Positions 1 through 64,000 of a DNA stretch of 64,000 nt are shown here, in pieces. Below the pieces are notes generated by a model. The model saw only the letters and a list, made by a program, of their open reading frames with translations, was not told where the DNA came from and did no database searches. The stretch covers positions 353 to 64,352 of the forward strand of contig JBEIDC010000005.1 of the NCBI GenBank assembly GCA_040383665.1, given 5' to 3'. How positions within the stretch are numbered: position 1 is the stretch's first letter; the number at the start of each line of letters is the position of its first letter. Origin of the DNA: Caulobacter sp. GTDB lineage: Bacteria > Pseudomonadota > Alphaproteobacteria > Caulobacterales > Caulobacteraceae. Both the position numbers and the translations under genes were made by a program.

Positions 1-2
1 GG

Positions 3-1403
3 CGCAACCGCATCCGGTCGATGGTCGAGACGCGGCCCGACTGGCTGATCAGCCGCCAGCGCGCCTGGGGCGCGCCGCTGGCCATGTTCGTCGACAAGGA
101 GACGGGCGAGCCCTTGCGTGACCAGGCGGTCAACGACCGCATCGTGGCGCTGATGCACGAGGAAGGCGCCGACGCCTGGTTCAACCGCCCGGCCACGGAC
201 TTCCTCGGCGACCACGACCTGGAGAGGTACGAGAAGGTCGAGGACATCCTCGACGTCTGGTTCGACTCCGGTTCGACCCACGCCTTCACGATCGAGGGCC
301 GCGACGACAGCGCCTGGCCGGCCGACCTCTATCTCGAGGGCTCCGACCAGCACCGCGGCTGGTTCCAGTCCTCGCTGCTGGAGTCCTGCGGCACCCGCGG
401 CCGGGCGCCCTACAAGACCCTCGTCACCCACGGCTTCACCCTCGACGAGAATGGACAGAAGATGTCCAAGTCGCTGGGCAACACGGTCGAGCCGCATGTG
501 GTCATCGCTGAGTCCGGGGCCGAGATCCTGCGCCTGTGGACCGCGACGGTGGACTACATGGAGGACCAGCGGATCGGGAAGACGATCCTGGCCACAGTCA
601 CCGACAGCTACCGCAAGCTGCGCAACACCATGCGCTACCTGCTGGGCGCGCTGGACGGCTTCACCGAGGCCGAGCGCGTCGCGCCGGCCGACATGCCGCC
701 GCTGGAGCAGTTCATCCTGCACCGCCTGTGGCAGCTGGATGGCCAGGTGCGCACGGCCTACGAGAACTACCGCTTCAACGAGGTGGTCCGGCCGCTGCTC
801 GACTTCTGCCAGAGCGACCTGTCGGTGTTCTTCTTCGACATCCGCAAGGACAGCCTCTACTGCGACCAGCCCGACAGCCTGAAGCGCCGGGCCTACCGCA
901 CGGTGCTGGACGCCATCTTCGAGCGTCTGACCATCTGGCTCGGCCCGCTGCTCAGCTTCACAATGGAGGAGGCCTGGGCCCAGCGCTTCCCGGACGCCGG
1001 CTCCAACTGCCTGCGGGTGTTCCCGCAGACCCCGGCGGACTGGCGCAACGACGCGGAGTTCGACCGCTGGACGGCGCTCGATGTCGTGGTCTCGGCCGTG
1101 ACCGCCTCGCTGGAAGTCGAACGCCGCGAGAAGCGCATCGGCGCCGCGCTCGAGGCCGCCCCGCGCGTGGAGCTGACGCCGGAGCTGGCTGCCCTGTTCG
1201 ACGGCCTGTCGGCGGCGGAGATCTTCCGCACCAGCGACGTGGAGATGGCGTCGGCCGGCGAGCTGGCCGTGCGTCCGTTCCGCGCTTCGGGCGACAAGTG
1301 CGACCGCTGCTGGCGCATCCTTCCCGAAGTGAAGGCGGCCACCAGGCTCTGCCTGCGCTGCGAGGACGCCGTCGAGGCCTGGGACAAGAGCCGCGCCGCC
1401 TGA
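3..1403 (+). CDS. ileS: Isoleucine--tRNA ligase, C-terminal part (runs off left edge)
   Basis: PDWLISRQRAWG, GSDQHRGWF and KMSKSLGN motifs, C-terminal CDRC..CLRC zinc finger; lspA follows. Confidence 0.97.
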   Translation, partial: RNRIRSMVETRPDWLISRQRAWGAPLAMFVDKETGEPLRDQAVNDRIVALMHEEGADAWFNRPATDFLGDHDLERYEKVEDILDVWFDSGSTHAFTIEGRDDSAWPADLYLEGSDQHRGWFQSSLLESCGTRGRAPYKTLVTHGFTLDENGQKMSKSLGNTVEPHVVIAESGAEILRLWTATVDYMEDQRIGKTILATVTDSYRKLRNTMRYLLGALDGFTEAERVAPADMPPLEQFILHRLWQLDGQVRTAYENYRFNEVVRPLLDFCQSDLSVFFFDIRKDSLYCDQPDSLKRRAYRTVLDAIFERLTIWLGPLLSFTMEEAWAQRFPDAGSNCLRVFPQTPADWRNDAEFDRWTALDVVVSAVTASLEVERREKRIGAALEAAPRVELTPELAALFDGLSAAEIFRTSDVEMASAGELAVRPFRASGDKCDRCWRILPEVKAATRLCLRCEDAVEAWDKSRAA

Positions 1404-1451
1404 TATTTCCCCAAGGGTCCCGGCGCCCGCCGGGTTCCTGTTCCACCCCTG

Positions 1452-2057
1452 TTGGGGCCAGAGGGCCAGAGATTGAGTTCTGAAGACCCGCAAGTCTCGC
1501 AAGCGTCGCATACGCCGGAACCGGCGGCGCCCGCCGCCGCCGCGCCGGTCGTGCTGCAGGGCCCCAAGGCCTTCACCCTGGCGCTGGCGGTGATCGTCGC
1601 CGACCAGATCTCCAAGTTCTGGATTCTGGGCAGCGTGTTTCCGGCCGCCTGTCAGCCCTTCGTGGCCACGCCGGCCTACTACACGCCCTGCAGCATCCCC
1701 GTGTTCGGGCCGCTGAACCTTTCCATGGTCTGGAACCAGGGGGTCAGCTTCGGGCTGTTCCGGGGCGAGGCCGACTGGGTCCGCTGGGTTCTGGTCGCCT
1801 TCTCGCTGTGCGTCGCCGTGGCGCTGGGCGTCTGGGCTCGGCGGATCGACCGGCCGCTGCTGGGCGCGGCGATCGGCCTGATCATGGGCGGGGCGATCGG
1901 CAACCTGATCGACAGGGTGCGGCTGGGGGCGGTGGCCGATTTCCTCGACCTGCAGGCGCTGTATTTCCCCTGGGTGTTCAATATCGCCGACAGCGCCATC
2001 ACCATCGGCGTGGTGCTGCTGCTGCTCGACAGCCTCCGCCGCGACGTGAAGCCGTAA
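1452..2057 (+). CDS. lspA: Lipoprotein signal peptidase II (start uncertain)
   Basis: WNQGVSFG, GAIGNLIDR, VADFL and FNIADSAI motifs; ileS-lspA synteny. Confidence 0.95.
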   Translation: MGPEGQRLSSEDPQVSQASHTPEPAAPAAAAPVVLQGPKAFTLALAVIVADQISKFWILGSVFPAACQPFVATPAYYTPCSIPVFGPLNLSMVWNQGVSFGLFRGEADWVRWVLVAFSLCVAVALGVWARRIDRPLLGAAIGLIMGGAIGNLIDRVRLGAVADFLDLQALYFPWVFNIADSAITIGVVLLLLDSLRRDVKP

Positions 2058-2137
2058 ACGAAGTTGCCGCCCGCCTAACTTTTGGCGTATCCACCTCGTC
2101 TGACTGAGGCCGGGGCGGCCTTTAGGAGCTAGGCTCG

Positions 2138-2695
2138 ATGATCTCTACCCGCGTTATGTGCGTGGTTGCGTTGACGGCGGCGACCGGACTTGGCGGATGC
2201 CAGTCGGCGAGCCGCGCCATGGGTATGACCAAGGTGACGCCGGATGAGTTCCGGGTCGTGACCAAGGCGCCGCTGGTGGTTCCGCCGGAGTATGCGCTGC
2301 GTCCGCCGGCGCCGGGCGAGCCCCGTCCGCAGGAACTGCAGCCGGAAAGCGCCGCCCGCGCTGCACTGGCCGGCCAGGCCGCCAGCGCCCAGCGTTCGGA
2401 CGGCGAACGCCTGCTGGTCGCACGCTCGGGCGCCGACCGGGCCGACCCGCTGATTCGCTACGTCGTCGATGACGAGTTCGGCGACCTTGCTCACAAGGAC
2501 AAGTCCTTCGCCGACCGCGTCATGTTCTGGCGCAAGGACGCGCCCGCCGCGCCGGCCCCGACGGCCGACGGCGCCTCGCCGCCGGTTCTGGTTGACGCCG
2601 CCGCCGAGGAAGCCCGCCTCAAGGGCCTGACCGGCGGCAAGACCGTGATCATCGCCCGCGACAAGGGCAGCTGGGTCAAGCTGCCGGGGCTGTAG
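2138..2695 (+). CDS. DUF3035-family lipoprotein
   Basis: Lipobox-like LGGC; PDEFRVVTKAPLVVPPEYALRPPAPG signature. Confidence 0.8.
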   Translation: MISTRVMCVVALTAATGLGGCQSASRAMGMTKVTPDEFRVVTKAPLVVPPEYALRPPAPGEPRPQELQPESAARAALAGQAASAQRSDGERLLVARSGADRADPLIRYVVDDEFGDLAHKDKSFADRVMFWRKDAPAAPAPTADGASPPVLVDAAAEEARLKGLTGGKTVIIARDKGSWVKLPGL

Positions 2696-2705
2696 GCTCC
2701 AGATC

Positions 2706-2831
2706 CGTCATGGCCCGACTTGTTCGGGCCACCCATGAACACGGACGAAATTCGGAAGGGCGCGGTCAACACCGCGCCTTTTTCGTTTGGCTCACCACGC
2801 TTGGGTGGCCCGGACGTGCCGGGCCATGACG
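2706..2831. repeat. CGTC-tagged REP doublet, family A, copy 1
   Basis: cgtcatggcccgacttgttcgggccacccatg at 2706 with inverted partner at 2802-2831; recurs at 18644 and 33609. Confidence 0.9.
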
Positions 2832-2882
2832 GTGAGTGGGGGCGGTTCGGCATTCCGCCCTGAATCGCCCTACATTGGCCCC

Positions 2883-4752
2883 ATGCCCATCCGCCGCCTG
2901 CCTCCGGAGACCGTCAACCGCATCGCCGCCGGCGAGGTGGTCGAGCGGCCGGCCAGCGCGATCAAGGAGCTGGTCGAGAACGCGCTGGACGCCGGCGCCG
3001 CCCGCATCGAGGTCGAGGCTGACAACGGCGGGCTGACCCGCATCCTGATCAGCGACGACGGCTCCGGCATGGACGCCGACGAACTGGCCCTGGCCGTCGA
3101 GCGCCACGCGACGTCCAAGCTGGCCCCGCTGCCGGACGGCAGCTGGGACCTGCTCAACATCCACACCATGGGCTTTCGCGGCGAGGCGCTGCCCTCGATC
3201 GGTTCGGTGGCGCGGCTGTCGATCGCCAGCCGCCCGCGCGGCGGCGGCGCGGCCCACGCCATCCTGGTCGAGGGCGGGGCGGTCGGCCCGGTCGGCCCGG
3301 CCCCCCTTCGCCGGCCCGCACGGCGCCCGGGTCGAGGTCCGCGACCTGTTCTACGCCACGCCCGCCCGGCTGAAGTTCATGAAGTCGGCGCGGTCGGAGC
3401 AGATGGCCATCGCCGAGGAGCTCAAGCGCCAGGCCATGGCGCACGAGGCGGTGGCCTTCACCCTCGATCTAGACGGCCGCCGCGTGCTGCGGCTTTCGGC
3501 CGAACATCCGGGCGCGGAGGGGCGGCTGGCCCGCCTGTCGGCCGTGCTCGGCCGCGAGTTCCAGGACAACGCCCTCGAGATCGACCACGAGCGGGACGGC
3601 GTCCGCCTGACCGGCTTCGCGGGCCTGCCGACCTACAACCGCGGCAACGCCGCCCATCAGTACCTGTTCGTCAATGGCCGCCCGGTGCGCGACCGGCTGC
3701 TGCAGGGGGCCCTGCGCGCCGCCTATGCCGACTACCTGGCCCGCGACCGCCATCCGACGGCGGCCCTCTATATCGAGCTCGACACCGCCTACGTCGACGT
3801 CAACGTCCACCCGGCCAAGGCCGAGGTGCGGTTCCGTGATCCGGCGCTGGTCCGTGGGCTGATCGTCGGCGGCCTGCGTCACTCGCTCGCCGGGGCCGGG
3901 CACAGGGCCTCGACCACGGCGGCCGGGGCGGCGCTGGCCGGCTTCCGGCCGCAGACCTACGCGCCCGGACCGTCCGCCGCCGGCTTCTCCGCCTGGCAGA
4001 CTGGCGGCTGGCAGCCGTCGTCAGCGCAGCCGCTGCCGGGCATGAATGAGGTTTCGGCCCGCGTCGAGCCGGGGTTCGCCATGGCCGGCCCCGGGCTGGC
4101 GGAGGCCGTCAGCGCCGTCTTCGACGCCCCGCCGCCGCCGATGGCCGACGGCCGGGTCATCGACCCCGTCGACTTCCCGCTCGGCGCCGCCAGGGCGCAG
4201 GTGCACGAGACCTATGTCGTGGCCCAGACCCGCGACGGCATCGTCATCGTCGACCAGCACGCCGCCCACGAGCGGCTGGTCTATGAGCGGATGAAGCACG
4301 AGATGGAGGCCGGCGGCGTCACCCGCCAGACCCTGCTGCTGCCCGAGGTGGTCGAGCTGGACCCTGCCGAAGCGGAACGGGTCATCGCCCGCGCCGACGA
4401 GCTGGCCGCCCTGGGTCTGGTCATCGAGCCGTTCGGCCCCGGCGCTGTGCTGGTCCGCGAGACGCCGGCCCTGCTGGGCGAGACCGATGCGGCCGGACTG
4501 TTGCGCGACATCGCCGACGACCTGTCGGAGAACGGACAGGCCCTGGCCCTGCGCGAACGGCTGGAGGAGGTCTGCTCGACCATGGCCTGCCACGGCTCGG
4601 TTCGCGCCGGCCGCCGCCTGACCGCCGCCGAGATGAACGCCCTCCTGCGCGAGATGGAGGCCACCCCGCACTCCGGCCAGTGCAACCACGGTCGCCCCAC
4701 CTATGTCGAACTCAAGCTGGCCGATATCGAGCGGCTGTTCGGGCGACGGTAG
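2883..4752 (+). pseudogene. mutL: DNA mismatch repair protein MutL, +1 frameshift in C6 run at 3301-3306 (may be a sequencing error)
   Basis: N-terminus [33 protein letters not shown] and GFRGEAL in one frame; [12 protein letters not shown] through CNHGRPT in the next; length 1870 = 3n+1. Confidence 0.95.
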
Positions 4753-4980
4753 GGGTGAGTGATCCGGCCGACCTGTGGCCGCCGCGCCATAGTCTGATCA
4801 GGCCAGGTCGGCTAAAACTGACTCGTCCAACCGCGAGGCATCATGCTTCCCAATGTGATCGAGGCCCGGGCCTGACGGTCTGACCTTCAAAGGTCCGACT
4901 GTCGCGAGCGCCCGATGAACCGCCCGCCCCTGTCGAGACAGGGGCGCGACGTCTCACGCCTCGAACACGGACTTCCTCAG

Positions 4981-5259
4981 GTGAACATCTCCAAACCGCA
5001 GCAGCGCACGCTGCACGCGCTCGCCCAGGGCGGCGCGATCATCCTCGAGCGCGACGAGGATACCGGCGACATCATCGGCGCCGACTGCATCACCCGCGAC
5101 GGCTGGCGGCTCAGCGACTGCACGCTGGACGTCTTCCGCTCGCTCAAGCGCCGTCGCTTCATCGCCAGTTCGGGCGGCGGGCCCTACCGGATCACCCGGG
5201 ACGGCCTGCTCAGTCTGCGCTCACAGCTCGACAACCGGGTTACGGTGAAACGTCTCTAG
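4981..5259 (+). CDS. YjhX (UPF0386/TopAI-like) family toxin
   Basis: GTG start; [18 protein letters not shown]...CITRDGW...[22 protein letters not shown] pattern of YjhX. Confidence 0.8.
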
Positions 5260-5314
5260 CCGGCCGACCAGCCGGACCCGCACGGCATGGCGCCGCGCGG
5301 GTCCTTCTGGCGGT

Positions 5315-6526
5315 CTAGTCGCGGCGTTGGGCGCGGATGCGTTGGCTCAGCATATCGAAGCGCCGGTCCAGATCATCGCGCTCGGCGGCGGTCAGGCCGT
5401 TGCGGCGGTAGTCGGCCTCCATCCGCGCAAGCACCTGGAAGTCGGCGCGGAGCTGGTCGGCCTCGTTCCGCGACAGCGAGCCGTCGCGGACCCCGGCGTC
5501 CATGCGGGCGTCGAGGTTGGTCTGACGCTGGTTGATGGAGGTCCAGGACCCGTCGTCATCCCGACGGTCGTCGCGGATGCGGGCGCTCAGCAGATCGAAG
5601 CGACGGTCGAGATCGGCGCGCTCGGCGGCGGTCAGGCCATTGCGGCGGTAGGTCGTTTCAAGCCGCGCCAGCGTCCGCAGGTCAGTGCGCAGGCGGCTGG
5701 CCTCGGCCTGGCTCAGCGAGCGGTCGCGGAGGCCGGCGGTGATGCGGGCCTCAAGGTTGGCCTGACGCTGATTGATCGAGGTCCAGTCGGCCTGGTCATC
5801 CCGCCGATCAGGCTGGATCCGCAGGCTCAGGCTGTCGAAGCGGCGGTCGAGATCGGCCCGCTCGTCGTTGGACAGGCCGCCATAGTTGTAGCGACGCTCG
5901 AGGCTGAAAAGCGAGGTGAGGTCGCGGCGAAGGGTGGTGACCTGGTTGCGAGTCAGGGTGCCGTTGCGCTCGCCCTGGACGATGCGGCGTTCCAGCCACT
6001 CGCCGCGACGGCTGATCGACACCCATTGGTCGCGCGAGGCGCCGTAGCCCCAGCCCTGCTCGCCGAAGCGGGGATCGTAGCGGGGATCGCCGTAGCCGGT
6101 CTCGCCCCAGGCCGGATAGCGCGCGCCCGGCTGATAGAGGTAGCGACCGTCATCCCCGCCCAGCAGCACGCCGGCGATGGCCCCGATGATGGCGCCCGGC
6201 AGTCCCCCGGACTGGCCGGACGACGAACCCGACCGTTCGATGTAGGCGCCCGCGCGCCCTTCGGCGCCGACGCAGGACAGCACGCCATCGCGGTTGCCAA
6301 GGTCAGAGCGGCAGTAGGGGGCGTAGATCGAGCTCCAGCGATAGCGGCCGTCATTGGCCCGGCAGACGGCGGTGATGTAGCCGCTGTCCAGCGACTGTAC
6401 GTCTTCGCAGGAATTGCCGAGGCTCTGGGCCGGCGACATGCGGTAGCCCGACTGGGCGGCGGCCTGGGAGCCGGCGAAGGTCAGGGCGCCGGCGGCGATG
6501 GCGGCCAGCAGGTGGGTCTTGGTCAT
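5315..6526 (-). CDS. Secreted protein: CVNH-like Cys domain, glycine-rich linker, three ~75-aa tandem repeats
   Basis: Signal peptide; SCEDV...AVC...YCRSDLGNRDGVLSC; repeats WxSINQRQxNLxARxxAGxRDxSLS...GLTAAERxDLDRRFD. Confidence 0.8.
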   Translation of the reverse strand: MTKTHLLAAIAAGALTFAGSQAAAQSGYRMSPAQSLGNSCEDVQSLDSGYITAVCRANDGRYRWSSIYAPYCRSDLGNRDGVLSCVGAEGRAGAYIERSGSSSGQSGGLPGAIIGAIAGVLLGGDDGRYLYQPGARYPAWGETGYGDPRYDPRFGEQGWGYGASRDQWVSISRRGEWLERRIVQGERNGTLTRNQVTTLRRDLTSLFSLERRYNYGGLSNDERADLDRRFDSLSLRIQPDRRDDQADWTSINQRQANLEARITAGLRDRSLSQAEASRLRTDLRTLARLETTYRRNGLTAAERADLDRRFDLLSARIRDDRRDDDGSWTSINQRQTNLDARMDAGVRDGSLSRNEADQLRADFQVLARMEADYRRNGLTAAERDDLDRRFDMLSQRIRAQRRD

Positions 6527-6637
6527 TGGGGACTCTCCAGATCGGCGCCGCGGGCGCGAACGATCGCGCGGGCTGCCCTGGATCCGCCGGAAGGGCGGGA
6601 CACCGGGCGTGGCTGCCGTCGAAACGGCCTGGAGCTG

Positions 6638-7231
6638 TTAAGGTTGCGCGGGGGCCGGAGCGGGGTCTGCGTCAAGCCGCAGGAAGCTGACCCGCGCGGC
6701 GCCGTAATCCCGCGTGTCCAGCACCGTGTAGCCCGGCGCCGAAAGGTCGGCCTCGTCGCTGCCGCGCTCGACCAGCACCAGGGCGCCGGGCTTCAGCCAG
6801 CCGCCTTCGGCCAGGCCCGCCAGCGCCCGCTCGGCAAGGCCCTTGCGGTAGGGCGGGTCCAGGAAGGCCATGTCGAAGGGCTCGCCGGCGCTGGCCGGGC
6901 GCGGGCCGAGGTCCGTGGCGTCGCGGCGATGGATTCGGGTGGCGCCGAACAGGCCCAGGGCGTCGATATTCTCGCGGATCGCGCCGCGCGCCGCCTCGTC
7001 GGTTTCCACGAACAGGCAGAAGGCCGCGCCGCGCGAGATGGCCTCGAAGCCCAGGGCGCCCGACCCGGCGAACAGGTCCATGATCCGCTTGCCCTGCAGC
7101 TCCGGCGCCCAGGCGGCGTGCTCGAGAATATTGAAGACGGCCTGCCGCGCGCGATCGGAGGTCGGCCGCGTGCCCTGGCCGTCGGGCGTGATGAGGTTGC
7201 GGCCCCTCAGGCCGCCGGAAACGATACGCAA
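6638..7231 (-). CDS. rsmD: 16S rRNA m2G966 methyltransferase RsmD
   Basis: MRIVSGGLRGR, TRPTSDRARQAVFNIL, DLFAGSGALG and FLDPPY motifs; TTG start. Confidence 0.95.
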   Translation of the reverse strand: MRIVSGGLRGRNLITPDGQGTRPTSDRARQAVFNILEHAAWAPELQGKRIMDLFAGSGALGFEAISRGAAFCLFVETDEAARGAIRENIDALGLFGATRIHRRDATDLGPRPASAGEPFDMAFLDPPYRKGLAERALAGLAEGGWLKPGALVLVERGSDEADLSAPGYTVLDTRDYGAARVSFLRLDADPAPAPAQP

Positions 7232-7235
7232 GGGC

Positions 7236-7880
7236 TCAACTCCACCGCAGCGGCGGCGCCTGCTCCTTGAGTCGCAGCAGGGCGTCGCGCAGCCCGTCCA
7301 TAAACTCCGTGCGTCGCCCGTGCCAGTGCAACGGCTCGCCGACCAGCACCGCGCAGTTCATCGGCACCGGGATCATCTCGCCCTTGGGCAGGACCCGGCC
7401 GGCGCCCTGGATCCAGACTGGCGTCACCGGCGCTTCGGGAAAGGCCTCGGCCAGACGGGCGACGCCGCTCTTGAGGCGCGCCATCTCGTCGGTGGCGTCG
7501 CCGCGCGTGCCTTCCGGAAAGACGACGATGATGTCGCCGGCCGCCAGCGCCTCGCGGGCCGGGGCCAGCACGTCCTCGCCGCTGGCCACCCTGTCCCGCG
7601 CCACCGGCACGATGCCGATCATGTGGCGCGAGAACCAGCCGATCACCGGATCCTTCAGGAAATAGTCCGCCGCCGCCGCCGGCCGCACCCGCATCACCGC
7701 GCGCGAGGGGAAGATGCTGAGCAGCAGCAGGGTGTCCATGTGGCTGTTGTGGTTGGCTGCCACGATGGCGGGCCCCTTCAGCGGCAGGTGCTCGCGTCCG
7801 GTGACATCGGCTCCGGTCATGAACCGGGCGATCGGCCGCACGATCAGCAGCAGCAGCAGCCATCGCAGCAAGCGGATCAT
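7236..7880 (-). CDS. Lysophospholipid acyltransferase (PlsC-like)
   Basis: ANHNSHMD and VFPEGTRG motifs; ATG overlaps the upstream TGA. Confidence 0.9.
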   Translation of the reverse strand: MIRLLRWLLLLLIVRPIARFMTGADVTGREHLPLKGPAIVAANHNSHMDTLLLLSIFPSRAVMRVRPAAAADYFLKDPVIGWFSRHMIGIVPVARDRVASGEDVLAPAREALAAGDIIVVFPEGTRGDATDEMARLKSGVARLAEAFPEAPVTPVWIQGAGRVLPKGEMIPVPMNCAVLVGEPLHWHGRRTEFMDGLRDALLRLKEQAPPLRWS

Positions 7881-8842
7881 CAGAACGTCTCCAGCGCGAA
7901 AAAGGCCAGGAGGTGGAAGTAGATCGGCGCGGTGAAGGTCAGGCTGTCGATACGGTCCAGGATGCCGCCGTGGCCGGGGATCAGGTGCGAGGTGTCCTTG
8001 ACCCCGATGTCGCGCTTGATGGCGCTCATCGTCACGTCCCCGGCGAAGCCCGCCACCGGCAGCACTACCGCCACGATCGCCAGCCCCAGCCCCTCCAGCG
8101 GCGTGAAGAGCGGCCCTGTGAACCAAATGAGAGCGGCGGTCGTGGCCCAGCCGCCGAGGAAGCCCTCCCAGGTCTTGTTGGGACTGACCTTGGGAATGAT
8201 CTTGTGGCGGCCGAAGAGCTTGCCCCAGACGTACTGGGCCACGTCGTTGAACTCGGTCGCGACCAGCAGGAAGAACACCAGCCCCGCCGCTCCGGCCGGC
8301 AGGTCGACGTCCGATGTTCGCATCAGGAAGGCGACGTAGCCGATGTTGTAGATGCAGGTCATCAGACCCCAGTGGAACATCGCCACACTGGACAGATAGC
8401 CGCGTGTCTGGCCGATCACCGCCATCAGGTACGGCGTGATCAGGAAGGCGTAGACCGGGATCAGCACCAGGTAGATGCCGTAGATGTCCAGCGCCACGAA
8501 GGCGTAGTTGACCGGGATCGACAGATAGGCGGCCAGGATGATCAGCCGGTCCTCGCGCCGCGTGGGGGCCAGCGACAGGAACTCGCGCAGGGCGATGAAC
8601 GACACGACCATGAACAGCAGGGTGGTCGCCTGCCAGCCGGCCAGCAGCGCCGCGGACAGCAAGCCGATCATGACCACCCAGCTGGCGATCCGCTGGCGCA
8701 GCTCGGTGTAGTCCTTGTCGCGTCGGGTCACGGTCAGCAGGGCGGCGATGACCGCGCCCAGGACCAGGATGCCGCCAACTCCGGCCAGCCCCCACATCAG
8801 GGCCGGCGGCTGGGCCGTCAGGAAGCGCGTGATGATGTCCAA
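7880..8842 (-). CDS. Phosphatidate cytidylyltransferase, YnbB-like paralog
   Basis: NDVAQYVWGKLFGRHKIIPKVSPNKTWEG and SAIKRDIGVKD...PGHGGILDRIDS motifs; multi-TM. Confidence 0.92.
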   Translation of the reverse strand: MDIITRFLTAQPPALMWGLAGVGGILVLGAVIAALLTVTRRDKDYTELRQRIASWVVMIGLLSAALLAGWQATTLLFMVVSFIALREFLSLAPTRREDRLIILAAYLSIPVNYAFVALDIYGIYLVLIPVYAFLITPYLMAVIGQTRGYLSSVAMFHWGLMTCIYNIGYVAFLMRTSDVDLPAGAAGLVFFLLVATEFNDVAQYVWGKLFGRHKIIPKVSPNKTWEGFLGGWATTAALIWFTGPLFTPLEGLGLAIVAVVLPVAGFAGDVTMSAIKRDIGVKDTSHLIPGHGGILDRIDSLTFTAPIYFHLLAFFALETF

Positions 8843-8917
8843 GCCTCGACCCCGCCGGTGAACCGCACCGCCGAACGGAGGTTGCCGAGCGCGGCGTTCC
8901 GGTCAAGGCTCCGTCGT

Positions 8918-9301
8918 ATGGAACGCCTTCTGAAATCGAGCCCGGTCCATATCGCCTTCGGCTTTCTGGCCATGGGCGGCTGGGCGCTGTTCGCCAACCG
9001 CGACCACGGCCTGGCGGGGGCCTGGCTGCCGGCGCTGGTCCAGGGGACTCTCTCCGGCGCGCTGACCGGGGTGCTGAAGAAGACGCTGGAGGCCCTGGAC
9101 GGGCTGCTGCGGGGGGCGATGGCCTGGGCCGTTCCGCCGGCCATCACCGCCGGCTCGATCCTGGCCCTGCTCTCCCTCGTTCACACCGCCATCGGCACGC
9201 CGGAGGTGATCGCCACCATCGCCGTGCCCTGGTCGGTCTCGACCCTGTACGCCATCGTCTACAACGCCGGCCTCGTCCGGGCCCGCCGGAACGCCGCATG
9301 A
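8918..9301 (+). CDS. Small hypothetical membrane protein
   Basis: 127-aa hydrophobic ORF, TGA overlaps next ATG. Confidence 0.7.
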   Translation: MERLLKSSPVHIAFGFLAMGGWALFANRDHGLAGAWLPALVQGTLSGALTGVLKKTLEALDGLLRGAMAWAVPPAITAGSILALLSLVHTAIGTPEVIATIAVPWSVSTLYAIVYNAGLVRARRNAA

Positions 9302-9975
9302 CCGAGACGCCAGAGACCCCCGAGAACAGGCGCCCCTTGAAGACCCGGTCCGCCGGCTGGGCCGGGGCGCTGGCCTCGGCGCTGGGCAAGGCCGGGGTCA
9401 GCCCGGACGCCATTTCCTTCGCCTCGGTCGCCATCGCCGTGCTCGGTGCGGCGGCCTTGGGCGTCAGCGGCAGCGTCGAGGGCGGCGGTCGTATCGCCTG
9501 GCTGCTGCTGGCGGCGGTCTGTATCCAGCTGCGGCTCCTGGCCAACATGCTCGACGGCATGGTGGCGGTGGAGCACGGCCGGGGCGGCCCGGCCGGGCCG
9601 ATCTGGAACGAGCTGCCCGACCGCATCGCCGACGGCCTGTTCCTGGTCGCGGCCGGATACAGCGTCGTCGCCTCCGGGCTCGACCACGGCGCCTGGCTGG
9701 GCTGGCTGACCACCGTGCTGGCGGTGCTGACCGCCTATGTCCGCGAGCTCGGCCGCGGTCTGGGCTTTCCCGCCGACTTCTCGGGCCCGATGGCCAAGCC
9801 GCACCGCATGTTCGCCCTGACCGTGGCCTGCCTGGTCTCGATGGCCGAACCGCTGTGGGGCTGGCGCGGCGAGACCCTGCTGATCGCGCTGGCGGTGATC
9901 GCGCTCGGTTGCGTGGTCACGGTCTGGCGGCGCACGGCGCGGCTGGCGAAGGGGTTGAGCGAGCGGGCAGGGTAA
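9298..9975 (+). CDS. CDP-alcohol phosphatidyltransferase, YnbA-like
   Basis: ANMLDGMVA...G..WNELPDRIAD matches the DxxDGxxA...GxxxDxxxD motif; RRPLKTR N-terminus. Confidence 0.9.
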   Translation: MTETPETPENRRPLKTRSAGWAGALASALGKAGVSPDAISFASVAIAVLGAAALGVSGSVEGGGRIAWLLLAAVCIQLRLLANMLDGMVAVEHGRGGPAGPIWNELPDRIADGLFLVAAGYSVVASGLDHGAWLGWLTTVLAVLTAYVRELGRGLGFPADFSGPMAKPHRMFALTVACLVSMAEPLWGWRGETLLIALAVIALGCVVTVWRRTARLAKGLSERAG

Positions 9976-9982
9976 TGGCTTT

Positions 9983-10153
9983 CCTCTCCCACTTGGGAGA
10001 GGGGACCAGCCGGAGGCTGGTGGAGAGGGACACGCCGCCGATCGTCGTGCGGGCGCAGCGTTCGACGCCATCTACTTCCCGGGCAGCCTTCAGCCGGAAG
10101 CGCTTCCCGCTCCACCATGCTCCGCATGGTCCCCCTCTCCCAAGAGGGAGAGG
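9983..10153. repeat. Gene-less copy of the cctctccc...gggagagg inverted-repeat element
   Basis: ~48-bp imperfect IRs at 9983-10030 and 10105-10153 between convergent stop codons. Confidence 0.85.
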
Positions 10154-10154
10154 A

Positions 10155-11315
10155 CTAGCGGCGCTTCGGACCCGAAGGCTTCCCGCCCGGTTTCGCACCA
10201 CCCGCCGGCGTCTTCGCATAGGGATTATCCACCCGGTCCCGCTGGGCCACCACCGGCCGCGCGGACTTCGGCGTCTCGACCCATTTCTTCTTCACGTCGC
10301 CGGGCTTCTTCGGGGTGCGCAGGCCGCCGGGCGGCTTGGGTTTGGCCTTGGCCCAGCCGGCCTTCTTCGGCTGGCGCTCGCCCTTCAGCTCTCCGGTCTC
10401 CTGGCCGGGGCGAGGGCCCTTGCGCTGGGGTTTGGGCGCGGTCGCCTCGTGCGGCGTGCCGCCGGCCTCGCCGGAGGGACGGCGACGACCCGGGCCGCGC
10501 GCGCCCTTGAACTGCACGGCGGCGCCCTTGGGCATGTTGTCCGCCGGAATGTAGTCGGCCAGCAGCTCGCGGATGACGCGGGGGCCGACCTCCTCGACCT
10601 CGCCGGCGCCCAGGTCGCCCAGCGAGAAGGGGCCGTAGCTCAGGCGCAGCAGGCGATTCACCTTCAGGCCGATGGACTCCAGCACACGTCGTACCTCGCG
10701 GTTCTTGCCCTCGGTCAGGGTGACGGTGATCCAGACGTTGCGCGCGCCGTCGCGGTCGCCGGTCGCCTTGTCCAGACGGGCGTCGATCGGGCCGTAGCGG
10801 ACGCCCTCGATGGTCACGCCATCCTTCAGCTTGTCGAGCCGCTCCTGGGTGGCGTAGCCGAAGGCCCGGGCGCGGTAGCGGCGGATCCAGCCGGTCTGCG
10901 GCAGCTCCAGCGCCCGCGACAGCTCCCCGTCGTTGGTCAGCAGCAGCAGGCCCTCGGACGCCAGGTCGAGGCGGCCGATGGAGATCACGCGCGGCAGCCC
11001 GTCGGGCAGGGCCTCGAACACTGTCGGCCGGCCCTGGGGGTCGTTGTGGCTGGTCAGCAACCCGACCGGCTTGTGATAGCGGAACAGCCGCACCGGCTCG
11101 GGACCGCCCACCACCTCGCCGTCGACCGTGACGATGTCGCCGGGCAGCACCTTGACGCCCGGCGTGGTCAGGGTCTGGCCGTTGATGGCCACGCGGCCGG
11201 CCTCGATCAGGCGCTCGACCTCGCGGCGCGAGGCGACGCCCGCCCGGGCCAGCACCTTGGCGACACGTTCGTGGTCGGAAGAATCGGAGGGGTCGGAAGA
11301 CGGTCCTGCGGGCAT
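10155..11315 (-). CDS. rluB: rRNA pseudouridine synthase (RluB/RsuA family)
   Basis: ERVAKVLARAGVASRRE S4 domain; GRLDLASEGLLLLTNDG; EGKNREVRR. Confidence 0.92.
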   Translation of the reverse strand: MPAGPSSDPSDSSDHERVAKVLARAGVASRREVERLIEAGRVAINGQTLTTPGVKVLPGDIVTVDGEVVGGPEPVRLFRYHKPVGLLTSHNDPQGRPTVFEALPDGLPRVISIGRLDLASEGLLLLTNDGELSRALELPQTGWIRRYRARAFGYATQERLDKLKDGVTIEGVRYGPIDARLDKATGDRDGARNVWITVTLTEGKNREVRRVLESIGLKVNRLLRLSYGPFSLGDLGAGEVEEVGPRVIRELLADYIPADNMPKGAAVQFKGARGPGRRRPSGEAGGTPHEATAPKPQRKGPRPGQETGELKGERQPKKAGWAKAKPKPPGGLRTPKKPGDVKKKWVETPKSARPVVAQRDRVDNPYAKTPAGGAKPGGKPSGPKRR

Positions 11316-11394
11316 CGGCCTGCTCCTCTGGAAGGATCATGTCGCCTCGCGGCGAGATGGGGTTCTATAAGCACAGATCGCCGGACTTCGCCAC

Positions 11395-11862
11395 GTGACG
11401 CCCCTTTCAGACACAGACGCCATGCGCCTGGCCCTCGAGGCCGCCCGCGCCGCCGCCGCGGCGGGCGAGACGCCCGTGGGCGCGGTGGTGCTCGACCCGG
11501 CGACGGGCGAGGTGCTGGCCGTGGCCGGCAACGGCCCCATCGGCGCCAACGATCCGACCGCCCATGCCGAGATCGCCGCCCTGCGGATCGCGGCGGCGAA
11601 GCTGGGCAACTACCGGCTGACCGGCCTGACCCTGGTGGTGACGCTGGAGCCCTGCGCCATGTGCGCCGGCGCCATCAGCCACGCCCGCATCGGCCGGGTG
11701 GTGTTCGGGGCCGACGACGCCAAGGGCGGCGCGGTGGTCCACGGCCCGCGCTTCTTCGAGCAGCCCACCTGCCACTGGCGCCCGGAGGTGACCGGCGGCG
11801 TGCTGGCGCAGGAGAGCGCCGACCTGCTGCGCGGCTTCTTCCGGGCGCGCCGGGGCAAATGA
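11395..11862 (+). CDS. tadA: tRNA adenosine deaminase TadA / nucleoside deaminase
   Basis: HAE and TLEPCAMC zinc motifs. Confidence 0.9.
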   Translation: MTPLSDTDAMRLALEAARAAAAAGETPVGAVVLDPATGEVLAVAGNGPIGANDPTAHAEIAALRIAAAKLGNYRLTGLTLVVTLEPCAMCAGAISHARIGRVVFGADDAKGGAVVHGPRFFEQPTCHWRPEVTGGVLAQESADLLRGFFRARRGK

Positions 11863-12638
11863 CGCCGCGCTATGCCGAGTTCGCGCCGAGAGCGGACCTC
11901 GCGCCTTGGGTGGCCTGCGTCTGGGTGTTCGAGGGTCGCGACCCGGACGAGGACCAGCGCATCGCGCCCGACGGCCGCTGCGAGCTGATCGTCCATCATG
12001 GCGAGCCTTATCTGGAGCGCGACGCAGCCGGCGCACTGGTCCGCCAGCCGCCGGTGCTGTTCGCGGGACAGCTGACCCGCCCGCTGCATCTGCGCGCCGA
12101 TGGCGAGGCGGGGGTGATCGGCGTGCGGTTCCACACATCGGGCGCCTACGCCTATCTCGGACAGTCCCTGGACGGTTTCACCGACACCCGCGTGGCGCTG
12201 GACCCCGGCGATCTGTCGGCGCCGGACGAGGCGGCGCGGCTCGACCGTATCCAGGACCATGTCGCCGCGCGGATCGCCGCACAGGGTGTCGCGCCTGATC
12301 CGGTCATCGACCGCTGCGTCGAGCGGCTCGAGGAAGGCGCCGGCGTCGAGACCCTCTGCCGTGAGACCGGCCTGACGCCGCGCACCCTGCAGCGACGCTT
12401 CGCCCGGCGTATCGGCGTCTCGCCGCGCATGCTGGGCTCCATCGTCCGCTTCCGCCGCGTGTTCGAGGCGCTGCGCGAGGCCGACGCCGAGACCTGGACG
12501 GAAGCGGCCCAGGCGGCGGGCTACTTCGACCATCCGCAGATGGCGCGGGACTTCCGCCGCTTCGTCGGCTGTACGCCTTCGCAGTTCGTGGCGGCCGCCC
12601 AGGGGTTGGCGGCCAGCCTGGTCGACCTGACGGCCTGA
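11859..12638 (+). CDS. AraC-family regulator (DUF6597 plus HTH)
   Basis: IAPDGRCELIVH; RTLQRRF...GVSP...GYFDHPQMARDFRRFVG; ATGA overlap with tadA. Confidence 0.88.
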   Translation: MTPRYAEFAPRADLAPWVACVWVFEGRDPDEDQRIAPDGRCELIVHHGEPYLERDAAGALVRQPPVLFAGQLTRPLHLRADGEAGVIGVRFHTSGAYAYLGQSLDGFTDTRVALDPGDLSAPDEAARLDRIQDHVAARIAAQGVAPDPVIDRCVERLEEGAGVETLCRETGLTPRTLQRRFARRIGVSPRMLGSIVRFRRVFEALREADAETWTEAAQAAGYFDHPQMARDFRRFVGCTPSQFVAAAQGLAASLVDLTA

Positions 12639-12708
12639 GCCTGTCGCATTCCTACAAGCGCCCTGTCGCACCGCCCGGCAGGGTCGCGGCTAGCAACAGG
12701 GGGATCCC

Positions 12709-13164
12709 ATGAAACGTCTTGCATCCATCGCTGCCGCGGTCGCCCTTTCCGGTGCGTCCGCCCTTGCCGCGGAGCCCGCCGCCGACCTGACGTGGATGGC
12801 CGGGTCCTGGCTTTACGTCGACGGCGCAAAGACCGTCCGCGAGACCTGGTCCGCACCCGTCGACGGGGCCCTGGGCGGCGTCGGCCAGACCAGCGAGGCG
12901 GGCAAGCCGGCTTCGTTCGAGTTCATGACCATCACGCCCGAGCCGGCCGGCGTGACCTTCACCGCCTACGTCAAGGGTCAGCCGGCGACGCCCTTCGTGC
13001 TGAAGCCCGGACCGGCCGGCGAGGCGACGTTCGAGAACCTCGCTCACGACTTCCCGCAGCGGATCATCTACCGCAAATGCGGCGACGACCTCTGCGCGCG
13101 CATCGAGGGGATGATGGACGGCAGGCTGGAAGGGATGGCCTGGCGCTACCGGCGGGTGAAGTAG
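12709..13164 (+). CDS. DUF6265-family secreted protein
   Basis: Signal peptide; LTWMAGSW and FENLAHDFPQRIIYR. Confidence 0.8.
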   Translation: MKRLASIAAAVALSGASALAAEPAADLTWMAGSWLYVDGAKTVRETWSAPVDGALGGVGQTSEAGKPASFEFMTITPEPAGVTFTAYVKGQPATPFVLKPGPAGEATFENLAHDFPQRIIYRKCGDDLCARIEGMMDGRLEGMAWRYRRVK

Positions 13165-13191
13165 GCGGCGGCTGATCCGTCCCATATCCTT

Positions 13192-13304
13192 CGTCATCCT
13201 CGGGTTCGTCCCGAGGATCCCTCGAAACGCTTCACCGTGAGAGCAGGATGATTTGCTCACGGGCGAGCCGAAACAGGCATCCTCGCCACAAGGGCGAGGA
13301 TGCC
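13192..13304. repeat. CGTC-tagged REP doublet (catcctcg...cgaggatg type)
   Basis: cgtcatcctcgggttcgtcccgaggatccc at 13192 and catcctcgccacaagggcgaggatg near 13278. Confidence 0.7.
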
Positions 13305-13345
13305 GGGGTTGGTTGAGAGTCCTGCCTGGACAGGCCCGCCGGCCT

Positions 13346-13936
13346 CTAGGCGAAGGTCTCCCGCAGGCGGAAGTCCAGACGGTCGCGCACCGCGGGCCAG
13401 TCGAAGTCGCAGATCGACAGCACGGCCGTGTCGCGGACATGGCCGGTCCAGGTGATCTTGTGGTTGCGCAAGGTGCCTTCCTTGGTGGCCCCGAGCTTGA
13501 GCACCGCCGCCTCGCTGCGGCCGTTGCGCTCGTCGATCATGAACTCCACCCGGATGGCGCCGGCGTCGAAGGCCTGGGCGAGCATCAGCCGCTTGGATTC
13601 CGGATTCACAGGACCGGAGCGCGCATCGGGATGCAGGAAGGTCGCGCCGACCTCGACGCCCTTGTGGATTCGGCGGATATTCAGGAAGCTGGAGGTGCCG
13701 ACCACCCGCTTGTCGCTCAGCCGGCGGATGGCGTATCCGATGCGCTCGCCGCGCCCGGTCTCGCCCTGCAGCGCGCCCCACCAGTCGGCGAAGCCCTCGC
13801 CGCAGCCGTTGACCGACATGATCTCCCAGGCCTCGGGGTCGCAGTCGACGGCGCCGCGCAGCTCCTCCTTGTGGTCGGCGGTGATCGGTTCCAGCCGCAC
13901 GTAGCGGCCCTTGAGGAGCTTGGGCTTGAGGTTCAT
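13346..13936 (-). CDS. GNAT family N-acetyltransferase (RimJ/RimL-like)
   Basis: GRYVRLEP, VEVGATF, NPESKRLML, VLKLGATKEGTLR. Confidence 0.88.
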   Translation of the reverse strand: MNLKPKLLKGRYVRLEPITADHKEELRGAVDCDPEAWEIMSVNGCGEGFADWWGALQGETGRGERIGYAIRRLSDKRVVGTSSFLNIRRIHKGVEVGATFLHPDARSGPVNPESKRLMLAQAFDAGAIRVEFMIDERNGRSEAAVLKLGATKEGTLRNHKITWTGHVRDTAVLSICDFDWPAVRDRLDFRLRETFA

Positions 13937-14054
13937 GGCCCCCACCTTGCCCAAGCCGGAAGCCGTTGGAAACAGCCTACGAAGAATTAATGTGGCGTCT
14001 CAGTAAATTTATGTCTTATATAAAAAATACAACACCTAATCTGGAGCGGCGACA

Positions 14055-14561
14055 ATGCCGTACGAAGCCTCTGACAAGTCTCTTCGCCGGCAGGCCATCT
14101 TCCTGCAGGCGGCGACGACCATCATCGTCATCGGGACCGTCCTCAACTACCTGCGCACCGGCGAGGTGATCCCCTTCCTGTTCTCGCTGTTCGAAGGCGG
14201 TCCTGGCCAGGCGGAGATCGACGGTCTCCTCAAGGGCCTGGCCCTGGCGTTGCCCAGCTTCTGCTACGCCGGCGCGGTGCTGGCGGCGGGCGGCATCTTC
14301 GGCCGGATCGCCAAGGGCGAGATCTTCAGCGCCCGCAACAGCGCGACCCTGGGCGCGGTCGGGGGCTGGCTTTCCGTCGGCGCGCTGATCGCGATGCTGG
14401 TGACGCCGGCCATCGTCGACTGGCTCGATCTGGGCGCGCTGCGGTTCCGGACCGAGCCGACGGACATGCTGATCGCGGTGATCGGCGGCCTGATCCAGAT
14501 GCTGGGCTTCGTCCATACCCGGGCGACCGCGCTGCGGTCCGAACTCGACCAGATCGTCTAG
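14055..14561 (+). CDS. DUF2975-family membrane protein
   Basis: FGRIAKGEIFS and C-terminal ATALRSELDQIV. Confidence 0.8.
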   Translation: MPYEASDKSLRRQAIFLQAATTIIVIGTVLNYLRTGEVIPFLFSLFEGGPGQAEIDGLLKGLALALPSFCYAGAVLAAGGIFGRIAKGEIFSARNSATLGAVGGWLSVGALIAMLVTPAIVDWLDLGALRFRTEPTDMLIAVIGGLIQMLGFVHTRATALRSELDQIV

Positions 14562-14572
14562 GGGGAAAGATC

Positions 14573-15091
14573 ATGTCCAACGCCAAGCTGACGGATCAGG
14601 CCAGGACCTTCGAGTTTATCGCCTGGTTTGCGGTGGCGACGCTGTCGCTACAGGCGCTCGCGTTCGTAAAGCTGCTCTTGCTGATCGGGCCGATCGCCGA
14701 CGCGATCCGGTTCGGCGATACGACCGGGCTGAGAGAGGTTTTGCCGCCGGTCCTGTCGCGGCTGGTCGATGTCCTTCCGGCGCTGATCTACCTCGGCGGC
14801 GTCCTGGCCGCGGCGAGGATTTTCGGACGGGTGGCCAGGGGCGATCTGTTCTCGAAGGCCAACTCCCAGGGGCTGGCCGACGTCGGATCATCCCTGCTGT
14901 GGGGCGCCGCCGCGAGTGCGTTGATCGTGCCGTGGATCAAGAGCTGGCTGGATGGAGAGTCCGGGTTCGGCGGCATCCGGATGGAGCCCGAGACCTGGAT
15001 CATCGCCGTGATCGGCGGGGCGATCCTGATCCTCGGCAAGATGATGGCCCAGGCCGGCCGCCTGAAGTCCGAGCTCGACGAGATCATCTGA
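14573..15091 (+). CDS. DUF2975-family membrane protein, second paralog
   Basis: FGRVARGDLFS and C-terminal AGRLKSELDEII. Confidence 0.8.
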   Translation: MSNAKLTDQARTFEFIAWFAVATLSLQALAFVKLLLLIGPIADAIRFGDTTGLREVLPPVLSRLVDVLPALIYLGGVLAAARIFGRVARGDLFSKANSQGLADVGSSLLWGAAASALIVPWIKSWLDGESGFGGIRMEPETWIIAVIGGAILILGKMMAQAGRLKSELDEII

Positions 15092-15094
15092 GAC

Positions 15095-15337
15095 GTGCCC
15101 GTCATCGTCACCCTCGACATTATGCTGGCCCGCCGCAAGATGAAGGCCCGGGACCTCGCCCAGCGCATCGGCCTGTCCGAGACCCAGCTTTCCCTGCTGC
15201 GCACCGGCAAGGTGCGGGGCATGCGATTCGACACCCTGTCCAAGCTCTGCGCGGTGCTGGAGTGCACGCCGGGCGAGCTGCTGGACTACAGCTACGACGC
15301 GGCGGACCTGTCGGCGGTCGAGGGAGAGGGCGACTGA
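15095..15337 (+). CDS. Cro/C1-type HTH regulator (YozG-like)
   Basis: LDIMLARRKM...LSLLRTGKVRGMRFDTLSKLCAVLECTPGELL. Confidence 0.9.
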   Translation: MPVIVTLDIMLARRKMKARDLAQRIGLSETQLSLLRTGKVRGMRFDTLSKLCAVLECTPGELLDYSYDAADLSAVEGEGD

Positions 15338-15441
15338 CGGTGCTTTATCGCACCGCACCCAAGGCCCTTCGCACTTGCCCCCAAGGCAAGCCGGGTGGTA
15401 CGGTCCTTCAAACAACCGTTTGAAACAAGGGCAGGGCCGCC

Positions 15442-16743
<1,302 letters not shown>

Positions 16744-16790
16744 ACAGAGACCAACCGGAACCGCTGAATCATACAACGGTCCGCGCAAGG

Positions 16791-16823
16791 AACCCCGCCG
16801 GTGGAAACGCCGGCGGGGTTTTC
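16791..16823 (+). terminator. Rho-independent terminator
   Basis: 11-bp stem aaccccgccgg/ccggcggggtt followed by T residues. Confidence 0.8.
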
Positions 16824-16969
16824 CGTTTTCCGGCGATCTCCCTTCCGCCGCTATGGAGGAAGGGGCGGGCGAAAGCCCCGCAGGCCCGCAGGATAACACC
16901 GGTACGCGGTATCGCTTGCGGGGCATCAGGATTCAGGTCTACCTTGAATTGAAACAAGGGAGATGCGAG

Positions 16970-17764
16970 ATGCTGCCGGACACCATCGCCACGGGCGCGT
17001 TCCTGCCCGCCCGCCTCAAGGCGGAGCTCGATTTCGCCGGCGATATCGCCCGGGGCGCCAGGGGCGTCCGCGCCAGGCGGGTGCAGGAACATCTTTCGCT
17101 GGCCGGCTTCGGTCTCGGCATCGACGCCGACTTTGGTCCCGCGACCCAGACCCAGGTTCGCAAGTTCCAGACGGCCCGGGGACTGCCCTCGACCGGCGTT
17201 GTCGACATGGCGACCTGGACGGCCCTGGTCTCGCCGATGATCGCCGCGATCGCGCCGATCGCGTCGGCCGGCCGGACGCTGTCGCAGATGGTCGAGGCCT
17301 TCGCCCGCCAGCATGTCGCCGCCCACCCGCGCGAGGCCGGGGGCGACAACCATGGCCCCTGGGTGCGCGCCTACCTCGGCTGGGACGGTGCAGGCGCCCG
17401 CTGGTGCGCGGGCTTCACCTGCTTCGCGCTCGAGCAGGCGGCGCATGCGCTGGGGATCAAGGCGCCGATCGCCTCCTCCGCCAGCTGCGACACCCTCGCC
17501 GACCGGGCGAAGGCCGCCGGCCGGTTCGTGGCGGGCAAGGCGGTGAACGCGGGAACCTGGCCCAAGTCGGACATCGCGCCGGGCAGCTTCTTCCTCGTCC
17601 GCGCCTCGCCGACCGACTGGGTCCATGTCGGCATCGTCAAGACCGCCGGCCCCGAGAGCTTCTCGACGCTGGAGGGCAACACCAACGACGAGGGCTCCTC
17701 GAACGGCTACGAGGCCGTCCACCGCCAGCGGCGATACGGGAAGATCGATTTCATCGTCTGGTGA
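16970..17764 (+). CDS. Peptidoglycan-binding domain plus CHAP amidase (endolysin-like)
   Basis: VQEHL...IDADFGPATQTQVRKFQ...GL..TGVVD; WCAGF, HVGIV, LEGNT. Confidence 0.85.
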   Translation: MLPDTIATGAFLPARLKAELDFAGDIARGARGVRARRVQEHLSLAGFGLGIDADFGPATQTQVRKFQTARGLPSTGVVDMATWTALVSPMIAAIAPIASAGRTLSQMVEAFARQHVAAHPREAGGDNHGPWVRAYLGWDGAGARWCAGFTCFALEQAAHALGIKAPIASSASCDTLADRAKAAGRFVAGKAVNAGTWPKSDIAPGSFFLVRASPTDWVHVGIVKTAGPESFSTLEGNTNDEGSSNGYEAVHRQRRYGKIDFIVW

Positions 17765-18184
17765 TCAGACCGTGACGGTCGGTCCGGCGATGACGCCGTT
17801 GCGCGACACCCACCAGGGCAGGGCCAGGGTCAGGGCCATCATCGCCTCGAAGGCCAGGGCCTGCAGCGCGCGGCCGTCGCCCGGCCCCTCGCGCAGGTTG
17901 TTGATCAGGCGGCCGACCAGCGCACCGCCCCAGGCCAACGCCAGGGCCAGGGCCATGTAGGCGCCGACAGCCGGGCTGTAGCCGAGCATGCCGGCCGTCC
18001 CCGCGTGCGACGCCAGCAGCATCCCGCCCAGCGCCCGGGCCTCGCCCGGTCCGTCCCGGCGCCCCGCGACCGCCATCAGGCCAGCGCCGGCCATCGCCGG
18101 CTCGGGGCGGACCAGCAGATAGCCGCCCATGGCCCCGGCCAGGCAGCAGGCGATCACGGCGAGGGGCAGGGCCAGTCCGTACAA
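17765..18184 (-). CDS. DUF4345-like membrane protein
   Basis: GEARALGG, ALVGRL, four hydrophobic segments. Confidence 0.6.
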   Translation of the reverse strand: MYGLALPLAVIACCLAGAMGGYLLVRPEPAMAGAGLMAVAGRRDGPGEARALGGMLLASHAGTAGMLGYSPAVGAYMALALALAWGGALVGRLINNLREGPGDGRALQALAFEAMMALTLALPWWVSRNGVIAGPTVTV

Positions 18185-18199
18185 GGCGGCAACTCCAGG

Positions 18200-18583
18200 T
18201 CAGGCGGGGGCGTGGCAGACAGCCTCGATGTTGTGGCCGTCCGGATCGAGCACGAAGGCCCCGTAGTAGGACGGATGGTAGTGCGCGCGCACCCCCGGTC
18301 CACCGTTATCGGTTCCGCCGGCCGCCAGGGCCGCGGCGTGGAAGGCGTCGACCTCGTCGCGGGTCTTCGCCGACAGGGCGATATGCAGCTTGCCGCGCGT
18401 GGCGTCCTGTTCGGCGATCCAGAAGAAGGGCCGGGTGTCGCCATAGCCGACGCTATGGACGCCGCCGGTGTGCTCGACCGGGACCTTGAAGAGCTGCCTC
18501 AGGCCCAGCGGGGCGAGCGCCTTGTCGTAGAAGGCGGTGGACCGGACGTAGTCCGACACGCCGAAAGTGATGTGGTCGATCAT
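18200..18583 (-). CDS. VOC/glyoxalase family protein
   Basis: MIDHITFGVSD, HIALSA, YYGAFVLDPDGHNIEAVC. Confidence 0.92.
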   Translation of the reverse strand: MIDHITFGVSDYVRSTAFYDKALAPLGLRQLFKVPVEHTGGVHSVGYGDTRPFFWIAEQDATRGKLHIALSAKTRDEVDAFHAAALAAGGTDNGGPGVRAHYHPSYYGAFVLDPDGHNIEAVCHAPA

Positions 18584-18643
18584 GGTCCATCTCCCGTCAG
18601 GCGGGGCCAGATTAGGATCAATCGGCAATCATCCCAACACGCT

Positions 18644-18765
18644 CGTCATGGCCCGACTTGTTCGGGCCAGCCATGCGTGGTGGCCGAGCCGTTGGCCGCC
18701 GATGGGCCGCGTTTTCTGGTGGTAGATCGTGTTCATGGGTGGCCCGAACAAGTCGGGCCATGACG
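18644..18765. repeat. CGTC-tagged REP doublet, family A, copy 2
   Basis: 32-bp IR pair; 18728-18765 is the exact reverse complement of 2706-2743. Confidence 0.92.
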
Positions 18766-18872
18766 CTACAGATTTGGTTGGCCCCGTTCGAAGACCAGCC
18801 TTTGCGGGCCTGAACTTCGCTTCGCCGAGCCGGGATGGCCCCTCGGCGGGAGCGCAGATCGACGGCGCAAGT

Positions 18873-18899
18873 CTTGACTCCGGAGGGGCGCATCCCTAC
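18873..18899 (+). promoter_or_regulatory. RpoH (sigma32) promoter of groESL
   Basis: CTTG-N17-CCCTAC matches the alphaproteobacterial RpoH consensus. Confidence 0.75.
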
Positions 18900-18912
18900 T
18901 TCCCGCCTGTCG

Positions 18913-18939
18913 TTGGCACTCGGGGTGGCGGACTGCTAA
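18913..18939 (+). promoter_or_regulatory. CIRCE (HrcA operator)
   Basis: TTGGCACTC-N9-GACTGCTAA versus consensus TTAGCACTC-N9-GAGTGCTAA. Confidence 0.9.
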
Positions 18940-18999
18940 CAGCGGCCTCCCGGCGTCGACACACCGTTCAGAACAACCGTTACCTACGGAGACGACCCG

Positions 19000-19290
19000 A
19001 TGAAGTTTCGTCCTCTTGGCGACCGCGTCCTTGTGAAGCGGGTCGAGGAAGAACAGAAGACCAAGGGCGGGATCATCATTCCCGATACCGCCAAGGAAAA
19101 GCCGCAGGAAGGCGAAGTGATCGCCGTCGGTCCCGGCGCCCGTGACGATGACGGCGACTACATCGCCCTCGACGTGAAGGCCGGCGACAAGATCCTGTTC
19201 GGCAAGTGGTCCGGCACCGAAGTGAAGGTGGATGGCCAGGACCTGCTGATCATGAAGGAAAGCGACATCCTGGGCGTGGTCGAGGGCTAA
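19000..19290 (+). CDS. groES: Co-chaperonin GroES
   Basis: [14 protein letters not shown]...[16 protein letters not shown]. Confidence 0.99.
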
Positions 19291-19421
19291 CTCGCCGCTC
19301 ATCCCGGCCGATGCCGGGACCCGGATACAGTCGCTGAACCAGCGCAATCAAACTGAACCTCTTCGCCCTTCGATCTGGACCCCGGCATTCGCCGGGGTGA
19401 ACGGATCAGGGAGAAACCTAG

Positions 19422-21083
<1,662 letters not shown>

Positions 21084-21188
21084 GAAGTCCATAAAGTCGC
21101 CCATCACCAAAGATGGTTGGATCGGCGCAGGCCGATCCAACGCGGCGACATGGTCGTCTAGTCCAGGTCACCAACTGACTGAGATTGA

Positions 21189-21219
21189 GGGCGGTTCCGG
21201 AAACGGAGCCGCCCTTTTT
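21189..21219 (+). terminator. groESL terminator
   Basis: gggcggttccg/cggagccgccc stem plus T5. Confidence 0.85.
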
Positions 21220-21227
21220 CGTTTCTT

Positions 21228-21753
21228 CCTCTCCCCGTGGGAGAGGTGGCCCGGCGGAGCCGGGTCGGAGAGGGATGTGCAATCGTAAAGATTGTATTGC
21301 GAACAAAATAGAACTAATGATTGTGCTCCATGCAGTCGCAACCCTCCACACTCAAGCGCGCCCGCCGATCCCGTCAGGCCATGACGAAGTCCGAGACCAT
21401 CCTTTGGCAGGCTCTACGGGCAGGGCGTCTGGGCGGTCGGAAGTTCCGGCGTCAGCATCCGGTCGGAACTTACGTCCTCGACTTCTACTGCGATGCCGCA
21501 AGGCTGGCCGTCGAGGTCGATGGAGGAGTTCACGAGTGGGAGGATCGCCAGCTGAGCGACGCTTTCCGGGACGCGTGGCTCGCACAGCGCGGCGTACGCA
21601 CGCTGCGGCTGCCGGCGCGTCTTGTGGTGGAGAATACTCCCAGAGCACTGGCGATGATTGTCGAGGCTCTCGACTGGCGAGCGCCTTCGGGTCCGCCGCG
21701 GTGACTCCCTCTCCGACCTGGCTCCGCCAGGCCACCTCTCCCACGGGGAGAGG
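21228..21753. mobile_element. Putative compact element: DUF559 endonuclease gene between 48-bp terminal inverted repeats
   Basis: 21228-21275 and 21706-21753 are reverse complements at 46/48 positions. Confidence 0.7.
21330..21704 (+). CDS. DUF559 / very-short-patch-repair-like endonuclease
   Basis: MTKSETILWQALR...KFRRQHPVGTYVLDFYC...VEVDGGVH...RDAWL...GVRTLR. Confidence 0.92.
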   Translation: MQSQPSTLKRARRSRQAMTKSETILWQALRAGRLGGRKFRRQHPVGTYVLDFYCDAARLAVEVDGGVHEWEDRQLSDAFRDAWLAQRGVRTLRLPARLVVENTPRALAMIVEALDWRAPSGPPR

Positions 21754-21762
21754 ATAAAGAGC

Positions 21763-22128
21763 CTACTCCCCCCGCTCTTCCCTCGGCCCGATGACCATCT
21801 GGCCCACCCAGTTGACGACGCCCAGCACCACCGCGCCCAGCACCGCGGGCCACAGGCCGTCGACGCTGAAGCCCTCCAGGACCCAGGCGGTCAGGCCGAA
21901 CATCGCGGCGTTCACCACCAGCAGGAACAGGCCCAGGGTCAGGAAGGTCACCGGTAGGGTCATCCAGAACACCACCGGCCGCACCACCGCGTTGACCACG
22001 CCCATGATCAGGGCGGCGATCAGCAGCGTCTCGCTGCTGGTGATGTTGACGCCATTGATGAACCCGTCGGCCAGCCACAGGCCGGCCATGCCGACCAGGG
22101 TGCGCAGGATCAGGCGGATGATCAGCAT
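21763..22128 (-). CDS. YvlD/DUF360 'phage holin family' membrane protein
   Basis: GVVNAVVRP...TLPVTFLTLGLFLLVVNA signature. Confidence 0.88.
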   Translation of the reverse strand: MLIIRLILRTLVGMAGLWLADGFINGVNITSSETLLIAALIMGVVNAVVRPVVFWMTLPVTFLTLGLFLLVVNAAMFGLTAWVLEGFSVDGLWPAVLGAVVLGVVNWVGQMVIGPREERGE

Positions 22129-22145
22129 GGGGCATGCTCCGGATT

Positions 22146-22289
22146 CCCTCCCCGTCATGGGAAGGGTGACCCCGCGAGGCAGGGGCGTGTGGGGAAATAT
22201 GACGCCACAGCCGGACGGCTGGTGTCCAGCCCATCCTTGCCCCACCCTGACCCGCCGCGCGGGTCTGGCCCTCCCCATGACGGGGAGGG
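22146..22289. repeat. Degenerate gene-less copy of the ccctccc...gggaggg IR element
   Basis: 21-bp IR ends ccctccccgtcatgggaaggg / ccctccccatgacggggaggg. Confidence 0.75.
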
Positions 22290-22294
22290 AGGGC

Positions 22295-23338
22295 CTACTC
22301 CGCCGGCAGCAGGGTCTCGCCGCGGCGGGCCATCAGGCGGTCGAACTCGCCCCAGACGCCCTCTTCACCGTGCCACTGACCCTTGGTCGCGGCCTTGGAA
22401 TACTCGGTGGCCCGCGCCTCGAAGAAGTTGGCGTGCTCGACGCCGCTCAGCATCGACTGCAGCCAGGGCAGGGGGTTTTCCTTGGCGCCGTAGACTTCCG
22501 GCAGCTTGAGCTGGCGCAGGCGCCAGTCGGCGATGAAGCGGATGTAGGCCTTGATGTCATCGGGGACCATGCCCTGCACCGGGCCCATCTCGAAGGCCAG
22601 GTCGATGAATTTGTCCTCCATGTCGACCACGGTCTTGCAGCAGTCGACGATGTCGTCGGCCACGGCCTTGGTGACCGCGCCGGTCTCCTTGTTGAAGGCG
22701 TGGTAGAGCTTGATGATGCCCTCGCAGTGCAGGCTCTCGTCCCGCACCGACCAGCTGACGATCTGGCCCATGCCCTTCATCTTGTTGAAGCGCGGGAAGT
22801 TCATCAGCATCGCGAAGCTGGCGAACAGCTGCAGCCCCTCGGCGAAGCCGCCGAACATCGCCAGGGTGCGGCAGACGTCAGCGTCGGTGTCGACGCCGAA
22901 CTTGCCCATGTAGTCGTGCTTGGCCCGCAGCGCGTCGTATTCCATGAAGGCGCCGAACTCGCTCTCGGGCATGCCGATGGTTTCGAGCAGCAGGGCGTAG
23001 GCGGCGATGTGGATGGTCTCCATGTTCGCGAACGACGCGAGCATCATCTTGACCTCGGTCGGTTTGAACACCCGACCGTAGCGCTCCATGTAGTTGTCCT
23101 GCACCTCGATGTCGGCCTGGGTGAAGAAGCGGAAGATCTGCGTCAGCAGATTGCGCTCGCTGTCGCTCAGGTTCGCCGCCCAGTCCTTGCAGTCCTCGCC
23201 CAGCGGCACCTCCTCGGGCATCCAGTGGACCTGCTGCTGCTTCTTCCACATGTCGAAGGCCCACGGGTAGCGGAACGGCTTGTAGGCCGCCGACGGGGTG
23301 AGCAGGCCGGGCAGGGTGATCAGCTTGGACGGGGCCAT
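22295..23338 (-). CDS. nrdB: Ribonucleotide reductase class I beta subunit
   Basis: FFTQAD, METIHIAAY, AEG, RDESLH, NFFE; di-metal ligands and radical Tyr present. Confidence 0.96.
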   Translation of the reverse strand: MAPSKLITLPGLLTPSAAYKPFRYPWAFDMWKKQQQVHWMPEEVPLGEDCKDWAANLSDSERNLLTQIFRFFTQADIEVQDNYMERYGRVFKPTEVKMMLASFANMETIHIAAYALLLETIGMPESEFGAFMEYDALRAKHDYMGKFGVDTDADVCRTLAMFGGFAEGLQLFASFAMLMNFPRFNKMKGMGQIVSWSVRDESLHCEGIIKLYHAFNKETGAVTKAVADDIVDCCKTVVDMEDKFIDLAFEMGPVQGMVPDDIKAYIRFIADWRLRQLKLPEVYGAKENPLPWLQSMLSGVEHANFFEARATEYSKAATKGQWHGEEGVWGEFDRLMARRGETLLPAE

Positions 23339-23425
23339 GGCGGTGGCGAACTCCGGTCAGTCGGCGGGGGAGAATCGAAACGCGTGGAACAGGCTGACAA
23401 CCTAACGGTGGCGCACCGGGGTTGG

Positions 23426-23473
23426 CTACTACATCTGGTGTTATGGAAAGTCGCAATTCACAACATAGAGTTA
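23426..23473. promoter_or_regulatory. Tandem NrdR boxes upstream of nrdB
   Basis: ctactacatctggtgt and tcacaacatagagtta, 32 bp apart. Confidence 0.7.
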
Positions 23474-23623
23474 CCGCCTGTGGAAAACAGGCCCGTGTCG
23501 CAGGATTCAGCACCTCCCCGGTGTTGGCCCCGCTCACGGCTTCACCGAATTGACGCGGTTCTGAGCCGCCGTTCGCACGAGCCGAACGCGGCGCCCGGGC
23601 CTGGACCGGGCGGCCGGAGGCGC

Positions 23624-23738
23624 AAGAGCCTGATGGTTTCCGGTGGAACCATCTGAAGCCAGAATCAGGCTCCAGACTTCTGAGTCCAGAGCAGGATTCA
23701 ACGGTTGGATGGTTCCGTCTGACCGCATGGTGCTCTAG
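23624..23738. repeat. CIR-like (Caulobacter intergenic repeat) element with three GANTC sites
   Basis: 115 bp; agagc..ggaaccatc / gatggttcc..gctctag inverted ends; GANTC at 23662, 23682, 23695. Confidence 0.7.
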
Positions 23739-23775
23739 GCAGGAGCCTCACGCCGCACAGACGCCCGGACCTTCC

Positions 23776-24267
23776 ATGGCCGAGATCACCCGGTTCTCCT
23801 TCCTGTACGACCCGGCCGAGGACCGAATCGCTCTCGACGCGGAGGACGCCGACGGCGCTGCCACCCGGCTGTGGCTGACCCAGCGGCTGTGCCGGGGCCT
23901 GGTCGCCGCCCTCGTTCCCATGCTGACCCCGCCGGCCTCGGCGCTGGAGGATCCCGGCCGCCAGTCCTGGGAACAGGCCGCCGCCGTCGAGGCCATGGGC
24001 TCGACCCCGCCGGTCCGCCCCGGCCCCGACGCCACGGTCGGGCTGGTGCACGAGGTCACCCTCGCCCCGGCCGGCGACCGCCTGGCCCTGACCCTGCGCT
24101 TTTCCGCCGGCCAGTCCCGCGAGCTCTCCATCGCCACCGTCGCCCTGCGCCAGACCCTGGCCGAGCTCCACCGCCTGCACGTCATCGCCGCCTGGCCCCA
24201 GGACCTCTGGCCCGCCTGGATCGCAGACCCGGCCGGCGGCGCGGCCGCGGTGGGGGCGGTGAACTAG
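23776..24267 (+). CDS. Conserved hypothetical protein
   Basis: YDPAEDRIAL...LWLTQRL motif; normal codon usage. Confidence 0.75.
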   Translation: MAEITRFSFLYDPAEDRIALDAEDADGAATRLWLTQRLCRGLVAALVPMLTPPASALEDPGRQSWEQAAAVEAMGSTPPVRPGPDATVGLVHEVTLAPAGDRLALTLRFSAGQSRELSIATVALRQTLAELHRLHVIAAWPQDLWPAWIADPAGGAAAVGAVN

Positions 24268-24332
24268 GGGGCGAGACTCGCCCGACCAAGCCGCCCAATG
24301 CTACCACCGCCCCCATCGCAGGGAGATCATCC

Positions 24333-24854
24333 ATGGCTCAATTCGTGCTCAGCGTCGCGGGCAGCGACCGGCCGGGCCTGACCCGGGCGCTGGCGGCGGC
24401 GGTGCTGTCGGCGGGCGGCAACTGGCTGGAGAGTCACCTCAGCAGGCTGGGCGGCCTCTATGTCGGCTCGGTGCTGGTCGAGCTGCCCGCCGAGGGCGTC
24501 GAGACCCTGCGCGCGGCGGTGGCGGCGGTCGACGCGGCGGGGCTGGAGGTGCGGTTGGCGCCGGCCGCGGCCGGGGCGGACGAGGCTGCGGGCGAGGCGC
24601 TGGCCCTGTCGCTGGTCGGTCAGGACCGGCCGGGCATCGTCAGCCAGGTGACCGCCGCCCTCAGCGACCTGGGCGCCAATATCGAGAGTTTCGAGACCCG
24701 AGTCAGCGCCGAGCCCTATTCCGGCGCGCCGCTGTTCCACCTGGACGCCCGCCTGCGCCTGCCGCCGGGGATGGCGGACGACGCGGCCCAGGCCGCGCTG
24801 GAGGCGATCTCCGGCGAGATCATGGTGGACATCACCCTGGCCCCGGCGGGGTAG
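24333..24854 (+). CDS. Double ACT-domain protein (GcvR-like)
   Basis: GSDRPGL and GQDRPGIV ACT motifs; RBS gggag. Confidence 0.88.
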   Translation: MAQFVLSVAGSDRPGLTRALAAAVLSAGGNWLESHLSRLGGLYVGSVLVELPAEGVETLRAAVAAVDAAGLEVRLAPAAAGADEAAGEALALSLVGQDRPGIVSQVTAALSDLGANIESFETRVSAEPYSGAPLFHLDARLRLPPGMADDAAQAALEAISGEIMVDITLAPAG

Positions 24855-24859
24855 GGATT

Positions 24860-24936
24860 GGGGACATGCACTTCAGTGCGTGTCCCCCGCCGCTTCAAGC
24901 CGATCGGGACACGCACCGAAGACGGTGCATGTCCCC
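24860..24936. repeat. GGGACA...TGTCCC palindrome doublet
   Basis: ggggacatgcacttcagtgcgtgtcccc and gggacacgcaccgaagacggtgcatgtcccc; near-identical copy at 43893. Confidence 0.8.
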
Positions 24937-24944
24937 GGCATTGC

Positions 24945-25253
24945 CTAGTACTTGCGATCAGCCTCTTTCTCGATCGCGTCGGCCTTCTTCTCGCCGGCGC
25001 CCTCGACGGCGTCTGCCTTGCGCTCCAGCGCGTCGCCCGTGGCGTCAGCGGCTTCCTTGCCGGCGGCGGCTGTCCCGGCGGCGGCGTCCCGAGTGGCGTC
25101 GGCCTGGTTCTCCAGCGCGTCGGCGCGGGCGTCGGAGGATTGCTCGACCGCGTCGGCCTGCTTGTTGGCGGCATCCTCGGCCGGACCGCTGCAGGCGGCC
25201 AGGGCCAGGGCGCCGGCGGCGACCGTCAGAATGGAGATGATGGGGCTGCGCAT
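24945..25253 (-). CDS. Small Ala-rich lipoprotein with helical repeats
   Basis: Lipobox LAAC; ADAVE/ADALE/ADAIE repeats. Confidence 0.8.
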   Translation of the reverse strand: MRSPIISILTVAAGALALAACSGPAEDAANKQADAVEQSSDARADALENQADATRDAAAGTAAAGKEAADATGDALERKADAVEGAGEKKADAIEKEADRKY

Positions 25254-25284
25254 AGGGGCGTCCTCTCGCTTGTGTGAAGAGCAG

Positions 25285-25309
25285 AACCGCCGAGGACGCC
25301 TCCCGTTCC
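25285..25309 (-). promoter_or_regulatory. Putative SigT/EcfG general-stress promoter
   Basis: Minus strand GGAAC-N17-GTT, one mismatch to GGAAC-N16-CGTT. Confidence 0.4.
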
Positions 25310-25413
25310 CGCTGATCTGGCGCTTTCTCACCTTGTTCCGGCGGGACTGGCGGAAGCAGCCGGCGTTCTCACCGGCGTTGGCGGCGCGCCCCTGCGCGGT
25401 GATAACGGGTCCC

Positions 25414-26130
25414 ATGCCGCGTCTTGTCCTCGCCTTGATCCTGGTCCTCTCCCTGCCCGCCCCGGCGGTGGCGGCGGGGCCCGTGTCTGTTCCCGACGCC
25501 CCGGCCGTCAGCGCCCGGGCGCGGGACGCCGTCCGTCCGGTGCGGGAGGCCATCGCGGCCGAGGAAGCGGCGCTGAAGGCCCTGCCGCCCCCCGTGTCCG
25601 ACGCGGATCGCCTGGTGCGGCTGGGCCGGCTGGACCAGGCGGCGCGAGCGGCGCTTTACGACCTCGACCTGTCGCGCCTGGACGGGGCCGGGCGCGGCGC
25701 GGCCCTGGGCCTGGCCTGGGGGTGGGTCGAGGTGGTCGACCGGCGCAACCAGGCCGCGCTGCGGGCCCTGCTGCCCCGCGACGGCGCCTGGTTCAAGCGG
25801 TCGTCGGTGGGCGCCGAGGCGGCTGAGGCCGCCTGGCTGGTGGTCATCCACGCCGTCGGCGACCGACGCCTGATGCGCGAGGCCCTGCGGCGGATGAGCC
25901 CGTTGGTCGGGACCGGCGAGATCGAGGCGGGCTGGTACGCGGGGCTGTACGACCGTCTGGCCGTGCTCGAGGGCCGGCCCCAGCGCTACGGCACCCAGCC
26001 GGTGTGCCGGCGCGGCCAGTGGACGGCCGGCGAGGTCGAGGACCCGGACGGCCTGGCGGCGCGCCGCGCCGCGCTGGGGCTCGAGGCGCCGGACGCGCGG
26101 GACTGGAGACCGCCGCCGGGCTGCGGGTGA
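25414..26130 (+). CDS. DUF6624-like secreted protein
   Basis: AAWLVVIHA, LYDRLAVLEGRPQRYGTQ, VEDPDGLAARRAALGL. Confidence 0.8.
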   Translation: MPRLVLALILVLSLPAPAVAAGPVSVPDAPAVSARARDAVRPVREAIAAEEAALKALPPPVSDADRLVRLGRLDQAARAALYDLDLSRLDGAGRGAALGLAWGWVEVVDRRNQAALRALLPRDGAWFKRSSVGAEAAEAAWLVVIHAVGDRRLMREALRRMSPLVGTGEIEAGWYAGLYDRLAVLEGRPQRYGTQPVCRRGQWTAGEVEDPDGLAARRAALGLEAPDARDWRPPPGCG

Positions 26131-26144
26131 GGCTGTGCGGCCGT

Positions 26145-26259
26145 GCGTCCTTCGCGACGCTCGCCCAAGGCTCGCTCCTCAGGATGACGAAGGGAAGGGG
26201 AACGCACAGACTTCGTCATCCTGAGGAGCGGACCCTCAGGTCCGCGTCGCGAAGGACGC
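26145..26259. repeat. CGTC-tagged REP doublet, family B
   Basis: gcgtccttcg...ctcaggatgacgaag and cttcgtcatcctgagg...cgaaggacgc; homolog at 43744. Confidence 0.85.
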
Positions 26260-26316
26260 AACGAAAAAGGGCCCGGCGATCACTCGCCGAGCCCCTGTTT
26301 CACGCGCCGTTGCCGC

Positions 26317-28215
26317 CTACTGGCAGGCGAGGCATTCCTCGTAGTCGGTGCGGGCGCTGCCGGCCATGTCGACCGCCTCGACGGTCTCGGCGCCGGCGTG
26401 GCTGGCGCGCTGAACCGACTTGGAGCGCAGGTAGTAGAGGCTCTTCATGCCCCGCTCCCAGGCCTGCCAGTGCAGCATGTGCAGGTCCCATTTATCCACA
26501 TCGCCGGGGATGAACAGGTTGACCGACTGGCTCTGGCAGATGTCGGGCGTGCGGTCGGCGGCCAGTTCGACGATCCAGCGCTGGTCCAGTTCGAAGGCGG
26601 TCTTGTAGACGTCCTTCTCGTCCTGGGTCAGGCAGTCCAGGTGCTGGACCGAGCCTTCGTTGGCCAGGATGGTGTCCCAGACCGCGGCGGTGTTCTGGCC
26701 TTTGGTCTCGAGCAGCCGCTCCAGATAGGGGTTCTTGACCGCGAAGGTGCCCGACAGGGTCTTGTGGCTGTAGATGTTGGCCGGGATCGGCTCGATGCCC
26801 GCCGAGGTGCCGCCGCAGATGATACTGATGCTGGCGGTCGGGGCGATGGCCAGTTTGTGGGAGAAGCGCTCCATCACGCCGCGCTCGGCGGCGTCGGGGC
26901 AGGCGCCCTTTTCCTCGGCCAGCTTGACCGACGCCTTGTCGGCCTCGCGGCGCAGATGCTTGAAAAGCCGCATGTTCCAGGACTTGGCCAGGGCGCTCTC
27001 GAAGGGCACGTTCTGGGCCTGCAGGAAGCTGTGGAAGCCCATCAGGCCCAGGCCCACCGAGCGTTCCCGCTGCGCCGCGTAGACGGCGGCCTTGGCGTCG
27101 ACCGGGGCGCGCTGGATGAAGTCCTCCAGCACGTTGTCGAGGAAGCGCATGACGTCCTCGATGAAGCGCGGTTCGTCACGCCATTCCAGGAAGGTCTCGG
27201 CGTTGACGCTCGACAGGCAGCAGACGGCGGTGCGCTCGACGCCCAGGTGGTCCTTGCCGGTGTGCAGCATGATCTCGCTGCACAGGTTGGACTGACGGAC
27301 CTTGAAGCCCAGCTCGCGCTGGTGCTTCGGCAGGGCCTTGTTCACGTGGTCGGAGAAGATCAGGTAGGGCTCGCCGGTCTGAAGGCGCAGCTCCAGAACC
27401 TTCTGCCACAGGGTGCGGGCGTCGACCTCGCGCAGGACTTCGCCGGTCTTGGGCGAGCGCAGGCCGAACTTGCCGCCGTCGCGGACGGCATGCATGAACT
27501 CGTCGCTGATCGAGATCCCGTGGTGCAGGTTGAGGGACTTGCGGTTGAAGTCGCCCGACGGCTTGCGGATCTCGAGGAACTCCTCGATCTCGGGGTGGTG
27601 GATGTCCAGGTACACCGCCGCCGAACCGCGGCGCAGGCTGCCCTGGCTGATGGCCAGCGTCAGCGAATCCATGACGCGGATGAAGGGGATGATGCCGCTG
27701 GTCTGGCCGGCGCCCTTGACCTTCTCGCCGATGGAGCGGACGCCGCCCCAGTAGGTGCCGATGCCGCCGCCGTTGGCGGCCAGCCAGACGTTCTCGTTCC
27801 AGGCGCCGACGATGCCGTCCAGGCTGTCGCCGACCGCGTTCAGGAAGCAGCTGATCGGCAGGCCGCGCTCGGCGCCGCCGTTGGACAGGACCGGCGTAGC
27901 CGGCATGAACCACAGGCGGCTCAGGTAGTCATAGACGCGTTGGGCGTGCTCTGCGTCGTCGGCATAGGCCGTGGCGACGCGCGCGAACATGTCCTGGTAC
28001 GACTCGCCGGGCAGCAGATAGCGGTCTTCAAGCGTGGTCTTGCCGAAGTCCGTCAGCAGGGCGTCGCGCGAGCGGTCGACCTCGACCTTGCGCACAAGCG
28101 AAAGCTGAGGACGGCCAGCTTCCCAGGCGCTGTCTCCCGCGGCTTCGCCGAGAGGAATCTGTCGCGCCACTTCACCCATCATGTCCCAAAACCCGTGACC
28201 AATCAGGGAGTTCAA
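26317..28215 (-). CDS. nrdA: Ribonucleotide reductase class I alpha subunit, no ATP cone (start possibly 28179-28182)
   Basis: ATPVLSN, PISCF, SNLCSE, APTAS, YYLRS, C-terminal CLAC. Confidence 0.96.
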   Translation of the reverse strand: MNSLIGHGFWDMMGEVARQIPLGEAAGDSAWEAGRPQLSLVRKVEVDRSRDALLTDFGKTTLEDRYLLPGESYQDMFARVATAYADDAEHAQRVYDYLSRLWFMPATPVLSNGGAERGLPISCFLNAVGDSLDGIVGAWNENVWLAANGGGIGTYWGGVRSIGEKVKGAGQTSGIIPFIRVMDSLTLAISQGSLRRGSAAVYLDIHHPEIEEFLEIRKPSGDFNRKSLNLHHGISISDEFMHAVRDGGKFGLRSPKTGEVLREVDARTLWQKVLELRLQTGEPYLIFSDHVNKALPKHQRELGFKVRQSNLCSEIMLHTGKDHLGVERTAVCCLSSVNAETFLEWRDEPRFIEDVMRFLDNVLEDFIQRAPVDAKAAVYAAQRERSVGLGLMGFHSFLQAQNVPFESALAKSWNMRLFKHLRREADKASVKLAEEKGACPDAAERGVMERFSHKLAIAPTASISIICGGTSAGIEPIPANIYSHKTLSGTFAVKNPYLERLLETKGQNTAAVWDTILANEGSVQHLDCLTQDEKDVYKTAFELDQRWIVELAADRTPDICQSQSVNLFIPGDVDKWDLHMLHWQAWERGMKSLYYLRSKSVQRASHAGAETVEAVDMAGSARTDYEECLACQ

Positions 28216-28238
28216 AGACGAGAAACCCGTCCCCGACC

Positions 28239-28284
28239 CCCTACATGTTGTGGGCAGTATGCCCCCTCAACCCACTATATGGGG
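28239..28284. promoter_or_regulatory. Tandem NrdR boxes upstream of nrdA
   Basis: ccctacatgttgtg and cccactatatgggg, 32 bp apart. Confidence 0.7.
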
Positions 28285-28340
28285 CCACGACCCCTAATGA
28301 CTCGTCAACGCCAAGATCGTCCGCAAGGCGACTTTTTTCG

Positions 28341-28356
28341 TTAGCAAAAGGTTAAC
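28341..28356. promoter_or_regulatory. Putative CtrA box
   Basis: TTAG-N7-TTAAC, one mismatch to TTAA-N7-TTAA. Confidence 0.45.
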
Positions 28357-28526
28357 GCCGACCAGCATACCAACCATTGCAAGGGGTTAGGACAAGCGCC
28401 GCGACGCGTGGTCGCGGGACTGTGATCAGGACTCCCGTGTCGAGCGAACGGAGGTCCTTCGCAGCCCGGCTGGACGCGCGCCTGGGCCCTCGTCGGCGGC
28501 GGTCGGTTCATGGCATGATCCGCCGC

Positions 28527-29840
28527 ATGACCCTCGACCAGATCTATGCGAGCAAGCGTCTGTCGCCGGATGAGGCGGCCGACCAGCTGGAATCCGGCCA
28601 GCGCCTGGCCATGGGCATGGCGCTGGCGGAGCCGCCCGCCATCCTTTCGGCCATCGCCGCCCGCGCCGAGGCCCAGGAGCTCGACGAAGTCCGCCTCTAT
28701 TACTTCCATTCGACGCCGCACGCGGCGATGTCGGTGCTCCGCTACGAGCTGATGGACCGCATCCGGCCGCATTGCTTCTTTCTGGGCCCCGTCGAGCGCG
28801 CGCTGCTGGCCCGGGGCGAGGCGGATGGGCGTCGGACCATCGCCTTCATGCCCGGCGCCTTCAGCCAGGCGCCGCGGCTGATGAGCGAGCCGGCGCCGAT
28901 GGACGCCTTCGTCACCGCCGTCTCGCCGATGGACCGCCACGGCTTCTTCAGCCTCGGCGCCAGCAACGACTACGGCTCGGCGCTGGTGAACTCCGCCCGC
29001 CGGGTCATTGTCGAGGTCAACAAGCACATCCCGCGCGTCCGCGGCGGCATGATTCATGTGAGCCAGGTCGACGGCATCGTCGAGAACGACCAGCCGCTGT
29101 TCGAGAATCCTTCCCGCGATCGCTGCGCCCAGGATGACGCCATCGGCCGCATCATCGCCGGTCTGGTGGACGACGGAGCCTGCCTGCAGATGGGCATCGG
29201 CGCGCTGCCCGACGCGGTCTGTTCGGCCCTCGGCCAGCATCGCGACCTGGGCGTCCATACCGAGCTCCTGTCGCCCGGCCTGGTCGATCTGATGCGCAAG
29301 GGCGTGGTCACCAACCGGCGCAAGGCCACCGACCCCGGCCTGTCGATCTTCACCTTCGCGCTGGGCGACAAGGCGCTCTATGACTTCATCGACGACAACC
29401 CCGCCGTCGAGAGCCGACCGGTCGACTACGTCAACGATCCGGCGGTGATCGCCCGCAACGACAGGGTCGTCTCCGTCAACGCCACCCTGCAGATCGACCT
29501 GTCGGGCGCCTGCAACTCCGAACACCTGGCGGGGCGACAGTTCAGCGCCGCCGGCGGCCAGCTCGACTTCGTCCGCGGCGCCTACGCCTCGAAGGGCGGC
29601 AAGTCGATCATCGCCTGCCATTCGACCGCGAAGGACGGGACGGTCTCGCGCATTACAACCCGGCTCGACGGGCCGGTGACCACCCCGCGCAACGACACCC
29701 ACATCGTGGTCACCGAATACGGCCATGTCGACCTCAAGGGCCTGTCGTCCTTCGAGCGGGCCAAGGCGCTGATCGGCCTGGCCCATCCCAAGTTCCGGGC
29801 CGAGCTGACGGCGGCGGCGAAGGCGGACGGCAGCCTCTGA
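28527..29840 (+). CDS. Acetyl-CoA hydrolase/CoA-transferase (4-hydroxybutyrate CoA-transferase-like)
   Basis: LQMGIGALP, GVHTE, GGQLDFVRGA, VVTEYG. Confidence 0.92.
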   Translation: MTLDQIYASKRLSPDEAADQLESGQRLAMGMALAEPPAILSAIAARAEAQELDEVRLYYFHSTPHAAMSVLRYELMDRIRPHCFFLGPVERALLARGEADGRRTIAFMPGAFSQAPRLMSEPAPMDAFVTAVSPMDRHGFFSLGASNDYGSALVNSARRVIVEVNKHIPRVRGGMIHVSQVDGIVENDQPLFENPSRDRCAQDDAIGRIIAGLVDDGACLQMGIGALPDAVCSALGQHRDLGVHTELLSPGLVDLMRKGVVTNRRKATDPGLSIFTFALGDKALYDFIDDNPAVESRPVDYVNDPAVIARNDRVVSVNATLQIDLSGACNSEHLAGRQFSAAGGQLDFVRGAYASKGGKSIIACHSTAKDGTVSRITTRLDGPVTTPRNDTHIVVTEYGHVDLKGLSSFERAKALIGLAHPKFRAELTAAAKADGSL

Positions 29841-29881
29841 GGCTTGCGTCGGCGTCGGCGCGGGCGTATTTCGCGGTCGTC

Positions 29882-30097
29882 ACTGGGGAGTAGCCGGCTG
29901 CCCGGCGCGCCTTCAGGGAAGGTGGATACCGACTGACCGACCGGAAGGCGCGCCATCTTCAGGATCGGCGCGCGTCCGGGCGCAAAACCGGAAGCCACTT
30001 TTGCTGGACGCGCGACGGCAGCAGCGGGCGCGTCAACAAACTTGGAGCCCAAGGCTCCATGGCGCGCTCAGTCCGAGAGGACCTGGCGAGACCTTTG
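29882..30097 (+). ncRNA. yybP-ykoY manganese riboswitch with a long insertion
   Basis: GGGGAGTAGC (29885), CGTCAACAAAC (30031), GGCGAGACC (30085); upstream of a UPF0016 gene. Confidence 0.88.
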
Positions 30098-30176
30098 GCT
30101 TTCGCACGCGGCCAGCGGGGCCGAGGGTGCGGAACGCCAATGGTCTGTCTGCTCGGCCCCGCCAGGTGAATTGTTC

Positions 30177-30740
30177 ATGGAAGCCTTCCTCGTCTCAACC
30201 GGCCTCGTGGCCATCGCCGAGATCGGCGACAAGACCATGCTGCTGGCCATCGTGCTGGCGGCGCGGTTCCGCAAACCCTGGCCGATCCTGGCCGGAATCC
30301 TGGTCGCGACCCTGGCCAACCACGGCCTGGCCGCCACCATCGGCTCGGTGGCCGGCCACAGCCTGAACGGCCCCTGGATGAAGTGGGTTCTGGGGCTGCT
30401 GTTCATCGGCTTCGGAGCCTGGGCGCTCATCCCCGACAAGTTCGAGGACGACGAGGCGCCGTCCGCCGTGAGGGCCGGCTCCGTCTTTCTGACCACGGCG
30501 ATCGCCTTCTTCTTCGTCGAGATGGGCGACAAGACCCAGGTCGCGACCGTGGCCCTGGCGGCGAAGTTCCACAGCATCCTGCTGGTCGCGGCGGGCACGA
30601 CCCTGGGCATGATGATCGCCAACGCGCCGGCCGTCTGGATCGGGGAGGCGGCGGCCACGCGCCTGCCGCTGCGCTACATCCGCTGGACGGCGGCGGCCTG
30701 TTTTGCGGCCATCGGGCTGTGGATCCTGATCGCGGGCTGA
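30177..30740 (+). CDS. TMEM165/GDT1 (UPF0016) Mn/Ca exporter
   Basis: Duplicated EIGDKT / EMGDKTQ motifs. Confidence 0.95.
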   Translation: MEAFLVSTGLVAIAEIGDKTMLLAIVLAARFRKPWPILAGILVATLANHGLAATIGSVAGHSLNGPWMKWVLGLLFIGFGAWALIPDKFEDDEAPSAVRAGSVFLTTAIAFFFVEMGDKTQVATVALAAKFHSILLVAAGTTLGMMIANAPAVWIGEAAATRLPLRYIRWTAAACFAAIGLWILIAG

Positions 30741-30792
30741 CGAGGCGGCGACCGGCAGGCTATGGAAGGCCGACCCCAGCAAGGAGCCGGCC

Positions 30793-31080
30793 ATGCCCGC
30801 CTATGTCGTCCTGATCCGCGAGAAGACCACCGACGCCGCCGAGCTGGCCCTCTACGCCAGCACCGCCCGCGCCGCGCGGGGCGACCACCAGATCACGCCC
30901 GTCGCCTTCTACGGCGCCCAGCAGGTGCTGGAGGGGCCTGCGCCGGAGGGGGTCGCGATCCTGCAGTTCCCGTCGGCCGAGGCGGCCCGCGCCTGGTACT
31001 ACAGCCCCGCCTACCAGGAGGCGCTCAAGCACCGTATGGCCGGCGCCGCGTGCCGGGTCATCATCGTCGAGGGCGTCTAG
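30793..31080 (+). CDS. DUF1330 protein
   Basis: VLEG..PEGVAILQFPS...AWYYSPAYQ. Confidence 0.85.
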   Translation: MPAYVVLIREKTTDAAELALYASTARAARGDHQITPVAFYGAQQVLEGPAPEGVAILQFPSAEAARAWYYSPAYQEALKHRMAGAACRVIIVEGV

Positions 31081-31718
31081 GCGTCGAGCCACAGCGGCAG
31101 GCGGGGCGGGAGCGGGGCCTCCACCAGGGTGTCGACCAGACGTTCCGCCGGCGCCCAGCCATAACCGCTGACGGTGACCAGGTTGTGCGCCACACCCTGC
31201 AGGCCGCACAGCAGGGCCTGGGTTCGACCGTCGACATCGTCCGGCGACGCAGGCCCCCAGGCCCGGCGCATGAGGTCGAAGAACAGCGCGAACTGGTCGG
31301 CGGCCTCATCCACAAAGACGCTGACTTCGGGCTGGGTGACGCCCTCGGTCATGTAGACGACGCGATAGGTCTCCGGATGGTCGACCCAGTAGCGGACGTA
31401 GGCGCGTGAAACCGCCGCCAGCCGCTCGCCCGGGGATTCGATACCGGCCGCCAGCCGGCCCAGCGCGGTGAACAGCCCCTCGAACACCTCGGCCCAGATG
31501 TGGCGCAGGATGTCGGTCTTGCTGCCGAAGTAGCTGTACAGGGTCGCCGGCGTGCAGCCCGCCTCCTGGGCCATCCGGCGCATCGAGACCGAGGCATAGC
31601 CTTCCTCCCGGAACAGACGGATCGCCACGGCCGCGATCCGCGCCTGCGTGGCCTTCATGGCCTCGGCGGAGCGGGGCGGGCGCCCCCTCGGCCGGGTCGC
31701 GGTTGACTCAATGCTCAT
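31077..31718 (-). CDS. TetR/AcrR-family regulator
   Basis: RGRPP, LFREEGY, SMRRMAQEAG..PATLYSYFGSK. Confidence 0.9.
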   Translation of the reverse strand: MSIESTATRPRGRPPRSAEAMKATQARIAAVAIRLFREEGYASVSMRRMAQEAGCTPATLYSYFGSKTDILRHIWAEVFEGLFTALGRLAAGIESPGERLAAVSRAYVRYWVDHPETYRVVYMTEGVTQPEVSVFVDEAADQFALFFDLMRRAWGPASPDDVDGRTQALLCGLQGVAHNLVTVSGYGWAPAERLVDTLVEAPLPPRLPLWLDA

Positions 31719-31783
31719 CCCCAGTTATTTAGCACGCGTTCAATTTAATACAATGAGGCGCTCAGGCAGAGCAGAGGTCGAGG

Positions 31784-32218
31784 ATGCGACAGGGCATGGC
31801 ATTCAGTGAGATCGGCTTCCGGATCGCAATTCTGGCGGTCGGACTGGTGATCGTCTGGACAGGGCTCAACGTCGGTCTGGGCGGGATCGTCACCCTGGGC
31901 CTTCAGGGGCCGACCGACTTCCTGGCCGTCACCAACCCGCAGGCCTTCGCGGCCCAGGACAGCCATGTGCGGTTCCTGGGCGGCCTGTGGCTGGGGGTAG
32001 GGTTGCTGTTCGCCGCGGCGGCGTGGCGGCTGCGCGCGCTGAAGCCTGCGGTCCAGGCCGCGCTGGTGCTGATCGTCATCGGCGGGCTGGCGCGGTTCAG
32101 CGCCCTGCGGCCGGACGTGCTGTTTGGACCGCAGATCGTCGGCTCGTTCCTGGCCGAGGTGGCGCTGATGCCGCTGCTGCTCCTGTGGAGCACAAGGGTG
32201 GCCCGGCGGGGCGCCTAA
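31784..32218 (+). CDS. DUF4345 membrane protein
   Basis: DSHVRFLGG and GGLARF motifs. Confidence 0.8.
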   Translation: MRQGMAFSEIGFRIAILAVGLVIVWTGLNVGLGGIVTLGLQGPTDFLAVTNPQAFAAQDSHVRFLGGLWLGVGLLFAAAAWRLRALKPAVQAALVLIVIGGLARFSALRPDVLFGPQIVGSFLAEVALMPLLLLWSTRVARRGA

Positions 32219-32508
32219 CCGCCGAGCCCCTTGGCCAACAGGATGACGGCGGTCGAGCCGGCGTGGCGATCCGCGGCGATCGCCTGATAGGCGGGCGAGT
32301 CGAACCAGTCATGAAAGGCCGCTTCGTCCGGGAAACTCATCATCACAAGCCGGGTCGCAGTCCATTCGCCTTCGATGGCCCGGGGCGATTCGTCGACGGC
32401 CAGCAGGGTGCCGCTGAACTGGCTGAACACCGCCATGAACGCCGCCGAATAGCGGTCATAGGCTGCCCGGTCGCTGATGGTGATGTGGGCGACTCCGTAG
32501 ACGGCCAT
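32215..32508 (-). CDS. DUF1330 protein, second copy
   Basis: IEGEW..TRLVMMSFP...WFDSPAYQ. Confidence 0.85.
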   Translation of the reverse strand: MAVYGVAHITISDRAAYDRYSAAFMAVFSQFSGTLLAVDESPRAIEGEWTATRLVMMSFPDEAAFHDWFDSPAYQAIAADRHAGSTAVILLAKGLGG

Positions 32509-32514
32509 GGGCGG

Positions 32515-33513
32515 TCAGGCCGCCGTCTCGCGCGACGTGGCCGGACTGGCCGCGTTCAGGGCCGTCATGGCCGCGATCGAGGCATGGGCCTCGGCCATGA
32601 TGCGGCGGACGATGTCGCCGGCCGGCAGGACGTCGCGGACGCCCCCGGCGCTCTGGCCCATGGCGAAGCAGGACTTGTCCGGGTCCAGGCCCTCGATCTG
32701 GCCGCCGATGCCGCCCATGGCGTTGTTGCGGATGCTGATGCCCGCCTGGATCGGGAAGGGCTGGATGTCCTGCGGGCGGCTCTCCCAGTCCGCGACATAG
32801 GCGTTCTTCTGCACGCGCATCGGCTTGCCGCTGTAGCAGCGGGTGCGGACGGTGTCCTCGTCGGCCGCCGCCAGGATGGTCTGGCGGTAAAGGTCGCCGG
32901 CGTGGGCCTCGTCGCTGGCGATGAAGCGGGTCCCCATCCACACGCCCTGGGCGCCCAGCGCCAGGCTGGCGGCAAGGCCGCGACCGTCATGGAGGCCGCC
33001 GGCCCCCACCACGGGAATCTTCACCGCCTCGACCGCCTGGGCGATCAGCGGCAGGGTCCCGACCAGGCCCGTGTGCCCGCCGCCCTCGCCGCCCTGGCAG
33101 ATGACCGCATCGCAGCCGGCCTGCTCGGCCTTCACCGCGTGCTTCACCGCGCCGCAGACGACCATGACCTTCAGACCGGCCTTCTTGAGCTTCTCCATGA
33201 TCGGCATGGGGACGCCCAGGCCGGCGATGAAGGAGCTGGCGCCCTCCTCGATGATGATCTCGACGGCCGCCGTCAGGCTTTCGGGGCTGGCGGCCAGCAG
33301 GTCGACGCCGAACGGTCGGTCGGTCAGCGAGCGGACCTTGCGCATCTGCTCGCGGATGAACTCCGGCTGGGTGCCGGCCATGCCCAGCACGCCATAGCCC
33401 CCGGCGTTGCTCACCGCCGCCGCCAGCTCGGCGTAGGAGACCCCGCCCATGCCGGCCAGCAGGATCGGATGCTCGATGTCGAGCATGTCGCAGAGAGGGG
33501 TGCGCAGGGACAT
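32515..33513 (-). CDS. Nitronate monooxygenase / FabK-like flavoprotein
   Basis: PILLAGMG, QGGEGGGH, AGGLHDGRG, MGTRF. Confidence 0.9.
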   Translation of the reverse strand: MSLRTPLCDMLDIEHPILLAGMGGVSYAELAAAVSNAGGYGVLGMAGTQPEFIREQMRKVRSLTDRPFGVDLLAASPESLTAAVEIIIEEGASSFIAGLGVPMPIMEKLKKAGLKVMVVCGAVKHAVKAEQAGCDAVICQGGEGGGHTGLVGTLPLIAQAVEAVKIPVVGAGGLHDGRGLAASLALGAQGVWMGTRFIASDEAHAGDLYRQTILAAADEDTVRTRCYSGKPMRVQKNAYVADWESRPQDIQPFPIQAGISIRNNAMGGIGGQIEGLDPDKSCFAMGQSAGGVRDVLPAGDIVRRIMAEAHASIAAMTALNAASPATSRETAA

Positions 33514-33608
33514 GAGGGCGTTTCCTTGGTCTTGTTTGGAGGCATCATCGGTCAGTGCGGCCCCCCGCTCAACCATGACGCAGCGTCAGGTTCTTCGATC
33601 ACTCCCGC

Positions 33609-33736
33609 CGTCATGGCCCGACTTATTCGGGCCACCCATGCTTGGTGAGCGAGCCAGGAGGATACGGCGTCGGCGGCAGCATTCACCACCGAAGCCTTGG
33701 TGTTCCTGGGTGGCCCGGACGAGCCGGGCCATGACG
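33609..33736. repeat. CGTC-tagged REP doublet, family A, copy 3
   Basis: cgtcatggcccgacttattcgggccacccatg and tgggtggcccggacgagccgggccatgacg. Confidence 0.9.
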
Positions 33737-33772
33737 TGAACTCGGGGCGAGCGAGCTCACCCCTTCGTTCCG

Positions 33773-34555
33773 CTAGAACACCGCGTAACCGCCGTCGATG
33801 ACGAATGTGTCGCCGGAGTGGTAGCTGCTGGCGTCGGAGGCGAGGTAGACGGCTACGCCGCCGAAGTCGGCCGGCTCGCCCCAGCGGCGGGCGGGAACAC
33901 GGCTGATGACCTTGGTGGTGAAGGTGTCGTTGCCCTGGGCGCCGGCGGTCATGTCGGTGGCGATCCAGCCGGGCAGGACGGCGTTGGCGCGAACGCCGTA
34001 GCGCGCATGCTCGACAGCGATGGACTTCATCATCGAGATCACGCCGCCCTTGGTGGCGGCATAGGCCTCGTTGCGGGCGGCGCCTTCGATGGCGGCCAGC
34101 GAGGCGATGCCGATCAGCGAGCCGCCGGGATCGCCGGCCTTGGCCCGCTCGACCATGTGCTTGGCCGCCTCGCGCAGGGTCCAGAACACGCCGTCGAGGT
34201 TTAGCGCCATGTTGTAACGCCAGGCCTCCGTGGTCATTTCCGAGAAGGAGGCGGCGCCCCGTCCGCGGCCGGCGTTGGCGATCACCGTGTCGATACGGCC
34301 CATGGCCGTGGCGGCCTCCGCCATGCCGGCGACCACCTGGGCCTCGTCGGCGCAGTCGACGATCTGGGCCTTCACCCGAACGCCGTGGGCCAGGAGTCGG
34401 CCCTCGGCCGCCTGGGTCTTCTCGGGGTTGGAACCCCAGATCACGATGTCAGACCCCGACTGCGCCAGGGCCTCGGCCATGCCAAAGCCGATGCCGCCGT
34501 TGCCGCCGGTGATCAGCGAGACCTTTCCGGTCAGATCAAAGGGCTTGTAGGCCAT
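33773..34555 (-). CDS. SDR family oxidoreductase
   Basis: TGGNGGIG, NAG, YAATK. Confidence 0.92.
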   Translation of the reverse strand: MAYKPFDLTGKVSLITGGNGGIGFGMAEALAQSGSDIVIWGSNPEKTQAAEGRLLAHGVRVKAQIVDCADEAQVVAGMAEAATAMGRIDTVIANAGRGRGAASFSEMTTEAWRYNMALNLDGVFWTLREAAKHMVERAKAGDPGGSLIGIASLAAIEGAARNEAYAATKGGVISMMKSIAVEHARYGVRANAVLPGWIATDMTAGAQGNDTFTTKVISRVPARRWGEPADFGGVAVYLASDASSYHSGDTFVIDGGYAVF

Positions 34556-34619
34556 GGTGCGTCGCTTCCCGTTTTGAACGTCTGTTTGACGCACAAAAAG
34601 GCCGGTGACGCGGGGTTGG

Positions 34620-35057
34620 TCAAGCCGCGATGCGGTTGAAGGCCTGTTCGATGACGCGCCGGGTCTCGTCCCACTCGACGGCGGCCATGGCTTCGTCCCG
34701 GGTGAAGAAGCGGGCGTCGGCCGCGTCGTCGCCGGCCTTCGGCTCGCCGCCGGTCCAGCGGGCGGCATAGTCGATCATCACGTAGTGCCGGGTGGTCTCG
34801 CCGGTCTCGCGGGAAGTGAACACCCCGTCGACGACGTCCAGCAGACCGGTCAGCTCGGCCTCGACACCGGTCTCTTCCTTCAGTTCGCGCAGGGCGGCGG
34901 CGTCGACAGCCTCGCCCCACTCGATCCGCCCGCCGGGAAGGCTCCACTGGCCCAGCCGGGGCGGGGTGCCCCGCTTGATCAGCAGGACCTGGTCGCCCTT
35001 CAGGCAGACCACGCCGACGGTGGGGACGGGGCGCTGAACGGGGAGGGAGGCTGTCAC
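34620..35057 (-). CDS. NUDIX hydrolase
   Basis: PGGRIEWGE...AALRELKEETG Nudix box. Confidence 0.93.
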   Translation of the reverse strand: MTASLPVQRPVPTVGVVCLKGDQVLLIKRGTPPRLGQWSLPGGRIEWGEAVDAAALRELKEETGVEAELTGLLDVVDGVFTSRETGETTRHYVMIDYAARWTGGEPKAGDDAADARFFTRDEAMAAVEWDETRRVIEQAFNRIAA

Positions 35058-36100
35058 AGGAATTCGGCTCGCAAGTCGACGGTCGACTCAACGCCGACGG
35101 ATTTCAGATGGGCGTCCAGCCATGCGTCGGCGGCCTTGCGGCCCCGGTCGCGCAGTCCGGTGAGGAAGGCCCAGTCGGTAGCGAACTTCGAGGCCATGGA
35201 CAGGTCGCTAAGGTGACCGTCTGCGGTGATGGCGTGCATGCGCAACCGGCGGTACCGGCCGCGGGCGGTCTCCTTCAGCATGCCCTCGTCGAGCAGTTTC
35301 TGGACAAAGGCCACGGCGCGCAGCTCGGCGGACAGAGCGGCGTTGAAGGTGATCTCGTTCAGGCGGTCCATGATCTCGCCCGGCGATTTGGGCGCCTCCT
35401 CGCGCACGAACGGATTGAGCGTGATGACCAGCACGTCGTCGGGGGTGTCGGCATAGACCAGCGGCCAGATCGGTGGATTGGCCAGATAGCCGCCGTCCCA
35501 GTAGGGCTCGCCGTCGATCTCGACCGCGTGGAAGAGGGTCGGCAGGCAGGCCGAGGCCAGCAGGTGGTCAATGGTCAGCTCTTCCCGCCCGAAGATGCGG
35601 GCCTTGCCGGTGCGCACGCCGGTCGCGGCGATGAACAGCGCGATCGGGCAATGGTCGCGGAGGGCGGCCATGTCGACCGACTTCTCCAGCACCTCGCGCA
35701 TCGGGTTCAGATTGAACGGATTGAACTCGTAGGGACTCATGCTGGCCCCGAGGCTCTCGGCCCAGCGCCAGGCCGGGGTCGCCTTCAGCCAGTCCGGCTG
35801 CAGGATCGCCGACCATACCCTGGAGTCGCCGAAGATGGTCCCGTTGCGGCTGTCGGCGTTGCTGACTGCGCGCCAGAACTTCGCCAGCGTGGCCTTGGCG
35901 CCCTCGCGGCCGCCGGTCGCCAGGCCGCTGGCCAGGGCGGCGGCGTTCATGGCCCCGGCCGAGGCGGCGGTGACCGCGCCGATCTCCAGCCCGTCCTCCT
36001 CGAGCAGCCGCTCGATCACGCCCCACTCGAAGGCGCCGTGCGAGCCCCCGCCCTGCAGCGCCAGGCTGATGGACCGGGGGCTGGCCGGGCGCGGCTTCAC
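35054..36100 (-). CDS. Patatin-like esterase (candidate PHB depolymerase)
   Basis: GGGSHGA, AASAGA (G-x-S-x-G variant), WDGG; GTG start overlaps the bdhA stop. Confidence 0.88.
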   Translation of the reverse strand: MKPRPASPRSISLALQGGGSHGAFEWGVIERLLEEDGLEIGAVTAASAGAMNAAALASGLATGGREGAKATLAKFWRAVSNADSRNGTIFGDSRVWSAILQPDWLKATPAWRWAESLGASMSPYEFNPFNLNPMREVLEKSVDMAALRDHCPIALFIAATGVRTGKARIFGREELTIDHLLASACLPTLFHAVEIDGEPYWDGGYLANPPIWPLVYADTPDDVLVITLNPFVREEAPKSPGEIMDRLNEITFNAALSAELRAVAFVQKLLDEGMLKETARGRYRRLRMHAITADGHLSDLSMASKFATDWAFLTGLRDRGRKAADAWLDAHLKSVGVESTVDLRAEFL

Positions 36101-36888
36101 GCCGCCGTCCAGCCGCCATCCACGGTCAGGGCCGCGCCGTTCACCGAGGCGCCGGCGTCGGAGACGAGGTACAGAAGCAGTCCGCCCAACTGTTCGACGG
36201 TGACGAACTGCTTGGTCGGCTGGGCGGCCAGGATGACGTCGCGCATGACGGCCTCCTCGCTGACGCCGCGCGCCTTCGCCTGGTCGGTGATCTGGGCCTC
36301 GACCAGCGGGGTCTTCACGTAGCCCGGGCAGATGGCGTTCACGGTGACGCCCTGCTGCGCCACTTCCAGCGCCGCGGACTTGGTGAAGCCGATCACGCCG
36401 TGCTTGGCGGCGACATAGGCGCTCTTGAACGGCGAGGCGACCAGGCCGTGGGCCGAGGCGATGTTGACCACTCGCCCCCGGCCGGCGGCCTTCATCGGCG
36501 GCAAGGCCGCCTTGGTGGCGTGGAAGGTCGAGGTCAGGTTGATGGCGATGATCCGGTCCCACTGCTCGACCGGGAACTCGTCCACCGGCGCGACATGCTG
36601 GATGCCGGCGTTGTTGACCAGGATGTCGAGGCGGCCGAAGGCGCTACGGGTCGAGGAGACCATGTCGGCGATGCGCAGCGGCTGGGTCATGTCGGCGTTG
36701 TGGTAGAGCACCTCGACGCCGTTACGGGCCGACAGGCCGGCCCGCGTGGCTTCAATGCCCTCGGGGTCACCCAGTCCGTTCAGGACGATGTTCACGCCTT
36801 GCTGGGCGAGCGCCTCGGCCAGGCCGAGCCCGATTCCGCTGGTCGACCCGGTGATGATGGCGACCTGGCCCCTGAGCCCGTAGTCCAT
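36097..36888 (-). CDS. bdhA: 3-hydroxybutyrate dehydrogenase
   Basis: TGSTSGIG, NAGIQH, SAHGLVASPFKSAYVAAKHG. Confidence 0.93.
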   Translation of the reverse strand: MDYGLRGQVAIITGSTSGIGLGLAEALAQQGVNIVLNGLGDPEGIEATRAGLSARNGVEVLYHNADMTQPLRIADMVSSTRSAFGRLDILVNNAGIQHVAPVDEFPVEQWDRIIAINLTSTFHATKAALPPMKAAGRGRVVNIASAHGLVASPFKSAYVAAKHGVIGFTKSAALEVAQQGVTVNAICPGYVKTPLVEAQITDQAKARGVSEEAVMRDVILAAQPTKQFVTVEQLGGLLLYLVSDAGASVNGAALTVDGGWTAA

Positions 36889-36911
36889 GTCGTACGCTGC
36901 CTTGTCATTTC

Positions 36912-36928
36912 ATGTTGCAGCGCAGCAT
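36912..36928. promoter_or_regulatory. Putative PhaR (AniA) operator upstream of bdhA
   Basis: ATGTTGC-AGC-GCAGCAT near-palindrome containing TGCAGCGCAGCA (fits TGCRNYGCASMA). Confidence 0.6.
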
Positions 36929-36981
36929 AAACGACCGCGCCGCCGACCGCGAGGGCATATAATTCACCCGAAGGCGAATTG

Positions 36982-37758
36982 TCAGGCAGGCGGGGTGTAC
37001 GGACGATGAAACACCCAGTCGGCTTCCGAGGACAGGTCCTTGCGCCAGGCATAGCCCGCGACGTCGAACGCCTTCAGGTCGGTCGCCTTCTCGATGCGGT
37101 TGTCGATGGCGTAGCGGGCCATGAGGCCGCGGGCCTTCTTGGCGAAGAAGCTGATCTGGCGGGCCGCGCCGTCCTTCTCCTCGAAGAAGCGGCAGGTGAC
37201 GACGGGCAGCGTCAGGGCCTTTGCGTCGACGGCGCCGAAATACTCCTGGCTGGCCAGGTTGATCAGGGTCCTGTCCCTGTGCCCCTCGGCGGCGGCGTTG
37301 AGCTCGCGCGCGATCCGGTCGCCCCAGAAGTCGTAGAGACTCTTGCCACGGCTGGTCTTCAGTCGCGTGCCCATCTCCAGCCGATAGGGCTGGATGGCGT
37401 CGGCCGGCCGAAGCAGGCCGTAGAGGCCCGACAGGATGCGCAGCCGGTCCTGGGCCCAGGCGAAGGCCCTTGCGTCGAGCGTGCGGGCCGAGAGGCCGGC
37501 GTAGACGTCGCCGTTGAAGGCGATGGCCGCCTGCAGTCCCTCCTCGACCGAGGGGTCGAAGGCCTGGAAGCGCTCATGGTTCAGCGTCGCCAACGCCTCG
37601 GACAGATCCATCAGCTTGCGCACCTCGGACACCCGCAGCTTGCGGGTCACCGCGTCCAGCGCGGCGATATCGTCCTTCAGGACCGGAGTGGTCAGGGGCA
37701 GGGTCCGGTCGGGCGGGGTGAAGTCCAGCGCCTTGGCGGGAGAGATGACGAACAGCAT
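36982..37758 (-). CDS. yaaA: Peroxide stress protein YaaA (UPF0246)
   Basis: ISPAKALD, LSGLYGLLRP, YRLEMG, NLASQEY, KKARG. Confidence 0.93.
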   Translation of the reverse strand: MLFVISPAKALDFTPPDRTLPLTTPVLKDDIAALDAVTRKLRVSEVRKLMDLSEALATLNHERFQAFDPSVEEGLQAAIAFNGDVYAGLSARTLDARAFAWAQDRLRILSGLYGLLRPADAIQPYRLEMGTRLKTSRGKSLYDFWGDRIARELNAAAEGHRDRTLINLASQEYFGAVDAKALTLPVVTCRFFEEKDGAARQISFFAKKARGLMARYAIDNRIEKATDLKAFDVAGYAWRKDLSSEADWVFHRPYTPPA

Positions 37759-37873
37759 GGGCGGGGAGATAGGCCGTCGCCCTGCGGAAGGCCAGTCGTT
37801 CCGGGCTTTACGACGACGCTTGCCGATCACGTTGCCGATGGGCGAGGATCGACGCCTCTTCAGGAGGCCGGTC

Positions 37874-38338
37874 ATGCAGTGTCGATCCTTTGTTCTCGCC
37901 ATCACCGGAGCCCTGGTTCTGGCGGCCTGCAGCCTGCCGACCGCCGACAAGGAGGCCGACGCCAAGGCTAGGGCGCTCTACGAGCAGATCCGGACCGGGG
38001 CCGACCTGTCCGCCAACGCCGATCTGGCGCCAGAGCTGCGCACCCCGGCGGCGCTGGCCCAGCTGGCGGCGGTCAAGGGCGCCCTGCCGGCGGGGACGCC
38101 CGCAGCGGTCGCCAACCGCAGCTGGAGCCTGAGCGCCGGTACGGGCGGAACCAAGGCCACGCTGATCCACGCCTACAGCTATTCGTCGGCGACCGTGGTG
38201 ACCGAGACGGTTCTCGCCAAGGGGGACGACAGGCTCTGGAAGATCACCGGCTTCCATGTCCGGCTGGCGCCCCCCGGTTCGCCCGGGCAGCGCAAGGCTC
38301 CGGCCGTGACGGTCGAGGACCAGCCGAAGGACGTCTGA
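37874..38338 (+). CDS. Hypothetical lipoprotein
   Basis: RBS aggagg; lipobox LAAC. Confidence 0.75.
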   Translation: MQCRSFVLAITGALVLAACSLPTADKEADAKARALYEQIRTGADLSANADLAPELRTPAALAQLAAVKGALPAGTPAAVANRSWSLSAGTGGTKATLIHAYSYSSATVVTETVLAKGDDRLWKITGFHVRLAPPGSPGQRKAPAVTVEDQPKDV

Positions 38339-38760
38339 TGCGCGGGCTGGTCGCACCGCTGGCCGCAGCGGCGGTTCTGGTCGCCGGCCCGGCCGACGCC
38401 GCGCTCCGGGAGCGCGAGGGTCTGGTCTGTCACGACCTGGTCGTCATCGGCGAGGTGAAGGCCTACGGCGCGTTCATGAGCTACTACGAGATGGACCCGG
38501 AGCCCGATCCGGAGGCCATCTATGTCGGCGGCCGCTTTGATCTGACCGTACGCGTTGAGGAGGTGATCAATGGTCGCCTGGGTCCGAGCGACATCACGGT
38601 CCGCGCGCTGATGGGCTCGGCCTACCGGCTGCCGAGAACCATGCTGTTCTACCTCCAGAAGGAGGAGCGGGGCAGCTACTGGGCCGTTGACTGGAAGGTT
38701 TTCGACGAACGTGGCCGCGTCGAGACCCCGGACGATCCGTCCCCTCGCTGTCAGTCCTAG
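38338..38760 (+). CDS. Hypothetical secreted protein
   Basis: Signal peptide; TGATG coupling to the upstream gene. Confidence 0.6.
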   Translation: MRGLVAPLAAAAVLVAGPADAALREREGLVCHDLVVIGEVKAYGAFMSYYEMDPEPDPEAIYVGGRFDLTVRVEEVINGRLGPSDITVRALMGSAYRLPRTMLFYLQKEERGSYWAVDWKVFDERGRVETPDDPSPRCQS

Positions 38761-40166
38761 AACAGCACCCGCGGGTTCATGATCCGGCCCGGATCCAGCG
38801 CGGCGCGGATGGCGCGCAAGGCCTCGACCTCGACATTCGACTTGTAGCGCAGGGCGTCGGCGGTCTTGGCCGCGCCCAGGCCGTGCTCGGCGCTGATCGA
38901 GCCGTCCATGCTCGCGACAATGTCGTGAACGATCCGGGAGCCGGCGTCGCGACGCTCGTTGTGCGCCTCGTCGTCGCCGCCCTCGGCGCGCAGCACGTCA
39001 TAGTGGACGTTGCCGTCGCCGACATGGCCGAAGGCGACGATCCGCAGGGTCGGGTCGACCTTGAGCACCGCCGCGGTCGCCTTGTCGATGAAGTCGGCGA
39101 TGCGCGAGACCGGGATGGAAACGTCGTGCTTCCAGGCCGCGCCCTCGGCCTTCTGGCCGCCGGACTGGTTCTCGCGCACAGCCCAGAAAGCCTTCGCCTG
39201 CGCTTCTGTCTGCGCGATCGCGGCGTCCTGGATCAGATCGTCCTCCAGCGCGCCGGCCAGCAGCCGTTCCATGGCGCCCTCGGCCGCGCCGGGCTCGCCG
39301 CTGGCGGTCTCGACCAGAACGTACCAGGGATGCTCGCCGGCCAGCGGATCGCGAACGCCGGGGATGTTCTTCACCGCGAAGGCCAGGCCCGGGCGACCCA
39401 TCAGCTCGAAGGCCTCGATGGCCCCGCCGGTGGCGTCCTTGGCCCGGGCCAGCAGCGCCACCGCGTCATGGGGCGTCCGCAGTCCGACGATGGCCGTGGC
39501 GCGGGAGGCCAGCGCCGGGAACAGCTTCAGGCTGGCGGCGGTAATGACCCCCAGCGTGCCCTCGGCCCCGATCAGCAGCTGCTTGAGGTCGTAGCCGGTG
39601 TTGTCCTTCCGCAGGCGCTTCAGCCCGTTCCAGATCTCGCCGTTGGGCAGCACCGCCTCGACCCCCAGCACCAGGTTGCGCGTCGTGCCGTAGCGAAGCA
39701 CCTGCGTCCCGCCGGCGTTGGTCGAGATCACCCCGCCGACGGTGGCCGAGCCCTCGGACGCCAGGCCCAGCGGGAAGCGGCGATTGATGGCGGCGGCGGC
39801 CTCGTGCACGGCGGCCAGGGTCACACCCGCCTCGGCCACGATGACGTCGTCGAAGGCGTCGATGTCGCGGACGGCGTTCAATCGCTCGGTCGACAGCAGG
39901 ATCTCGCCCTGCGGAATCTGACCGCTGACCAGGCCGGTGTTGCCGCCCTGCGGCGTGATGGCGGTCCCCGACTCGGCGCAGATCCCGACCACGGCGGCGA
40001 CCTGCGCCGTTGTCTTCGGCAGCGCCAGCAGCGGCGTCGTCCCGGTCCAGCGGCCGCGCCACTCGACCAGCTTGGGCGCGATGCGGTCGGGGTCCTGGCT
40101 CCAGCCGCCCTCGCCGAGCACGGCCTTGAGGCGGGAGATGACGTCAGCGGGAACAGAAATGGTCAT
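38757..40166 (-). CDS. FAD-binding oxidoreductase (D-2-hydroxyacid dehydrogenase, GlcD-like)
   Basis: PQGGNTGL, STNAGG, GHVGDGNVH, SAEHGLG. Confidence 0.93.
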   Translation of the reverse strand: MTISVPADVISRLKAVLGEGGWSQDPDRIAPKLVEWRGRWTGTTPLLALPKTTAQVAAVVGICAESGTAITPQGGNTGLVSGQIPQGEILLSTERLNAVRDIDAFDDVIVAEAGVTLAAVHEAAAAINRRFPLGLASEGSATVGGVISTNAGGTQVLRYGTTRNLVLGVEAVLPNGEIWNGLKRLRKDNTGYDLKQLLIGAEGTLGVITAASLKLFPALASRATAIVGLRTPHDAVALLARAKDATGGAIEAFELMGRPGLAFAVKNIPGVRDPLAGEHPWYVLVETASGEPGAAEGAMERLLAGALEDDLIQDAAIAQTEAQAKAFWAVRENQSGGQKAEGAAWKHDVSIPVSRIADFIDKATAAVLKVDPTLRIVAFGHVGDGNVHYDVLRAEGGDDEAHNERRDAGSRIVHDIVASMDGSISAEHGLGAAKTADALRYKSNVEVEALRAIRAALDPGRIMNPRVLF

Positions 40167-40200
40167 GGGCGCAGAGCTTACGCTTCTCGGAACGTCCTGA

Positions 40201-40227
40201 CGAGTATATACTCGGGTATATACCGAG
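40201..40227. promoter_or_regulatory. vapBC operator: two GTATATAC palindromes
   Basis: Perfect palindrome cgagtatatactcg at 40201-40214; second GTATATAC at 40216-40223. Confidence 0.7.
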
Positions 40228-40235
40228 GGATCGCC

Positions 40236-40529
40236 ATGGGCATCTTCATCAAGAACCCCGAGACTGAACGCGTCGTGCGCGAACTTGCGGCGGCGCGGGG
40301 CGACACGATCACCGGCGTGATCGACAAGATCGCGCGGGAGGCGCTGGAACGGGAGCAGACCGCCGCGACGGCGCCCCCCCGCCCTCTCCGCAATCTGGCG
40401 CAGATGCGGGCCTCTACCGAGCACTTCCGGCGGATATCCGGGCTCGACAAGCTCCCCAGCGATCCCATCACCAAGGCTGAATGGGATGCGCTGTGGCCGA
40501 CGGGCATTCCGGAGATCGACAACGCATGA
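40236..40529 (+). CDS. vapB: VapB-like antitoxin (Rv0623-like RHH)
   Basis: IKNPETERVVRELAAARG.TIT pattern; ATGA overlap with PIN gene. Confidence 0.85.
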   Translation: MGIFIKNPETERVVRELAAARGDTITGVIDKIAREALEREQTAATAPPRPLRNLAQMRASTEHFRRISGLDKLPSDPITKAEWDALWPTGIPEIDNA

Positions 40530-40921
40530 CCATCGTCGTGGACGCCTCGGCGCTCGTCGCGATGGCCAGGCGGGAGCCCGAAGCCGAAGCCATGGAGCGG
40601 GTCCTCGATGGCGTTCAAGGATGGGCAACGCCCGTCAACATCATGGAAGCGGGGCTGATCCTGGTTCTGAGAGAAAGCCGGTTCAACCAGTCGCAGTTCC
40701 AAGCCTGGGTCGCTGATCAGAACGTCGTCGAGACGCACACCGTCACCTCCGCTCATGCCCTCGCCGCCTACCTGCAGTACGGCAAGGGCGTCCACCGCGC
40801 GGGCCTGAGCATGGGCGACTGCTACGCCTATGCCCTCGCCAGGCAGATGGGGGCGCCGCTGCTCTACAAGGGGAAAGACTTCGTCCTCACCGATGTGAAG
40901 TCTGCGCTTCAGCCCACGTAG
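40526..40921 (+). CDS. vapC: VapC PIN-domain toxin
   Basis: IVVDASAL, LSMGDCYAYALA, LLYKGKDF. Confidence 0.92.
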   Translation: MTIVVDASALVAMARREPEAEAMERVLDGVQGWATPVNIMEAGLILVLRESRFNQSQFQAWVADQNVVETHTVTSAHALAAYLQYGKGVHRAGLSMGDCYAYALARQMGAPLLYKGKDFVLTDVKSALQPT

Positions 40922-41883
40922 CCGGCGGCGCGGCGCAGGCGGTCGTTGATGGCTTCGCCGAGGCCTTCGTCGGGAATGGAGGCCACGACGATGGCCGAGG
41001 GCTTCGTCCGATCCGCCGCCCGCAGCATGGCGAACAGGTTGGCCGCCGCCTCGGCGAGGTCGCGCGAGGGGCTGAGGTTGAAGGGGCTGTCGCTGGGCCC
41101 GAAGGCGAGGAAGGCCTCGCCTGCCGCCGCACCCGAACCGTTGATCCGAACGGGCGCGTCCGGGGCGTAATGCGCCGCCAGTCGGCCGGGCGAGCGCTTG
41201 GCGTCGCCCTCGGCTTCGGCCAGCGATCCGATGACCGCCTCGACCTGCCGGCGGGTCACCGAGCCGGGTCTGAGCAGTCGCGCCGGCTCGCCGGGCAGCA
41301 GGGCCACCACTGTCGACTCCAGGCCCACGCGGCACGGCCCGCCGTCCAGGGCCGCCGAGGCGGCCGGACCGGTCTCCTCCACGGCGTCGGCGAAGGTCGT
41401 CGGGCTCGGGCGGCCCGAGCGGTTGGCCGAGGGCGCGACCACCGGCCCGCCGAAGGCTTTCAGCAAGGCGCGCGAAACCGGATGACCGGGCACGCGCACC
41501 GCCACGGTGTCCAGCCCGGCCCGCGCCAGGTCACAGACGGCCGCAGCGTCAGACACCGGCGCCACGATCGTCAGCGGACCCGGCCAGAAGGCCGCCGCCA
41601 GCGCCAGCGCCCGGTCGTCCAGCAAGGCGATCCGTCGCGCGCCATCGACGTCGGCGACATGGGCGATCAGCGGGTTGAAGCTCGGCCGGCCCTTCGCCGC
41701 GTAGACGGCGGCCACGGCCAGCGGATTCGCCGCGTCTGCGGCGAGCCCGTACACGGTCTCGGTCGGCAGGATCACCAGGCCGCCGGCGCGCAGCGCCCCA
41801 ACTGCGCGGACTATTTCGCCCGCTTCGCCGTCAGGCTGATGTTGACGGTCACCGTTCCCGGCACGACCTCTGTCGTCTTCCAA
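40909..41883 (-). CDS. tsaC: Threonylcarbamoyl-AMP synthase Sua5/TsaC (start uncertain)
   Basis: PTETVYGL, KGRPSFNPLI, APSANRSG, Sua5 C-terminal domain. Confidence 0.93.
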   Translation of the reverse strand: MEDDRGRAGNGDRQHQPDGEAGEIVRAVGALRAGGLVILPTETVYGLAADAANPLAVAAVYAAKGRPSFNPLIAHVADVDGARRIALLDDRALALAAAFWPGPLTIVAPVSDAAAVCDLARAGLDTVAVRVPGHPVSRALLKAFGGPVVAPSANRSGRPSPTTFADAVEETGPAASAALDGGPCRVGLESTVVALLPGEPARLLRPGSVTRRQVEAVIGSLAEAEGDAKRSPGRLAAHYAPDAPVRINGSGAAAGEAFLAFGPSDSPFNLSPSRDLAEAAANLFAMLRAADRTKPSAIVVASIPDEGLGEAINDRLRRAAGYVG

Positions 41884-42377
41884 TCGCCCTGTCCCACGCC
41901 GAAGGCCAGACGGTTCAGACCCACGCTGGAGGTCATCTTCGCCGTGTCGCCGGTGATGACGAGGCTGAAGGGCAGGGTCAACGGCTTCGTGACCCCACGC
42001 ATCGTCAGGGTCCCGATCGCCTGGTACCTGCCGCCGCCCAGCGCCTTGAAGCCGGCGGCGGTGAAGGTGGCCTTCGGGAAGGCCTTCGCGCTGAACCAGT
42101 CGGGCTCCAGCAGCGACTGGTCGCGGGTCGCCTCGCCGGTGACGGCGGAGGCCATGTCGAAGGTCGCCGTTACGGACGAGCCGGCCAGGTTGGCCGGGTC
42201 GAAGCGGATGGCCGCGTCCCAGCGCCGGAACGATCCGGTAAAGGCTCCGCCGTCGAAGCTGGACGCGAAGGCCACCTTCGAGGCTGCCTTGTCGACCGTC
42301 CAGACCGGGGCCGGAGCGGCCCAGGCGGGCGCGGAGACAGCGAAGGCCAGGGCGAGGGCGGGGAGAAAGGGCTTCAC
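41811..42377 (-). CDS. YceI-family protein
   Basis: Signal peptide; GTLTMRGVTKP. Confidence 0.9.
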   Translation of the reverse strand: MKPFLPALALAFAVSAPAWAAPAPVWTVDKAASKVAFASSFDGGAFTGSFRRWDAAIRFDPANLAGSSVTATFDMASAVTGEATRDQSLLEPDWFSAKAFPKATFTAAGFKALGGGRYQAIGTLTMRGVTKPLTLPFSLVITGDTAKMTSSVGLNRLAFGVGQGDWKTTEVVPGTVTVNISLTAKRAK

Positions 42378-42958
42378 GCGGCGTCCTTGCGGGCCAGGAA
42401 CGGGATCATCCGGGCCAGGTTGTTGTCCTTGTCGATGAACTGGTGCTTGAGCGCTCCCAGCACATGCAGCGGGACCAGGCCATAGATGATCACCTTGGCC
42501 ATCAGGTGGTGCGCCTCCGCGAGCAGGTCGTGGGTGGGCTTCATCTGGTCGGCGGGCAGGTTCGTCAGGAACGAGAGGGCCGGCCAGTTGAACAGGCCGA
42601 ACATGTCGATCGGATAGGCGGTGATCAGCTTGCTGGCGGACACCATGGCCCAGCCGGTGAGCGGCAGCGCCAGCAGGATGACGTAGAAGCCCCAGTGCGC
42701 GACGGTCGCCAGTTTCCGCTCCCAGGGTTTCAGGTGCGGGCTGATCGTCGGCGGCCGGTGGGCCAGCCGCCAGGCCAGCCGGCCCAGGGTCAACAGCAGG
42801 ACGAGAATGCCGAGCGGCTTGTGCAGCTGCAGCGGCGCGACCTTGGCCGCGCCCTGCACGTCACTGGCCTCCCAGCCGAGCAGGACGATCCAGACGAGCA
42901 GCCCGGCGATCAGCCAGTGCAGCACGATGGCGACGGTGGAATAGCGGGCCTGGGTCAT
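42374..42958 (-). CDS. Cytochrome b561 (YceJ-like)
   Basis: LHW, LHKPLG, AHWGFY, LHVLGALKH. Confidence 0.92.
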   Translation of the reverse strand: MTQARYSTVAIVLHWLIAGLLVWIVLLGWEASDVQGAAKVAPLQLHKPLGILVLLLTLGRLAWRLAHRPPTISPHLKPWERKLATVAHWGFYVILLALPLTGWAMVSASKLITAYPIDMFGLFNWPALSFLTNLPADQMKPTHDLLAEAHHLMAKVIIYGLVPLHVLGALKHQFIDKDNNLARMIPFLARKDAA

Positions 42959-42980
42959 GATCGCTCCGGAAATGCCTGCG

Positions 42981-43586
42981 CTAACTCTTCACGAACTCGA
43001 GCTCCAGGATCAACTCCACTTCGTCGCCGACGAAGCCGAGCGGCGGCCGGAGCAGATAATCGATACCGAAGTCCGACCGTTTGAACACGCCCCTCGCTGA
43101 AAAGCCCGACCGCCGCCCGAAGATCCCCGAGTCATAGCCGTTCCAGGTGACGTCGAAGGTCACCGGGCGCGTCACGCCGTGCAGGGTCAGGTCGCCGGTC
43201 ATTGTCCCCTTGCCGCCCTCTCCGGTCTGGATGGAGGTCGAGACGAACCGGGCGGTGGGAAAGCGCTCCACCTCCAGAAAGCGTTCGGCCATCGCGGCGT
43301 CGGCCTTGCCCAGCCCTGAGTCGAACGAGGCTGGATCGACGGTCGCCTCGACCTGGGCGGTCCGCGGCGAGGCGGGGTCCCAGCTGTAGCGGGCCTCGGT
43401 GATGCGGAAGCGGATCGTATAGGCAGAGAAACCGCCGTGGCTGACCCGGGCGATCAGGCTGGCGTGCTGCGGGTCGAGGACATAGGTCCCGGCCGGCATC
43501 TTCGCGGGATCGATGGACGGCGCGGCCGAGGCGACCGGCGCGCACAGCAGGACCAGACCCAGGGCGATGGCGATTGGTCGGAACAT
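42981..43586 (-). CDS. YceI-family protein, second
   Basis: LDPQHAS, FPTARF, GDLTLHGVTRPV, RSDFG. Confidence 0.9.
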   Translation of the reverse strand: MFRPIAIALGLVLLCAPVASAAPSIDPAKMPAGTYVLDPQHASLIARVSHGGFSAYTIRFRITEARYSWDPASPRTAQVEATVDPASFDSGLGKADAAMAERFLEVERFPTARFVSTSIQTGEGGKGTMTGDLTLHGVTRPVTFDVTWNGYDSGIFGRRSGFSARGVFKRSDFGIDYLLRPPLGFVGDEVELILELEFVKS

Positions 43587-43685
43587 TGGCTCTGGAATCC
43601 TGACTGCTGTGAACGAGATAGGCCTTTCGGGACGCAACGGAAGGGCGGGGCCTTCACGACCCGGTGACCCGGGGCGCGGGGGCGC

Positions 43686-43918
43686 GGGGACAGCTCAAGG
43701 TGTTCCAAGGGACATCTTGACCTGTCCCCGCTCGAGCCCCCGTGCGTCCTTCGACACGCCCGCTGCTCGGGCTGCTCAGGATGACGTAGATCGAGGGCTA
43801 CCCACCCAGGTCATGCTGAGCGGCGACCGCAGGTCGCGTGGCGAAGCACGCAAGGCAAAAGGGCCGGCGTTTCCACCGGCCCCTTCTATCGCGGACAGGC
43901 ACTGAAGTGCATGTCCCC
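43686..43918. repeat. Composite palindrome cluster: GGGACA hairpin, family B REP doublet, terminator, GGGACA unit
   Basis: 43686-43729 IR; 43744-43851 homologous to 26145-26259; 43893-43918 matches the reverse complement of 24860-24885 with one mismatch. Confidence 0.8.
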
Positions 43919-43925
43919 GTCAGTC

Positions 43926-44408
43926 CTACAGCTGCGCCAGCATGTAGTCGGCCGAGCTCACCTTGAACTCGCCGCCGGCCTCGACGTTCAGCGTCTCGAC
44001 GACGCCGTTCTTGACGATCATCGAGTAGCGCTGGCTGCGCAGGCCCATTCCGAACTTGCTGCCGTCCATCTCCAGGCCCAGGGCCTTGGTGAAGTCGCCG
44101 TTGCCGTCGGCCAGCATGACGATGTCCTCGCCCACGCCCTGGTCGGCGCCCCATGCCTTCATCACGAACACGTCGTTGACCGACACGCAGGCGATGGAAT
44201 CGACGCCCTTGGCCTTCAGGTCGGCGGCGTGCTCCTTGAAGCCCGGCAGGTGCTTGGCCGAGCAGGTCGGGGTGAAGGCGCCCGGCACGGCGACCAGGGC
44301 CACGGTCTTGCCCGCGAACAGCTCATCGCTGGTGATCGGGCGCGGACCTTCGCTGCTGCTGGTCATGAAAACGGCGTCGGGCAGTTTGTCGCCGGCCTTG
44401 ATGGTCAT
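43926..44408 (-). CDS. Peroxiredoxin (Prx5/type II)
   Basis: VPGAFTPTCS, VNDVFVM, RSQRYSM. Confidence 0.95.
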   Translation of the reverse strand: MTIKAGDKLPDAVFMTSSSEGPRPITSDELFAGKTVALVAVPGAFTPTCSAKHLPGFKEHAADLKAKGVDSIACVSVNDVFVMKAWGADQGVGEDIVMLADGNGDFTKALGLEMDGSKFGMGLRSQRYSMIVKNGVVETLNVEAGGEFKVSSADYMLAQL

Positions 44409-44518
44409 CTGATCTCTCCCTTTGGGTTTTACCCGCTCGCCGACCGAAATAGAGGCAGACCGTCGTTCCGCCAAGCGCGCGACTTGAATTGGCCCACAAC
44501 GGCGCCAATCATCAGGAC

Positions 44519-45097
44519 ATGAACCAGCCAGCGGATACCGAGTTCCTCTCCGGCCGCCTGCTGATCGCGATGCCCGGCATCGGCGATCCGCGTTTCGAGC
44601 GGTCCGTCGTCTTCCTGTGCGCCCACGACGAGGAGCACGCCATCGGCCTGGCCATAAACCGCCCGCTCGACGGCCTGACCCTGGAGTCGCTGTTCGAGAA
44701 GATCGGCGTCGACCGCCCGATTCGCCGCGTCGCCGACGAGGCGGTTCTGATGGGCGGCCCCGTCGAGCGCGAGCGCGGTTTCGTGCTGCACACCGACGAC
44801 TACCTCTGTGACGGAGTCAGCATGCCGGTGAAGGACGGCCTGGCCCTGACCACGACCAAGGACGTGCTGCAGGCCCTGACCGGCGAGGCGGCCCCGCGTC
44901 GGGCTTTCCTGGCGCTCGGTTACGCCGGCTGGGGCCCGGGCCAGCTGGAGCGAGAGGTTCGCGAGAGCGCCTGGCTGGTCTGCGACGCCGACGAGACCCT
45001 GCTGTTCGGCGATGATCACGACCACAAATGGGCCCACGCTCTCGAGAAGCTGGGCATCAGCCCGGCCATGCTGTCGATGGAGGGCGGCCGGGCCTGA
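44519..45097 (+). CDS. YqgE/AlgH family protein
   Basis: LLIAMP...DPRFERSV, GGPVE, LGYAGW..GQLE. Confidence 0.95.
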   Translation: MNQPADTEFLSGRLLIAMPGIGDPRFERSVVFLCAHDEEHAIGLAINRPLDGLTLESLFEKIGVDRPIRRVADEAVLMGGPVERERGFVLHTDDYLCDGVSMPVKDGLALTTTKDVLQALTGEAAPRRAFLALGYAGWGPGQLEREVRESAWLVCDADETLLFGDDHDHKWAHALEKLGISPAMLSMEGGRA

Positions 45098-45124
45098 TTT
45101 GGCGCACAACGCTTGCCATGTTAG

Positions 45125-45144
45125 CTTAGCCAGGCTTGGCTAAG
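45125..45144. promoter_or_regulatory. phd-vapC operator inverted repeat
   Basis: CTTAGCCA-ggct-TGGCTAAG immediately before RBS aggagg. Confidence 0.7.
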
Positions 45145-45153
45145 GAGGCCGCG

Positions 45154-45396
45154 ATGCGCACGGTCAACATGCTCGACGCCAAGACCAACCTCTCGCGGTT
45201 GGTCGAGGCGGTGGAAAGCGGCGACGAATCCGAAATCCTGATCGCCCGCAACGGCAAGCCGGTCGCCCGGCTGACGGCGGTGAAGCTGGATGTGAGCAAG
45301 CGGATCGGCGTCGCCAAGGGCGAGTTTGAGGTTCCGGACGACATCGATCTCTACAACGACGAGATCGCCGAGCTGTTCGGCGCCGGCCACGAATGA
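45154..45396 (+). CDS. Phd/YefM antitoxin
   Basis: AKTNLSRLV...IARNGKPVARL. Confidence 0.9.
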   Translation: MRTVNMLDAKTNLSRLVEAVESGDESEILIARNGKPVARLTAVKLDVSKRIGVAKGEFEVPDDIDLYNDEIAELFGAGHE

Positions 45397-45788
45397 ATCT
45401 GCTGCTCGACACCCACATCGCGCTGTGGGCGGTCACCGATGACGCGCGACTGCCGACGAGGGCCAGGGACCTGATTGTAGATCCTGGCAACAATGTCTGG
45501 GTCAGTGCTGCCTCGGTTTGGGAGATCGCCATCAAGCACGCCAAGACCGCCGGCCGCCCGGGCGGGCGGAAGGTGTCGGCGCCGCAAGCGCTGAGCGCGT
45601 TCGAGGACGCCGGGTACGGCATTCTGCCAATCCAGGGACCCGAGGCGGCGACCGCCGGCGCCCTGCCGCCGCATCATCTGGATCCGTTCGACCGGATGCT
45701 GGTTGCGCAGGCTCTGACGACGCCCCTGCGTCTTGTCACCGCCGACGGTATCCTCGGCCGTTACAGCGACACCGTGATCGTGGTCTGA
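45393..45788 (+). CDS. vapC: VapC PIN-domain toxin
   Basis: LLLDTH, SAASVWEIAIK, HHLDPFDRMLVAQA. Confidence 0.92.
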   Translation: MNLLLDTHIALWAVTDDARLPTRARDLIVDPGNNVWVSAASVWEIAIKHAKTAGRPGGRKVSAPQALSAFEDAGYGILPIQGPEAATAGALPPHHLDPFDRMLVAQALTTPLRLVTADGILGRYSDTVIVV

Positions 45789-45793
45789 GGGTT

Positions 45794-47458
45794 CTAGCCC
45801 TGACGCCGCACCGGCGCGGCGCCGTCGACGTAGCTTTCGTTGAGGTAGATCTCGGCTTCCTGCGGCGACAGGGCGGGCGCATAGCCGAAACCCTGGCCGT
45901 AGTCGCAGCCCAGCTCCATCAGCTGGCGGGCCATGATGGCGTTCTCGACGCCCTCGGCGACAACCTCGAGGTTGAGGTCCTGGCCCAGCTTGACCACCGA
46001 GCTGACGATCTTCACCGAGCCCTCGTTGGTGCTCATGGTCCGTACGAAGTAGCGGTCGATCTTCAGGGTGTCGAAGGGCAGGCGGGTCAGGTAGCTGAGC
46101 GAGGAGAAGCCGGTGCCGAAATCGTCCAGCGCCAGGCCCGCCCCGCCGGCCCGTAGCGCGCGCAGCACGGTGGCCGCGCCCTCCGGGTCGCGCATGATGT
46201 CGCTCTCGGTGATCTCCAGCTTCAGCGAGCCGTGCGGCAGCCGGTGCTTGGCGATCAGGCCGGTGACGTCGTCGATCAGGCCCGGCCTGTGGATTTCTCC
46301 GGTCGACAGGTTGACGCTGACGGTCAGGTCGCCGACCGCCGCGTGGCTGGTCCGCCAGGCCGCCAGCTGGCGGGCCGAGGTGCGGATCATGTGGGCGCCG
46401 ATCTCGTCCATCAGCCCCAGTTCCACGGCCAGCGGCAGGAACTCGTCGGGCGGGATGATGCCCCGGCGCGGGTGGCGCCAGCGGCACAGGGCCTCGAAGC
46501 CGGTCAGCTTGCCGTCGGCCAGTCGGACGATCGGCTGGTAGAAGGGCGTCATCTCGCCACGTCCTACCGCCCCGCGCAGATCGGCCTCCAGGGCAAGTTG
46601 CGAGAGGCCGTCGCTCTCCATGGACCGGCCATAGGCGGCCCCGCCGCCCAAGCCGCCGGCCTTGGCCGCCTCGACGGCCAGCTCGGCGCGACGCAGCAGT
46701 TCGGCGGCCTCAGGGGCGTCCTGGCCGCCGTCGGCCTCCACGGCGCCGATGGCCAGGGTCGGCAGGATGTCGAATCCGGCCACGCGCAGCGGCTGCTCCA
46801 GCGCCCGGCGCAGGCGCTCGACCGGGTCGTGGTCGCCCGAGACCATGACGGCGAACTCGTCCTCGCCGACCCGGGCCAGCAGGGCGTCGCCGCCGAACGC
46901 CGCCGCCAGGCGCGAGCCGAGCGCGGCCAGCACCAGGTCGGCCCGCTCATGGCCCAGGGCCTCGTTCAGGCGGCGCAGGCGGTCCAGGTCAGCCACTACC
47001 AGGGTTTGGCGCAGCGGCTCGGCCAGCCGCTCCCGCGCCCTGACGACGAAGCTCCTGCGATCCAGCAGGCCGGTCAGCTGGTCGATCTCGGAGGCGGCGA
47101 AGCGGGTTTCGGGAGCCACGACGCCGGAGGCGCGCACGCCCTCCTCGAGCCACACGCCGCGCCACAGGCAGGTCTCGCCGCCGCGCATCTTGATGCGCAG
47201 GGTGACCTCTGTCCCGGGGTCGTGAATGCGGAGCAGTTCCTCGGCGGCCGCGCGATCAGCCGGCAGGGCCAGGGCGCGGAAGGCGGCGGACGAGCATTCG
47301 GGGGCGAGGGGGCCGAGGCCAAGCTGACGCGCGGCGCCGAACAGGCGCAGGCTGTCCTCCGCCGGCTCCCATACCCAGAGCGCCACCTGCGCGCCGCCGA
47401 GCGCCTCGAGCGTCGTCGCGGCGTCCCAGATGCGTCGATCCTGCCCCTGCGGACGCAT
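45794..47458 (-). CDS. pdeA: PAS-GGDEF(GEDEF)-EAL c-di-GMP phosphodiesterase PdeA
   Basis: Degenerate GEDEF, intact EAL and DDFGTG motifs; yqgE/thrC/cox neighbourhood as in Caulobacter. Confidence 0.85.
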   Translation of the reverse strand: MRPQGQDRRIWDAATTLEALGGAQVALWVWEPAEDSLRLFGAARQLGLGPLAPECSSAAFRALALPADRAAAEELLRIHDPGTEVTLRIKMRGGETCLWRGVWLEEGVRASGVVAPETRFAASEIDQLTGLLDRRSFVVRARERLAEPLRQTLVVADLDRLRRLNEALGHERADLVLAALGSRLAAAFGGDALLARVGEDEFAVMVSGDHDPVERLRRALEQPLRVAGFDILPTLAIGAVEADGGQDAPEAAELLRRAELAVEAAKAGGLGGGAAYGRSMESDGLSQLALEADLRGAVGRGEMTPFYQPIVRLADGKLTGFEALCRWRHPRRGIIPPDEFLPLAVELGLMDEIGAHMIRTSARQLAAWRTSHAAVGDLTVSVNLSTGEIHRPGLIDDVTGLIAKHRLPHGSLKLEITESDIMRDPEGAATVLRALRAGGAGLALDDFGTGFSSLSYLTRLPFDTLKIDRYFVRTMSTNEGSVKIVSSVVKLGQDLNLEVVAEGVENAIMARQLMELGCDYGQGFGYAPALSPQEAEIYLNESYVDGAAPVRRQG

Positions 47459-47463
47459 GCCGA

Positions 47464-48075
47464 CTAGCCTGTAAGGCCCTCCCGGGGGCGGCCACGCGAG
47501 GGGTCCCGCGTCACCAGCCCGAACAGCCGATGGTCTCGCCAATCGCCGTTAATTTTCAGATAAGCCTTGGCGTAGCCTTCCTCGGTGAAGCCGGCCTTCA
47601 GCAGCAGGTTGGCCGAAGCGTCATTGCCGGGGAGGCAGGCCGCCTCCAGCCGGTGCAGGCCCAGCGGACCGAAGGCGTGCGGGATGACGACGCGCAGCGA
47701 CGCCAGGGTGTGGCCCTTGCGGGCGTGGGCCTGGGCCGACCAGTAGCCGACCGTGCCGGTCTGGGCGACGCCGCGCCGGACGTTGTTGATGGTGATGCCG
47801 CCGGTCAGGGCGTCGTCGACCTGGCGGAAGACGAAGAAGGCGTACATCTGGTCCAGCTCGCGACCCCGGCGCCAGGCCGAAAGCCTGCGGTGATAGGCGT
47901 TGAGGGTCAGCTCGTCGGGCGACCAGGTCGGCTCCCACGGCTGCAGGAACCCCCGCGACGCCTGCCGAAGCGCCGCCCACTCGGCATAGTCCCGCCGCCG
48001 TGGCGGACGCAGGGTGACGCCCTGGCCCTGCAGCGTCAGCGACGGCTCCGCGGAGATCCATTCGAGCAGCGACAT
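47464..48075 (-). CDS. RimJ-like GNAT acetyltransferase
   Basis: FLQPWEP, LHRLEAACLPGN, EEGYAKAYLKING. Confidence 0.9.
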   Translation of the reverse strand: MSLLEWISAEPSLTLQGQGVTLRPPRRRDYAEWAALRQASRGFLQPWEPTWSPDELTLNAYHRRLSAWRRGRELDQMYAFFVFRQVDDALTGGITINNVRRGVAQTGTVGYWSAQAHARKGHTLASLRVVIPHAFGPLGLHRLEAACLPGNDASANLLLKAGFTEEGYAKAYLKINGDWRDHRLFGLVTRDPSRGRPREGLTG

Positions 48076-48151
48076 GGGTGGAGGGTGGCGTGGGTCGCGA
48101 AGCGGGGCAAGGGGATGGGGCGACGCAGCCTTGACCTGCGGGGCGGCCCCC

Positions 48152-49417
48152 TCAGCCGAACAGCACCGCCTCGAAGGCTTCCGGAGCCGCCATGGCCGTC
48201 TTCGAGCCCAGCACGGAGATCACGCTCTTGCGGTCCGCCGTCAGCCGCTCGCCGAGGCGTGCGAAGTCGGCGGCGGTGACCGCGTCGATGGCCTCCGCGA
48301 TCTCGGCGGCCGGGTAGAGGCGACCGAACAGCAGGGTCTGGCCGGCGGCCTGTTCGGCCCGCGATAGCGGCTGCTCGCGGCCCATGAACATCGAGGCCTT
48401 CAGCTGGGCCTTGGCGCGGGCCAGCTCCGCGGCGCCGACCGATGTCGCCAGGCCCAGGATCTCGCCGGCGCAGATCCGAGCCAGCTCGGCGGCGTCGCCG
48501 GCCGCGCAGCCGGCGTAGATGCCCAGCACACCGACGTCCTCGTAGGTGTCGGCATAGGCGTCGACCGCGTAGGCCAGGCCCCGGTTCTCGCGGGCCTCCT
48601 GGAACAGCCGCGAGGACATGCCTCCGCCTAACGCCTCGGCGAAGACCCGCAGCACGAAGTAGTCGTCGTCGCTGGCCCCGACGGCGGGCAGCAGGAGAAC
48701 GAGGTGGGCCTGCTCCAGCTTGCGCCCCTTGGCCGCGACGCCTCCGGTGAAGACGGCCGGGGCCGGGGAGGGCTCGCCCGCCTGCGCCGGCAGATGGCCG
48801 AAGGCCTGCTCGGCCAGGGCCAGCAGATGGTCCTCGTCCACCGCCCCTGCGGCGCTGACCACCAGACGATCAGGCGCATATAGCGCCGCGCGCCAGGCCG
48901 ACAGCGAGTCGGGCGTGGCGGGCTTGAGCGACTTGACGGTGCCCAGGATCGGGCGGCCCAGAGACTGACCCTCGAAGGCCTTCTCCTGCGCAAGCTCGAA
49001 CACCAGGTCGTCGGGCGTGTCGGCGGCCTCGGCGATCTCCTGGCCGACGACCTGCTTTTCGCGGACCAGGTCGGTCGCCTGCATCGTCGGGCGCAGCAGC
49101 AGATCGGCGGTGATTTCCATGGCCAGCGGCAGGCCGCCCTTCAGGGCGCGGGTCTGGAAGCTGGTCCGCTCATAGCCGGTGGCGGCGTTCAGCTGGCCGC
49201 CCTCGGTCTCGATGGCCTCGACGATCTCGCGGGCCGACCGCTCGCCGGCCCCCTTGAACACCATGTGCTCGAGAAGGTGCGACCAGCCGGACCGGGCGAC
49301 GTCCTCGGAGCGGGCCCCGCGGCCGGCGACGACCGACAGGGCCAGGGTCTCGAGGCCGGGCATGGGGTCGCAGATGACCCGCACGCCATTGGCCAGGGTG
49401 TGGAGGCGGGCGGTCAC
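48152..49417 (-). CDS. M16 family zinc peptidase
   Basis: HLLEHMVFKG (HxxEH); GTG start overlaps the thrC stop. Confidence 0.93.
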   Translation of the reverse strand: MTARLHTLANGVRVICDPMPGLETLALSVVAGRGARSEDVARSGWSHLLEHMVFKGAGERSAREIVEAIETEGGQLNAATGYERTSFQTRALKGGLPLAMEITADLLLRPTMQATDLVREKQVVGQEIAEAADTPDDLVFELAQEKAFEGQSLGRPILGTVKSLKPATPDSLSAWRAALYAPDRLVVSAAGAVDEDHLLALAEQAFGHLPAQAGEPSPAPAVFTGGVAAKGRKLEQAHLVLLLPAVGASDDDYFVLRVFAEALGGGMSSRLFQEARENRGLAYAVDAYADTYEDVGVLGIYAGCAAGDAAELARICAGEILGLATSVGAAELARAKAQLKASMFMGREQPLSRAEQAAGQTLLFGRLYPAAEIAEAIDAVTAADFARLGERLTADRKSVISVLGSKTAMAAPEAFEAVLFG

Positions 49418-50820
49418 CGGCGCGCGAAATCGCGGATGAAGGCCTTGATCGTCTCGGCGTCTGCGGGCAGGCGGTCGAAGCGCTCGGCCTTGCCGTCCAG
49501 GCGCCGAGCGGAGGCGGGCGTCGGCGGCGCGGTGCCGGTCGCGGCCTGCACCGCCTCGGGGAACTTGGCCGGATGGGCGGTCGACAGGATCACCAGCGGC
49601 ATCCCGTCCGGCAGCGTGGCGCGGTTGGCGGCCGCCACGGCGACGGCCGTGTGCGGGTCGATGACCTCGCCGGTCTCGTTCAGCGTGGCCAGGATGGTGC
49701 GGGCGGTGTCGTCCTCGGTCACCGAGGCGCCGGAGAACAGCGCCTTCATCTCGCTGAGCGCCGCCGGCGGGAGGTCCAGCAAGCCGGTCTCGGTGAAGGC
49801 GCGGAAGGCGCGGCTGGTCTCGACCCCGTCGCGGCGGGCGGTCTCGTAGTAGAGCCGCTCGAAGTTGGAGGCGATCTGGATGTCCATGGCCGGCGACTGG
49901 GTGGCGGCGACCACGCCCCGGGCGTAACGGCCCTCCTCGAAGGCGCGGGCCATGATGTCGTTGCTGTTGGTGGCCACGATGATCCGGCCGATCGGCAGGC
50001 CCATCTGTTTGGCCACCCAGCCGGCGAAGGCGTCGCCGAAGTTTCCGGTCGGGACGCAGAAGGCGATCTCGCGCCCCGGCGCGCCCAGGGCGGCGGCGGC
50101 GGTGAAGTAGTAGACCGCCTGGGCGACGATGCGGGCGAAGTTGATCGAGTTGACGCCCGTCAGGTCGACCGCCTGGCGGAACGGCTCGTCGCCGAACAGG
50201 CCCTTCACGATGGTCTGGCAGTCGTCGAAGGTGCCCTCGACCGACAGGCAGGCGACATTGGCGTCGGCGGCCGTGGTCATGAAGCGGCGCTGGACCTCGC
50301 TGATCCGGCCTTCGGGGAACAGGGCGACGATGCGGGTGTTGGCCCGGCCGCGAAAGGCCTCGACAGCGGCGCCGCCGGTGTCGCCCGAGGTGGCGCAGAC
50401 CACGGTCATGACCCGACCCTGCCGCGACAGGGCGTAGTCGTACAACCGCCCCAGCAGCTGCATCGCCACGTCCTTGAAGGCCAGGGACGGGCCGTGGAAC
50501 AGTTCCAGCAGGAACTGGCCGGGGCGCAGCTGCTTGATCGGGCAGGTCGCGGCGTGGGTGAAGGTCCCGTAGGCCTCGGTGCACATCTCCAGCAGCACGT
50601 CGTGCGGGATCTCGTGCCCTGCGAAGCGGGAGATAATGTCCGCGGCGACCTCGGCGTAGGATCTGCCCGCGAACCCTGCGATCTCCTCGGTCGTCAGGGT
50701 CGGCCAGGTTTGCGGCACATACAGGCCGCCATCGGGCGCGAGACCCGCCAGAACGGCGTCGAGGAACCCGATGGGCGCGGCGTCTCCTGCCGAGCCCGCC
50801 CTGGTGGAGACGTACTTCAT
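49414..50820 (-). CDS. thrC: Threonine synthase
   Basis: MKYVSTR, LAPDGGLY, FHGPSLAFKD, ATSGDTG, TAHPAKF. Confidence 0.96.
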   Translation of the reverse strand: MKYVSTRAGSAGDAAPIGFLDAVLAGLAPDGGLYVPQTWPTLTTEEIAGFAGRSYAEVAADIISRFAGHEIPHDVLLEMCTEAYGTFTHAATCPIKQLRPGQFLLELFHGPSLAFKDVAMQLLGRLYDYALSRQGRVMTVVCATSGDTGGAAVEAFRGRANTRIVALFPEGRISEVQRRFMTTAADANVACLSVEGTFDDCQTIVKGLFGDEPFRQAVDLTGVNSINFARIVAQAVYYFTAAAALGAPGREIAFCVPTGNFGDAFAGWVAKQMGLPIGRIIVATNSNDIMARAFEEGRYARGVVAATQSPAMDIQIASNFERLYYETARRDGVETSRAFRAFTETGLLDLPPAALSEMKALFSGASVTEDDTARTILATLNETGEVIDPHTAVAVAAANRATLPDGMPLVILSTAHPAKFPEAVQAATGTAPPTPASARRLDGKAERFDRLPADAETIKAFIRDFARR

Positions 50821-51521
50821 GCGTTCTTCAACTTGCGACGGACGAGGGCGACGTAGACGCCGACCAGGGCTGCGGCAAGGCCGTACCAAGTCAGGGCGTA
50901 CTCGAGATGGCGGTTTGTGATCGTCTCGGGGAGCGGCGTGGGAACCAGCGCCTTCCATTCGGGATTGGACGACGTCTCGGCCGTCACCATCACGTCCGGA
51001 TGGCGGACCGCGCCGAGGGCCCTGGCCATGGCCGGCAGGTCGGCGCTGTAGAAACGCCCGTCGCGGGCGGCCGGCGTAAAGGCGCCGGGCGGCACGCCTT
51101 CCCGCAACAGTCCGGTCAGACGGACGACCGAATCGTCGCCGGACGTCGGCGGGCGGGCGGAGATGGTGTCGGCGACAAAGCCGCGGTCGACCAGGATGGC
51201 CGGGCGGTCTGCCGCATAGGTGCAGAGCGAAACCAGCCGCGATCCGGCTTCACCGTCCTTCAGCGCGTAGAGCTCGACGAACTTCGCGCCGGCAAGGCCC
51301 GGACAGTCGAGGGTCACGCGGGTGAAGCGATAGGCCGGCGTCAACGGAACCGTCGTGATCGGCTTCGGCGGCGCGGCGCGGGTCTCTGCGATGCGGTCGA
51401 GCAGTTGCGACTTCCAGGCCAGCCTTTGCAGCTGCCAGGTTCCGAGCGCCAGAAGGATCAGCAGGGCGACGGCGGTGCTGATGGTCAGCCCGACCGGGAA
51501 ACGCGCACGGAGCTCAGACAT
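50817..51521 (-). CDS. surf1: SURF1-family oxidase assembly protein
   Basis: LGTWQLQRL, VDRG, HLEYALTWY. Confidence 0.92.
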   Translation of the reverse strand: MSELRARFPVGLTISTAVALLILLALGTWQLQRLAWKSQLLDRIAETRAAPPKPITTVPLTPAYRFTRVTLDCPGLAGAKFVELYALKDGEAGSRLVSLCTYAADRPAILVDRGFVADTISARPPTSGDDSVVRLTGLLREGVPPGAFTPAARDGRFYSADLPAMARALGAVRHPDVMVTAETSSNPEWKALVPTPLPETITNRHLEYALTWYGLAAALVGVYVALVRRKLKNA

Positions 51522-51870
51522 CGTCGCGGCCGGCCTCACGAGCCTTGTTGGCGAACTGGGCCGCGAGCAGCAGGCCCTTGAAGGGGCGCAGGAGCCCGCC
51601 ACAGACGATCACGGTCAACGGCAACCAGACGACCAGCTGCAGCCAGGGCGGCGGGTTCCAGGCGATCTGGGTGAACACCGCGCCGAACGCGACGAGAAAG
51701 CCGCCGATCAGAATGACGAAAACGGCCGGTCCGTCTCCGGAGTCGGCCGCCTTCAGGTCGAAGCCGCAGGCTTCGCATGTCGGGGCCACCTTGAGGAATC
51801 CCTCGAACAGGTGGCCCTCGCCGCAGTTGGGGCAGCGTCCGGCCGCCCCGGCTGCGTATGGGTTCGCCAT
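51514..51870 (-). CDS. DUF983 protein
   Basis: GRCPNCGEG, CEACG, DSGDGPA. Confidence 0.88.
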   Translation of the reverse strand: MANPYAAGAAGRCPNCGEGHLFEGFLKVAPTCEACGFDLKAADSGDGPAVFVILIGGFLVAFGAVFTQIAWNPPPWLQLVVWLPLTVIVCGGLLRPFKGLLLAAQFANKAREAGRDDV

Positions 51871-51871
51871 G

Positions 51872-52786
51872 CTAGGGCGTGCCGAAGATCACGTAGATGA
51901 ACGCGAACAGGAACAGCCACACCACGTCGACGAAGTGCCAGTACCAGGCAGCGGCCTCGAAGCCGAAGTGCTGCTTGGGCGTGAAGGCGCCGTTGAGCAG
52001 GCGAATGAGGCAGACCGCCAGGAAGATGGTGCCGATCAGCACATGGAAGCCGTGGAAGCCCGTCGCCATCATGAAGGCCGAACCATAGAGCCCGGCGTTG
52101 GCCGCTTCCTCCGAGAAGAACAGCTTCTCGTGCAGGATGTGGTCGTACTCGTAGACCTGGACGGCCGTGAACAGGGCGCCGAGCAGGATGGTCAGAGCCA
52201 GGCCGATCTTGGCGGCCTTGCGGTCGCCGACCTGCAGGGCGTGGTGAGCCCAGGTCACGGTGGTGCCCGACAGCAGCAGGATCAGGGTGTTGATCAGCGG
52301 CAGGTGGAAGGCGGGAATCAGTTCGACGCCCTTGGGCGGCCACTGGGCCCAGGCCTCGGCCACGCCCTCGAAGTTGCCGATGGCGGGCGTCAGGGTGCGA
52401 TGCTCCTGGAACAGGGCCATCTCGAAGAAGATCCAGAACCAGGCGACGAAGAACATCACTTCCGAAGCGATGAACATGATCATGCCGTAGCGCAGGTGCA
52501 GCGACACGACCGGGGTGTGATCGCCGGCGTTGGCTTCCTTGATCACATCGCTCCACCAGCCGAAGAAGGTGTAGAGCACGAGCGCCAGACCGATCCCGAA
52601 GGTGATCGGGTGGCCCTTGCCGAACAGGTAGGACACCAGCGGCGAGGTCTCGTCGGTGACCGTGACCAGGCCCCTCATCCAGACCACGGCGCCGATCATC
52701 ATGATCGTCGCGCCGATCGAGCCGATCAGCGGCCAGGGACTGGGGTTAACCAGGTGATAGTCGTGCTTTACGGCGCCGTGGGCCAT
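51872..52786 (-). CDS. coxC: Cytochrome c oxidase subunit III
   Basis: [29 protein letters not shown]. Confidence 0.96.
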
Positions 52787-52844
52787 GATCGTGCCTGAAC
52801 CTCTGTTTCCCCCGGAGCGGCGAGCCGCCCCAAAATCCCGTGTG

Positions 52845-53444
52845 CTATAGCCCCGCCCCGGCCGTTCCGCCAAGAGGCGCTTGCGCGCTTCCTTCGGTCG
52901 AGGGGAAGAAGGTGTAGGAAAGCGTCACCTCGGGCGTCCCCTTCGTCTCGAAATCCTCGGCGAACTTGGGATCCACGAAGTAGACGACCGGGAACTCCTT
53001 GGTCTCGCCCGGCTGGATGGTCTGGTCGGTGAAACAGAAGCATTCGAGCTTCTGGAAGTAGAGGCCGGCTGATTCGGGCACCACGTTGTAGGTGGCCTGG
53101 GCTGTCAGCGGCGTCGTGCCGTTGTTGGTGACCTTGTAGAAGGCCAGGCCCGTATCGCCGATCTTCACCTCCTGGCTCACCTGCTCGGGCGCGAAGCTCC
53201 AGGGCAGGTTGCGGACGTTGGCGTCGAAGCGAATGGTCAGGGTCTTGTTGAGCACCTTGTCCGGCGCGACGTCGGCCCTGCGGACCGTGCCATCGAAGCC
53301 GGTCAGCTGGCAGAAGGCGCGGTAAAGCGGCACCGAGGCGAAGGAGACGCCAACCATCCCGAAGAAGGCGGCTCCGCAGATCAGACCCAGGCGGGCGTTG
53401 CGCTGCGCGGCCGAGCGCGGAGCTTTAGAGGGGGCGGCTTGCAA
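52845..53444 (-). CDS. ctaG: Cox11/CtaG copper assembly protein
   Basis: [22 protein letters not shown]; TTG start inferred. Confidence 0.93.
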
Positions 53445-53607
53445 TGTGGCCTCCCATACGAACGAGCGTGACGCCGTAGACCAGCAGGATGAAGACCACC
53501 AGGCCGAGGGCGAGGGCAATGTTTCGGCCGCGGCGCGCCTTGTCGAGGGCTGCCGTGTCGACCGGGGCCGCCATGACCGGCGGCGTGTCGTCTTGCAGAG
53601 AGGTCAC
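53425..53607 (-). CDS. Small single-TM protein of the cox operon
   Basis: RRGRNIALAL...YGVTLVRMG. Confidence 0.75.
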   Translation of the reverse strand: MTSLQDDTPPVMAAPVDTAALDKARRGRNIALALGLVVFILLVYGVTLVRMGGHIASRPL

Positions 53608-54588
53608 TTAGAGGAGCTCCAGCGGCGCTATCCGGGCCAGATGCTCGGCGAGCAGGGCCGCGAACAGCAATGTAAGGTACAGGATCGAGAAGGCGAACAG
53701 GTTGCGGGCGTCCTTGGAGCCGGCCCGGACGGCGTAGAGTCGGTCCTCGCCCTCGATACGCTCGTCGGGGGCGTCGCCGGCCCGTGAGCGGAACACGCGC
53801 CAGGCCAGCAGCACGAACACCGCCCCGCCGAGCGCGGCCACCGCGAGGTAGACCGGGCCGCCAAGCCCGGTGAAGGCCGGGATCTGGCAGATCGGCGCGA
53901 ACAGAAGCGAATAGATCAGGATCTGCTTGCGGGTGGAGGCCGCGCCCCTGGCCACGGGCATCATCGGCACGCCGACCTTGGCGTAGTCCTCCGATGTGTA
54001 GAGGGCCAGCGCCCAGGCGTGAGGCGGCGTCCACATGAAGATGATCAGCACCATCAGCCAGGCGTTCAGCGGCGTTTCGCCGGCCGCGGCGGCCCAGCCG
54101 ATGGCCGGAGGCAGGGCGCCGGCCAGACCGCCGATCACGATGTTCTGCGGCGTCCAGCGCTTGAGCCACATCGTGTAGACCACGACATAGAAGTAGATGG
54201 TGAAGGCCAGCAGCCCGGCCGCCAGCCAGTTAGTGGTCATGCCCAGCAGCATCACCGAGAAGAGGGACAGGACGATTCCCAGGGTGGCGGCCTCGGCGCC
54301 CTTGACCTTGCCGGCCGGCACCGGGCGGGCCCGGGTGCGGCGCATGCGGCCGTCGATATCGGCGTCGAACCACATGTTCAGCGCGCCGGACGCGCCCGCG
54401 CCGACCGCGATGCACAGGACCGCCACGAAGGCCAGCAGCGGGTTCATCGGCTGTTTGGCGCAGACCAGCCCGGTCGCGGCGGTGAACACCACCAGCGACA
54501 TGACGCGCGGCTTCAACAGCTGCAGATAGTCAGACCAGAGCGCCGGCTGTGATGCGGCGCGGCCTTCGATGGCGACGGGCTTGCTCAT
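53608..54588 (-). CDS. ctaB: Heme o synthase (protoheme IX farnesyltransferase)
   Basis: LLKPRVMSL, DADID..MRRTRARP, WTPPH. Confidence 0.95.
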   Translation of the reverse strand: MSKPVAIEGRAASQPALWSDYLQLLKPRVMSLVVFTAATGLVCAKQPMNPLLAFVAVLCIAVGAGASGALNMWFDADIDGRMRRTRARPVPAGKVKGAEAATLGIVLSLFSVMLLGMTTNWLAAGLLAFTIYFYVVVYTMWLKRWTPQNIVIGGLAGALPPAIGWAAAAGETPLNAWLMVLIIFMWTPPHAWALALYTSEDYAKVGVPMMPVARGAASTRKQILIYSLLFAPICQIPAFTGLGGPVYLAVAALGGAVFVLLAWRVFRSRAGDAPDERIEGEDRLYAVRAGSKDARNLFAFSILYLTLLFAALLAEHLARIAPLELL

Positions 54589-54670
54589 GTTCGCAAGGTA
54601 CATAGGCGAAGGGCGCGCCGGGGTCCAACCCCGACGCGCCCTTTTGGTGCGACCAATGATCCGACTGGAC

Positions 54671-57272
<2,602 letters not shown>

Positions 57273-57606
57273 GACCCTCTCTGGCCTGCTTTGCCGGCCC
57301 TGGTCCGGGGGGACCAAGGATGCCCGGCTTCTTCCATCTGGCTCAGGGAGGAACTTCTTCAAGCTCGCTTACGAGCTCTGCGTCGACGCCCCTCCACGCC
57401 TACCGGAGGCGTGAATACGCGCAACGCCCCCCCTTGCCAAGCGCCTCGCCGTCGCAGGCGCCACAAGGAAAAGGCCAACCTCTGCGAGGGGCTCGCAACA
57501 ACGGCCCCCAAGGCTATGGGGCACGGCAAGCTACCCGGCTTAAAAAGGTACCTTGCGGTACTCAGTACTGTGCGTTAGACAGCTCTGGAACCTGGAGACG
57601 GACCAC

Positions 57607-57933
57607 GTGCCGGAAACCATAGAAATCCAACTGAAGAAGGGCGTCCTGACGCTGTGCGTGCTGGCCTTGCTGCACCGCGCCGACAGCTACGCCTACGAGA
57701 TCGCTAGCCAGCTCGCGAAGGACATCGACATGGGGGAGGGGACCATCTACCCGCTGATGAGACGACTGCAGGCGGATGGCCTGGTCGATACGTATCTGGT
57801 CGAGTCGCAGAGCGGCCCGCCCCGGAAATACTACCGCCTGACCGACGCGGGGCGCGCCAGCTTCATCTCGCAGAAGTCCGAATGGACGGCCTTCACCCGG
57901 GCCGTCGACGCCATCCTGGGAGCCGAGGCATGA
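57607..57933 (+). CDS. PadR-family regulator
   Basis: QLKKGVL, EGTIYPLMRRL, GPPRKYYRLT. Confidence 0.92.
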   Translation: MPETIEIQLKKGVLTLCVLALLHRADSYAYEIASQLAKDIDMGEGTIYPLMRRLQADGLVDTYLVESQSGPPRKYYRLTDAGRASFISQKSEWTAFTRAVDAILGAEA

Positions 57934-58496
57934 CCCGCGCCGACTTCATCGTCCGGCTGAAGGCCGGACTGGCCGGAATGCCGGCAAGCCAGATCAGCGA
58001 TATCGTCGCCGACTACGACACTCACTTCGCCGACGCGATCGCCGCCGGACGCACCGAGGCCGAAGTGGCCGAGGCGCTGGGCGATCCCGGGCGTCTGGCC
58101 CGCGAACTGAAGGCCGAGGAAGGCCTCAAGCGCTGGGAAGAGCAGAAGAACCCGTCGGCCGCGATGGCCGCCGTGTTCGCGGTGCTCGGCCTGGGCGCCA
58201 TCGACATCCTGGTGCTGCTGCCCATCCTCATGGGCGTGGTCGGCGCGCTGTTCGGCTTCTTCATGGCGGCCATCGGCATCTTCCTGGGCGGCGGGTTCGT
58301 CTTCGCCGCCGGGCCCTTCATGGGACCGCCGGGCGGCCCGCTGACAGCCGTTCTCGCCGGCATCGGCCTGATGGCCGCGGCCACGGCCATCGCCGCCGTC
58401 ACGACCATCGTCACGGTCGGCCTGGTCAACCTGCTCGTCTGGTACGGGCGCCTCCACTACCGGCTGCTGAAGCCGGCCATCGAACCGCAAGGCTGA
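57930..58496 (+). CDS. DUF1700 membrane protein
   Basis: DIVADYDTHF...GRTEAEVAEALGDP. Confidence 0.88.
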   Translation: MTRADFIVRLKAGLAGMPASQISDIVADYDTHFADAIAAGRTEAEVAEALGDPGRLARELKAEEGLKRWEEQKNPSAAMAAVFAVLGLGAIDILVLLPILMGVVGALFGFFMAAIGIFLGGGFVFAAGPFMGPPGGPLTAVLAGIGLMAAATAIAAVTTIVTVGLVNLLVWYGRLHYRLLKPAIEPQG

Positions 58497-58507
58497 GGGA
58501 CAGAGCC

Positions 58508-59296
58508 ATGATCCGCACCCTGATCACCATCGCCTTCGCGAGCTTCATTCTCGCGGTCGCCTGTCTGGCCGGCGCCGCCGCCCTGGGCGGTCGCGACATC
58601 GCCGAGAACGGCTGGACCATCCCCAGCGAGTGGCAGTACCGCATCACCGAGCGCGAGGGCCGCAACCGGGTGGAGCGCGTCCGCCCCAGCGAGACGATCA
58701 CGCGAGAGCTGCCCTGGAACGGCGGCGAGTCGCTTGTGCTCGACCTTCCCGTCGACGTCACATACGTCCAGGGCGCTGAGGCCCGGGTCGTTATCGAGGG
58801 GCCGAAAGACTACGCTGAACGGATCACGCTCGAGGGCGGCCGCTTCGGCCTCGCCGGCGACGTACAGATCGACAGCAGCGACGTGACGATCGATCTCAAC
58901 GGCGTGCGCGTCCTGGATGCGAGCGATCGCATCCGGATCACCGTCACCGCCCCGAAGGTGTCGACCTTCACCGTGAACGGCGCCGGCGATCTCGATATCC
59001 GGAACTATGACCAGCCAAGGCTTACCGTGCAGGTCCAGGGCAGCGGCGACGTGACCGGCGCCGGCCGGTCCGACGCCCTGAAGCTCGGGATCGTCGGGTC
59101 GGGAAGCATCGATCTCGCCGATATCGACGCGCGGGACGCCGAGGTCTCCACCTCGGGCAGCGGCGACACCACCGTGGCCGCCCGGGGCGTGGTCAAGGTC
59201 GCGGTCGCCGGCAGCGGCGACGTCAGCCTGCGCGCCAAGCCCGCCAGTCTGACGAGCGAAATCAGCGGATCTGGCAATGTGGACCAGGACTACTGA
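58508..59296 (+). CDS. GIN/DUF2807 beta-helix protein
   Basis: Repeated xGSGDV units; N-terminal TM. Confidence 0.85.
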   Translation: MIRTLITIAFASFILAVACLAGAAALGGRDIAENGWTIPSEWQYRITEREGRNRVERVRPSETITRELPWNGGESLVLDLPVDVTYVQGAEARVVIEGPKDYAERITLEGGRFGLAGDVQIDSSDVTIDLNGVRVLDASDRIRITVTAPKVSTFTVNGAGDLDIRNYDQPRLTVQVQGSGDVTGAGRSDALKLGIVGSGSIDLADIDARDAEVSTSGSGDTTVAARGVVKVAVAGSGDVSLRAKPASLTSEISGSGNVDQDY

Positions 59297-59331
59297 TGAC
59301 GAAGGCGGTCTGACGCCCTACCTTTAGCGCC

Positions 59332-60762
59332 ATGACCGCCTCTCCTCTCGCTCCCTCGCTCCTGGACGCCGCCGGCGTCGATCCCGAACGGGCCCGCGCC
59401 ATCCTCGGCGAGGCCCTTGCCGGAGCCGACGACGGTGAACTGTTCCTGGAGCGGTCGGAGTCCGAGGCCTTCGTCTTCGACGACGGACGCCTGAAGACCG
59501 CCAGCTATGATTCGGGCGAGGGCTTCGGCCTTCGCGTCGTCGCCGGCGAGACGGCCGGCTACGCCCACGCCAGCGAAATCTCCGAGGCCGCCATCCGGCG
59601 CGCCGGCGATTCGGCCAGGCTGGCCCGCCGCGGCTATGCCGGCGTGGCGGCCGAGGCCCCGCGCGCCACCAACGCCAAACTCTACGACGAGGCCGATCCG
59701 GTCGCCTCCCCGGGCTTCTCCGACAAGGTCGCCCTGATGCAGGAGATCGACGCCTTCGCCAGGGCCCGCGATCCGCGCGTGGTCCAGGTCATGGCCTCGA
59801 TGGCCGGCGAGCGGCGCACGGTCGAGATTCTGCGCGCCGACGGCCGCCTGATCCGTGATGTGCGGCCCCTGGTGCGCGTCAATGTCCAGGTCACCGTCGA
59901 ACGGGACGGCCGCCGGGAGACGGGGACGTCCGGCGCCGGCGGCCGCGCCGGCTTCGAGGCCTGGATTTCCCCCGACAAGTGGCAGGCCCAGGTCGACGAC
60001 GCGATTCGCCAGGCGACCGTGAACCTCGACGCCGTCGACTGCCCGGCGGGCGAGATGGACGTTGTCCTCGGCCCGGGCTGGAACGGCGTGCTGCTGCACG
60101 AGGCCGTCGGCCACGGGCTGGAAGGCGACTTCAACCGTAAGGGCCTGTCGGCCTTTTCCGGCCGCATCGGCGAGCGGGTCGCCGCGCCGGGCGTTACGGT
60201 TTTCGACGACGGGACCATCCCTGGCCGTCGCGGTTCGCTGACCGTTGATGACGAGGGCACGCCCACGGAGAGGACTATCCTGATCGAGGACGGCATCCTG
60301 GTCGGGTACATGCACGACCGTATGAGCGCCCGGCTGATGGGCATGAGCGTCACCGGCAACGCCCGCCGCCAGTCCTATGCCCACATGCCCATGCCGCGGA
60401 TGACCAACACCGGCATGCTCGGGGGACACCACACCCAGGCCGAGATGATCGCGTCTACGAAGCGGGGCATCTTCTGCGCCCACCTGGGCGGCGGTCAGGT
60501 GGACATCACCAACGGCAAGTTCGTCTTCCAGTGCACCGAGGCCTGGCTCATCGAGGACGGTCGTCTGACCACGCCGGTCAAGGGCGCCAGCCTGATCGGC
60601 GACGGCCCCAGCGCCCTGACCCGGGTGACGATGATCGGCGACGACTTCGAGATAGACCCCGGCGTCGGCGTCTGCGGCAAGGCCGGACAGGGCGTGCCGG
60701 TCGGGGTGGCGCAGCCGTCTATGAAGATCACCGGCCTGACCGTGGGCGGCACCGCCGTCTGA
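59332..60762 (+). CDS. tldD: Metalloprotease TldD
   Basis: LLHEAVGHGLE, PRMTNT, GVCGKAGQGVPV. Confidence 0.95.
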   Translation: MTASPLAPSLLDAAGVDPERARAILGEALAGADDGELFLERSESEAFVFDDGRLKTASYDSGEGFGLRVVAGETAGYAHASEISEAAIRRAGDSARLARRGYAGVAAEAPRATNAKLYDEADPVASPGFSDKVALMQEIDAFARARDPRVVQVMASMAGERRTVEILRADGRLIRDVRPLVRVNVQVTVERDGRRETGTSGAGGRAGFEAWISPDKWQAQVDDAIRQATVNLDAVDCPAGEMDVVLGPGWNGVLLHEAVGHGLEGDFNRKGLSAFSGRIGERVAAPGVTVFDDGTIPGRRGSLTVDDEGTPTERTILIEDGILVGYMHDRMSARLMGMSVTGNARRQSYAHMPMPRMTNTGMLGGHHTQAEMIASTKRGIFCAHLGGGQVDITNGKFVFQCTEAWLIEDGRLTTPVKGASLIGDGPSALTRVTMIGDDFEIDPGVGVCGKAGQGVPVGVAQPSMKITGLTVGGTAV

Positions 60763-60880
60763 CAGATCGCCGTCAGTCTGTCGGCGATTTAATCCACATT
60801 TCGGGTTTGTAACGTGCCTCGCGACGGGCGCGCGATCAGGTTCGCCCGACCTGGGCCGGGGGCTCACGGGGGAGTCCTGG

Positions 60881-62935
60881 ATGAAGCACCGGCTTTTCGC
60901 GACCGCCGCTCTGGCCATTCTGTCGGCCGCCACCGGCGCCAGCGCCGAGGCGGACATCGCCCTCGAGTCCGTGGCCGGCGCCGCCGGCCAGCAGGGCGTC
61001 ACGCCCTACGCGGCCGCCTTCTTCACCGCGTTTCAGCCCACCACCGCGTTCGACATGCTGGCGCGGGTGCCCGGGTTCGCCTTCGATGGCGGCGACAGCG
61101 TCCGGGGCTACGGCGGCGCGGCGGGCAACGTACTGATCGATGGCCAGCGCCCCGCGTCGAAGAATGACTCGCTGGAGAATGTGCTTCGCCGAATCCAGGC
61201 CGGTCAGGTCGAGCGCGTCGACATCATCCAGGGCGGCGCCCCGGGCATCGACATGCAGGGCAAGTCCGTCATCGCCAACGTGGTCCTGCGCAGGGATGTC
61301 GGCGGCCAGTGGCTGCTGGCTGTCGCTTCCTCGGTTTTCCAGGATGGGCGGACGACGCCGGCGGTCCGGTTCGAAGGCTCTCGCGGACTGGGCGACGGCA
61401 AGTTCGAGTGGTCGATCCTGCCCTTCACCTTCGTCGATGACGGCGCGGGTCAAGGTCCTCGCACACGCCGCGATGGCGCCGGCGTCCTGCTGCGGGACAG
61501 CGTCTCCGACGAGACAGGCGGCGGACGGGGCATGGAGGCCAAGTCCGGGTGGAAATCCCCGCTCGCCGACGGCCGCCTTTCGCTGAACTCCAGCTTCCGC
61601 CAGGAGCACTACGAGTGGTCGCTCAACGAGGTCGCCACCTTCCCGGCCCCCGGGCGGCTGTTCGTCGATGACGACTACCGCCAGACCGACGGCGAGATCG
61701 GCGGCAGCTGGGAGCGGTCGCTGGGCGCCAGGTCCAGGATCGAGCTGACCGCCCTCACAAACCGTCGCTACACCGAGTTCAGTTCGGCCTTCGATGACGG
61801 GACGGACGACGGCGTGTTTTCCGAAACCGCCGAGCGCGGCGAGAGCATTGTGCGTGGGGTGTTGCGCTACACCCTGTCTCCGACGCTGAGCGTCGAGGGC
61901 GGCGGCGAGGCGGCGTTCAACTTTCTGGATAGCAGCACCGACCTTGTCCAGAACGGGGTCCCGGTCGTCCTTCCCGCCGCGACCGTGCGGGTCGAGGAGC
62001 GGCGCGGGGAGGTCTTCGGCTCCACCACCTGGCGGCCCCGCGAAGATCTGTCGATCGAGACCGGCCTGCGTGTCGAGGTTTCAACCATCACACAGAGCGG
62101 CGACACCGACCTCGAGAAGTCGTTCACCTATCCAAAGCCCCGACTGTCGGCGACCTGGTCGCCCACCCCCTCGGACCAGCTGCGCCTGCGTGTCGAGCGG
62201 GAAATCGGCCAGCTCGACTTCGGCGACTTTGTCTCCTCGACCGCCTTCTCGACCGGTGTCGTCACCGCCGGCAACGCCGACCTGGAGCCGAGCAGGCAGT
62301 GGACGATCGAGGCGACGTATGAACGCAAGTTCTGGAAGGACGGCGCGGTTGTCCTGACCCTGTCGCACGAGCAGATCACCGACGCCACGGACCGCGTTCC
62401 GATTATCGGACCGGGCTATGCCTTCGACGCCCCCGGCAACATCGGTGACGGAACGGCTGACAGTCTGGAAGTGTCGGTGAACCTGCCGCTGGGCCGGTTC
62501 GGCGTCACCGGCGGGCTTCTCAAGATCAAAGGCGAATGGTCCCGGTCGGAAGTCACCGATCCGACCACCGGCGAGACCCGGCGCATGAGCGGCCAGGAGC
62601 CGTTCGAGGGCGAGATCAACTTCTCCCAGGACCTGCCCCGCTACCGTTTCCAGTGGGGGGTCAACATCCGCTCCGGTTTCGAGGAGACCTTCTACCGCTT
62701 CGACCAGATCGAGAAGGTCGAGATGGAGCCCTGGTACCAGCTCTACGTCGACTACAGGCCGACCCCGACCTTCAGCGTTCGCGTGGAGGCCCAGAACCTG
62801 GCGGCGCGCGACTACATCCGGGATCGTCAGGTCTACGCCGGTCCGCGCGACACGAGCGCGCTCGCCTACACCGACCGGCGACCGCTGGACTTCGACCCGT
62901 TCGTCTACATCCGCGTGCGCAAGACGTTCGGCTGA
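60881..62935 (+). CDS. TonB-dependent receptor-like outer-membrane barrel
   Basis: Signal peptide; plug GNVLIDG, GNADLEP; C-terminal beta strand YIRVRKTF. Confidence 0.85.
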   Translation: MKHRLFATAALAILSAATGASAEADIALESVAGAAGQQGVTPYAAAFFTAFQPTTAFDMLARVPGFAFDGGDSVRGYGGAAGNVLIDGQRPASKNDSLENVLRRIQAGQVERVDIIQGGAPGIDMQGKSVIANVVLRRDVGGQWLLAVASSVFQDGRTTPAVRFEGSRGLGDGKFEWSILPFTFVDDGAGQGPRTRRDGAGVLLRDSVSDETGGGRGMEAKSGWKSPLADGRLSLNSSFRQEHYEWSLNEVATFPAPGRLFVDDDYRQTDGEIGGSWERSLGARSRIELTALTNRRYTEFSSAFDDGTDDGVFSETAERGESIVRGVLRYTLSPTLSVEGGGEAAFNFLDSSTDLVQNGVPVVLPAATVRVEERRGEVFGSTTWRPREDLSIETGLRVEVSTITQSGDTDLEKSFTYPKPRLSATWSPTPSDQLRLRVEREIGQLDFGDFVSSTAFSTGVVTAGNADLEPSRQWTIEATYERKFWKDGAVVLTLSHEQITDATDRVPIIGPGYAFDAPGNIGDGTADSLEVSVNLPLGRFGVTGGLLKIKGEWSRSEVTDPTTGETRRMSGQEPFEGEINFSQDLPRYRFQWGVNIRSGFEETFYRFDQIEKVEMEPWYQLYVDYRPTPTFSVRVEAQNLAARDYIRDRQVYAGPRDTSALAYTDRRPLDFDPFVYIRVRKTFG

Positions 62936-63003
62936 CCGGGTTCCCCGGCCGCTTGAGACCCCTCGGCTCCGCCCCGAACCGGAGCCGCTCCCAGGCCAGG
63001 GAA

Positions 63004-63038
63004 GAAGGGCCCCGGAGTTTGCTCTCCGGGGCCCTTCG
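63004..63038. terminator. Terminator between convergent genes
   Basis: gaagggcccc.gga / tccggggcccttc stem. Confidence 0.65.
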
Positions 63039-63065
63039 CCATCTTCAGGATGGGCGCTCTGCTAC

Positions 63066-64000
63066 CTACTGGCGTTCGTCGGCGGCGGGCTGGGCCGATG
63101 CGTCATTGGCGCCATGGGCCCAGTGCTTGATCAGGAAGCTGAGAAGCACGAACACCACGCCCAGGCCCACGCCGGTCCAGCCGAGCCAGTGGAAGCCGCC
63201 CAGCGACGTCTCGAGCGCGGCCTGGGGGTCAAGCACCTGGCCGCCAACCGTGGCGGACCCCAGCCGGCCGGCGATGACGCCGCCAATGAAGTGAGCGATC
63301 GAGCTGGACAGGAACCAGACGGCCATCATGAAGGATACGATCGAGGCCACCGACAGCTTGGTGATCTCCGACAGGCCGACTGGCGACAGGAAGAGCTCAC
63401 CGGTGGTGTGCAGCAGGTAGAGCGCGGCCAGCACCAGCAGCGGCATCTGGAAGGCCGGGCTCACGAAGCCCGCCCTGGCCGCCCAGACCACGACCAGGAA
63501 GCCGAGGCCGACCTGGGCCAGGGCGAGGCCGAACTTCATCACCGGGTTCGGGTCACGCTTGATTCGACCGAGGAAGAGCCACATCGCCCCGAAGATCGGC
63601 GCGAAGATCAGGATGAAGCCGGAGTTGAACGACCCCGTCTGCGCCGCGGTCAGACCCATGTCGATCCAGATCGCGTCGGTCGGCGAACCGGCGGCCTGAT
63701 ACATGGCCTGGGTGGCGAGGAAGAAGTCCTGGCCAAGGATGCTGATGGTCGTCGGGGCGCTGATCAGCGCCAGGTCGACGTTGCGATCCGCGAACAGGCT
63801 GAGCGAGGTGCCGGCCTGTTCGAAGAGGGTCCAGAAGACCACCGAACCGAAGATCAGGACCACGGCCAGCATCATCCGCTCGCGCGCGATCTTGTCGCAC
63901 TTCGCCACCACGAACCAGGCGATGTAGAGGAGCGCCGCAGCCGTGCTGAGGCCCAGGGCCCAGCCGACGATCGTATGGCTCTGGACCATCCACCAGATCA
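63066..64000 (-). CDS. POT/PTR family peptide:H+ symporter, C-terminal part (runs off right edge)
   Basis: FWTLFEQAGTSL, GELFLSPVGLS. Confidence 0.93.
   Translation of the reverse strand, partial: IWWMVQSHTIVGWALGLSTAAALLYIAWFVVAKCDKIARERMMLAVVLIFGSVVFWTLFEQAGTSLSLFADRNVDLALISAPTTISILGQDFFLATQAMYQAAGSPTDAIWIDMGLTAAQTGSFNSGFILIFAPIFGAMWLFLGRIKRDPNPVMKFGLALAQVGLGFLVVVWAARAGFVSPAFQMPLLVLAALYLLHTTGELFLSPVGLSEITKLSVASIVSFMMAVWFLSSSIAHFIGGVIAGRLGSATVGGQVLDPQAALETSLGGFHWLGWTGVGLGVVFVLLSFLIKHWAHGANDASAQPAADERQ

Follow-up and report, generated by a model that had tools for sequence, protein, structure and literature searches.

A cassette of four genes lies between rsmD and rluB in the stretch of Caulobacter sp. 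DNA analysed here (64,000 nucleotides, hereafter the window). The initial annotation had described it as two translationally coupled pairs, an acyltransferase with a CDP-diacylglycerol (CDP-DAG) synthase paralog and a small membrane protein with a CDP-alcohol phosphotransferase, diverging across 75 bp. Open reading frames and domain searches confirmed all four genes at the following positions.

6638–7231, minus strand: rsmD (16S rRNA methyltransferase), downstream flank, from the ORF call
7236–7880, minus strand: acyltransferase of the PlsC/LPLAT family, 214 aa (PF01553)
7880–8842, minus strand: CDP-DAG synthase paralog of the YnbB type, 320 aa, TTG start (PF01148)
8843–8917, no strand: divergent intergenic region, 75 bp (comparison of 29 loci)
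8918–9301, plus strand: membrane protein of 127 aa with four transmembrane helices (AlphaFold2; no Pfam or NCBIfam match)
9298–9975, plus strand: CDP-alcohol phosphotransferase of the YnbA type, 225 aa (borderline PF01066 match, predicted fold)
9982–10154, no strand: MITE-like repeat element in the ynbA-rluB spacer, outside the pathway
10155–11315, minus strand: rluB (23S rRNA pseudouridine synthase), upstream flank, from the ORF call

Both couplings were visible at the nucleotide level. On the minus strand, the ATG of the acyltransferase gene and the TGA stop of ynbB have one base in common (TGATG, around 7878–7882), and on the plus strand the small gene and ynbA are joined by an ATGA stop/start overlap. 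Because rsmD starts only 4 nt past the acyltransferase stop, it may be co-transcribed with the minus-strand arm of the cassette. The 75-bp length of the divergent spacer presumes that ynbB starts at the TTG at 8842; this position is occupied by ATG in several relatives and by CTG in the closest ones, so that Met16 is a possible alternative start. Comparison of the intergenic sequences of 29 loci revealed a block kept among close relatives, TTGCCGAGCGCGGCGTTCCGGTCAAGGCTCCG (8882–8913), which stops 4 nt short of the small gene's ATG and may represent the promoter of a leaderless or near-leaderless transcript. A search for promoters and terminators of the E. coli type found none. The MITE-like element downstream of ynbA is bounded by 23-nt terminal inverted repeats, and about 10 more full-length copies, 77–83% identical, are spread across the genome.

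Conservation and distribution of the cassette

The rluB and rsmD genes were neighbours in 9 of 14 relatives that lack the cassette, in agreement with the view that it sits inside an otherwise adjacent pair. A synteny survey also bore out the co-occurrence of the genes in other genomes: of the 80 best public loci, 72 contained the complete set and most of the remainder stopped at a contig edge, and the small gene lay directly upstream of ynbA in 77 of these 80, that is, in every locus whose contig was long enough. From this linkage among the best loci we conclude that the gene arrangement is not due to chance. As to the flanks, rsmD orthologs lay beside 43 and rluB beside 42 of the 80 cassettes. 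In Hyphomonadaceae and Terricaulis, the cassette is located away from the rluB/rsmD site, and the loci outside this site (next to an AraC regulator, a fumarase, a J-domain protein or KdpA) showed no recurrent neighbours. In other families of Alphaproteobacteria, represented by three genomes and one MAG, the genes were present at 35–47% identity as a co-directional operon in the order acyltransferase, YnbB, small protein, YnbA. In some Caulobacter genomes, ynbB and the small gene are separated by heterogeneous inserts (MFS transporter, LysR regulator, RtcB, histidine kinase), and a gene of the fatty-acid-hydroxylase family, absent from this genome, recurs at the same place in 7 loci. Caulobacter ginsengisoli, C. 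mirabilis, Phenylobacterium sp. Root700 and Rhizobium etli are among the named bacteria in which the cassette or its three-enzyme core occurs.

Within the family, occurrence is patchy: of 151 genomes, 34 encode YnbA and 21 have the small gene, and at some loci YnbA is the sole cassette gene retained, which indicates that the pathway is dispensable. Beyond it, the YnbB protein was matched by 184 plasmid records, and the trio of acyltransferase, YnbB and YnbA recurs on plasmids of Rhizobium and E. coli. On R. etli CFN42 p42b, for example, it forms a ynbA-acyltransferase-ynbB operon (RHE_RS22520-22510) whose YnbB is 40% identical to that of the window; on the E. coli IncK2/Z plasmid NZ_CP027341, the order is ynbA-ynbB-acyltransferase-ynbC and YnbB identity reaches 51%. 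Both loci differ from the chromosomal copy of the window in being plasmid-borne, in gene order and in containing no member of the small-protein family detectable by profile search.

A known relative, ynbA-ynbB-ynbC-ynbD of E. coli K-12 (b1408-b1411), is likewise translationally coupled and shares with the window a YnbB that is 38% identical over 296 aa, including the N-terminal half missing from CdsA, as well as the YnbA signature NxxDG...NExxDxxxD. Unlike K-12, the window has a divergent layout, a PlsC-type acyltransferase and the four-helix 127-aa protein, whereas K-12 has YnbC, a hydrolase-methyltransferase, and YnbD, a phosphatase, so that the locus does not fit the ynbABCD pattern. The absence of these two, already remarked in the initial annotation, extends to the whole genome, which contains no YnbD homolog and, for YnbC, only weak generic hydrolase matches; in 113 related loci, neither was found, apart from a single weak match at a distance of 6 kb. 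The description of the pathway as minimal was also apt, since the three-enzyme core is the widespread unit while the E. coli hydrolase and phosphatase, and the small protein, are lineage-specific.

Enzymes of the three-gene core

The acyltransferase matched PF01553 with 87 bits and carries an N-terminal membrane anchor as well as the HX4D (NHNSHMD) and FPEGTR motifs of the PlsC/LPLAT family. Its score against the 1-acyl-glycerol-3-phosphate acyltransferase model TIGR00530 fell below the cut-off (62.6 vs 102.95 bits), and its sole solved relative by sequence is Thermotoga PlsC (5kym, E 6.6e-11).

The CDP-DAG synthase paralog scored 217 bits against PF01148 (CTP_transf_1; cut-off 24). It aligned over 294–307 aa to three YnbB proteins (194–279 bits), whereas only about 115 C-terminal residues aligned to E. 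coli CdsA and to the CdsA of the same genome (82–117 bits). Enzymes of the YnbB subfamily would be expected to synthesize CDP-DAG at a low rate and to support MPIase but not bulk lipid synthesis. The subfamily is marked by an N-terminal half that resembles YnbB and not CdsA (PMC7018664). By sequence comparison, the window paralog belongs to it, its N-terminal half being homologous to that of YnbB and not to that of CdsA. In vitro, CDP-DAG is formed by YnbB, which nevertheless cannot take over from CdsA in bulk lipid synthesis (PMC7018664), and YnbB overproduction restores MPIase in E. coli (PMC6362211, PMC7018664). The full-length matches to YnbB proteins, together with the YnbA family signature, confirmed the YnbA/YnbB type proposed for the cassette.

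The genome carries its housekeeping genes elsewhere. The cdsA gene is found on contig C39 within the canonical order frr-uppS-cdsA-dxr, and PF01066 has a single further member in the genome, a gene on contig C91 that has the canonical DxxDG...DxxxD motif and is probably pgsA. The cassette thus contains the same three enzyme superfamilies in the same logical reaction order as the housekeeping PlsC-CdsA-PgsA route, but its members are separate paralogs: YnbA lacks the canonical DxxDG...DxxxD motif and YnbB's N-terminal half is unrelated to that of CdsA. It therefore constitutes, as had been suggested, a self-contained acylate/activate/head-group-transfer set.

YnbA scored 21.2 bits against PF01066, just below the cut-off of 22, and its assignment was strengthened by its predicted structure (AlphaFold2 pLDDT 90.4). 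A Foldseek search with this model, which shows the six-helix fold of the family, matched 19 CDP-alcohol phosphotransferase-family chains at E < 0.001; the top matches were phosphatidylinositol-phosphate (PIP) synthases (TM-score 0.70–0.79, rmsd ~2.9 Å), while PgsA reached 0.46–0.50. The closest solved folds are M. tuberculosis PgsA1 (6h53/6h59) and the Renibacterium PIP synthase (5d91), which are 22–26% identical to YnbA. The best NCBIfam matches were likewise archaetidylinositol-phosphate and PIP synthases (NF045883/NF040950); their scores of 51 and 60 bits lie far below the cut-offs, which are 170 and 180. The gene adjoins a ynbB-type gene, as is characteristic of the family.

Alignment with PgsA1 then allowed the active site to be compared. 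The motif of the window protein reads N83-x2-D86-G ... N104-E-x2-D108-R109-x2-D112, and 24 orthologs all share N83, D86, G87, N104, E105, D108 and D112; the corresponding signature NxxDG...NExxDxxxD is common to the YnbA proteins of the window, E. coli K-12, the E. coli plasmid and R. etli. In the window protein, Val takes the place of the Arg in the 'AR' motif of K-12 YnbA, and the residue after the catalytic Asp is Arg. The catalytic base of PgsA1, D93, is kept as D108. In PgsA1, residues R94, K135, R152, R155 and R195 hold the phosphate of the acceptor (PMC6506517), and they correspond to R109, R149, K167, R170 and R212 of YnbA; four of these basic residues are invariant in the 24 orthologs and R212 is nearly so. 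In contrast, two of the four metal-binding Asp of PgsA1 (D68, D71, D89, D93) are replaced, D68 by N83 and D89 by N104, and the probable PgsA of the genome and RsPIPS have Asp where YnbA has both Asn. Since D68 and D89 are ligands of Mg-1 in PgsA1, the chemistry of YnbA may deviate from the textbook reaction, or the enzyme may use another donor.

Given that PIP and archaetidylinositol-phosphate synthases match it best in both sequence and structure, and that the inositol-phosphate pocket is conserved including the Arg after the catalytic Asp, YnbA might be a bacterial PIP synthase and the cassette might make inositol lipids. This appears very improbable, as myo-inositol-1-phosphate synthase (PF01658) is absent from the 99.6% complete genome, the NCBIfam scores fall short of the cut-offs, Asn replaces two of the four signature Asp and no PIP phosphatase is linked.

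The basic pocket would also suit another phosphorylated small polyol, glycerol-3-phosphate, and the three enzyme families of the cassette are those of acidic-phospholipid synthesis. The cassette could then be a back-up or condition-specific PlsC-CdsA-PgsA route in which YnbA acts as a phosphatidylglycerophosphate synthase, the only product being phosphatidylglycerol, perhaps with other acyl chains. Such a route would require no dedicated phosphatase if the PGP phosphatases of the cell act on its product, and no head-group supply gene is linked to the cassette. We nevertheless consider it unlikely: YnbA matches no NCBIfam PgsA model and its fold is far nearer to PIP synthases than to PgsA, a CDP-alcohol phosphotransferase with the canonical motif already exists in the genome, and bulk synthesis of phospholipids is not sustained by YnbB in E. 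coli.

The restoration of MPIase by YnbB raises a further alternative, namely that the cassette primes an MPIase-like diacylglycerol-pyrophosphate glycolipid, with a sugar-1-phosphate receiving, on its phosphate, the phosphatidyl that YnbA takes from CDP-DAG and with the small protein helping the product across the membrane. A less acidic N-D-N-D metal site beside a basic pocket could suit an anionic nucleophile, and the literature has not separated the enzyme of the second step from CdsA/YnbB. On the other hand, CdsA/YnbB carry out both steps in the published model, in which YnbA plays no part, YnbA still has the catalytic base D108 that a hydroxyl acceptor would call for, the cassette has no linked glycosyltransferase genes and MPIase has been described only in E. 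coli; we therefore regard this reading as distinctly unlikely.

Finally, the gene content recalls the mitochondrial cardiolipin route (a CDS enzyme, a CDP-alcohol-type synthase and a PF01553 acyltransferase), and tblastn found no homolog of E. coli ClsA in the genome. YnbA would in that case be a eukaryote/actinobacterial-type cardiolipin synthase acting on CDP-DAG and phosphatidylglycerol, with tafazzin-like remodelling by the acyltransferase. This is highly improbable. The genome encodes a PLD-family (PF13091) protein of ~500–580 aa that is a possible cardiolipin synthase, and such a protein occurs in 126 of the 151 family genomes irrespective of the cassette, so that the two do not complement each other in their distribution; moreover, the conserved basic pocket of YnbA suits a soluble phosphorylated acceptor.

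We also considered 6'-phosphatidyl-glucosyl-diacylglycerol, to our knowledge a genus-wide marker lipid of Brevundimonas. It was rejected as the product, the cassette being present in only 2 genomes of the genus code matching Brevundimonas and absent from at least 4 others, and occurring also in Caulobacter, Phenylobacterium and Hyphomonadaceae.

The small membrane protein and the proposed pathway

Structure prediction of 8918–9301, proposed in the initial annotation as a check, succeeded in giving a four-helix transmembrane model (pLDDT 89.9) but not in linking it to a known fold, since the best match in a PDB search had E 2 and TM-score 0.36. The model places both termini inside, in agreement with the charge distribution. 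The 127-aa protein carries the conserved motifs GGWAxxAN (helix 1), QGxxSxxxT (helix 2) and HxxxGTPE (between helices 3 and 4); its conserved polar residues are situated in mid-membrane and in periplasmic loops, and across 51 diverse members W22, N27, Q42 and T94 do not vary. With 422 close homologs, 397 distant clusters at 50% identity and no match in Pfam or NCBIfam, it is a member of an undescribed family.

A role as carrier or flippase had been put forward for this protein. It found no backing, as no homology to known flippases or other families was detected and the small gene has been lost at least 5 times while the other three genes were retained, which suggests an accessory partner and not a core pathway step. 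A GtrA-like flippase (PF04138) was discarded: the probability was 1.8% in a profile-profile comparison (hhalign) with 27 GtrA sequences of relatives, and weak Pfam matches appeared in 3 of the 51 small-family members (best E 0.011). An alphaproteobacterial branch of the family is linked to YnbA, and distant members in other classes, one adjoining pyrG and one after pcm-nlpD-rpoS, are not near ynb genes. A search for fusions yielded a 907-aa protein joining the small-protein domain to penicillin amidase, probably by way of the signal peptide of the amidase, and it is uninformative on function.

Considering enzyme families, conserved gene linkage and separation from the housekeeping genes, which are established by sequence and synteny, we propose that the cassette probably specifies a ynb-type phospholipid pathway that is accessory and self-contained. 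According to family membership, the PlsC-like acyltransferase would supply or remodel a phosphatidate-type lipid, the YnbB-type cytidylyltransferase would convert this into a private pool of CDP-DAG, and YnbA would transfer the phosphatidyl group from this pool to a soluble acceptor alcohol at the cytoplasmic face. The acceptor would probably carry a phosphate or another anionic group, so that the product would be a minor 'phosphatidyl-X(-phosphate)' lipid. No head-group supply gene recurs beside the cassette, which suggests that the acceptor is probably a common metabolite. The acyltransferase could also act after, and not before, head-group transfer. The 127-aa protein, translationally coupled to YnbA, would be its lineage-specific helper, and our best guess is that it may bind the new head group or move it toward the outer leaflet.

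A bolder version of this pathway, which we regard as unlikely, would make YnbA-type enzymes a distinct catalytic subclass, with an Asn-Asp-Asn-Asp metal site and an invariant Glu. They would produce a lipid class undescribed in Proteobacteria, either a phosphatidyl-(sugar/polyol)-phosphate or, as in the MPIase anchor, a head group linked through diacylglycerol pyrophosphate, and the 127-aa protein would be the first of a new family of membrane proteins of very small size that present or translocate the head group to the periplasmic face.

Our literature search found nothing on YnbA function or on the alphaproteobacterial cassette, and no product, transcript or phenotype for any YnbA, in agreement with the initial annotation; the E. 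coli ynb genes are among the few lipid-enzyme operons still without an assigned product. The locus is an alphaproteobacterial version of E. coli ynbAB, and its novelty lies in the added four-helix protein, which brings an unannotated family of small membrane proteins to notice. The conserved unit is the core of acyltransferase, YnbB and YnbA, widespread in Alphaproteobacteria, including plasmids of the Rhizobium symbiosis era, and it exists without the hydrolase and phosphatase of E. coli. A biochemical prediction follows, namely a phosphorylated acceptor and a retained catalytic base beside an altered metal site, and the pared-down cassette in culturable bacteria would offer a simpler system in which the lipid may be identified.

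Gene layout and conservation of the cassette

The interval 7236-9975 contains four real genes organized as two divergent pairs, each of them translationally coupled. This layout, proposed in the initial annotation, was confirmed by the open reading frames, their overlaps and the domain matches:

7236-7880, minus strand: acyltransferase, 214 aa (PF01553, 87 bits)
7880-8842, minus strand: CTP_transf_1 protein (YnbB), 320 aa (PF01148, 217 bits)
8918-9301, plus strand: small open reading frame, 127 aa
9298-9975, plus strand: CDP-alcohol phosphotransferase (YnbA), 225 aa, with an ATGA overlap with the small open reading frame
9982-10154: MITE-like repeat, 173 nt, between ynbA and rluB

The acyltransferase carries the PlsC motifs NHNSHMD and FPEGTR; its ATG overlaps the ynbB TGA by one base (TGATG), and rsmD starts 4 nt past its stop. 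The divergent spacer measures 75 bp when the TTG at 8842 is taken as the ynbB start. More distant relatives have ATG at this position and the closest relatives CTG, the latter making Met16 a possible true start.

The MITE-like element is bounded by terminal inverted repeats of 23 nt (96% complementary), has inner arms of 40 nt, and recurs on other contigs of the genome as about 10 more full-length copies, which are 77-83% identical. In four Caulobacteraceae loci (L047, L050, L055 and L059) the ynbB/small-gene spacer contains a hairpin-rich extra insert of ∼130 bp (∼7800-7960) that resembles a further small mobile repeat and leaves the promoter-like block beside the small gene intact. Elsewhere in the window, 5315-6526 (minus strand) encodes a signal-peptide-bearing protein of 403 aa whose N-terminal part is rich in Cys and in which a module of ∼75 aa (WTSINQRQxNLxAR...RRNGLTAAERxDLDRRFDxLSxRI) occurs three times in tandem, each copy ending in an Arg/Asp-rich stretch.

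In a same-family sample of 151 genomes, 34 have a YnbA ortholog and 21 have the small gene. The expected co-occurrence was seen among the best 80 public loci, 72 of which held the full four-gene set; in six of the eight incomplete loci the contig ends short of the missing gene. The small gene was directly upstream of ynbA in all 77 of these loci whose contig reached far enough. Loci L070 and L083 show the small gene, ynbA and rluB alone, with an upstream contig edge near (0.4 and 3.5 kb). That the cassette is wedged between rluB and rsmD was upheld by family genomes lacking it, 9 out of 14 of which have rluB directly upstream of rsmD. The cassette occupies this site in Caulobacter, Phenylobacterium and Brevundimonas, and other sites in Hyphomonadaceae, Terricaulis and Rhizomicrobium. 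The four genes are arranged as one co-directional operon (35-47% identity) in a MAG labelled Mesorhizobium and in three genomes from two further families of Alphaproteobacteria. That the genes stay linked despite being rearranged and relocated speaks for a functional unit.

A gene for a 271-aa fatty-acid hydroxylase family protein (PF04116, 94 bits; L054 7110-7925) recurs in seven Caulobacter loci (L054, L052, L063, L064, L071, L083 and L010), close upstream of the small-gene/ynbA pair on the same strand. It possibly serves this sub-clade as an additional lipid-modifying component; the window's genome has no close homolog.

Enzyme assignment and the acceptor of YnbA

The genome of the window (3.33 Mb, 220 contigs, 99.6% complete), assigned to Caulobacter by its named relatives, has a second PF01148 gene in the canonical frr-uppS-cdsA-dxr arrangement on another contig (C39), and exactly one other PF01066 gene, on contig C91, which carries the canonical DxxDG...DxxxD motif and is probably pgsA. 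On sequence grounds, the cassette's genes are distinct from these housekeeping genes.

The identification of a CdsA paralog of the YnbB type was borne out by whole-length alignments with three YnbB proteins, those of an E. coli IncK2/Z plasmid (51%, 279 bits), Rhizobium etli p42b (40%, 202 bits) and the E. coli chromosome (38%, 194 bits). Only ∼115 C-terminal residues align with E. coli CdsA and the genome's own CdsA, which is the published pattern (PMC7018664). E. coli YnbB differs in its N-terminal 'gate' domain, and makes CDP-DAG in vitro but does not sustain bulk phospholipid synthesis (PMC7018664). The acyltransferase does not reach the subfamily cut-off for 1-acylglycerol-3-phosphate acyltransferases.

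Identity between the YnbA proteins of this cassette and of E. coli is 28%, over 108 residues only. However distant, both share the signature N83-x2-D86-G...N104-E105-x2-D108-x3-D112, common to the E. coli YnbA family, as expected for the CDP-alcohol phosphotransferase of YnbA type named by the initial annotation. Asn replaces Asp 1 and 3 of the canonical D1xxD2G...D3xxxD4, with a Glu after the second Asn, and these positions are invariant in 24/24 orthologs. The AlphaFold2 model (pLDDT 90.4) ranked phosphatidylinositol-phosphate synthases first (TM-score 0.70-0.79, rmsd ∼2.9 A, E ∼1e-5), with AF2299 and IPCT-DIPPS at 0.65-0.72 (E 2e-4 to 5e-4), choline phosphotransferases at 0.51-0.62 (E 0.01-0.2) and PgsA at 0.46-0.50 (E 0.02-0.04). 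Fold and family scores thus speak against YnbA providing a back-up PgsA-type route, which we consider unlikely.

YnbA residues were mapped by profile alignment to M. tuberculosis PgsA1, with residue roles taken from PMC6506517. N83 and N104 stand in place of the Mg-1 ligands D68 and D89, D86 aligns with D71, and D108 with the proposed catalytic base D93. The five residues binding the phosphate group of inositol phosphate (R94, K135, R152, R155 and R195) all have counterparts (R109, R149, K167, R170 and R212). We infer that YnbA probably still deprotonates a hydroxyl acceptor and that this acceptor would bear a phosphate or similar anionic group. The first metal site is less acidic than those of the family's known members. 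A pyrophosphate anchor of the type of MPIase, an E. coli glycolipid, is slightly less probable still than the back-up route, given that the catalytic base is kept and glycosyltransferases are not linked to the cassette. Inositol phosphate is an unlikely acceptor because the inositol-1-phosphate synthase domain is absent from the 99.6% complete genome; for the same reason, an inositol lipid as product is very improbable.

The common core and the small membrane protein

Plasmid records with a YnbB-type gene number 184, and Rhizobium accounts for 124. Gene order is ynbA-acyltransferase-ynbB on R. etli CFN42 p42b and ynbA-ynbB-acyltransferase-ynbC on the E. coli conjugative IncK2/Z plasmid NZ_CP027341 (52460-56377 and downstream), where an IS66 element cuts ynbD to 62 codons; the YnbB of this plasmid is closer to the window's than the chromosomal one is. 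The recurrence of the acyltransferase-YnbB-YnbA trio on these plasmids makes it the common core, to which enterobacteria add YnbC/YnbD and the window's cassette the small protein. The reported absence of the hydrolase and phosphatase extends genome-wide, since no YnbC or YnbD counterpart exists anywhere in the window's genome. A 217-aa DnaJ-domain open reading frame stands beside the acyltransferase in a Phenylobacterium locus (L067), and cbpM plus a J-domain gene adjoin the ynb core on p42b; this recurrence in two unrelated contexts may be coincidence.

Nine genomes, checked with the family profile, carry a three-gene form without the small gene. On the YnbA tree such loci are scattered among those having it, well-supported branches forcing at least 5 changes (10 by parsimony), which makes the small protein a dispensable accessory. 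Locus L010 retains the small gene and ynbA and lacks ynbB and the acyltransferase. Four family genomes (L036, L028, L032 and L033) have ynbA without ynbB or acyltransferase, between or near rsmD and rluB; in L036 (8181-8849, genome G071), GxxDA in place of NxxDG suggests a decaying remnant.

The small protein had zero matches in Pfam or NCBIfam. Structure prediction gave a confident four-helix model (pLDDT 89.9) with nothing similar in the PDB, and Lys/Arg distribution predicts both termini to be cytoplasmic. Its family is genuine: there are 422 close homologs, and searching 1.84 billion representatives yielded 397 clusters at 50% identity. Among 51 diverse members, W22, N27, Q42 and T94 are invariant and G20, G43, S46, T50, H89, P95 and T100 nearly so; in the model they form a polar stripe from mid-membrane to both periplasmic loops. 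Assignment to GtrA was rejected (weak signal in 3/51 members, profile-profile probability 1.8%). Distant members from other proteobacterial classes do not adjoin ynb genes; the tie to YnbA is confined to the alphaproteobacterial branch. Any role, such as the carrier or flippase function initially suggested, is putative, its basis being gene linkage and predicted topology. P0382, a 907-aa protein from the search of representatives, links a distant family member to a complete penicillin-amidase domain (PF01804, 611 bits), with a fifth hydrophobic segment as the connector; the fusion may be genuine, or gene calling may have merged two genes.

A candidate lipid pathway

The enzyme families point to a likely three-step sequence. 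Acyl transfer, tentatively placed first, would make or remodel a phosphatidate-type lipid; CTP activation would yield CDP-diacylglycerol; and the phosphatidyl group would then be transferred to a phosphorylated alcohol. YnbB would pass a private CDP-DAG pool to YnbA, which fits the published behaviour of E. coli YnbB. Because no head-group-supply gene is consistently linked to the cassette across the loci compared, the acceptor should be a common metabolite. Cardiolipin is the least probable product, as a PLD-family protein occurs in genomes both with and without the cassette. We found no function assigned to YnbA in the literature.

The genes described by the initial annotation were confirmed, and its interpretation was supported in part, as a ynb-type lipid pathway with a minimal three-enzyme core. 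Taken together, the locus is a variant of a known but orphan ynb-type lipid pathway, and what sets it apart is this minimal core together with a partner protein whose four-helix family is undescribed.

Follow-up and report, generated by a model that had tools for sequence, protein, structure and literature searches.

BoxC, PIT (potential intrastrand triplex) and TMECO repeats have been known since 1992 (Bergler 1992; Hoyne 2000; Holder et al. 2015, PMC4666352). They consist of a C-rich stem, a loop of 3 to 6 nt, a G-rich stem and a second G-rich block that can lie as third strand on the hairpin, with the published consensus CCCTCNCCC N3-6 GGGNGAGGG N3 GGGNGAGGG. They are intergenic and multi-copy, often occur as inverted pairs of two sub-types, and were shown in 2015 to mark unstable loci, but they still have no mechanism and no partner protein. 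The publications report no associated gene or mobility function: Holder et al. found no mobility genes near E. coli TMECOs, state that they never found transposase or integrase remnants, and do not mention ycjD. The latter is a DUF559 gene of E. coli next to fabI/envM, where BoxC was first seen, and we found a TMECO about 190 bp downstream of it. DUF559 itself is one of the large bacterial protein families of unknown function, and no paper that we found links it to these repeats.

Four other systems are relevant for comparison. In REP/REPIN-RAYT systems (REPtrons), a single nuclease-type gene coding for an HUH Y1 transposase (PF01797) is flanked by inverted copies of the genome's own dispersed palindromic repeat, the repeats occur mostly as gene-less inverted doublets, and protein clade and repeat family co-vary. 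Free-standing homing endonuclease genes of the Vsr-like EDxHD family (I-Bth0305I, PDB 3R3P) are small selfish genes with an E-x-D...H catalytic core and with presence/absence and replacement polymorphism at a fixed site between conserved genes. IS elements with MITE derivatives combine terminal inverted repeats, an autonomous unit and short gene-less units with the same ends. Finally, the C. crescentus protein VsrA (CCNA_02930), from the same order of bacteria and the same Pfam family as the protein studied here, is interpreted as a very-short-patch repair enzyme linked to the ScmA methyltransferase (PMC12907096). Two DUF559 proteins of C. crescentus are induced by DNA damage and one of them, VsrA, causes an SOS response in vivo, showing that such proteins are expressed and can damage DNA in vivo. 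Flanking repeats or mobility are not discussed in the passages of that paper that mention VsrA or DUF559, and we did not determine whether the vsrA gene is flanked by repeats.

We analysed a stretch of 64,000 nucleotides of Caulobacter sp. (contig JBEIDC010000005.1 of assembly GCA_040383665.1), hereafter the window, in which a small DUF559 nuclease gene is bracketed by two inverted copies of a foldable repeat (Table 1). A reading of the sequence alone had described 48-bp arms matching at 46 positions, with two compensatory mismatches and two hairpins per arm, around a single DUF559 gene just after the groESL terminator. This observation is real. A repeat search returned arms of 49 nt, identical at 47 of 49 positions (96% complementary) and 430 nt apart. 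The two mismatches are indeed a compensatory pair in the second hairpin, GGCCCGGC-GGA-GCCGGGTC against GGCCTGGC-GGA-GCCAGGTC, and both arms fold as two hairpins as single-stranded DNA with z-scores of -2.8 to -3.9. The 19-nt core of hairpin 1 occurs 4 times in the window against 0.06 expected. In 3000 random 320-bp segments of the same genome the best flanking inverted repeat score was 18.5, whereas this locus scores 44, so that a chance inverted repeat was rejected. The CCCGGC/CCTGGC difference is however not a local event, since the same arm pair frames related cassettes at other loci in other genomes.

Table 1. Coordinates of the cassette, of its parts and of related or flanking features (positions in the window; G numbers designate the genomes compared)
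Position	Strand	Feature	Observations
19437-21083	+	groEL	Flanking host gene on the other side
21189-21219	+	groESL intrinsic terminator (GC hairpin plus T run)	Cassette starts 8 nt after it; conserved in all relatives at this site
21227-21754		Whole cassette, 528 bp
21227-21275	+	Left arm	Hairpin 1: CCTCTCCC (21228-35), loop CGT, GGGAGAGG (21239-46). Hairpin 2: GGCCCGGC-GGA-GCCGGGTC (21248-66). Mirror "third strand" block: GGAGAGGGA (21267-75). DNA fold z -2.76
21276-21329	+	AT-richer leader/promoter region of the cassette	Contains GAAC-N6-GAAC (21301-21314), a weak look-alike of the alphaproteobacterial SOS box (GTTC-N7-GTTC)
21330-21704	+	DUF559 (Vsr-like PD-(D/E)xK) nuclease gene, ATG to TGA, 124 aa	Intact D51 / E62-x-D64 / H68 motif
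21706-21754	-	Right arm, reverse complement of the left arm (47/49)	Hairpin 2 carries the compensatory CCTGGC/GCCAGG pair; the stop codon abuts the arm
21763-22131	-	PF04020 gene (yvlD-like membrane protein), convergent	Flanking host gene used as anchor for the orthologous-site comparison; the cassette lies just before its stop
22145-22290		Gene-less paired element of another subfamily (CCCTCCCC / GGGTGGGG)	Between the PF04020 gene and nrdB; absent from G006 and G021, where other sequence stands at this place
9982-10153		Gene-less paired element (subfamily 1b), two inverted arms of the same architecture around a 77-nt interior	Between convergent genes; site polymorphic in relatives

Each arm has three parts: a pyrimidine/purine hairpin, a variable mini-hairpin with a GNA loop, and a G-rich block that mirrors the purine stem. 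The arms are not a new repeat but a variant of the published BoxC/PIT/TMECO intrastrand triplex motif (PMC4666352), a relation that the sequence-only reading had missed. The C-rich stem, short loop and complementary G-rich stem are present in the window as an 8-nt stem, and 147 such hairpins were found in the genome. To decide how the third block relates to the purine stem, we compared mirror and direct readings. A threshold of 7/8 was uninformative because of low complexity, but with exact 8/8 matching the third block was the mirror of the purine stem (A read as A or T) in 56 of 188 hairpins, against 5 for a direct copy and 5.5 for shuffles. Asymmetric families fit only the mirror reading, as with GGGAGAAG and GATGAGGG, and GAGAGAGGGA and AGGGTGAGAG. 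Only hairpins 1 and 2 could be predicted, triplex formation in vitro by CD or NMR not having been measured. The arms depart from the published motif in their 8-nt stems (CCTCTCCC) and in their second loop, the 3 nt of which are replaced by a spacer of about 20 nt that forms hairpin 2, and the exact published-type pattern had no hit in this genome. Related DUF559 clades do have the loop of 2 to 4 nt (DUF559 loci L025, L038, L079, L089 and L095). Hairpin 2 varies by double changes (80 cells, 95.8% paired), although this count is partly circular because the hairpins were picked by their inner 5 pairs, and its loops are C-GNA-G in 67 of 80 cases.

The protein matches the Pfam model PF04480 (DUF559, PD-(D/E)xK clan) with 98.1 bits against a cut-off of 20.6 (E 3.5e-28), over model positions 4-108 of 109. 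The NCBIfam model PRK09767 (YcjD family) gives only a partial match, 75 bits against a cut-off of 218, and the only other Pfam hit is a weak one to PF18741. D51, D64 and H68 are invariant in both alignments built (14 and 41 relatives), while E62 is invariant in the first and at least 90% conserved in the second. PDB entry 3HRL, a DUF559 structure, was found at E 1e-18. The AF2 model (pLDDT 84.9) has 3HRL as its best Foldseek match (TM 0.83), followed by the homing endonuclease I-Bth0305I (3R3P, probability 1.0, TM 0.71, 16-18% identity), its closest functional fold relative, whereas the Vsr structure 1VSR is a distant match (TM about 0.4). The gene is under purifying selection, with a dN/dS of 0.07 against the copy of genome G270. 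As to linkage to a C5-cytosine methyltransferase, expected of a Vsr repair endonuclease, no such gene is adjacent, the neighbours being groEL and the PF04020 gene.

The sequence-only reading had proposed testing whether DUF559 genes in Caulobacterales are consistently flanked by inverted repeats. We found that 42 of 50 DUF559 loci in Caulobacterales have an inverted repeat score of at least 20, against 0 of 3000 random controls. So do 20 of 30 loci in a phylum-wide sample and 47 of 76 in a sample of named genomes, roughly a third of DUF559 genes having no detectable flanking inverted repeat. Protein clusters map onto arm families, also across distant taxa, and canonical TMECO arms flank DUF559 genes in other clades. 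Over 151 genomes, the cross-tabulation of DUF559 against the canonical TMECO pattern gives 26/8/8/109 (odds ratio 44, p 2e-15), 8 of the 34 TMECO-positive genomes lacking DUF559.

We next examined whether the cassette is mobile. Loci L033 and L034 are 98% identical over 565 bp with unrelated flanks, and L009 and L031 are 85% identical exactly from inverted repeat to inverted repeat. Cassettes with the same arm pair as the window sit at other loci in genomes G225, G233 and G005. Empty groEL-yvlD sites in relatives had been called for as a sign of mobility, and syntenic, vertical inheritance as a sign against it. In 22 genomes this site carries five cassette forms in both orientations (three protein types plus two further reverse-oriented cassettes, one with own-type arms), three type-matched solo hairpins, one solo arm and one empty site. 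Cassettes in opposite orientation at this site are only 50-60% identical. The dS of the cassette is 0.74 against 0.04 for the adjacent groEL in the same genome pair, a difference of about 18 times, and copy number runs from 0 to 10 per genome within one genus. No target-site duplication was seen at the ends of L033 and L034 or at the groEL site, but as the exact ends are uncertain by a few bases this observation does not tell whether one is made. Finally, L201 in genome G013 is an internal-deletion derivative that keeps the 5' subterminal 30 nt and the last ~55 nt of the ORF.

The sequence-only reading had also proposed counting the repeat genome-wide and had assigned the same ends to the two gene-less elements of the window. 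The latter share the architecture but belong to other arm subfamilies, the true same-sequence arms (8 more copies) lying on other contigs. The genome holds about 121 arms against 2 DUF559 genes, so that most arms are gene-less, and some arm families, such as CCCTCCCC/GGGTGGGG, have no cognate gene. The interiors of the short elements of this genome show no similarity to the gene, which rules them out as recognisable deletion products of the window cassette; the evidence for deletion derivatives comes from G013 only. Arms are far more conserved than element interiors (83% against 59%, with a shuffled baseline of 55%), indicating that the arms themselves are under constraint. Three relatives that are 100% complete, G193, G229 and G240, have no PF04480 match yet hold 47, 17 and 42 arms of the 1b/3 pattern, respectively. 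Over 26 related genomes, gene number and arm number are uncorrelated (rho 0.21, p 0.29), and about half of the genomes with several arms of family 1a lack a close cognate gene. Thus co-occurrence is strong at phylum scale while no dose relation appears within the genus, and these observations point in both directions as to a dependence of the repeats on the gene.

The interpretation first offered, an autonomous/non-autonomous system resembling RAYT but built on a Vsr-like nuclease, is partly supported. As in REPtrons, the gene is flanked by inverted copies of a dispersed repeat that mostly occurs as gene-less doublets, and protein clade and repeat family co-vary. However, the enzyme is a PD-(D/E)xK nuclease, no PF01797 match exists anywhere in the 99.6%-complete genome, which excludes RAYT-dependent REPs, and the gene is multi-copy, site-polymorphic and horizontally replaced instead of being a vertically kept single copy. 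The repeats are triplex-type modules instead of simple REP hairpins, and they persist in genomes without the gene. Compared with IS elements and MITEs, the cassette has terminal inverted repeats, an autonomous-looking unit plus short gene-less units with the same ends, and an internal-deletion derivative, but no DDE, HUH, serine or tyrosine transposase, only DUF559 lying between the arms, and its ends are long (49-80 nt) self-folding modules. Compared with homing endonuclease genes, it has the fold, the motif and the presence/absence polymorphism at a defined site, but it is not in an intron or intein nor beside a conserved target gene, it carries its own structured inverted ends, it has gene-less multi-copy relatives, and its target is unknown, cleavage of the gene-less allele not having been assayed. 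Homing-like spread is at least as likely as RAYT-like transposition, a possibility that had not been considered in the sequence-only reading.

In our preferred explanation, which we hold with moderate confidence, the block is one copy of a small selfish cassette. Our analyses establish that the cassette is a discrete unit copied to unrelated loci; that it is gained, replaced and lost at the same intergenic hot spots just 3' of terminators between convergent genes; that it decays to gene-less paired arms by internal deletion and is lost by recombination between its two palindromic hairpin-1 copies, leaving a solo hairpin; and that its protein is kept by purifying selection, protein clades co-varying with arm families. 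Beyond this we only infer that the nuclease would recognise its own arm family when the arm is folded, in single-stranded or cruciform DNA, and would nick or cut there, and that host recombination or repair would then copy the cassette into other arm-bearing or terminator-proximal sites, in a homing-like spread without transposase chemistry. Gene-less arms would be relics or parasites of this process and could outlive the gene. No biochemical or genetic evidence shows that any DUF559 protein binds or cuts these arms, a preference of the protein for the repeat was not assayed, and a hydrolytic PD-(D/E)xK nuclease cannot by itself join DNA. Nothing shows that the nuclease drives the repeats, and the arms of the three complete relatives without DUF559 and the lack of correlation between gene number and arm number speak against a simple RAYT-like driver.

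The strongest competing view, which we consider possible but less likely, is that the arms are spread or maintained by something else, such as host replication or recombination acting on unusual DNA structures or an unidentified enzyme, DUF559 being a selfish or neutral cargo that lodges between paired arms and rides with them. The arms of the three DUF559-free genomes, the lack of a dose relation, the preponderance of gene-less arms, the constraint on the arms and the absence of mobility genes near E. coli TMECOs (PMC4666352) speak in its favour, as does the use of the same hot spots by a different nuclease gene (GIY-YIG) with different hairpin ends. Conversely, DUF559 is the only recurrent cargo, the other long-spaced pairs in this genome being one 72-aa ORF with no family and one chance pair. 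Moreover, cargo hopping between elements would erode the observed co-variation of protein clades and arm families, the presence of canonical TMECO is strongly tied to that of DUF559, and no alternative enzyme is known or seen.

It appears unlikely that DUF559 is a housekeeping or repair nuclease, either a very-short-patch repair enzyme like the proposed VsrA or a structure-specific nuclease removing triplex/hairpin blocks, around which the arms are incidental or serve regulation or insulation. Purifying selection, the Vsr-like predicted fold, the SOS-box-like sites upstream of some copies and the reported DNA-damage induction and in vivo phenotype (PMC12907096) are compatible with this view, but a housekeeping gene should be syntenic and single-copy, which disagrees with the copy numbers. 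The complete relatives lacking the gene, the divergent cassettes in both orientations at one site, the high dS of the cassette relative to groEL and the lack of an adjacent cytosine methyltransferase gene also speak against it. Still less likely is that flipping of the gene segment, programmed or recombination-driven, is the function of the arrangement. DUF559 is enriched (odds ratio 14.3) among predicted programmed-inversion targets (PMC9881135), cassettes occur in both orientations at the groEL site, and in the cluster-3 family the two hairpin-2 variants are swapped relative to the gene in some copies (L033, L034, L008 and L049 against L003, L009 and L031), so inversions between arms have happened. 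However, the promoter region lies inside the arms and flips with the gene, so that inversion changes nothing obvious, the opposite-orientation cassettes are too divergent to be recent flips, no invertase is linked, and inversion is an expected by-product of any inverted repeat of 50-80 bp. Sequencing reads were not examined for excision or inversion within a population.

What is new here is the association of a known type of repeat with DUF559 genes, the two travelling together as a movable, selectable cassette and thereby giving each other a testable partner. The locus and its relatives provide defined substrates, in the form of a 49-nt arm with defined hairpins, and defined alleles (filled sites, an empty site, solo-hairpin sites and a deletion derivative). 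A broader reading, doubtful at present but not excluded, is that DUF559 nucleases are the dedicated enzymes of BoxC/PIT/TMECO-type repeats, forming with them a previously unrecognised, phylum-spanning class of mobile DNA in which a minimal Vsr-like hydrolytic nuclease recognises its own folded triplex-plus-hairpin ends and spreads cassette and gene-less repeats through host repair. This would be a third nuclease/repeat partnership beside transposase/TIR and RAYT/REP. If the nuclease does act on the repeats, this would be a new way for selfish DNA to move without a transposase, and a structure-specific nuclease with possible use as a tool. If it does not, the repeats need another explanation and DUF559 is a remarkably successful hitch-hiker. 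The results also bear on annotation, as many intergenic "hairpins" after terminators in Alphaproteobacteria may be remnants of these cassettes.

No known RNA family was detected at gathering score between positions 20900 and 22400. A search for defence systems with PADLOC gave only a 47-residue nuclease-core match to DpdF at E 1.5e-7, which was not pursued. ScmA-type YGCCGGCR motifs were not seen in the few arm sequences inspected by eye, without a systematic search. As to SOS regulation, which is a lead only, the window has the N6 spacing, while a proper GTTC-N7-GTTC box lies upstream of 7 of the 52 DUF559 loci, for instance that of the G006 cassette at the same site.

We first examined the organisation of the locus in its own genome, a 3.33-Mb draft of 220 contigs with 68.7% G+C, whose closest named public relatives are Caulobacter and Caulobacteraceae MAGs. 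Between the groESL terminator and the stop codon of a convergent PF04020 (yvlD-like) gene lies a 528-bp block bounded by a 49-nt inverted repeat whose two arms are 96% complementary. The block contains a single ORF matching PF04480/DUF559 with an E-value of 3.5e-28, and its stop codon abuts the right arm. Each arm consists of a hairpin 1 with an all-pyrimidine 5' stem and an all-purine 3' stem (CCTCTCCC-CGT-GGGAGAGG), a hairpin 2 (GGCCCGGC-GGA-GCCGGGTC) and a following purine block (GGAGAGGGA). The only two differences between the arms are a C>T and its pairing G>A in hairpin 2, and both arms fold as two hairpins as ssDNA (z of -2.8 to -3.9). The observation of the sequence-only reading, that a DUF559 gene is bracketed by structured inverted repeats differing by two compensatory mismatches, was therefore confirmed. 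It is far beyond chance, since the best flanking inverted repeat (IR) score in 3000 random segments of this genome was 18.5, against 44 here.

Positions of the features discussed in the text, in window coordinates unless a contig is given
Feature	Position	Remark
groEL 3' end	21066-21083	18 nt
Insert after the groEL stop codon	21084-21161	78 bp
Near-copy of the groEL 3' end	21144-21161	18 nt, 89%, at the end of the insert
groESL terminator	21189-21219	
Interval whose orthologous sites were compared for GIY-YIG units	21220-21760	
Left arm	21227-21275	49 nt
SOS-box-like motif	21301-21314	N6 spacing
DUF559 ORF	21330-21704	124 aa
Right arm	21706-21754	49 nt
Second site with turnover	9982-10153	
Gene-less element	22145-22290	
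Pair of family-1b arms with another ORF, own genome, outside the window	C97:9997-10378	298 bp enclosed
DUF559 match in a long open frame, genome G013	C16:100371-100535	

A genome-wide count of the repeat had been put forward beforehand as a check. Our structural scan of the whole genome detected 121 arms of this architecture in at least eight sequence subfamilies, forming 34 convergent pairs, 31 of which have only 26-85 nt between the arms. The third block is the mirror image of the purine stem of the hairpin, with A answered by A or T. Using exact 8/8 matching, this relation held for 56 of 188 hairpins, against 5 for a direct copy and 5.5 for shuffled stems. Asymmetric families fit only the mirror reading: GGGAGAAG with GATGAGGG, GGGGGAAG with GATGGGGG, and GAGAGAGGGA with AGGGTGAGAG. 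This is the signature of a purine-motif intrastrand triplex, and it ties the arms to the BoxC/PIT/TMECO motif, CCCTCNCCC N3-6 GGGNGAGGG N3 GGGNGAGGG (Holder et al. 2015, PMC4666352), the difference being that the 3-nt second loop is here replaced by hairpin 2. The stem of hairpin 2 varies freely by double changes (80 double-changed cells, 95.8% paired), although these hairpins had been selected by pairing, and its loop is C-GNA-G in 67 of 80 cases. GNA loops closed by C:G are the classic extra-stable DNA mini-hairpins, which points to folded DNA, not RNA, as the relevant form. No Rfam family reached its gathering score in this region. The arms are much better conserved than the element interiors, with 83% against 59% pairwise identity, shuffled interiors giving 55%.

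Next, we asked whether DUF559 genes are consistently framed by such repeats in Caulobacterales, a point that the sequence-only reading had named as a test of its proposal. The only other DUF559 gene of this genome (C17, about 53-55% amino-acid identity depending on the tool and alignment span) is framed by arms of another subfamily with the same architecture. Among 41 Caulobacterales genomes, 34 have DUF559, with 1-10 copies each. Of 50 loci examined, among which loci L031-L050 were picked from multi-copy genomes, 42 have a flanking IR scoring at least 20. In an evenly drawn sample of 151 Pseudomonadota genomes, 20 of 30 loci are flanked, mostly by canonical short-loop TMECO arms. In named genomes, 47 of 76 testable loci are flanked, including loci from Sphingomonadales, Betaproteobacteria, Lysobacteraceae, Nitrospirales and Kiritimatiellae. 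Across the 151 genomes, DUF559 and the canonical TMECO pattern co-occur as 26/8/8/109 (odds ratio 44, p 2e-15, not corrected for phylogeny), and protein clusters map onto arm families. In E. coli, ycjD (DUF559) lies next to fabI/envM, the gene at which BoxC was first described (Bergler et al. 1992), and has a TMECO about 190 bp downstream and a degenerate hairpin at its stop codon. We found no paper that links DUF559 to these repeats, the nearest item being a table row listing DUF559 as enriched among predicted inversion targets (PMC9881135). In other lineages, several DUF559 matches (loci L077, L078, L079 on contig G175:C62 and L084 on G069:C2, and one in G013) lie in open frames of 368-2109 aa without stops, suggesting that the domain, or the cassette, is read in frame inside larger genes.

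We then looked for evidence that the unit moves. In G013, one of the genomes compared, two copies are 98% identical over 565 bp with unrelated flanks, and others are 79-86% identical exactly from IR to IR. Cassettes with the window's own CCCGGC/CCTGGC arm pair stand at other loci in genomes G225, G233 and G005. G013 has 50 arms of one family, comprising 6 gene units, several pairs of about 100 bp, solo arms, and one element (locus L201) that keeps the 5' subterminal 30 nt and the last ~55 nt of the ORF. L201 is an internal-deletion derivative. There is no read-level evidence. Whole short contigs consist of just the DUF559 unit (L170, a 518-bp contig of Phenylobacterium kunshanense with a coverage label of 75.8, and L181, a 2.1-kb contig of Caulobacter sp. 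D5 with a coverage label of 93), as expected if assemblers break at a multi-copy repeat. In the cluster-3 cassette family of genomes G002, G011 and G013, the two hairpin-2 variants (GCCGCGAAGCGGT and GCCGCCGCAGGCGGT) are swapped between the upstream and downstream arms in some copies (L003, L009, L031 and L032 against L033, L034, L008 and L049), while the subterminal TTTCA/TTACA stays with the gene, so the interior has been inverted relative to the outer arm parts.

The search for empty groEL-yvlD sites in relatives, likewise proposed in advance, was carried out on the orthologous site in 22 relatives, and one truly empty site was found among a variety of other states.

States of the orthologous groEL-yvlD site in relatives (G numbers denote genomes)
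State at the site	Genomes
Window's cassette type, same orientation	G270 (90% aa)
A second type (~59% aa), same orientation	G237, G234, G268
A third type (~51% aa), opposite orientation	G006, G281
Two further reverse-oriented cassettes, with own-type arms in G225 and other arms in G251	G225, G251
Solo hairpin 1 whose sequence and immediate flanks match each of the three types	G021, G229, G277
A solo complete arm	G194
Truly empty	G240
Unrelated inserts	G005, G235

The solo hairpins are best read as what remains after recombination between the two palindromic hairpin-1 copies. The loops of the two arms are related as inverted copies, not as direct ones, so hairpin 1 is part of the element and not a duplicated target. 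Vertical inheritance of the gene in a syntenic position had been named as an outcome that would count against the proposal. Between this genome and G270 (locus L104), the cassette has a dS of 0.74 while the adjacent groEL, compared over its 3' part, has a dS of 0.04, a difference of about 18 times. Even the 'same' cassette at the same site has therefore not simply been inherited with its flanks. The second site shows the same turnover.

Concerning the protein, D51, D64 and H68 are invariant in both alignments, whereas E62 is invariant in the 14-sequence alignment and at least 90% conserved in the 41-sequence one. The dN/dS ratio is 0.07 against G270, and the pN/pS ratio is 0.23 for two G013 paralogues. 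The nearest solved structure by sequence is 3HRL, a DUF559 protein (E-value of 1e-18). The AF2 model (pLDDT 84.9) matches 3HRL with a TM of 0.83, followed by the catalytic domain of the homing endonuclease I-Bth0305I (probability 1.0, TM 0.71), while E. coli Vsr is only a distant match. In C. crescentus, two DUF559 proteins are induced by DNA damage, and one of them, VsrA, causes an SOS response when a cytosine methylase is missing (PMC12907096), so such proteins are active in vivo. A GTTC-N7-GTTC / GAAC-N7-GAAC motif, the alphaproteobacterial SOS-box form, stands upstream of 7 of 52 loci (L010, L017, L027, L036, L041, L050 and L052), the window copy having the wrong spacing, N6.

The interpretation offered by the sequence-only reading, a RAYT-like autonomous/non-autonomous system built on a Vsr-like nuclease, was supported in part. 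Several results speak against a simple driver of this kind. Three 100%-complete relatives (G193, G229 and G240) have no PF04480 match in six frames, yet they carry 47, 17 and 42 arms of the commonest pattern, where the reversed-pattern control gives 0-2. Over 26 genomes, gene number and arm number are uncorrelated (rho 0.21, p 0.29). Genomes with many family-1a arms often lack a close cognate gene, 8 of 34 TMECO-positive genomes in the phylum sample lack DUF559, and the present genome has arm families without a gene. Arms therefore persist without the gene; whether they also spread without it is open. In addition, no target-site duplication was found at the ends of the 98%-identical G013 copies or at the groEL site, the exact ends being uncertain by a few bases, and a hydrolytic nuclease cannot join DNA by itself.

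The analysis itself demonstrates that the block is a discrete, selectable, horizontally replaced cassette with structured inverted ends, that it decays to gene-less pairs and to solo hairpins, and that it prefers sites just 3' of terminators between convergent genes. What we infer beyond this, and consider about as likely as not, is that the nuclease recognises its own arm family in folded form and cuts there, host recombination or repair then copying the cassette into sites that already carry an arm or hairpin, or near terminators. This would be a homing-like spread. Such a reading fits the fold relationship to a homing endonuclease, the co-variation of protein clades with arms, the repeated re-occupation of the same sites and the free orientation. 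The main rival is a passenger model, in which the arms are maintained by something else and DUF559 rides along, and this model fits the gene-free genomes. A role in host repair and an inversion switch are less likely.

The repeat class and the protein family are each known. Their partnership as a mobile cassette, the hairpin-2 variant of the triplex motif, the solo-hairpin remnants and the hot-spot turnover were not found in the literature that we could search. We place the cassette among selfish nuclease/repeat systems: it works like REP/RAYT or like a homing endonuclease gene, but it is a member of neither. That it represents a categorically new, nuclease-driven class is possible but doubtful.

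The pair of family-1b arms on contig C97 encloses a 72-aa ORF that matches no Pfam family, the only non-DUF559 cargo between matched arms in this genome. The gene-less element at window 22145-22290 does not sit in an otherwise intact spacer: where G006 and G021 have ~85 bp including a terminator-like hairpin after nrdB, this genome has the element instead, so insertion went with loss or replacement of the old spacer. The insert directly after the groEL stop codon, which ends with the near-copy of the groEL 3' end, contains its own hairpin, ggttggatcggcgcaggccgatccaac. It is present at this place in G270, G251 and G193 and absent from other relatives, and looks like another small insertion with target duplication. 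Finally, a different small nuclease gene (GIY-YIG, PF01541, E-value of 2.4e-14) occupies the same hot spots in relatives, at sites orthologous to window 21220-21760 and 9982-10153 (loci L117 in G235, L211 in G006, L215 in G270 and L216 in G268). It is framed by a different hairpin inverted repeat, ccgctcatcccggcgaatgccgggacccag and its complement, of which G268 has only the collapsed solo palindrome. This is the same life cycle with another nuclease.
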